Origin: a virus
Lineage: Duplodnaviria; Caudoviricetes
Virus record (IMG/VR): IMGVR_UViG_3300005077_000176
Span: 1-26,550 of that record
DNA length: 26,550 bases
Strand: one strand, 5' to 3'
Below the pieces are notes generated by a model, which saw only the letters and a list, made by a program, of their open reading frames with translations, ran no database searches and was not told the DNA's origin. Each line of letters begins with the position of its first letter. The first letter of the stretch is position 1. Shown in pieces: positions 1 through 26,550 of this stretch. Both the position numbers and the translations under genes were made by a program.

Positions 1-197
1 TGAAACTTGATCTTCGACTCCCGATATTCGTAGTTATTGGACACGGGCGCATAGACCCCAGGGCGGATCAGGCCGAGCGATCGGTCCACCCGTGCCTGCC
101 CGATATCAAAGCCGCCATCCGCCAGTGCGATGAAATCCGACAGGAAGTCCACGGCCTCCACGTTATCGGTCAATCTCAATACAAATGGTTGTGTCAT
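1..197 (-). CDS. Tail gene downstream of the tape measure (distal tail protein position), truncated by the window edge
   Basis: Not in the ORF track. ATG at 197 is preceded by AAAAGGA. The frame reads MTQPFVLRLTDNVEAVDFLSDFIALADGGFDIG... and stays open to the window edge. Product inferred from synteny only. Confidence 0.6.
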   Translation of the reverse strand, partial: MTQPFVLRLTDNVEAVDFLSDFIALADGGFDIGQARVDRSLGLIRPGVYAPVSNNYEYRESKIKF

Positions 198-208
198 CCC
201 AGGTCCTT

Positions 209-3200
209 TTAGATCGGAATGTTCCCGCCAAAACTGGTGCGCCGGTTGATCCGGGAGACCAGTTCTGCCGAAACCTGATCGGCCAGTTTGCGGATATCGC
301 TGTCATCCCGAACCACCGGGTTATTGATCGTAATCTGAATGTTGACTTCGCCCGCTGCTCCCGCTGCGCTCAGTGCAGAGAGCAGATTGTGATTCGACAG
401 AATGGATCCATTCGAATTCGGGGAAAACAGTTCCGGCCCAAACTCGCCGACCACATAAGTCCCACCAGCGGTCACTGGCCCGCCCGTCCATCGTCCCTTT
501 TTAGGAGGCGTGGTGCCTAAGCCTCCGCCACCACCTACATATGACGGATCGATATCTCCACCGAGAAAATTCTGCAAACCCTCGACGGCCTTTGATACGA
601 CACCCGTAATGGTATCAATCAGCGCCTTAGCCTTGCCCGTGATCCCATCGATCAATCCCTGCATCCACTCTGCCGCTACATTCTTGAACTCTGTCGCTTT
701 TAAAGAAATTGAAAGTAGCATACCGTTCACACGGTCTGTCAGTTCACGATCCATTCTTATCAAGGAATCAATGGTCTCATGAACCATGTCGTCCCAGGCA
801 TAGGCAAATTCTGTGCCAATATCTACCAGCCACCGGGCCAAAGCAACAAAGGTCGCATCCCAGGCAGCCAAAAGGAACGCACTGATTTCATCCCAGGCCT
901 CTTCCGTGCTCTGCTGGATGCCTGCCCACATTTCAATCCAGGATTTCCTGGCAGGTTCAAACCATGCCTTCAAACCGCCAAAGAAGTTTCCGATCGAGAT
1001 CCCGAGCTTGACCAACCAGGCTTCGAATTTGAAACCAAGCCCCCAAACATACATGATCCATCCAGCCAGGTCAACGAAAAAGGTGATCACAAGTCCAATG
1101 TTTTGGCCTGCCGTTTTTGCCAGCAAATCGATGATACCGGCGATCCCGCCACCTGCACCTTTTGTATCTACATAGCCAAGAGCGGCCATAAAGGTTTCGA
1201 AACCATCCGATAACATTTTCAGACCGGTTGCAAAGTTCTCCAGGTCTTCCGGCCTGATCCGCTCAGTAATCCCGGCCAGGAACGCTTCGATAAATGAGAG
1301 TTTTTTCGGCGCTTCACCGGATTCATCATTGGCTGCCTTGAACGAGCCAATAAAATTCGTCCAGGCGTCACCAATACCCTTCAAAGTCGGAGCGACCTTG
1401 TCATAGGTTTTCCGGGCGGTCTCTCCGAGTTTATACATGGTGTCGTAACCTTCCTGAAGGTCTTCGTCCGTGAAGCCCAGGATCGAATCAGCAGGAAGGG
1501 TGAAACTCTTGCGCTCACGCCCGTTCCAGGCGTCCAGGAAACCCTGGAGCTTTTCCTTCCCCCGATCAAAAAGTTCAAATAAATCCTTGGTCTTTTGGGT
1601 AGCGTCGTCAAGACCATCTTTGAGAGCGCCCAGGTTCAAATCATTGAGGTCGATATCGGGCACATCAAAACCGCTGCCAGGATCAACGGTCCCGCCAGCA
1701 TCATCATCCTTAGCCGCATCCTCGGCGATCTCTTTTAGCAGTTCTGCGATGCGCAAGAAGATATCTTCCTGTTCCTGCAGGCTGTCAATCAGTGCTTTCT
1801 GCGCATCAAGCTGCTGCTTGACCAAGTCAGCCTGTTGTTCAAGGGCGTCCTTTTCCTTGTCCAGTTGAATCAGGTTAGAATCTCGCCTTCGCTTTGCCGC
1901 CCGGATCGCATCCACTTTCCCGGTAACGTTCATGTCCGATGCACCGATAGCAGCGATCTCAGCGCTGTAGTCAGAAAGCAACTGCTTTCGGCGAACCTCA
2001 ATGTCGGCTATTGCCCGCTGAATCTTTTCATATTCCAAAGACAGCCGGATCAGGTCACGGACATTGTCACCGATCTCACCCAGGCCAGAAGTCACGCTGG
2101 TCAGCAGGTTCTCATCCATGAAACCAGTCTCGTTGAACTGCGAGATCAACTTAGAAAGGTTTACCCGGGCACCAGCCAACTTGCGCAGAGCGGCCACAAG
2201 GGGTTCCCCTTCCAGACCGGCTGTCAGAGATTTTTCGATGATCGAACTGACATCTTCAAGGATGCTGAAGTCAGCGGCCTTGAAACCCTGTAAAAAGGTC
2301 TCCATCAGGGAGATGCCCCACTGATCGATTGTAGAGAGCGGGCCTTTTTGGGGCGGCGAGTGCGATTCGAAGAAGGATGCGATCATACCGGCGATCTTGG
2401 AGATGGCTGCAGATACAAAACGCACAGCACCGCTGATCAGCCCCGATCCAATATTCTTGGAAAGGTTCTCACCCCAGGTCTTTGCTCTCACAGCAAGGCG
2501 ACGGAAGTACCCGGCGATGTCATAGCCCATTTGATCTAGCAATTTGAGAATGAGGGCAATTACACCTGTGATCAAAACCGGCCAGGTCAGAAAGTTAGCG
2601 CCAACTGCGGCAATGACCGGGCCAAGTCTGCCGAGGGCAGCTACAAAAAAAGAGACCACCCGCAGCGCCTGCCCGAACCCCATCACGATCAACGTCGCGG
2701 CATGAACCATCTGCCCTAAGAACATGAGAATGGGGCCTAAAATGACGACCAGACCAGCCAGAGCGATCACTTGCACCTGGACGGGCTGACTCAGTTTCTT
2801 GAAAGCATCCGCAAGCATCCGGATGGCCGGGACAGCAACCTGCATGATCGCCCGGAGCGGCGGCAGGAGAGCGTCCCCCATAATGATCCCTGCATCTGCA
2901 ATATTGTTTTTCAGCACGGCTATCTGAGACTTCGTCGAAGTCATCGCCAGGTTGTATTCTTCCAGCAGGGACGAATGGGCTTCCCACTCAGAGCGGGCTT
3001 GAGACAGGCTCGATCTCAGCAGATCTACGTTCGACCTCAAGGCGGCCAGACCACGACCGCCCCGCATATCCGCTACTTCCAGCAAGTTGAGCATCGATCC
3101 AACCTGGTCCTCGCTCCGGCTGGCCGCATCCAGGATATCCAGCAGAACACCAGCGGCGTCTTGACCAAACGCTTCCAGAACAGAATCGGCATCCCGGTAA

Positions 3201-4162
3201 GCATCCGAGTACCCGCTCATGATCCTGGAAACATCTTCTGCGTTCCGGGCGATGTAGATGCCCATGTTCTTCAAGGCCGTTCCGGACTCGCTTGCGCTCA
3301 GGCCGACGCTGACCAGCGCCGCAGAGAATGCGGTTGCGTCTGCAGCGGACATATTCAGCATGGTCGCAAATGGGGCAAACTCCTGCAAGGTGGTCATGAT
3401 CTCACCTGCGGTTGCAGCGGTCTTATTTTCCAGCAAGTTGATCACGTTTGCCAGGCGTTCTACCGAATCAGTCGATTCGCCCAGGTTCCAGCCAAAGGCG
3501 TTGGCGATCTTACCCATCGCGGAGGCGACATGGCTGCCGGACTGGTCGGTGGAGACGGCAAACACGCTGATGGTCTCCGTCAGTTTGGTCAGGGATTCAA
3601 TCGGTGCATCCAGGTCTTCCCAGTCCGCCATCTGGCCGAGGATGCTGGCGATTTCGACAAGTTCGGTATGGGACGACGCCGTATTTACCGCAAGTCCCCG
3701 CAGCCCTTCCCCTAAGTTCCTGACCTGCTCTGCCGTGAAGCCGGTGGTCTTTCTGACACGGGTCAGCCCGTCTTCAAACTCCGTAGCCGCATGTGCCATA
3801 CCGGTAAACAGGCCGGTCAACGGAACGGAAACGAAGAACATCATCGAGCGCCCGAAGTTGGTGACACCCTGCGCAGCCAGCCTGAGCGTATCATTCGTAT
3901 TCATCAGCTGCTCCCGGAAAGTTTGTATTCCCTTCGAAGCAGTCGTGAAGATTTTCCCGCTGTTGGACAGGGCAGTTACGGTGCGCTGACGGGCGGTCTC
4001 CATGGAGGATTGCAGACCAGGGCCGGAAGTAGCGATGCGCTGCGTCAGTTGTTGCGCCTGTGCTCCGACAGCATTTAACGCCGCTCCGAGCCGGCTGGTT
4101 GCATTGACTGCGCTGCTCGAATCGCCCAGGATTTTCAGGAGTACACTGACCGAACCTGCCAT
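209..4162 (-). CDS. Tail tape measure protein (TP901-type core)
   Basis: 1317 aa, Ala/Gly-rich and helical. It has an N-terminal ATEFEDGLTRVRKTTG core, a hydrophobic middle, an HSPPQKGPL motif and a C-terminal GGPVTAGGTYVVGEFGPELF motif. It follows the tail chaperones. Confidence 0.95.
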   Translation of the reverse strand: MAGSVSVLLKILGDSSSAVNATSRLGAALNAVGAQAQQLTQRIATSGPGLQSSMETARQRTVTALSNSGKIFTTASKGIQTFREQLMNTNDTLRLAAQGVTNFGRSMMFFVSVPLTGLFTGMAHAATEFEDGLTRVRKTTGFTAEQVRNLGEGLRGLAVNTASSHTELVEIASILGQMADWEDLDAPIESLTKLTETISVFAVSTDQSGSHVASAMGKIANAFGWNLGESTDSVERLANVINLLENKTAATAGEIMTTLQEFAPFATMLNMSAADATAFSAALVSVGLSASESGTALKNMGIYIARNAEDVSRIMSGYSDAYRDADSVLEAFGQDAAGVLLDILDAASRSEDQVGSMLNLLEVADMRGGRGLAALRSNVDLLRSSLSQARSEWEAHSSLLEEYNLAMTSTKSQIAVLKNNIADAGIIMGDALLPPLRAIMQVAVPAIRMLADAFKKLSQPVQVQVIALAGLVVILGPILMFLGQMVHAATLIVMGFGQALRVVSFFVAALGRLGPVIAAVGANFLTWPVLITGVIALILKLLDQMGYDIAGYFRRLAVRAKTWGENLSKNIGSGLISGAVRFVSAAISKIAGMIASFFESHSPPQKGPLSTIDQWGISLMETFLQGFKAADFSILEDVSSIIEKSLTAGLEGEPLVAALRKLAGARVNLSKLISQFNETGFMDENLLTSVTSGLGEIGDNVRDLIRLSLEYEKIQRAIADIEVRRKQLLSDYSAEIAAIGASDMNVTGKVDAIRAAKRRRDSNLIQLDKEKDALEQQADLVKQQLDAQKALIDSLQEQEDIFLRIAELLKEIAEDAAKDDDAGGTVDPGSGFDVPDIDLNDLNLGALKDGLDDATQKTKDLFELFDRGKEKLQGFLDAWNGRERKSFTLPADSILGFTDEDLQEGYDTMYKLGETARKTYDKVAPTLKGIGDAWTNFIGSFKAANDESGEAPKKLSFIEAFLAGITERIRPEDLENFATGLKMLSDGFETFMAALGYVDTKGAGGGIAGIIDLLAKTAGQNIGLVITFFVDLAGWIMYVWGLGFKFEAWLVKLGISIGNFFGGLKAWFEPARKSWIEMWAGIQQSTEEAWDEISAFLLAAWDATFVALARWLVDIGTEFAYAWDDMVHETIDSLIRMDRELTDRVNGMLLSISLKATEFKNVAAEWMQGLIDGITGKAKALIDTITGVVSKAVEGLQNFLGGDIDPSYVGGGGGLGTTPPKKGRWTGGPVTAGGTYVVGEFGPELFSPNSNGSILSNHNLLSALSAAGAAGEVNIQITINNPVVRDDSDIRKLADQVSAELVSRINRRTSFGGNIPI

Positions 4163-4165
4163 GGC

Positions 4166-4585
4166 TTATTCCTTAATAACCTGAACGTCCTTGAACAAGG
4201 GATTATTGGGGTCATCCCCAGCGTCTAAAATCACAGCGACTTCACCGGATTTCAGCTTCCCGCTCCGGAAAAGGCGCTCTCTCCGGCTCTGCGCTGGCCG
4301 CCACGGTAGCGCCGAATCGAACAGTCTGTCAATCGACCTGCTGTATCGATCCAGCCCCTGGGCAGCGTTCTTATCCATCGTAGACCGGGCAAGCGGGATG
4401 AGCAGCTTCAGCATCTTGAACTGGTTGATCTCGTCTTCCCGGATCATGCGCCAGGTGTCTTCTAACCACCCGACGCCATACATCTCCACGTGATCGATGA
4501 TTACTTCGTCTGTCCATCCATAGGCTGATCGGATGTCGTGGAGCGCTCTTCCGTTGAACCGGAGGAGTTGGGCACGGAGAAAAAA
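4166..4585 (-). CDS. Tail assembly chaperone GT extension, reached by -1 frameshift from the upstream gene (fusion about 256 aa)
   Basis: The -1 frame opens just after a TGA that precedes the slippery heptamer. It reads FFLRAQLLRFNGRALHDIRSAYGWTDEVIIDHVEMYGVGW... into the tracked ORF 4166..4489, whose GTG has no obvious SD. Confidence 0.85.
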   Translation of the reverse strand, partial: FFLRAQLLRFNGRALHDIRSAYGWTDEVIIDHVEMYGVGWLEDTWRMIREDEINQFKMLKLLIPLARSTMDKNAAQGLDRYSRSIDRLFDSALPWRPAQSRRERLFRSGKLKSGEVAVILDAGDDPNNPLFKDVQVIKE

Positions 4586-4935
4586 CGGTCAATTAACCTC
4601 TGAAGTGCAGGCTGATTGTTATAGGTCAGGATGGCCGCATCGATCAAAACAGCGATGTCGAAATATGCTTCGGATACAGCCGGGTCGCAGCCGATCACGG
4701 CGGTGAACAGGTCCATCAAGGCGTCCTCGTCAAGCTCATCGATCATCCGGAGAATGAATTCAAGCCCAGTCATCTGAGAGCCGCCAGGCTGAATAGAACG
4801 AGCCGCACGGTAGCCGTGTTTCGACGCCCATTTCGTAAGCTGGAGCACCTGCCTGGCCTGCGCCCGACCTGTCTTCACGACAGGATATCGCTCACCACCA
4901 AGGTCGATCTCAGTCATAACCAACTCTTCACGCAT
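4501..4935 (-). CDS. Tail assembly chaperone (gpG analogue), 144 aa
   Basis: Start revised to ATG 4935 (SD AAGGAG). It lies between tail tube and tape measure, has an acidic helical sequence and a low-complexity tail after the slippery site. Confidence 0.85.
   Translation of the reverse strand: MREELVMTEIDLGGERYPVVKTGRAQARQVLQLTKWASKHGYRAARSIQPGGSQMTGLEFILRMIDELDEDALMDLFTAVIGCDPAVSEAYFDIAVLIDAAILTYNNQPALQRLIDRFFSVPNSSGSTEERSTTSDQPMDGQTK
4579..4585 (-). promoter_or_regulatory. -1 programmed ribosomal frameshift site T TTT TTC
   Basis: X XXY YYZ heptamer in the correct phase (CGT TTT TTC) that links the two chaperone frames. Confidence 0.85.
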
Positions 4936-4949
4936 CTTTTTCTCCTTGT

Positions 4950-4995
4950 AAATAAAATGAAACCCCAGGCGTACTGGATAACAGTGCACCCGGGG
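4950..4995 (-). terminator. Intrinsic terminator or attenuator after the tail tube gene
   Basis: CCCCGGGTGCACTG-TTATC-CAGTACGCCTGGGG forms a 14 bp stem with one mismatch and GU pairs on the minus strand, followed by TTTCATTTTATTT. Confidence 0.75.
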
Positions 4996-5023
4996 CGAAT
5001 GATTGACTTTACTCAGGCAGGAA

Positions 5024-5443
5024 CTATCCCGTCCGTGTCAGGGCACCCTGACCCTCAAACTCCACACTCAGGGTGGCAAAGTCGTCCGTGCCAACGCTAT
5101 GCTCGACGCTTGTCAGAACAGCCAGACCTTCCCAGTACTTACCCGTTTGACGCAGTGAAGTGTAGAACCGCAGTTTTACCGTCTCACCTGCAACCACCGT
5201 GTTGAAGATCGTGTTCGACGCATCATCATAATAGCCGTTGATCGATCCGCTCCAGGACATCCATGTTCGGGCTTTCTCTACCCAGGCGCTCGCCAATGAA
5301 GCGACAAAAATCTTGTGCTCTGCCGAATCAACATTGATGTTGATCGAAAACTCGTTCCGTTCCGTTAACGGCGACCAGGTGGAATACCCGCTGGCCGCAA
5401 AAGCAATATCAATCCGTGCGTCAATCCCTACCACTGCAGCCAT
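5024..5443 (-). CDS. Tail tube (major tail) protein
   Basis: 139 aa, beta-rich, with SWSGSINGYYD, YWEGLAVLTS and a C-terminal FEGQGAL typical of tail tube proteins. SD AGGAGG. Synteny supports the call. Confidence 0.88.
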   Translation of the reverse strand: MAAVVGIDARIDIAFAASGYSTWSPLTERNEFSININVDSAEHKIFVASLASAWVEKARTWMSWSGSINGYYDDASNTIFNTVVAGETVKLRFYTSLRQTGKYWEGLAVLTSVEHSVGTDDFATLSVEFEGQGALTRTG

Positions 5444-5538
5444 GTCGACCTCCTAAGCAGCTGGTGAAAATAGTCACTGCTACACACAGAGTTGCACATG
5501 GTTTCGCTCATCACAAGAAACATCCCATCTCTCACATA

Positions 5539-5570
5539 CTTCAATCAATTTGGATGGCTAAATGCAAAAA
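5539..5570 (-). promoter_or_regulatory. Putative phage late promoter (copy upstream of tail tube)
   Basis: TTTTTGCATTT-12 nt-TGATTGAAG, one of six equally spaced copies. Confidence 0.75.
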
Positions 5571-5933
5571 CTACTTAATGAATTTCCTGAAGCCGTCAAT
5601 ATTCGAGACAGAACTGGCCTGAATGGGAATTGCAGGGACAGCCTTTACCGGAATATACAGCGCCCCACCCTCCACCAGCGCACCCTGCACAAGGGCCAGG
5701 ACAAAAGCCAGGTCTTCCTGGGGAATACCCGCAGGCTCAAACCGGATCGCAGGACAGGCCCCGTATGGGCGGAGGTATTCTTTGCTCTTCCACGCCTCTG
5801 CAATATCGGCGTTTACTAAAACGACGCCTTCCCGCTCATATTCCGCCAGCGCTTGCGGGTAAATGACATCGCTCAACCGCTCTTCAACGGCTGGCAGTTT
5901 CTCTTGCCCATCATCAGCGTCTTTTACTTTCAT
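5571..5933 (-). CDS. Hypothetical protein in the tail module
   Basis: 120 aa ORF with SD AGGAGG, co-oriented and tightly packed with its neighbours. Confidence 0.75.
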   Translation of the reverse strand: MKVKDADDGQEKLPAVEERLSDVIYPQALAEYEREGVVLVNADIAEAWKSKEYLRPYGACPAIRFEPAGIPQEDLAFVLALVQGALVEGGALYIPVKAVPAIPIQASSVSNIDGFRKFIK

Positions 5934-5942
5934 CGTATCCTC

Positions 5943-6377
5943 CTAACGATCCAATCCAGTCACTACGAACGGCATCCAGTAGAACGGGGTGTCGTTTATT
6001 TTTATTGGCTCGGCCACGTCAATATCACTCACCCGTGCGAGCGGGGAAACCCCACCTAAAGTCGGATCCTCTTTCAGCATCGATGCCAGCCTGGTTGCGA
6101 TTTCCCGCACGGACATGTCTGTGTCGATCCCGGTGTACTGGATCAAGAAAACACCGGCAAAGGTCCAGTGCCAGTCCAGGCCTTTCATCACCTGTTGGCT
6201 GTCTGGCCTGCCGCCGCCAAACTCGATATAGACGCCGTAAGGGGATCCCTCGGAGAACATGGCATCGACGACAGCGTCAAGATCGCTGGCCTTCACCCGG
6301 TTCGGGTTGAGTTCTCCAGGAAAGGCAGCGACCAGTCTTGCGATCAATGCATCTTCGATAGCTCTGTAGCCACGCAT
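5943..6377 (-). CDS. Probable tail terminator/completion protein
   Basis: 144 aa with N-terminal IEDALIARL and a LKEDPTLGG motif. It sits between the neck and tail tube genes. Confidence 0.65.
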   Translation of the reverse strand: MRGYRAIEDALIARLVAAFPGELNPNRVKASDLDAVVDAMFSEGSPYGVYIEFGGGRPDSQQVMKGLDWHWTFAGVFLIQYTGIDTDMSVREIATRLASMLKEDPTLGGVSPLARVSDIDVAEPIKINDTPFYWMPFVVTGLDR

Positions 6378-6381
6378 CGGT

Positions 6382-7122
6382 TTACCTCAGCCGCTTCCCT
6401 GAAAATAGCTGGACATCCGCCTGTTTTGCACCGCTGGCTAACCATTTTGCATACAGGGTAGCGCCATCCCACAGGGCATCGACGACATCATCGAAGTACT
6501 TGCGCTGTTTGATCGTCCACTTGACGTAGTCAAAGCGGCCTCTGCCTGCCGCCCCTGGCGTGAAGGTGTTCCAGTCCGATGTCCTCCGAAAAGAACCCTT
6601 CATAAAGATTGCCCACTGCAGCGCCTTCAGGCCCGCCTCAAAACCAGGGTTACCGTCGCCTGCTCTCGCCCGGCGGATATAGGCTCGCTGAGAGTGCTTC
6701 CCGGAGCGTGCCTTTACGGAAACATATTTGTGGCCGAAGTGATCCATCAAGTTTCCGATCCCCTTATCCTGCGCCCATTTACGCAGAACACCTGCGGGAG
6801 GCATCGACCCTGGCCGCATCCCTTTACGGATCAGAGAGTTCGCAATGGTCTTGTCGCCTTCGATAACATTAACCACGAACTGCTCACCACGAACCTCTTT
6901 TGGCGTTTCGATGGTGATGTTTTCTGCCGCTGCGCCAGAAGCGCCAACTTTGTATTTATGACCTGGGGACAGCATTTCGGACATCCGCTGGCGGGCGGCG
7001 TTTGCCGCATTAATCGCATACCCACGGGTAATGTTGTTTGCCGTTGCCTGTTCCTGGGATGTCAGCCTTTTCCAGGGTTTAGCCGACTTCTGGAAATAGA
7101 AGGTAAAGAGATTGGCGGGCAT
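6382..7122 (-). CDS. Probable neck/tail-completion protein (HK97 gp10-like position), 246 aa
   Basis: Start revised to ATG 7122, a TGATG overlap with the upstream stop. Basic protein with GMRPGSMPPAGVLRKWAQDKGI. Call rests on synteny. Confidence 0.6.
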   Translation of the reverse strand: MPANLFTFYFQKSAKPWKRLTSQEQATANNITRGYAINAANAARQRMSEMLSPGHKYKVGASGAAAENITIETPKEVRGEQFVVNVIEGDKTIANSLIRKGMRPGSMPPAGVLRKWAQDKGIGNLMDHFGHKYVSVKARSGKHSQRAYIRRARAGDGNPGFEAGLKALQWAIFMKGSFRRTSDWNTFTPGAAGRGRFDYVKWTIKQRKYFDDVVDALWDGATLYAKWLASGAKQADVQLFSGKRLR

Positions 7123-7685
7123 CAGCGTGATCGGACTCTCTGCCGTTTCAGAAGCTGGCGCATAATCCTGACCAGGTGAGAAGTCAGGCCAATGTTGGCA
7201 TTGGGTGTCTCTTCGCCCGCCTTCGGTTCGCTGTCTGCCCACTTCAAACTGCCATCCGAGCCGGCCCTGCGGCGATAATTGATGATAGCCACGATCATTG
7301 CGGCAGCAGTCATCCGGATAGTGCCCGTAATGTTCGCCGATCCGGAGGTGTAATACAACCGGACGTTCAAGTTCCCACGTGGGAAGATTTGCGATTTCAA
7401 GGCGATCTGGTCGCTGAAAACGATGGTATCATCTGCTGATAGATTGACATCGCTGATATAAACTGCCTGGACGGAGATGATTGGTGGAAAACGAACACGG
7501 ATGAGGTTCGTGCCATCCCCATTGTGGTACTCGTTTTCGATCACCTGGGATGCTCCAAGATAGGGCTGATCCAGGTGCTCACGGATCAGGCTCTCCACCA
7601 TATCCGACCACTCGTCCTTTAGCTCGGATGCTGTAATCGGGTGAATTGAAATAACATCCTCTTTCCTACAAAGCACCCAGGCCAT
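7122..7685 (-). CDS. Head-tail adaptor/connector protein
   Basis: 187 aa, first gene after the capsid. It has EYHNGDG, FPPIISVQAV and FPRGNLNVRLYYTSG segments typical of adaptors carrying a beta insertion. Confidence 0.75.
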   Translation of the reverse strand: MAWVLCRKEDVISIHPITASELKDEWSDMVESLIREHLDQPYLGASQVIENEYHNGDGTNLIRVRFPPIISVQAVYISDVNLSADDTIVFSDQIALKSQIFPRGNLNVRLYYTSGSANITGTIRMTAAAMIVAIINYRRRAGSDGSLKWADSEPKAGEETPNANIGLTSHLVRIMRQLLKRQRVRSR

Positions 7686-7721
7686 AACGCCGCTCCCTGT
7701 CTAAACTTAGACTCTCACCCT

Positions 7722-7753
7722 CTACAATCGAAGTTCGATCTAAAAAGTAAAAG
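7722..7753 (-). promoter_or_regulatory. Putative phage late promoter (copy upstream of head-tail adaptor)
   Basis: CTTTTACTTTT-12 nt-CGATTGTAG. Confidence 0.7.
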
Positions 7754-7775
7754 CCCCCGGCGATTGCCAGGGGCT
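7742..7775 (-). terminator. Intrinsic terminator after the major capsid gene
   Basis: AGCCCCTGGC-AATC-GCCGGGGGCT followed by TTTACTTTTT. Confidence 0.85.
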
Positions 7776-7800
7776 GTCCGATCAGGAAGATCAGGCAGTA

Positions 7801-9120
7801 CTAAGCCAGCTTTGCGTGGCGGATCACCGACGCCAGGTTGGGGTATGGAACCTTTACGGCGTGGTACGACTTGAGCATGTAGTCGTAGGTATCCTTCACC
7901 CGGGCGAGTTCGACAAAGCTGATCGCATTTTCGATCTTGCGGCCCATATCGTCGATCTTACCGATGAAGCTCGCACCCCGAGCAGGGTTCATATTGAAAG
8001 TGGCGATGATCTGCTCGCCGGATTCCAACGGTTTGATCGCCTTCGGGGTCTTTGCACCCGCATCCGTGTAGGTCGCTATCGCGCCGTTGACCGTACCATC
8101 CGCAGCGTAGGTCAACGCCGGGATGATATCGATCAACTGATAGGAACCGGCACCAGCCTTACGCCAGATCATATACAGAACCGCATTCGGATCGGCAGTC
8201 CAGGTCAGATCAGCGCTCAAGTTGGTGGTCGCAGCAACCACATTCGCAGATGCGGTTCCGCCAACCTGCTCGCCATAATAGGTGACCGAAGAGATGCGGT
8301 AGTTATAGGTTGCAGCGGCGAGGGCACCGCCAGCGGCTACGACTGCGGTGCATGCGGGCGAAGTGCTCGTGCTTTCCGGAGCAACGTAATCGGTCTCGTA
8401 GATCGGGCGCTTGCCATAAGCAGCCATTTCGGTCCGGCCATCCGCCAGGGTAACGCCCTGCAGGGGCAACTGGATTTTGGTCTGCAAACCATCTACCACC
8501 TGTTTCATTTGCTGGCTCATCAGCCACAGGTAGGGATCCAGGCGGGTCTGGCGGTGCCTGGCGCTCAGGTTAATCGCTGCATCGAGATCAGCCAGGGTGA
8601 TCTTGTCGCCGCCTGCGTCGACCACATTCTCCGGGGCGTAGGCGTACATCCGGGAAATAGCGCCCGAATACTGGTAGGCGTCCCCCGTGAAACCAATATC
8701 ACCTGTGGTGCCGAACAGAACACCGTATTCCATAACATCGCTCATACCCTGAATAGAACCAGCCAGTTCGATGGCCAGGGCATCAACGAACTTCTCGTCA
8801 ACGGCCTGGGCAAAACCCGAAACCGACCCCCAAATGCGGGCGATCTTCAGGTCAACGGACTTTCGGGTGTAGGTCGACCGCTTTGCGTTCGGAGCGGTCT
8901 CTTCACCCTCAAACCAGGCTTTAGGATGTGCGGTACGGATCGAGTACGAGTGAGTCAGGCCTTCTGCCTCGCCGAACTGCATCAGGGAGACCAACGGTTG
9001 AAGGCGGGACAGTTCTTCGTAGAGAACCTTCTCCAGATCGTAGGGGATCAGGTCAGGAGAGTTCCCGGCGGTCAGGGCTTTCTTCAATTCGGAAACAATC
9101 GCTGCTTGTTTAGCGAACAT
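7801..9120 (-). CDS. Major capsid protein (HK97 fold) with an internal FN3/Ig-like insertion
   Basis: 439 aa, directly after the protease/scaffold and followed by a strong terminator. Segments LIPYDLEK, WFEGE, IWGSVSGFAQ and ITLADLDAAI fit an HK97-fold capsid. SD GAGGTG. Confidence 0.88.
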   Translation of the reverse strand: MFAKQAAIVSELKKALTAGNSPDLIPYDLEKVLYEELSRLQPLVSLMQFGEAEGLTHSYSIRTAHPKAWFEGEETAPNAKRSTYTRKSVDLKIARIWGSVSGFAQAVDEKFVDALAIELAGSIQGMSDVMEYGVLFGTTGDIGFTGDAYQYSGAISRMYAYAPENVVDAGGDKITLADLDAAINLSARHRQTRLDPYLWLMSQQMKQVVDGLQTKIQLPLQGVTLADGRTEMAAYGKRPIYETDYVAPESTSTSPACTAVVAAGGALAAATYNYRISSVTYYGEQVGGTASANVVAATTNLSADLTWTADPNAVLYMIWRKAGAGSYQLIDIIPALTYAADGTVNGAIATYTDAGAKTPKAIKPLESGEQIIATFNMNPARGASFIGKIDDMGRKIENAISFVELARVKDTYDYMLKSYHAVKVPYPNLASVIRHAKLA

Positions 9121-9129
9121 GATTCACCT

Positions 9130-10263
9130 CTACTTGGTGGTGTTGATTTGGAAATGGCGGAGCAGAGCATCCCGGAGAGTTGACGGGCCGGCATCTCGCT
9201 GGACTTCGGCGGGGGCTGGTTGCTCAGACGGAAGGCCGGCAGACTGGACAGCGCCACTACGATTTACGGCAACACCGTCTGTTTGCGGATCAAGCGACAG
9301 GTCAACTTCGTCAGGCACAGGTTCGATTTCAGCCACATCGCCCAGGGCTTGCTCCGTGATCTGCGGAGCCTCCGCCAGGGCCTTTATGGATTTGAAATCT
9401 GCCTGTAAGTCTGCCAACTGACCCGCCAGAGAAGCAACCAGGCTATTCAGGGCGGCCAGGCTCTCTTCGAGCGTGGCAGTAGCAGGAGCCGGTTCGTCCG
9501 TCGATTCCTCTAGCTCAGGCTCTTGAACAGCGGTGTGATCTTCTGATGGAGGATCGGCATCATCGAGTACTGCCACCGGCTCGACATCAGTTGTCGACTC
9601 AACGTCCGGTTCGACTTCAGCTTCAACTTCCTGCTCAACTTCACCCTCCTGCTCAGGCTCAACATTATCTTTGAGTTCTTCGATAACAGGCTGAGATTCA
9701 GGCGTGCTGCCCTCAATGGCTTGAATAGCGCTTGACACGCTTTCCAGGCCAAACGTCCGCACCATCAGTGCTACGCTCTGATCAACCGGAAGACTCCGCA
9801 AAAGCGCATCATAGTTCGCAGGATGGTCCACCAGGCTGATTTCTGCCAGCGTGTACGCATTGATCACGTAACCACCGTCCTGGAGAGGATCAAGGTCTTT
9901 GTAGTCAACAAAAATCCCGATGCTCAGGGCCGGCAGCAAGCCGTTCTCGACCAGGAAGATTGCATGCGGATCGATGACTTCGATCTCCAGTTCATTCCAT
10001 TCGAGACCGTCTTCTTCGCCGATCCGGGTCACTTTACCAACCGGGATGGGCTGGTGCATCAGGCGGATATTCTTCCATTGGCGATACTTCGGAAGCGCCG
10101 TTTCAGTGGCCGCACGGGTGATGATGTCACCATACTCATCCTTGTTATCGGATGTGAAGTACCCGCTGATCAGCAGGGAAGACCTTTCAGTCTTTTCCAT
10201 GCTCTTGTTGAGTGAGGCATGAAACACTTTTTGCCGGATATTTTCAGCCATTGGTCTCTCCAT
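9130..10263 (-). CDS. Prohead protease fused to an acidic scaffold-like C-terminus (likely start ATG 10251)
   Basis: Contains GYFTSDNKDEYGDII, IRLMHQ (His), ALSIG (Ser) and EISLVDHPAN motifs. The tail is Glu/Pro-rich with a coiled coil. Confidence 0.9.
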   Translation of the reverse strand: MERPMAENIRQKVFHASLNKSMEKTERSSLLISGYFTSDNKDEYGDIITRAATETALPKYRQWKNIRLMHQPIPVGKVTRIGEEDGLEWNELEIEVIDPHAIFLVENGLLPALSIGIFVDYKDLDPLQDGGYVINAYTLAEISLVDHPANYDALLRSLPVDQSVALMVRTFGLESVSSAIQAIEGSTPESQPVIEELKDNVEPEQEGEVEQEVEAEVEPDVESTTDVEPVAVLDDADPPSEDHTAVQEPELEESTDEPAPATATLEESLAALNSLVASLAGQLADLQADFKSIKALAEAPQITEQALGDVAEIEPVPDEVDLSLDPQTDGVAVNRSGAVQSAGLPSEQPAPAEVQRDAGPSTLRDALLRHFQINTTK

Positions 10264-10267
10264 CCTC

Positions 10268-10543
10268 CTACCCGGCGTTCGTGCGGGCAGCGGCCAGAAT
10301 GGTTTCGGATAACCCGCCGTAGACTTTCAGTAACTCGTTGGATGGCACATCCAGCACCATCTCACAGGTGATTGCGGTCTGACCACCCTGAAACTCCAGG
10401 GGGGCAGGCCAGTTTTTCTTCCACTTCGCATACAACTTCGAACAGGCAGCATCATCCAGGTAGGCGTCGATCATTGTGCCCTTCGCATAGGATGTGCCCT
10501 GGCGATAAAAACGGGAAGTAACACTACCAGGAACAATGTTCAT
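10268..10543 (-). CDS. Hypothetical protein upstream of the protease
   Basis: 91 aa ORF with SD GGGAG, first gene after a late-promoter motif. Confidence 0.7.
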   Translation of the reverse strand: MNIVPGSVTSRFYRQGTSYAKGTMIDAYLDDAACSKLYAKWKKNWPAPLEFQGGQTAITCEMVLDVPSNELLKVYGGLSETILAAARTNAG

Positions 10544-10556
10544 AACAACTCACTCC

Positions 10557-10588
10557 CTTCAATTGATTACGCACAGAAAATGCAAAAA
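10557..10588 (-). promoter_or_regulatory. Putative phage late promoter (copy upstream of the protease-capsid unit)
   Basis: TTTTTGCATTT-12 nt-CAATTGAAG. Confidence 0.75.
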
Positions 10589-10589
10589 C

Positions 10590-10892
10590 TCACGGAATCT
10601 GATCTTGTTTGTGTACAGCCCTGCCCAGCTGCGCAATCATGGCATGAGCGGCCTCGGCTGCAACGGCATTCACAAGCTGGTAAACGGCCTTGACAATTGG
10701 ATCAGAAGTGAAGAACACCTTGCGCGCGCCGCACTTCGGACAGGTCACAGCCAGGTTTGGACCACTCGTATGCATATACTCACCCGCAACCACCGGATAA
10801 AGCTCGCCCCCAACCATGCGCCCCAAGGAAGCCCCGCACTGAATGCACAACCAGTCACTTTTGCTTTTGCCAACCGGCAACTCTTTTTCCAT
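10590..10892 (-). CDS. Zinc-ribbon protein (CxxC...CxxC)
   Basis: Contains CIQC and CPKC. Translationally coupled to the portal stop (GTGATG), SD GGAGG. Confidence 0.75.
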   Translation of the reverse strand: MEKELPVGKSKSDWLCIQCGASLGRMVGGELYPVVAGEYMHTSGPNLAVTCPKCGARKVFFTSDPIVKAVYQLVNAVAAEAAHAMIAQLGRAVHKQDQIP

Positions 10893-12514
10893 CACGCCTC
10901 CAAAATCAATTCTTCGATCAGTCCGGAGAACTGGTCGAACACAGCCTGAACTTCAGCGGCAGAACTTGCTGCATCCAGCATTGCCTGGACGCTATCTTGA
11001 ATGTCCTCTGGAATCATCTCAGAATAGAAGCGACGAAGCGGGAATTTTCCAGCCTTCGCCCGTTTCAGGGCAAAGCTGCGCCAGCGGCGAACTTCCTGCA
11101 AAAAGCGATCCTGGGAGGATTCATCGTGCTGGTCCCCCCGAACCGGATCGGCGTCTGTCCCATTCGGCTCACCCACCTGCCCAGGATCACCGGGGTCAGG
11201 TTGTCTCCCTTCAGGCGGGCTTCCCTGCGGGTTCTCGATGGACATATCCGGATCGAAGGTGTGCTGATCCCGGAAGTCATCCCCCAAATCATCCGACCTG
11301 GGTGTTTTGCCCAGGTCATAGCGAATCTCATTCGGAGTGAGGGCACCAATCTGCCAGTAGCGCATGTGGACAGTTGCCCGTTCGACGGCATTCAAAAAGT
11401 CCGGGTTATTGAATTTCAGTGTCCAGCCGGGGATACTGAATTCACGAGTATGTACCTGCTCGTACAGGCCAATCTCGACAAAAGTAAACAGAGGCAGAAG
11501 GCTGGTCTCATGAAACTCCCTGCGCAGCTCACGCAGATTTGCGTTGGTCATATAGTCCGACAGACCGAGCTTTCCGCCGTTGACGCCGATCAGCGCAAGC
11601 TCTTCATCCCTGGCTTCTTTCCGGGACTCCTGGTAGGGAAGAGCGTTCGGCAATGGGCGCAGTTCTGTAACCTTGAGATCGCCTTGAACGGCAATTGGAT
11701 TTCTACCTACATTGGCCGCCCCGGCATGCCGGTTTTCCATCTCGGTGACAAAGTTGTCAAAAGCCTCTGAGGAAATATCTGCGGGAAGGGAGTAGACGAC
11801 TTCGGGCCGGTCCCGGTTTTTCATGTACTCACGGGCGGCGACCATCAGGTACAGGTCAATTGGCAGGGTATAGGTCGAGAGCGCCTCTACGTCCGTCCCA
11901 CCAAGTGGCGATCCTTCCCAGTCGGGCAACATCAGAAATACGATATCGCGGGGATCACGGAACTCCGTGAATACAGCTGGATTTCGCTCCGGGTATTGAA
12001 CGAATGCAGGTGTCTTGAAATTGCCATAACGGTCAACATTTGGAACGACCAGGCCATGCAGAAAATCCAGCCCAAGTGGGGTATCGTTTTTATCCCGGAT
12101 GATCTGAAAAGCCGCCTGCCCGAAGAAGCGCAGGTACTGGGTTGCGATCATGATCTTATAGGCCATGTTCTGGTAGTCTTTGATATTGTCCCAGACCCGG
12201 TTTTTATACAGATAGAAATCGAGCAGCTTTTTACGCTGGCGCTCTGTCGCAGCCCCCCCGTACTCAGCATGCCGGCGAAGTGACCACCATGCCCCGACAG
12301 CAGACCGGCCAATGACACTCATCGCACTGCGGATGTAGCCATGCTGTTTGACGGTGTCCATCAAGTCCCAAAAGTTGGAAAACCGGCGCAAGAGCGGATC
12401 TTTTACCAGTGCATCAAGCCGATTGCCAGCGGCCTGGATACCAGGCTGGCGGGAGCGGATTACGGCCAGCTTCGCGTTTGTGTTGTCACCAAGTGTGCTA
12501 AAAATTCCAGGCAC
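10892..12514 (-). CDS. Portal protein, 540 aa
   Basis: Start revised to GTG 12514 (SD AGGAGG, 5 nt spacing). HK97-type portal features include HAGAANVG, LALIGV and GALTPNEIRYDLG. Confidence 0.93.
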   Translation of the reverse strand: MPGIFSTLGDNTNAKLAVIRSRQPGIQAAGNRLDALVKDPLLRRFSNFWDLMDTVKQHGYIRSAMSVIGRSAVGAWWSLRRHAEYGGAATERQRKKLLDFYLYKNRVWDNIKDYQNMAYKIMIATQYLRFFGQAAFQIIRDKNDTPLGLDFLHGLVVPNVDRYGNFKTPAFVQYPERNPAVFTEFRDPRDIVFLMLPDWEGSPLGGTDVEALSTYTLPIDLYLMVAAREYMKNRDRPEVVYSLPADISSEAFDNFVTEMENRHAGAANVGRNPIAVQGDLKVTELRPLPNALPYQESRKEARDEELALIGVNGGKLGLSDYMTNANLRELRREFHETSLLPLFTFVEIGLYEQVHTREFSIPGWTLKFNNPDFLNAVERATVHMRYWQIGALTPNEIRYDLGKTPRSDDLGDDFRDQHTFDPDMSIENPQGSPPEGRQPDPGDPGQVGEPNGTDADPVRGDQHDESSQDRFLQEVRRWRSFALKRAKAGKFPLRRFYSEMIPEDIQDSVQAMLDAASSAAEVQAVFDQFSGLIEELILEA

Positions 12515-12547
12515 GCCGTCCTCCTCGAAAGATAAACGCTCTATGTT

Positions 12548-12579
12548 CTTCAATCGAATGGGAGCTTCAAAAGAAAAAA
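12548..12579 (-). promoter_or_regulatory. Putative phage late promoter (copy upstream of portal)
   Basis: TTTTTTCTTTT-12 nt-CGATTGAAG. Confidence 0.72.
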
Positions 12580-12602
12580 GCCACCCATAAACGGCGGCTT
12601 TT
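12569..12602 (-). terminator. Intrinsic terminator after the moron gene
   Basis: AAAAGCCGCC-GTTTATG-GGTGGCTTTT followed by TTCTTTT. Confidence 0.85.
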
Positions 12603-12629
12603 CCCTGTTTCTGCGATAGCCATAAACAG

Positions 12630-12986
12630 CTAGGGATAGACGGTTGGATCGATCAACGGTGGCAGGTACGGATCAGGGGTCACAGGCGCTTCGGTAGGTT
12701 CCGTGGCAAGCAGATCGGTGGGGGTACTTTCTGCCTGGTCAATTTGGATTGGGACCGGGCAATCGGCAGCAACGGTAAAGCCATCACCAGTAAACGTCAC
12801 CCCAGTCACGGAGCAGGTAATCCCGGTGCCCACCGGAATGGAGACAGGCGAATGAAATTGAATTGGAAGGATCGCCCCAGGCGGAAGATCAAAAAAACTG
12901 TGGATTGCGATAGGCGCAGTGACCGATACCGCTATGACCGCTGCTACAACTCCCCACTTTCCTGCTTTCTGGAAAACTTTGCGCAT
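12630..12986 (-). CDS. Exported or membrane-anchored protein (moron), 118 aa
   Basis: Basic N-terminus plus hydrophobic helix, a Cys pair and a Pro/Thr-rich tail. SD AGGAGG. It has its own promoter and terminator. Confidence 0.8.
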   Translation of the reverse strand: MRKVFQKAGKWGVVAAVIAVSVTAPIAIHSFFDLPPGAILPIQFHSPVSIPVGTGITCSVTGVTFTGDGFTVAADCPVPIQIDQAESTPTDLLATEPTEAPVTPDPYLPPLIDPTVYP

Positions 12987-13069
12987 ACCTTCCTCCTGAA
13001 TAGAAATTTTGGAAGGGACATCAACCCCCAGAATGCCCCTTCCATCTCGGAGACCACAACCCGCTTATT

Positions 13070-13098
13070 ATTATAGCATAAAAACAGTAATAGATCAA
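13070..13098 (-). promoter_or_regulatory. Host sigma70-type promoter driving the moron
   Basis: TTGATC-17 nt-TATAAT with an extended TG. Confidence 0.85.
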
Positions 13099-13106
13099 GA
13101 GTAAAC

Positions 13107-13688
13107 TTACCAGGTCCTTGCCCCTAGTTCTATCAGCTTTAGATAGTTCCGCCGAACGACCCGGGCACCTTCGAGAGCGTCATGGATGGCAGGCTCGGGT
13201 TCCACCCCAAGGGCTAAACTGATATTCTCCCCGCTCCTGTATTTCAGGTAGGGTAAAACCCGGCGGTTCACCAGGATAGAATGTAGATCGCGGATATCGA
13301 TGGGGTCAGTGAGCGGGAAGTTGATCATTGCCAGCTGCCCGGCCATGAAGTACTGCAAAAAGCGCAGATCGAATACAGGGTTCTGGCCGACATACTCAAA
13401 CGACCTGGCGGTCACACCGTTCTCTACCGCCCATCCACAAAAAGCGTCAACCGCATCATTGAACGGGATGCCATCTTCCATCAGGCGCTGATAAGTCAGC
13501 CCATTTACTTCAAGCGCCTTGGGGGATGAGGCTGACCATTGGGAGATGGTCGGGCGAACCAGGATAGAGAACTCTGTAGGCTCACGCTTTTTGGTCGTGG
13601 CAATGCACGCGCCAATCCCCAGGATCACTGCGCCGTGATCGGGGGAAAGTCCGGATGTTTCAAGATCAACGAAAACCTGACTTTTCAT
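13107..13688 (-). CDS. DEDD-family 3'-5' exonuclease (DnaQ-like)
   Basis: ExoI VDLETSG, ExoII GQNPVFD and ExoIII-like HDALEG motifs. SD AGGAGAGG, ATGA overlap with the upstream gene. Confidence 0.9.
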   Translation of the reverse strand: MKSQVFVDLETSGLSPDHGAVILGIGACIATTKKREPTEFSILVRPTISQWSASSPKALEVNGLTYQRLMEDGIPFNDAVDAFCGWAVENGVTARSFEYVGQNPVFDLRFLQYFMAGQLAMINFPLTDPIDIRDLHSILVNRRVLPYLKYRSGENISLALGVEPEPAIHDALEGARVVRRNYLKLIELGARTW

Positions 13689-13927
13689 TTCCTCTCCTGT
13701 TGGGTAAGTCTGAGCAAGCGCACATCGTCAGACTGCACTAAAAGTACGTTGTAGTCCCTAAGCTGATCCACGGCATTTCTGACAACTTCAAAATCCAGCG
13801 ATTCTGGAATGATCAGGATGTGCTTATCCGCCGGATCGAGCGTGAGGATGTGAGACTGGATCAATTCTGTAGCTCTGGCATCGACAAGCGAACGGACGAG
13901 CGCCTTAAGTGGGTTGCGCATGGGCAT
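13685..13927 (-). CDS. Hypothetical protein, about 80 aa
   Basis: Start revised to ATG 13927 (or 13921), preceded by AGAAAGG. Coupled to the exonuclease. Confidence 0.65.
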   Translation of the reverse strand: MPMRNPLKALVRSLVDARATELIQSHILTLDPADKHILIIPESLDFEVVRNAVDQLRDYNVLLVQSDDVRLLRLTQQERK

Positions 13928-13929
13928 CT

Positions 13930-14644
13930 TCGCCTTTCTGCTGCATGATTCAGCAATTCGTTTTTTGACCAGGGGAGGCTCTTCGGTCACGGCGTGCAGG
14001 TAGACTCCTGGCATAATGTACTTATTTCAAGTTCTTTCAATTCGTCTATTTAATATCACAGTAACTTTAATGCCCTTTTTGTATTGGAGGTCTTTTTTTT
14101 AGGGTGCTTATTTAATCTTACAAAGTCTTTAACGTTTTTTTTAGAACGTCATATTTTTAATTCCATTGCTTTTCTTATTTCATCTCAGCACCTTTACAAC
14201 CCACTTAAGGAAAGTACTTAAAGCTTTTAGTACTTTCTCCAGCGACACTTATCTTCAGGTTGCACCTGTTGACGAACGAAACAGATTGACGGATTCCCCC
14301 AAATACGCCAGAAGATTCCGAATTACAGAAAGTAATTGGAATTATCGTCTTCATGGCGTATTGGAGAACGATACTTTTTGACGGTATCTTGATGTGGTGT
14401 CAGGCTCGCCCAGGTCTGCTTTTACCGAGCACGGAGAGAAGGCTCCGTTCCACCACATCCCCACTTCAGGACGGGGTATACATTTGCAGGTCCCCAGGTT
14501 TCCGATTCTCGGTCCACCCGGCACAGCCCTCGAACTGTGGTTTTGCCTGCTCTGGGAATTGTAAGAGGAATTGTTGATACGATAGATCAATGCCCGTCAG
14601 CGGCCTTTATAGCCAGTTTTTGCGTTGCTGCTCCACAGCATTGC
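13930..14644. other. Long non-coding interval with an AT-rich core, a palindrome and several hairpins
   Basis: No convincing ORF with an SD. T8-AG tracts at 14093 and 14135, a 28 bp near-perfect palindrome at 14210-14237 and a long hairpin at 14299-14363. Confidence 0.6.
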
Positions 14645-16447
14645 TCACTGCCACACCAGCGGGAATGGAATCGCCTCCATCCAGACCCTTTCGTGGGCTT
14701 GATATTGGCGCAACTGGTCTTTGGGCACCTCAGACAGGAGCGCGATGATTTGGCGAGTCGTTTCGGCATCAACGACTTCGCTTTGCTCAGGTGCTTCTGG
14801 ATTGTCCGTGGATTTCGACCCGCCAATCACAGCCATCTTCAGACCTTTCCCCCGGTCGATCTCGATAGCGGTCAGCATATACAGCCAGGCGTGCGCCAGG
14901 TGATCAGCCCGGAGTTTTCTCCAAACGCCTACGGTGGTCTCACCCGCTCTGCTTTTACGGGTTTCCACATCTCGTTTCAGCGCTGTTACCTGGTCGATGA
15001 TCAATTCGACATCCGGATGAAGGGCTGGCGGCGAACCGGGGAGTTGAAACTTACCATTCTTGATCTCAGCCATCAAGTGATCCATACCGGATGTGCGATC
15101 GATGGTCACATTGGTCTTCACGTTGCCAAGTTTTGTCGAACCGGCTTTCGCATTCCAGATCTGCTTCTGTTCGATATAGTCTGCAACCAGGAAGCGGCCC
15201 GGAAACTGGTGGACCTGCTCGATCATCCCGTGCCGGTTTGGATTGGCATCGCCTACTGCTTTGCGGACGTGAAAAACTTCCATCAGCTGGCTGAGCCTTC
15301 GGAATCCCCGTTCCATCGGGACCAGTTCAACATGCACGATCCTTGGCCGGCGGGAATTTGGAGGCACTTTGCAGATCAGAACCTGCAGTTCGTTACCCTG
15401 ATCGACGCCGAGATAGTATCCAGATTCGCCATCCCACCCCGGCTCGAACTCATAAGGCTCGTCAAAACAGGCCGCCAGAAAATCATCCCGATCCAATGAA
15501 CCGCCCCCGATCTCATAGGGCTTTCCAAGCCGTTTTCGATAAAACTCGACCAGCCTGGTCGTGGGATCCCGGAAAATCTTGTGCAGTTCGTCCGCTGGCG
15601 TAGTCAGCATCTGGTGGACATGGAATCCGACCAGGTCATTCGACAGGTCAGGATGTTGCGCAACCCACCGGCCCGTTTGCATGTGTGCTACGGTGATCTC
15701 GGCATTGCAGGAAGCACAACCGTAGAATACTTTATCTGGGCGCATCACCGGACCGACGACTCGCAGGTTGCTCTCCCACTCGATCGGCTGTTCGTATCCG
15801 CATTTCGGGCACTTGACCAGCCATTCTCTCATATCGGACGCGCCGTAGATCCCATGCACACCGAAGTTCGGAACAGTCGGTGTGGAGAGATAGTTGACGA
15901 TCTTCCAGCGAGACGCATCCAGACGGTTAATCGCCGTAGCCATGTGTTCCTGGTCGCTTAAATCGACTTCGTCCACCAGCAGCATGTCCGCTGGCATCAT
16001 GCGGGGTTCGGTGGTCAGCTCCATGAAGAACAGGTAACTGTCGCCGATCCGTTTGGAGTGAGCGCTGTCGGGACTGCCAAGTTTTGAGGACAGATAGGTC
16101 GACGCCCGGATCATCGGGTCTACCCGGGTGGCGACCAGGTCCAACAAGTCCTGCTGGCGTGGGAGCGTGTAGAACACACGCACCGGCCAGTTCGTGGCAA
16201 AGTGGAGCATCCTGACCATGGCCCAGGTGGATATTCCGGCCTGGGTCGACTTGGTTACGACAACCCTTCGGGCGTGTTCGGACGGGTATTTTTCGATCAG
16301 CCAGGGGTTTGCGGTCTGATAGATTTCTGTAGCCCAGGCACGAGTGCCGACCTCCCATGTCTTTCCATCCAGCAGATCCACATAGGAGATCCCAAACGCA
16401 AGGGGATCCCGCCTGGCCAGGCTTGTAATTTGCTCAGATAAGTTCAT
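14645..16447 (-). CDS. terL: Terminase large subunit (GpA-like ATPase plus nuclease)
   Basis: Walker A-like TKSTQAGIS, Walker B LLVDEVD, coupling motif YLSTPT, CPKC/CASC zinc site, and nuclease motifs LGVDQG and DHLAHA. Confidence 0.95.
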   Translation of the reverse strand: MNLSEQITSLARRDPLAFGISYVDLLDGKTWEVGTRAWATEIYQTANPWLIEKYPSEHARRVVVTKSTQAGISTWAMVRMLHFATNWPVRVFYTLPRQQDLLDLVATRVDPMIRASTYLSSKLGSPDSAHSKRIGDSYLFFMELTTEPRMMPADMLLVDEVDLSDQEHMATAINRLDASRWKIVNYLSTPTVPNFGVHGIYGASDMREWLVKCPKCGYEQPIEWESNLRVVGPVMRPDKVFYGCASCNAEITVAHMQTGRWVAQHPDLSNDLVGFHVHQMLTTPADELHKIFRDPTTRLVEFYRKRLGKPYEIGGGSLDRDDFLAACFDEPYEFEPGWDGESGYYLGVDQGNELQVLICKVPPNSRRPRIVHVELVPMERGFRRLSQLMEVFHVRKAVGDANPNRHGMIEQVHQFPGRFLVADYIEQKQIWNAKAGSTKLGNVKTNVTIDRTSGMDHLMAEIKNGKFQLPGSPPALHPDVELIIDQVTALKRDVETRKSRAGETTVGVWRKLRADHLAHAWLYMLTAIEIDRGKGLKMAVIGGSKSTDNPEAPEQSEVVDAETTRQIIALLSEVPKDQLRQYQAHERVWMEAIPFPLVWQ

Positions 16448-16453
16448 CGCCGC

Positions 16454-17275
16454 CTATGTTTCACTTCCAAAATCGTAATCACTCACGGCGTTAATCGTTC
16501 CATGATCCAACATGAAGGTAACTTCATACGCAGAAGTGGTCATGCCATGCCGGGTGGATAGGTGGGTCTGCATGTTCTTTATTCGTTTTCCGCAGATCGA
16601 GCACAGCATCCCATCTTCATCCTTATCCGCCTTTCCGAACGCTCCGTAGAATGGCTCGCCGTTTTCGTCAAGGACAGGGCCGGTTGCATCGAGCTTTGGA
16701 TCGATGACTCTGTACACAGCTTCGATAGGTTCCTGGTCTGCATTTCTAACCTGTGCATTGAGCTGCTGCGCCAGGTAATCCAGGGCGTTTTCCTGGGCTT
16801 TCATCACGGTTTCACCCAGTTCGTGGGTTACCGTTATGCCCTGCTGTTGTTGGGCCGCGAAGATGCCGATAAAGTAGCGCGCCTGGGCAGCCAGCACGGT
16901 GAGCACCTTTGGATCTACCCGGGCACCAGCATCGGTCTGGCCGTCAAGTCCAACCTCAAGTATCTCTTTCGATCGGATGATTGCCGTCAGGAAAAGCTGC
17001 TCAAGCTGCGCCAATCGCCATTTCGACAACAGCTTTCTGTTGTCTGCGACCGCTGCCGCAAGCGCAGGGTATTTATTCAACCACATTCGAACCGTTTGCC
17101 TGGTAACCCCCAACTTTTTGGCTACATCTGCTTGAGAAAAACCGGCGAGCATTAGTTCTGCCGCGCGAATGACATCTTCCGGAGCCTCCCCCTCGGACAA
17201 ACTGTCCGTGATTCGCTCAACGATAGCCGCCCAGGTTTCCTTCTCGTCTGCTTTCACCAACGGATTATCGGCCAT
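16454..17275 (-). CDS. Probable terminase small subunit: N-terminal HTH plus C-terminal Ros/MucR-like zinc finger
   Basis: HTH (FSQADVAKKLGVTRQTVRMWL), helical middle and C-terminal CSICGKRIKNMQTHLSTRHGMTTSAYEVTF. Lies immediately upstream of terL. Confidence 0.75.
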   Translation of the reverse strand: MADNPLVKADEKETWAAIVERITDSLSEGEAPEDVIRAAELMLAGFSQADVAKKLGVTRQTVRMWLNKYPALAAAVADNRKLLSKWRLAQLEQLFLTAIIRSKEILEVGLDGQTDAGARVDPKVLTVLAAQARYFIGIFAAQQQQGITVTHELGETVMKAQENALDYLAQQLNAQVRNADQEPIEAVYRVIDPKLDATGPVLDENGEPFYGAFGKADKDEDGMLCSICGKRIKNMQTHLSTRHGMTTSAYEVTFMLDHGTINAVSDYDFGSET

Positions 17276-17292
17276 GTTCTTCTCTCCATCAC

Positions 17293-17324
17293 CTACAATC
17301 GCTTCTGGTGCGGTAAAGCAAACA
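17293..17324 (-). promoter_or_regulatory. Putative phage late promoter (copy upstream of terS)
   Basis: TGTTTGCTTTA-12 nt-CGATTGTAG. Confidence 0.72.
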
Positions 17325-17326
17325 AT

Positions 17327-17356
17327 ACTGACAAACCCACTGATCTCTTTGTCAGT
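17327..17356 (-). terminator. 9 bp inverted repeat; probable terminator of the regulator operon, or a protein-binding site
   Basis: ACTGACAAA-12 nt-TTTGTCAGT, followed on the minus strand by ATTGTTTGCTTT. Confidence 0.5.
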
Positions 17357-17391
17357 CTGGTGACAGCTTGAGGTCCTACCGGCAGCCGCAG

Positions 17392-17640
17392 CTACTCAGC
17401 GCCTGGCTTACGAGCGCCCCTTCCATGGTTGGAAAGTGGCCGATCGCTCAAGGGTACTTCAAATTCGGTGATGCGCCGGTCTCTTCTACGTTCTCTCTGA
17501 ATGTCAGACCACAAATAGCGTAACCAGTCCGGCCAGTCGTAGGGGCTTACTCCATACCTTTCTTCACAACTTCTGCATAAAGCGAATTGCCAGGTAACCA
17601 CTTTTCCACATCCGCCGATGCACCGGTGGACTTCGCTCAT
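17392..17640 (-). CDS. Small Cys4 zinc-finger protein with a Trp/Arg-rich helix, 82 aa
   Basis: Start revised to ATG 17640 (ATGA overlap with the sigma4 gene stop). Contains CIGGC and CRSC, then DWPDWLRYLWSDIQRERRRDRR. Confidence 0.75.
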   Translation of the reverse strand: MSEVHRCIGGCGKVVTWQFALCRSCEERYGVSPYDWPDWLRYLWSDIQRERRRDRRITEFEVPLSDRPLSNHGRGARKPGAE

Positions 17641-17852
17641 GATGGAACCTGTGTCATCAGTCCACGAAGAAGTGTGACTGCTCGCTTGTAAATGATCCCA
17701 ACGGCTGATCGGGTCATTCCGATGATGAAGCCACATTCCCGTTGGGTATACCCCGCCAGGCGAAGGGTGAGTACTACCTTCTCCTTGACGGGCAGTTTAT
17801 CTACAGTCTCTTCGATTGCCAGCCTGCTTTCCAATTTTTCACCAATATACAT
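17637..17852 (-). CDS. Stand-alone sigma70 region 4 (HTH) protein, 71 aa
   Basis: VDKLPVKEKVVLTLRLAGYTQRECGFIIGMTRSAVGIIYKRA matches the ECF sigma region 4 pattern. SD GGGAGG. The promoter directly upstream leaves no room for region 2. Confidence 0.85.
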   Translation of the reverse strand: MYIGEKLESRLAIEETVDKLPVKEKVVLTLRLAGYTQRECGFIIGMTRSAVGIIYKRAVTLLRGLMTQVPS

Positions 17853-17888
17853 TCTACCTCCCTGAGATTTTCGTAAGTTACGCTAATT

Positions 17889-17917
17889 ATTATAGCATAA
17901 TCATTCTAAAAACACAA
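17889..17917 (-). promoter_or_regulatory. Host sigma70-type promoter for the sigma4/Zn-finger pair
   Basis: TTGTGT-17 nt-TATAAT with an extended TG. Confidence 0.8.
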
Positions 17918-17926
17918 GCAGAAAAC

Positions 17927-17955
17927 TTGACATATTCCAACTAATAAAATATAAT
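17927..17955 (+). promoter_or_regulatory. Consensus sigma70 promoter for the ssb operon
   Basis: TTGACA-17 nt-TATAAT, an exact consensus. Confidence 0.93.
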
Positions 17956-17999
17956 AAAACATTAATAATATAAATAGCAGCGATATAAGGAGGCTACTG

Positions 18000-18389
18000 A
18001 TGAACACTTGCATCTTCACCGGTTCGTTTGGGAAAGACCCCGAAATGCGCTTTGCCCCTTCCGGCAGTGCTGTTCTCCGTTTCAGCATTGCCGTTGAAAG
18101 CGGTTTCGGCGACCACAAACTCACAGACTGGGTTCCGATGGTCGCCTTTGGCAAGAGCGCCGAGAACATGTCAAAGTTCTGCCAGAAGGGTACTTTGATC
18201 GAGGTCAACGGAGAGTACCAGACCTCGACGTATGAGAAGGATGGCGAGAAACAGTACTCGCACAACTTCATCGTCAACCGCTGGAAGGTCTTGGGTCGTG
18301 GCCGCCCGAAGGGTGAGGATGCCAACCTGGGGTCCGAGTTCGACAGCGAGGCGTCCCCGGAGTTCAACGGAGAAGAGTTTCCGTTCTAA
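18000..18389 (+). CDS. ssb: Single-stranded DNA-binding protein
   Basis: OB-fold start MNTCIFTGSFGKDPEMR, KGTLIEVNGE, and an acidic tail ending EEFPF. SD AAGGAGG. Confidence 0.96.
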   Translation: MNTCIFTGSFGKDPEMRFAPSGSAVLRFSIAVESGFGDHKLTDWVPMVAFGKSAENMSKFCQKGTLIEVNGEYQTSTYEKDGEKQYSHNFIVNRWKVLGRGRPKGEDANLGSEFDSEASPEFNGEEFPF

Positions 18390-18677
18390 GTGATGTCTTA
18401 CGGTGCGGACATCGCCACGTTAGCGAAACACTTTGCTGAAACAGATAGCGCAGATCCGTCTGTTGACCTGGTCAGGCATCTGGCGCTGGCGTGGCGAGCC
18501 GCATCAAGGCTAAAAGAGATGGGCGTGAGTATGGCTGTAGCGAACAGGAAGGATGGGATCGTTGTTCCAGCGATTGAGCAAGCATATCGTGAGGCGCTCC
18601 ATATTCGATCCCGCCTTCCTGCGGCCATGATCGACGGTTCCGAAATCTCACGACTGGGAAGGATCAAGCATGGCTAA
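18390..18677 (+). CDS. Hypothetical protein
   Basis: ORF abuts the ssb stop and overlaps the next gene by 8 nt. Confidence 0.65.
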   Translation: MMSYGADIATLAKHFAETDSADPSVDLVRHLALAWRAASRLKEMGVSMAVANRKDGIVVPAIEQAYREALHIRSRLPAAMIDGSEISRLGRIKHG

Positions 18678-18870
18678 AGCCAAGTACACCATTTTTTTAG
18701 CTGAGATCGCCGGAACGCCGGTGAATGCAGTGGTTGAAATACGTCTCAGCATCCCTGCGCCTACACATACCCTTCTGGATGCGATTGGTGTGGGTGATGA
18801 GGAGCGTCACAACCTTACAAGCCAGCGGCTGGCTGAGATCGCCCAACTGATAGGAGCGGCTGATGACTGA
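18670..18870 (+). CDS. Hypothetical protein, 66 aa
   Basis: SD GGAAGG; overlaps both neighbouring genes. Confidence 0.65.
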   Translation: MAKAKYTIFLAEIAGTPVNAVVEIRLSIPAPTHTLLDAIGVGDEERHNLTSQRLAEIAQLIGAADD

Positions 18871-19342
18871 TGAAAAAATCCAACTGTGGTCCGATGGCGG
18901 CGGGGTAAATCCCGGTCCGAGCGGTTATGCCGCTGTTCTGGTTTACCGGGGAGTCGTCAGGATCGTGGGTGGGTTTCTGCCGGATGGGACGAATAACATG
19001 GCTGAGACGATGGGGGCAGTTCTCGGCCTGCAGACCATCAAGCCGCATTCCGATGTGTCCATATTCACGGACTCTAGCTATGTTGTTTACGGGATAAAAA
19101 GAATCCTTTTCAGAAAACCCCTTTTGGAGAGCCACACGGATCTGTGGGAGTTAGCAAGGGCGGCAATCAGGCGGCACAGATCGATTGAAATCCAGCGCAT
19201 AAAGGGGCATTCAGGGGTGCTGCTTAACGAAGCGGCTGATCTCTACGCTGGCGATTGTGCCAGGACGCAGGCTCCTGTTGATGTGCGGATGTCGCTCGAA
19301 GAACTGCTCAAATACATCGACCCGTTGGGCGGCAATGGATAA
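18863..19342 (+). CDS. rnhA: Ribonuclease HI
   Basis: Motifs SDGGGVNPGPSGY, TNNMAE, TDSSYV and KGHSGVLLNEAAD contain all four catalytic carboxylates. SD AGGAG. Confidence 0.93.
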   Translation: MTDEKIQLWSDGGGVNPGPSGYAAVLVYRGVVRIVGGFLPDGTNNMAETMGAVLGLQTIKPHSDVSIFTDSSYVVYGIKRILFRKPLLESHTDLWELARAAIRRHRSIEIQRIKGHSGVLLNEAADLYAGDCARTQAPVDVRMSLEELLKYIDPLGGNG

Positions 19343-19700
19343 GCCCTCGAAAAACGAACGGACAGCCAGGGACAGACAAAAGAAGCAGGCTCTAGCCAGG
19401 TACCGCCAGGAGCAGGTTGCCCTTGCAATCCATCGGGACAACAGCCAGTGTGTGTTCTGCTGGTTTTTATTGGGTGTCACCACCAAACGGGATGAGATTC
19501 ACCACGTCTATGGGCGGGGGACTGAAGCTGGCGATTGGCGTGAGCGCTATGAGAACCTGCTGTGCACGTGTAAAAGACACCACCCGCAACCGATCAAAGC
19601 GCCTGGATTGAATCCAAACTTAGACTGGGTAGAGGCAGTTCGAAAGGCGGCGAATGCACAACCAATCCATGCAAAATTTCAACACAGTTCTGCAAAATAA
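19335..19700 (+). CDS. HNH-family endonuclease, 121 aa
   Basis: Start revised to ATG 19335. Contains RDNSQCVFC, EIHHVYGRG and ENLLCTCKRHH. Confidence 0.82.
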   Translation: MDKPSKNERTARDRQKKQALARYRQEQVALAIHRDNSQCVFCWFLLGVTTKRDEIHHVYGRGTEAGDWRERYENLLCTCKRHHPQPIKAPGLNPNLDWVEAVRKAANAQPIHAKFQHSSAK

Positions 19701-19774
19701 AGTGGGAGTTGGGAGAATTACGGACTCGCGTCACTGCCTTATGTGTTGCTATAGTAATAAGGAGTTATATAATT

Positions 19775-21088
19775 ATGAACTATATCAGCCTGTTCACCGG
19801 CATAGGAGGATTTGACCTGGCGCTTGACGATCTTGGGATGAACTGTGCCGGTCAGTCCGAGATCGATAAACAGTGCATCAGCGTTCTTCGCCACCGTTTT
19901 TATCGCACTAAACAGTTAGGAGATATCCGTGGAATCAGTGCAAACAGCATCAACCCTGGTTCAATTGACCTTGCCGTTGGGGGATATCCTTGCCAGGGGA
20001 ACTCTGTCGCCGGAAAGCGAAAAGGACTTGCTGACGAGCGATCTGGACTCTGGTTCGAATTTAGAAGATTCATCATGGAACATCTTCCAAGATGGTTCCT
20101 TATCGAAAACGTCACCGGTCTTCTGTCCGCCAATGCAGGCTTCGACTTTTCAGTCCTTGTCGGAGGACTTACCGGGGTCATTCCTGCAGTTCCAGACAAA
20201 GGCTGGAAGTCTGCGGGATACGCAACAGGCAGCCCTGATCTCTACAACATCTCTTGGCGGGTGCTGGACTCTCAGTATTTCGGAGTCCCCCAACGCCGCC
20301 GTCGGGTCTTCATTGTCGGCCATCTTACAGACCCCTACGCCCCCGCAGAAGTACTTCTTGAGCGCAACGGCCTGCCTTGGGATCATCAAGCGGGCGCTGA
20401 AGAAATCCAAGAAATTCCCGCCCTTCCTTCTCTTGGCGCTCTCTTATTCAATTCTTCATCAGGGGACACCGGAGCAGATCGCTTCGCTGCAGGAACGGTT
20501 ACCCCATATCCAGGCGAAATCGCCTACGCTGTAAATGGGGTCGGTTCAAAGTTCGGTTCTGGCCGGCATAACCAGGACACCTTTATCGTCTACCACAACA
20601 AGCAGCAATCCGGGGAGATCAGAGCATACGAAAACTATTCGCCTGCAGTCACCAGGCAGTGGGGAACCGGCGGAAACAACGTCCCGTTTCTCGTTGATCG
20701 CGCCCCTGAACAGCATGTCTTCAGCCCTCACAGTCACTATATCTACCAACAGGATGGCTTTGTCAATACGCTCCAGAACCGGCAAAACCGCCAGGATGGA
20801 TCGATGACGCTGATCGCATCCAGAGCAGGCGCTGGTGCTGAGAACTGGCGTGAACTTGGGTTTTCGGATGACGAAGAATATGCGGTTCGCAAGCTCACGC
20901 CCACGGAATGTGAGCGCCTGCAGGGATTCCCCGATGATTTTTCCAGATGGGGAGTTGGTAAAGATGGAAAGCTAGTCGAAATCTCCGACAGCGCCCGTTA
21001 TCGCATGCTTGGGAATGCCGTTACTGTGCCTGTTGTGCACTGGATTGCCAGCAGGATTGTTGCATACGACCGTGTTTTTCGATTGTAG
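19775..21088 (+). CDS. C5 cytosine DNA methyltransferase, 437 aa
   Basis: Start revised to ATG 19775 (SD AAGGAG). Motifs I SLFTGIGG, IV GGYPCQ, VI ENV, VIII QRRRRVF, IX RKLTPTECERLQGFP and X GNAV are present. Confidence 0.96.
   Translation: MNYISLFTGIGGFDLALDDLGMNCAGQSEIDKQCISVLRHRFYRTKQLGDIRGISANSINPGSIDLAVGGYPCQGNSVAGKRKGLADERSGLWFEFRRFIMEHLPRWFLIENVTGLLSANAGFDFSVLVGGLTGVIPAVPDKGWKSAGYATGSPDLYNISWRVLDSQYFGVPQRRRRVFIVGHLTDPYAPAEVLLERNGLPWDHQAGAEEIQEIPALPSLGALLFNSSSGDTGADRFAAGTVTPYPGEIAYAVNGVGSKFGSGRHNQDTFIVYHNKQQSGEIRAYENYSPAVTRQWGTGGNNVPFLVDRAPEQHVFSPHSHYIYQQDGFVNTLQNRQNRQDGSMTLIASRAGAGAENWRELGFSDDEEYAVRKLTPTECERLQGFPDDFSRWGVGKDGKLVEISDSARYRMLGNAVTVPVVHWIASRIVAYDRVFRL
19929..20534 (+). CDS. 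Overprinted +1-frame protein inside the methyltransferase (beta-polypeptide-like)
   Basis: 201 codons open in the alternative frame. GTG is preceded by AGGAG at 6 nt. The protein contains SLSAILQT...QKYFLSATACLGIIKRA. Confidence 0.7.
   Translation: MESVQTASTLVQLTLPLGDILARGTLSPESEKDLLTSDLDSGSNLEDSSWNIFQDGSLSKTSPVFCPPMQASTFQSLSEDLPGSFLQFQTKAGSLRDTQQAALISTTSLGGCWTLSISESPNAAVGSSLSAILQTPTPPQKYFLSATACLGIIKRALKKSKKFPPFLLLALSYSILHQGTPEQIASLQERLPHIQAKSPTL
21057..21088 (+). promoter_or_regulatory. Putative phage late promoter (plus-strand copy upstream of the resolvase)
   Basis: TTGTTGCATAC-12 nt-CGATTGTAG, overlapping the last methyltransferase codons. Confidence 0.6.
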
Positions 21089-21094
21089 GCTGCG

Positions 21095-21430
21095 ATGACA
21101 CCCCCGACGAAGACCTGGAAGTCTGTCGAATGCGCAATTGCGAAATTCTTCCCACGTGGGAAGCGGAGAGGGGCTGACTTCAAGAACCGTGAAGGGGCTG
21201 GCGGAAAAAATGACGTGATCACGGAAGGCTGGAGCGTGGAGATCAAACACTCAAAACGCCCGACCTGGGGCTTGATGGTGGCAGCCTATTCCCAGGCCAA
21301 AGCCAATATGGACAATCCCACGGACATCCCGGTGGCCGTGATCCACAAAGAGGGCACAGAATACAGGCGCTCTTTCGTTGTGATGACATTGGAAGATTTC
21401 GCAAACCACTTCATCAATCAAGCTGAGTGA
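21095..21430 (+). CDS. Holliday junction resolvase-like PD-(D/E)xK nuclease
   Basis: WKSVECAIAKFF, GKNDV, SVEIKH, IPVAVIH and VVMTLEDF fit small phage Hjc-like resolvases. Confidence 0.8.
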   Translation: MTPPTKTWKSVECAIAKFFPRGKRRGADFKNREGAGGKNDVITEGWSVEIKHSKRPTWGLMVAAYSQAKANMDNPTDIPVAVIHKEGTEYRRSFVVMTLEDFANHFINQAE

Positions 21431-21455
21431 CAAGATCAGCCATAAATCACCTTTG

Positions 21456-21479
21456 AGCGGGCCGATCGGCTCGCTTTTA
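21456..21479 (+). terminator. Intrinsic terminator after the resolvase
   Basis: AGCGGGCC-GATC-GGCTCGCT followed by TTTAT. Confidence 0.65.
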
Positions 21480-21500
21480 TGCTCTCTACAGGAGGCGAAC

Positions 21501-24158
21501 ATGGATTATGGATTTTATAGCCTGGGTCACCCCGACGAAACTGCGCTGAACATCTTGAAAAAGCGCTACTTTTGGCCTGGGGAAACCTACTGGGATGACG
21601 TTGTCAACCGGGTTATGACCCATGTGATGGGTGATGAACCTGCCGAGGTATACTACCCGGCCTACCAGATGCTGTTAAATCGCTACTTCATCCCGAACAG
21701 CCCTGTTCTTTTCAATGCTGGCAGACCGGATGCCGGGCTTTCCGCCTGCTTCGTGGTGGACATGCCAGACGATATCAACGGGATCATGAAGACGTTCAAC
21801 GACTTCGTAATGATCTGCAGGAAGGGCGGAGGGGCAGGGGTGACCTTGTCTAAACTTAGACCGGAGGGTTCTCCGGTTGCGGGGTCAACCCACGGGTACG
21901 CCGGCGGGCCGGTCAAGTTCTACAACGCCCTCTGTCAACTGATGGATGTCATGGCGCAGTCTGGCAAGCGCCCTATGGCACAGATGGGCACGATGAGCGT
22001 GTTTCACCCGGACATTTTGAAGTTCATCAATGCAAAGTCCAAAGAAGGTGTGATGGCGACGACAAACATCTCGGTCGTGGTCAACGCCGACTTTATGAAT
22101 GCTGTGCTCGCAGACGAGACCTACTGGACGGAATTCAAAGGTGTGCGCTATGAGGAGCTGCGTGCCCGGGATGTCTTTGGGGCAATTGTGGAAGGCGCAT
22201 GGCGTAACGGTGAGCCAGGCCTGTTGTTCGACGAAAAGCTAAACAGCGGTCCATACGCAGTCACCGGTCAGGAGATTCTTGCATCCAATCCCTGCTTCAC
22301 GGGCGAGATGCGCTTGCTTACGGCAGATGGTTACAAAACATTCTCGAAACTTAATGGTACCACCTTCCAGGTTATTACACCCACTGGCGAAACCAGCTCA
22401 TCTACGGTTTGGTTTTCTGGCAACAAGCCGGTTGTGAAAATAAAACTAAGTAATCGCAAGGTAATCGAGGCCACGCCGGATCACGTCTTTGCGCTTGCGG
22501 ATGGCTCCAGTTGTCAGGCCGCAGACCTTACCGGGAAGAAACTACAGCCATACCTAAACCGACCGATACTGGATGAGCGCTTTACTTTATGCGGGTTTGC
22601 CCAGGGGGACGGGCAGTTGACAAGGCTCAAGTCTGGCACACACAAGGGTGTAGAAGTGAATATAGGCGCTAAGGATCAGGATATCTTGTTTCTGCTTGAT
22701 CCACAAGAGTACACGGTGGCAAAGGATGGTCGCCGCATCTATGTGAACAGTGGCTTTAGAGATGAGTTGGTCAGACTCGGTTTTTCGGAAAAGGTGCTTC
22801 CTGAAAGAACTTTTCCGGCTACGTACAGCACCTGGGAACTGGGAGAAAAGGCTGCTTTCCTTCGGGGGTGTTTCTCAGCAAACGGCTGCGTTATCAAAGG
22901 TTCACGGGTCGCTTACAAGACTACATGTAAGCAGTTTGCCAATGAGCTTATGAACACGCTGCTTGTTGACTTTGGGATCAAGTCACGCATAACGACGAAC
23001 AAGGCTAATAAAGTAACCTTTCCTGATGGCACGTACCTGTGCCGTGAATCGTATGACGTAAATATCGGGCAGTATGAAAGTCTTCTGAGGTTCTATAACA
23101 AGATCAACTTTGTCCAAGAGTACAAAGTGGAGGACTTATCTTCTCTGATCGATGGACGTGCCTTTCGGGTCACATCGGTAACGCCTATTGGCAACCGGGA
23201 TGTCTATGACTTTACTGAGCCGACTACGCATTGGGGCGTTGTGGAAGGCGTTGTTGTGCACAACTGCGGGGAGATGCCTCTTCCGCCGAACGGGGCATGC
23301 AACCTGGGAAGCCTGGATATCTCGAAGTTCCTGCAGGACGGTAAGCTGGACTATGACCTGTTGCGCCGGGCAGTTCAATTGGCGGTAGTGTTTTTGGATA
23401 ACGTAGCGTCTGTGAGTTCGTACCCAACTCCTGAAATTACGGCGTGGGTAAGGGACAACAACCCGGTTGGTTTGGGGATCATGGGGTTTGCCGATTATCT
23501 GCTGAAGATCGGGGTCGCCTATGGGTCAAAGGCATCATTGAAAGAACTGGACAGCATCATGGGGTTTATTTACGGAGTTGCGCATGAAAAATCCCAGGAA
23601 CTCGGCAAGATTCGAGGCTACCCAAAAGCGTGCAGAAAGCTGTCTTCCATGCGCAGGAACATCACTCTGCTGACCATAGCCCCGACCGGCACAATCTCGC
23701 TTATAGCGGGCTGTTCTTCTGGTATTGAGCCGGTGTTCTCCGAGATCACGCTGCGCTCGGACAATACCGGGACTTACCAGATCACCCATCCGTATGCGGA
23801 TGAGCGCCACTTCCGCTGTGCGGTTTCTGCAAACGGGGCAAAAGAAGTAACCTGGCAGGAGCACCTGGCAGTTCAGAACGCCGCCCAGGAGCATGTGGAT
23901 AGCGGGGTATCCAAAACCATCAACCTGCCCAACAACGCTTCCAGAGGCGCAATCTGGAATGCGTTCGTCGCCGCATGGAAATCTCCCTATATCAAGGGGG
24001 TCACGGTGTATCGAAACCAGTCCAGAAAGGCCGAGGTGCTTACGCCGAAGAATTTGAAGGAAGACCTGGATCTCTGCCCGGTGTGTGGGGAGGCGCTGGT
24101 AAGAGAGGGCGGGTGCACTCACTGCTCGTCGTGTGATTACTCATTATGTTCGATATAA
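21501..24158 (+). CDS. nrdJ: Class II (B12-dependent) ribonucleotide reductase containing an intein (885 aa precursor, about 561 aa spliced)
   Basis: Start revised to ATG 21501 (SD AGGAGG). Motifs PNSPVLFNAG, LSACFV, GEPG, NP-(intein)-CGE, CNLGS, TIAPTGT and SKTIN, plus a C-terminal CPVC...EGGCTHCSSCDYSLC. No ATP cone and no nrdB nearby. Confidence 0.93.
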   Translation: MDYGFYSLGHPDETALNILKKRYFWPGETYWDDVVNRVMTHVMGDEPAEVYYPAYQMLLNRYFIPNSPVLFNAGRPDAGLSACFVVDMPDDINGIMKTFNDFVMICRKGGGAGVTLSKLRPEGSPVAGSTHGYAGGPVKFYNALCQLMDVMAQSGKRPMAQMGTMSVFHPDILKFINAKSKEGVMATTNISVVVNADFMNAVLADETYWTEFKGVRYEELRARDVFGAIVEGAWRNGEPGLLFDEKLNSGPYAVTGQEILASNPCFTGEMRLLTADGYKTFSKLNGTTFQVITPTGETSSSTVWFSGNKPVVKIKLSNRKVIEATPDHVFALADGSSCQAADLTGKKLQPYLNRPILDERFTLCGFAQGDGQLTRLKSGTHKGVEVNIGAKDQDILFLLDPQEYTVAKDGRRIYVNSGFRDELVRLGFSEKVLPERTFPATYSTWELGEKAAFLRGCFSANGCVIKGSRVAYKTTCKQFANELMNTLLVDFGIKSRITTNKANKVTFPDGTYLCRESYDVNIGQYESLLRFYNKINFVQEYKVEDLSSLIDGRAFRVTSVTPIGNRDVYDFTEPTTHWGVVEGVVVHNCGEMPLPPNGACNLGSLDISKFLQDGKLDYDLLRRAVQLAVVFLDNVASVSSYPTPEITAWVRDNNPVGLGIMGFADYLLKIGVAYGSKASLKELDSIMGFIYGVAHEKSQELGKIRGYPKACRKLSSMRRNITLLTIAPTGTISLIAGCSSGIEPVFSEITLRSDNTGTYQITHPYADERHFRCAVSANGAKEVTWQEHLAVQNAAQEHVDSGVSKTINLPNNASRGAIWNAFVAAWKSPYIKGVTVYRNQSRKAEVLTPKNLKEDLDLCPVCGEALVREGGCTHCSSCDYSLCSI
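22293..23264 (+). mobile_element. Intein with a LAGLIDADG-type homing endonuclease, 324 aa
   Basis: Begins CFTGEMRLLT, has block B ATPDH, endonuclease motifs LCGFAQGDG and AFLRGCFSANG, and block F VYDF. Ends GVVVHN followed by Cys. Confidence 0.96.
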
Positions 24159-24179
24159 ACGCTGCTATATTTAGAAGAG

Positions 24180-24208
24180 TTGACAATAATAATCTTAAGT
24201 GCTATAAT
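24180..24208 (+). promoter_or_regulatory. Consensus sigma70 promoter
   Basis: TTGACA-17 nt-TATAAT with an extended TG. Confidence 0.93.
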
Positions 24209-24248
24209 TAATCTATCGGCGCAACAGAATAATTCAGAAGGAGAAAAG

Positions 24249-24743
24249 ATGACTCGCCATAACTACCTGCTTCTCTTACGAGTTCTATCTGTCATCGTGG
24301 CCGCAACGCTGTGGCTGATCTCCATCACCTTCTCGGTGGACGGGTTCAACTTCCAGGTTACGGACATGGTCTGGGCCGGCTGGTTCATGGGAATCGCCAT
24401 CACCGCTATCGAGTTGATCTGGAATAAGCAGGGGGCGAATACCAATATGACCATCGTCTTGATCGGCGTGTTTGCATACCTTTATGGCGTGGTCACCAAC
24501 ATCATGGGGGTTTTGGCTGCACAAAGTGTGACAAACTTATCTGCCAACCCGATCGGCGCTGTCTTCGCAGGGATCCTGGGCTTCTTCCTGGAGATCGCAC
24601 CTGAACCGCTGTTCGTGTGGGGGCTGGTAGGTGTCAGCGATATGGGCGACTTGATCTCCACTTTGATGGGGAAGCCCGCCGGAATGCCGCAACAGCGCCA
24701 GCAGGCTGAACCTGGAATGCGACAACCGAGCCAGCAACGCTAA
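24249..24743 (+). CDS. Integral membrane protein (about 4 TM helices), 164 aa
   Basis: Start revised to ATG 24249 (SD AAGGAG). Four hydrophobic stretches and a Gln-rich tail. Confidence 0.82.
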   Translation: MTRHNYLLLLRVLSVIVAATLWLISITFSVDGFNFQVTDMVWAGWFMGIAITAIELIWNKQGANTNMTIVLIGVFAYLYGVVTNIMGVLAAQSVTNLSANPIGAVFAGILGFFLEIAPEPLFVWGLVGVSDMGDLISTLMGKPAGMPQQRQQAEPGMRQPSQQR

Positions 24744-24754
24744 CACGACCTGAC

Positions 24755-24781
24755 AAAGGGCAGGCTGCCAACTGCCCTTTT
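24755..24781 (+). terminator. Intrinsic terminator
   Basis: AAAGGGCAG-GCTGCCAA-CTGCCCTTT followed by T. Confidence 0.7.
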
Positions 24782-24799
24782 GCTCGTTGAGGAGTATTC

Positions 24800-25111
24800 A
24801 TGAGCGGCACACGTCTCTTAGTTGCTTTTTACGACGTAACAGGAAAGAAAGCAGGTCAGAAAACCAATCAGCCCGCCGATGATGAAAAGGCAGCGGAAAG
24901 GGTTGCGTTTGAACGTAACTTGCAGAAGGGAATCAAGCAGTACGAAAAACGAACGGGGCTGGTCGCCCGCAGTTGCTACATCAACCAGGGCTTTTTTTCG
25001 AGCCTGTGCCCGCCTGGGGATAATGTCGAATCACTTACGGTAGCCGGTATCGTTGTGGAGGGTAGGCCGTGGGTGCGTGTACTGGAAATGCTCATTGGAG
25101 AGGACGTTTGA
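24800..25111 (+). CDS. Hypothetical protein, 103 aa
   Basis: SD GAGGAG; TTGA overlap with the next gene. Confidence 0.75.
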   Translation: MSGTRLLVAFYDVTGKKAGQKTNQPADDEKAAERVAFERNLQKGIKQYEKRTGLVARSCYINQGFFSSLCPPGDNVESLTVAGIVVEGRPWVRVLEMLIGEDV

Positions 25112-25881
25112 ATAAAAATGTTTTTGAAATCCTGAACGACATTATCCGAGACGCAGAAACTTCGCTCGTGAACCTGCTTTCGGCGATCGGTCCGTGGCTT
25201 GCACCGCTTGCGCCTGCCGCAATGAGCTACACTCATATGATCTCTTCTCTGAACTTTCCGATCTGGATCGCCCTGAGTGTGGCTGTGGTGGTCGAAACCC
25301 TGGGTCTGAGTTCGATCAGCACGATCATTGCCTTCTGGTCATATAACCGCAGGCGGATCGCTGAGTATAAAAAAGCTCCGGTGGCGCTGGCTATCAGCGC
25401 AGGAATCTTCTATCTGGTCACGGTGCTATCGATCAACGTGGCGATGGATGCTACCCGCCTGTTCAGCTTGAACCCGGCCTGGGCGGAGATATTCTCCCGG
25501 GCGCTTCTCACCATGTTGACTATTCCAGCCGCTTTGATCCTGGCGATCCGCACACAGCACAAAGAACTCCTGGACCATGCGGATCGGGAACGTCGAGAGG
25601 CGCTTATGGTGCGCAAAGACCAGAAACCCAAAAAAGAGCGAGTGCCGAAAAATGGGAACGGTAATGGCACCCACGAGCCACGCCGGAAGGGGATGTTTAT
25701 CAAAGACCTGCGCTCCGGAGAACTTCGGGTGGCGTTCGAGGCAGCCCAGGCCAGCACTCCGAAAGCATGTGTGGATGTCATTGCCAGCAAATACGCTGTG
25801 TCCGAGCGTACAGGCTGGAGGTGGTGGGACGAAATCAAACACGCAAATATATCCATCCAGAGACAAGGAGAGCCGGAATGA
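25108..25881 (+). CDS. Membrane protein (about 4 TM helices) with a C-terminal HTH, 257 aa
   Basis: Start revised to TTG 25108 (SD GGAGAGG). Hydrophobic N-terminal half, charged linker and C-terminal IASKYAVSERTGWRWW. Confidence 0.75.
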   Translation: MNKNVFEILNDIIRDAETSLVNLLSAIGPWLAPLAPAAMSYTHMISSLNFPIWIALSVAVVVETLGLSSISTIIAFWSYNRRRIAEYKKAPVALAISAGIFYLVTVLSINVAMDATRLFSLNPAWAEIFSRALLTMLTIPAALILAIRTQHKELLDHADRERREALMVRKDQKPKKERVPKNGNGNGTHEPRRKGMFIKDLRSGELRVAFEAAQASTPKACVDVIASKYAVSERTGWRWWDEIKHANISIQRQGEPE

Positions 25882-26222
25882 CGACGATTACCAGAGGTGA
25901 CTACAAACTCATGTTCGAAGCCCTGCAGGATGAGGTGAATGCCACTTCCCGCAATAAAGGGTTTTGGGAGGACAACCGCAGCGACGGCGAAGCGATCGTT
26001 CTGATCCACTCGGAGTTGTCCGAGGCCGTTGAAGCTCTGCGGCACGGGAATCCCCCGTCTGACCATATCCCGGAGTTTACTGGGGTAGAGGAAGAACTTG
26101 CGGATGCGATCATCCGGATTGCGGATCTCGCTAAACAGCGGGGTTGGAATGTGGCTGGTGCTCTGGTTGCCAAGATCGCATTCAACGAAACCCGTCCTTA
26201 CAAGCACGGAAAGGCATTTTAG
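25878..26222 (+). CDS. MazG-like nucleoside triphosphate pyrophosphohydrolase, 114 aa
   Basis: Start revised to ATG 25878 (SD AAGGAG). Contains LIHSELSEAVEALR, EEELADAIIRIAD and NETRPYKHGK. Confidence 0.9.
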   Translation: MTTITRGDYKLMFEALQDEVNATSRNKGFWEDNRSDGEAIVLIHSELSEAVEALRHGNPPSDHIPEFTGVEEELADAIIRIADLAKQRGWNVAGALVAKIAFNETRPYKHGKAF

Positions 26223-26223
26223 C

Positions 26224-26490
26224 ATGGAAGCCCTCCGGTTTTTCCTTACGGCGCTCCCCTGGGTTCTTGTTACGCTGCTGGTTATCAGTTACTACTTATC
26301 CTGGAAGGTCTACTCCAATTACTTGCGCAACATCAAGAAGCGGGTTGTAAACATCATTCAGGACGACTGGGGAGTGCTGACGATTGGGGTGACGGACCAG
26401 AAACTGGAAACAGCCTGGTTGCGGGCAGCCCAGATTCTTTTTCAGTCATTTGCTAGTTTCTGGTGCGAAACGCGCACCGCGGTACATTAA
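26224..26490 (+). CDS. Small membrane-anchored hypothetical protein, 88 aa
   Basis: ATG lies 1 nt after the MazG stop; N-terminal hydrophobic helix. Confidence 0.6.
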   Translation: MEALRFFLTALPWVLVTLLVISYYLSWKVYSNYLRNIKKRVVNIIQDDWGVLTIGVTDQKLETAWLRAAQILFQSFASFWCETRTAVH

Positions 26491-26550
26491 CAATTGACAA
26501 AACGAAAGCCTCTTTGGTAAAAAGGTTGGTTACCAGGCCAAACCTATCCC

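Follow-up and report, generated by a model that had tools for sequence, protein, structure and literature searches.

A stand-alone sigma region 4 protein and its zinc-finger partner: a candidate two-subunit late sigma factor in a tailed phage

Introduction

What does a tailed phage do with a sigma region 4 that stands on its own, encoded in one operon with a small zinc-finger protein directly before the terminase genes? The stretch of DNA analysed here (the window) is a complete virus record of 26,550 bases and represents a tailed-phage fragment, i.e., a partial genome. Its minus-strand arm encodes terminase, portal, protease, capsid, tail tube and tape measure, its plus-strand arm ssb, RNase H, an HNH protein, a methylase, a RusA-like protein and ribonucleotide reductase, and the two small genes form the start of the minus arm. 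The initial annotation had suggested that the two miniproteins together reprogramme the host RNA polymerase to a bipartite motif located before late genes. The features of the central region are the following:

17889..17917, minus strand: putative host-type early promoter of the gene pair, TTGTGT-N17-TATAAT with an extended TG (promoter function proposed from the sequence)
17637..17852, minus strand: gene 1, stand-alone sigma region-4 protein, 71 aa (Sigma70_r4_2, PF08281, E 1.2e-6, above the cut-off)
17392..17640, minus strand: gene 2, Cys4 zinc finger, long helix and FEVPLS strand, 82 aa (alignments, AlphaFold2)
16454..17275, minus strand: probable terminase small subunit (HTH; terS), with Terminase_5 and phrog_309 matches, located 3' of gene 2 in relatives
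14645..16447, minus strand: terminase large subunit (GpA_ATPase, E 4e-25)
17927..17955, plus strand: divergent consensus sigma70 promoter (TTGACA-17-TATAAT, 12/12 match) before the ssb/replication arm

A close relative of this phage sits on a 256-kb contig in the genome of an uncultured Chloroflexia bacterium, and since the ORFs common to at least three phage records are confined to the region of this contig past 160 kb, we consider it a prophage. The host lineage of the prophage is likely Chloroflexota, and by analogy the host of the window's own phage would belong to the same phylum. Among 401 genomes searched from the host phylum this prophage was the only one found, in a sample that does not show absence from others, and the 50,697 annotated phage records searched gave no match.

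Results

The gene pair

Gene 1 had been described as a sigma region 4 and nothing else, and this description holds. Region 4 is the sole domain detected in the protein, which also matches phrog_351 (E 8.8e-9) and the C-terminal part of ECF sigma factors from the host lineage (hhalign, 97%), while the top PDB match of the sigma4 family profile is the C-terminal region of FliA. The helix-turn-helix that characterizes region 4 in the sigma70 family is thus found in gene 1, and equally in the fused forms described below.

The ATG of gene 2 overlaps the TGA of gene 1 as ATGA. Its product consists of a Cys4 finger (residues 5–30, with Cys7, Cys11, Cys22 and Cys25), a long helix (residues 38–60) and a FEVPLS strand, and contains the stretch DWLRYLWSDIQRERRRDRRITEFEVPLSD quoted in the initial annotation; the AlphaFold2 model (mean pLDDT 78) shows the finger, a short helix at residues 23–29 and the long helix. 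Although the reading frame stays open upstream to position 17736 (114 aa), homologues share the same start Met and the length of 82 aa is therefore retained, so that size, coupling and finger all agree with what had been read from the letters.

The proposed resemblance of the helix to ECF regions 2.3–2.4 did not survive. In an alignment with six ECF sigma2 sequences of the host lineage the WL motifs are paired in the expected register, yet the hhalign probability is 0.2 and 14 of 60 permutations score as high (the template alignment being small), and homology to regions 2.3–2.4 is therefore unsupported and was rejected. None of 22 gene 2 family members matched a sigma2 family in Pfam at E ≤1, the family gave no sigma2 match among PDB sequences at E ≤10, and a family of the RsoA type was absent from the Pfam, PDB and hhalign matches of gene 2. 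A Foldseek search of the PDB with the gene 2 model returned no match at E <0.001, and a VIA-wide fold search listed no sigma2, its best match (Z 3.0, rmsd 6.1, 56 residues aligned) being at a level that excludes nothing. By its sequence gene 2 does not qualify as a region 2 of the sigma70 family. It has no Pfam or PHROG match of its own; the weak matches among the 22 family members were to the double zinc ribbon DZR_2 (8/22) and the treble-clef DUF2116 (3/22), and the CsfB family was not among their Pfam matches. The family is nevertheless large, as the gene 2 profile matched 329 clusters at 50% identity (E ≤0.001; 1.84 billion representatives searched), and in the ESM Atlas it hit unnamed viral clusters and no usable named one.

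The pair had been placed behind a promoter of host type. Its −35 hexamer TTGTGT agrees with TTGACA in three of six positions, and the promoter scan did not list the promoter; the placement is backed by related loci, 33 of 34 of which have an extended −10 ahead of the sigma4 gene. Searches with gene 2 gave 19 viral loci, 30 metagenome loci and one credible genome locus, from which 11 duplicates and four loci (L020, L050, L052 and L053, finger match absent) were dropped for the locus counts. The sigma4 gene lies directly upstream of gene 2 in 36 of 38 distinct loci and in two of two new records that were added from a DNA-pattern search, i.e., in 38 of 40. The two genes are hence an adjacent, co-inherited pair with one region-4 member, as in a split sigma factor, and the co-occurrence anticipated for relatives is found. 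The sigma4 profile was built in part from the same loci; PF08281, as an independent check, matched in 13 of 15 records. In phage loci terS follows 3' of the pair even where the structural arm is inverted, and a locus search based on terS gave one weak, unrelated match. In alignments of relatives mean column identity is 29% for the sigma4 protein vs 46% for the finger protein. A single sigma gene broken by a frameshift was also considered and was rejected, because the split form has sigma4 first and both frames are intact in all loci.

A bipartite motif before late genes

The motif TTTNCWTT-N13-YRATTGWAG occurs in five copies in the window, all on the minus strand and all with a 13-nt spacer, and these precede terS, portal, the protease-capsid operon, a head-tail adaptor-like gene and the tail tube gene. 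It matched in 0 of 300 dinucleotide shuffles, a post hoc figure as the pattern was derived from the same sites. The core alone is found seven times against a chance mean of 1.56, a number reached in 0 of 100 shuffles. The bipartite late motif recognized at the outset is thereby upheld, and a sixth, slightly divergent site joins it on the other strand (fractions give the related records with the core before the same gene):

17293..17322, minus strand: late-type site before terS, TTTGCTTT-N13-CGATTGTAG (motif scan; 2/21)
12548..12577, minus strand: late-type site before portal, directly after a hairpin and T-run (14/16)
10557..10586, minus strand: late-type site before the operon of a 91-aa gene (o91), protease and capsid (9/16)
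7722..7751, minus strand: late-type site before the head-tail adaptor-like gene (o187 in the relatives), after a hairpin and T-run (11/15)
5539..5568, minus strand: late-type site before the tail tube gene (10/14)
21059..21088, plus strand: slightly divergent site before the RusA-like resolvase gene (rusA), GTTGCATA-N13-CGATTGTAG (7/10)

These counts are partly post hoc, as ATTG in the core was relaxed to [AT]TTG, giving YR[AT]TTGWAG, once genome G009 had been inspected. Before early genes the core is rare (ssb 0/18, o95 0/14, hnh 0/18, rnr 0/10, rnh 2/16), and it precedes 154 of 1644 ORFs overall; the conservation of the motif across related phages is thus evident for portal and other late genes. 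The site at terS, found in just 2 of 21 records, is a local addition of the window's clade. One rusA site (G004) was removed as likely spurious, which reduced the collection from 53 to 52 sites.

The position of the upstream box is fixed, with C 17 nt before the core in 38 of 53 sites and T 20 nt before it in 40 of 53; it is poorly kept in G007 and G010. Its sequence is genome-specific: among non-orthologous sites box identity is 0.541 within vs 0.423 between genomes (reached in 0 of 2000 permutations), whereas spacer identity (0.271 within vs 0.270 between) has no genome effect. The window has sites of the type TTTGCATT/ATTG, G009 of the type TGAACWTA/TTTG, and in both G009 and G015 TTTG is present at all sites. 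A box that is genome-specific at all sites together points to a reader that is specific to the phage. Box similarity tracks terL relatedness, and co-variation between box and sigma4 recognition helix was inseparable from relatedness (partial Mantel p 0.13). Residue 41 of gene 2 seems to go with base 2, as it is Ala in G009, G015 and L042, all with TTTG sites; this link is suggestive but may reflect a single origin, and counter-examples are the Arg41 proteins beside TTTG sites in L039 and L156.

Several observations bear on the nature of the sites. Eighteen of the 52 come after a hairpin, a placement that fits promoters rather than loading sites for an antiterminator. At some sites the upstream box overlaps the T-run of the terminator. 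The box resembles the −35 hexamers of early promoters in the same phages (TTGCAT, TTGCTT, TTGACA), so that a host sigma4 could read it. A TAnnnT hexamer follows just downstream in 18 of 52 sites vs 9 of 52 in the upstream control. A pyrimidine-purine step at core positions 13–14, counted from the first core base, is present in 42 of 52 sites and is confounded with ribosome-binding sites, which start at position 14–15 in six of nine o91 sites, the window's own o91 site excepted. In the prophage-bearing genome 8 of 22 bipartite matches occur inside a 30-kb portion of the late region, each on the strand of the late genes; on the prophage contig none of the 20 core matches within the host part (160 kb) comes with a TT..C box, vs 7 of 22 within the prophage part. 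In five genomes of the host lineage the pattern is slightly more frequent than the reversed control.

Search for another reader of the motif

A full-length sigma factor or an RNA polymerase encoded elsewhere by the phage would account for the motif by itself. Since the window's own genome is partial, this point rests on the relatives. Sigma70_r2 was found in none of 15 records, three of which are at least 90% complete, and matched in 10 of 14 control genomes. In five records, all among the longest or most complete, models of beta and beta-prime had no match, and the sigma models matched the sigma4 gene and two other HTH regions only. The search for a T7-type polymerase gave no match in the records and none in the controls either. 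For full-length sigma factors and multi-subunit polymerases the fullest relatives, three of them near-complete, hence offer no other reader. RinA, ArpU and anti-sigma families were absent from Pfam scans of the window and of the gene 2 family. The prophage-bearing host genome, in turn, has nine sigma2-containing genes.

Natural fusions and solo fingers

Nine natural proteins combine finger and sigma4 in one chain: P0006 and P0008, and seven with a C-terminal sigma4 among the 150 listed relatives from the 329 clusters (P0009, P0030, P0032, P0034, P0036, P0076 and P0099). Eight of the nine have 150–178 aa, the size of an ECF sigma factor. The order is invariably finger (N-terminal) then sigma4 (C-terminal), as for regions 2 and 4, while the split genes are arranged in reverse. 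Among the newer fusions Pfam assigned Sigma70_r4_2 in four and GerE in P0099, and P0076 had no sigma4 family match. Most of the 150 listed wider relatives are not fused. The one fused gene seen in context is that of L008, where a gene of 151 aa (finger and helix, linker, sigma4) lies inside the late region and the split pair is present as well; the viral collection yielded no gene neighbourhood for P0008 or P0009. The model of a fused protein reached a pTM of 0.39, and the viral fold library gave weak sigma4/HTH rows only.

Two loci, L039 and L040, have a finger gene with no sigma4 neighbour in the available sequence. In both the full motif lies beside the finger gene and is followed by a divergently oriented ribbon-helix-helix gene and an AAA ATPase, which links motif and finger in a setting other than a phage late region; L039 also carries an integrase adjoining host genes. 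The two loci suggest satellite-like elements that would use the late machinery of a helper.

Predicted docking of gene 2 on the polymerase

Gene 2 was modelled with residues 1–512 of a Chloroflexota beta-prime and two zinc ions, next to three controls; beta-prime was taken from relatives of the related prophage's host, not from the true host. The complex scored 0.75 against 0.00 for the best of the three controls, and it passed a mark that 116 of 157 solved pairs attain, compared with 2 of 215 mismatched ones (rough counts here, given our own alignments and the ligand). Its runs share at least 88% of contacts with a partner pLDDT of at least 76; the clamp/lid surface has often been solved with sigma and NusG, and the pass may reflect structures that the predictor has learned. 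The clamp helices themselves are near-invariant. With this reservation, the modelling with the beta-prime clamp helices that had been proposed as a check came out in favour of binding.

In the model W39, Y42, L43, D46, E50 and R53 contact beta-prime 441–461, and residues 60–65 contact 425–431. Gene 2 is thus predicted to bind the clamp helices and the lid, which we take to be residues 418–431. The coiled-coil residues for sigma2.2 binding in E. coli are described as R275, E295 and A302 (PMC8321222), and R442, E462 and A469 of the modelled beta-prime have the same spacing, which identifies the site of gene 2 as the clamp-helix site; these three residues fall outside the listed interface and their neighbours inside it. 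The face of W39, Y42, L43, D46 and E50, the WL residues included, is modelled on the polymerase, in the role of region 2.2, and not on DNA, and D46-x-x-x-E50 appears to have the spacing of the D-x-x-Q-E stretch in host sigmas. The FEVPLS strand meets the lid in the model, like the linker head of ECF factors, in which a helix is reported to run into a strand pairing with the lid (PMC6648896). R41, W44, Q48, R51, R52 and R55 form the helix face that points away from the polymerase, and W44, R51 and R52 are invariant in 39 close homologues. Across the 150 listed relatives polymerase-facing positions are kept (W39 in 148, L43 in 113, D/E46 in 113, E50 in 82, E61 in 99) and W44 and R41 vary, as expected if docking uses a constant face and DNA reading a variable one.

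Discussion

A candidate two-subunit late sigma factor

The module is real, conserved and previously unannotated, and has strong comparative support together with one strong structural prediction. We consider it likely that gene 1 and gene 2 are the two subunits of a late sigma factor acting on the host RNA polymerase. Both genes would be expressed early from the host sigma70-type promoter. Gene 2 would occupy the clamp and lid of beta-prime in lieu of sigma region 2, displacing the host sigma, and gene 1 would bind the beta flap and recognize TT(T/G)(G/A)C(A/T) around −35. YRATTGWAG would be read, and perhaps opened, by the exposed side of the helix (R41, W44, Q48, R51, R52, R55) together with the aromatic loop of the finger. 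If transcription starts 14–15 nt after the first core base, the core would extend from about −14 to −6 and the box from about −35 to −28, a placement that would correspond to the geometry of a sigma70-family holoenzyme. The pair would act like a split sigma70-family factor; membership in sigma2 is not established for gene 2, given a finger-helix with no detectable sigma2 homology. Of the original proposal the reprogramming of the host polymerase is favoured by co-occurrence, the conserved motif, the search for other readers, the fusions and the predicted clamp docking, and the sigma2.3–2.4 homology has to be given up. Whether the pair represents a separately invented sigma class, in which a zinc-finger-helix of about 60 residues replaces the whole of region 2, i.e., docks, reads the box at the −10 position and opens the DNA, and joins with sigma4 as a separate chain or in a fusion of 150 residues, is in our view evenly balanced.

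Alternatively, gene 2 might be a clamp-helix competitor that evicts the host sigma and thereby turns off both early and host transcription, or an elongation factor in the manner of NusG or RfaH, with the late sites read by something else. We regard this as unlikely, even if the complex model would fit a sigma competitor equally well. NusG binds the same clamp-helix site, a clamp binder needs no contact to DNA, and both the missing sigma2 homology and the many wider gene 2 relatives that stand alone would suit such a role, as would the modelled site itself, which coincides with the sigma2.2 binding site described for E. coli (PMC8321222). It would not explain, however, why the finger was repeatedly fused to sigma4 in sigma order and at ECF size, why W44, R51 and R52, invariant in the close homologues, face away from the polymerase, or why the motif travels with solo finger genes; moreover, the near-complete records yielded no other candidate reader, and the sites come after hairpins, not before them.

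An activator on the host holoenzyme, with gene 1 acting like RinA or Ltr, gene 2 being a co-activator or a CsfB-like anti-sigma factor and YRATTGWAG an activator-binding site preceding a weak host −10, is rather improbable. Nineteen of 21 records are devoid of the motif at terS, and separate sites precede several internal late operons, although the gene pair itself immediately precedes terS, a position also reported for RinA (PMC3152322). The upstream box is identical to variants of the host −35 and TAnnnT follows in 18 of 52 sites, but for a −10 at core positions 8–13 none of the 52 sites would supply the initial T, and the resulting start would fall within the ribosome-binding site in six of nine o91 sites. 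Weak double-zinc-ribbon and treble-clef matches recall CsfB, a treble-clef anti-sigma factor (PMC5890618); against this, RinA, ArpU and anti-sigma families are absent from the Pfam scans, and the predicted clamp binding would exclude the host sigma2. Finally, an alternative sigma factor of the Chloroflexota host as reader of the late sites, with another job for the phage pair, is very improbable, since the nine sigma2-containing genes of the prophage-bearing genome and the mild excess of the pattern in five host-lineage genomes stand against a box, and in two genomes also a core, that changes phage by phage at all sites together, against the confinement of the TT..C box to core matches in the prophage part (7/22 vs 0/20), and against fusions and a predicted clamp binding that would be left unexplained.

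The split or divergent sigma70-type factors compared here keep a region-2-like part for clamp binding and opening. If a zinc-finger helix does that job in the two-subunit factor proposed here, region 2 is not the sole solution for promoter-specific initiation, and the minimal requirements for opening can be tested with two small proteins (71 and 82 residues) or a single natural fusion (150 residues). A finger replacing region 2 would, across 329 clusters, amount to a widespread and unrecognised specificity switch, which satellites may hijack via solo fingers and the same promoter. The pair would further provide a scheme of late-gene control for Chloroflexota phages, comparable descriptions of which we did not find in the open literature, a proposed role for the several hundred unnamed clusters of one family, and possibly a compact, orthogonal transcription switch with natural promoter variants.

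Comparison with known systems

No description of this system was found in the open-licence part of PubMed Central and in bioRxiv; subscription papers could hold one. The remark in the initial annotation that such a switch is not recognised from described phages was too strong, as split sigma factors are known in T4 (gp55/gp33) and SPO1 (gp33/gp34).

Small late regulators and anti-sigma factors resemble the pair in single traits. P2 Ogr is a small Cys4 late activator. Ltr (PMC13123087) is, like RinA, a late activator, and CsfB is described as a treble-clef finger with a helix that acts on sigma factors (PMC5890618). The likeness lies in a small regulator by terS (RinA), a small Cys4 protein (Ogr) and a finger with a helix (CsfB). 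Our pair differs from them in having no family match, several non-dyad sites instead of one operator, and the clamp as its predicted target. RinA and Ltr act on a site directly at terS, where the late motif, the operator sought here, is present in just 2 of 21 records.

The fused forms approach ECF (group 4) sigma factors in size and order, the modelled entry to the lid as a helix followed by a strand resembles the ECF linker head, and the spacing of the two boxes fits that of −35 and −10. In contrast to ECF factors, the gene 2 model has a finger and one long helix in place of the four-helix sigma2 domain, and the split form lacks the continuous linker that was reported as essential for ECF activity (PMC6648896).

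Among phages, T4 divides its late sigma factor between gp55 on the beta-prime coiled coil and gp33 on the beta flap tip; as described there, gp55 is the sigma2 homologue, gp33 is unlike sigma factors and does not read DNA, the late promoters lack a −35 and need the sliding clamp, and no natural fusion was found (PMC2988020). Here the pattern is reversed, as it is the sigma4 half that is the homologue, the promoter has two boxes with a positioned upstream one, and fusions do occur; a sigma2 homologue with a non-sigma flap binder and a promoter devoid of a −35 does not describe the gene pair. SPO1 gp34 is a sigma70-family protein. SPO1 gp33 and gp34 are stated to direct late transcription jointly (bioRxiv 10.64898/2026.10.01.756105) and are alike in being two phage proteins for late transcription, a likeness taken from descriptions.

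Two further precedents are encoded by a mobile element and by a bacterium. Sig7 and Sig8 (Orf7–Orf8) of Tn916 both associate with polymerase and are both needed for one promoter; they form a split sigma factor of a mobile element in which Sig7 resembles region 4, but the preprint likens Sig8 to RsoA and leaves zinc unmentioned, and the system controls conjugation, not phage late genes (bioRxiv 10.64898/2026.10.01.756105). The precedent named at the outset was SigO-RsoA (YvrI-YvrHa) of Bacillus subtilis, in which adjacent genes split the region-4 and region-2 roles and jointly start transcription (PMC8103513), SigO being a protein of 22.5 kDa (PMC10141391, which assigns the two domains the other way round). 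It shares with our pair the two adjacent genes, one of which is a region 4, and differs from it in several respects: the sigma4 half comprises 71 aa here vs 22.5 kDa in SigO, and gene 2 carries a Cys4 finger and is without detectable homology to sigma2. RsoA, for its part, reportedly has a segment resembling region 2.3. What differs in the phage pair is a partner with no detectable region-2 homology, the zinc finger that it carries, and the natural fusions that join it to sigma4.

Variants of the finger-helix module

The finger-helix module, that is the Cys4 zinc finger and long helix of gene 2 and its homologues, was also found fused, duplicated or without its sigma4 partner in the related loci (L-numbers):

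L008, 17269-17724: fused finger-sigma4 gene
L038, 7764-8147: tandem finger-helix duplication within one protein
L039, 5218-10207: locus of a solo finger gene
L040, 3-1507: locus of a solo finger gene

The fused gene of L008 is flanked by methylase and portal genes within the late region of a phage that encodes the split pair besides; it possibly provides a second specificity. Tandem duplication within a single protein likewise occurs in the related proteins P0010 and P0076, the latter having two fingers followed by a C-terminal sigma4-like domain. Both L039 and L040 encode the finger gene without a neighbouring sigma4 gene and, in divergent orientation, an operon for ribbon-helix-helix and AAA ATPase proteins, which is preceded by the full late motif (TTTNCWTT-N13-YRATTGWAG). 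An integrase, an ArdC-like gene and a homolog of the 286-aa structural-region gene of the window are additionally present in L039, which looks like a satellite tapping the late transcription of a helper. Four further proteins (P0069, P0071, P0136 and P0137) carry the module in two different settings: it terminates GIY-YIG and HNH nuclease ORFs, and it begins two proteins of ∼240 aa that also contain an unscored helical region.

Terminase region

The probable terS (window 16454-17275) encodes an HTH at the N-terminus and a ROS/MUCR-like zinc finger at the C-terminus. Around its start we find a cluster of short repeats:

Window, 17100-17450: TGACA/TGTCA repeats, four copies (0.67 expected)

At least four such repeats are clustered near the terS start in 8 of 34 loci (L001, L003, L004, L015, L021, L024, L031 and L036), with a maximum of 14, and the cluster may be a site for packaging or for terS binding. 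The late site of some relatives is located 5' of terL, not terS (L051:11123, L036:1589, L156:3022).

Replication arm

The RusA-like resolvase gene in the replication arm of the window has its own late-type site (21059-21088), which is kept in 7/10 records. The ribonucleotide reductase gene (21453-24158) is interrupted by an intein with a LAGLIDADG domain. A 201-aa ORF (19929-20534) overlaps the C5 methylase gene (19772-21088) on the same strand in another frame, an arrangement also found in some split methylases.
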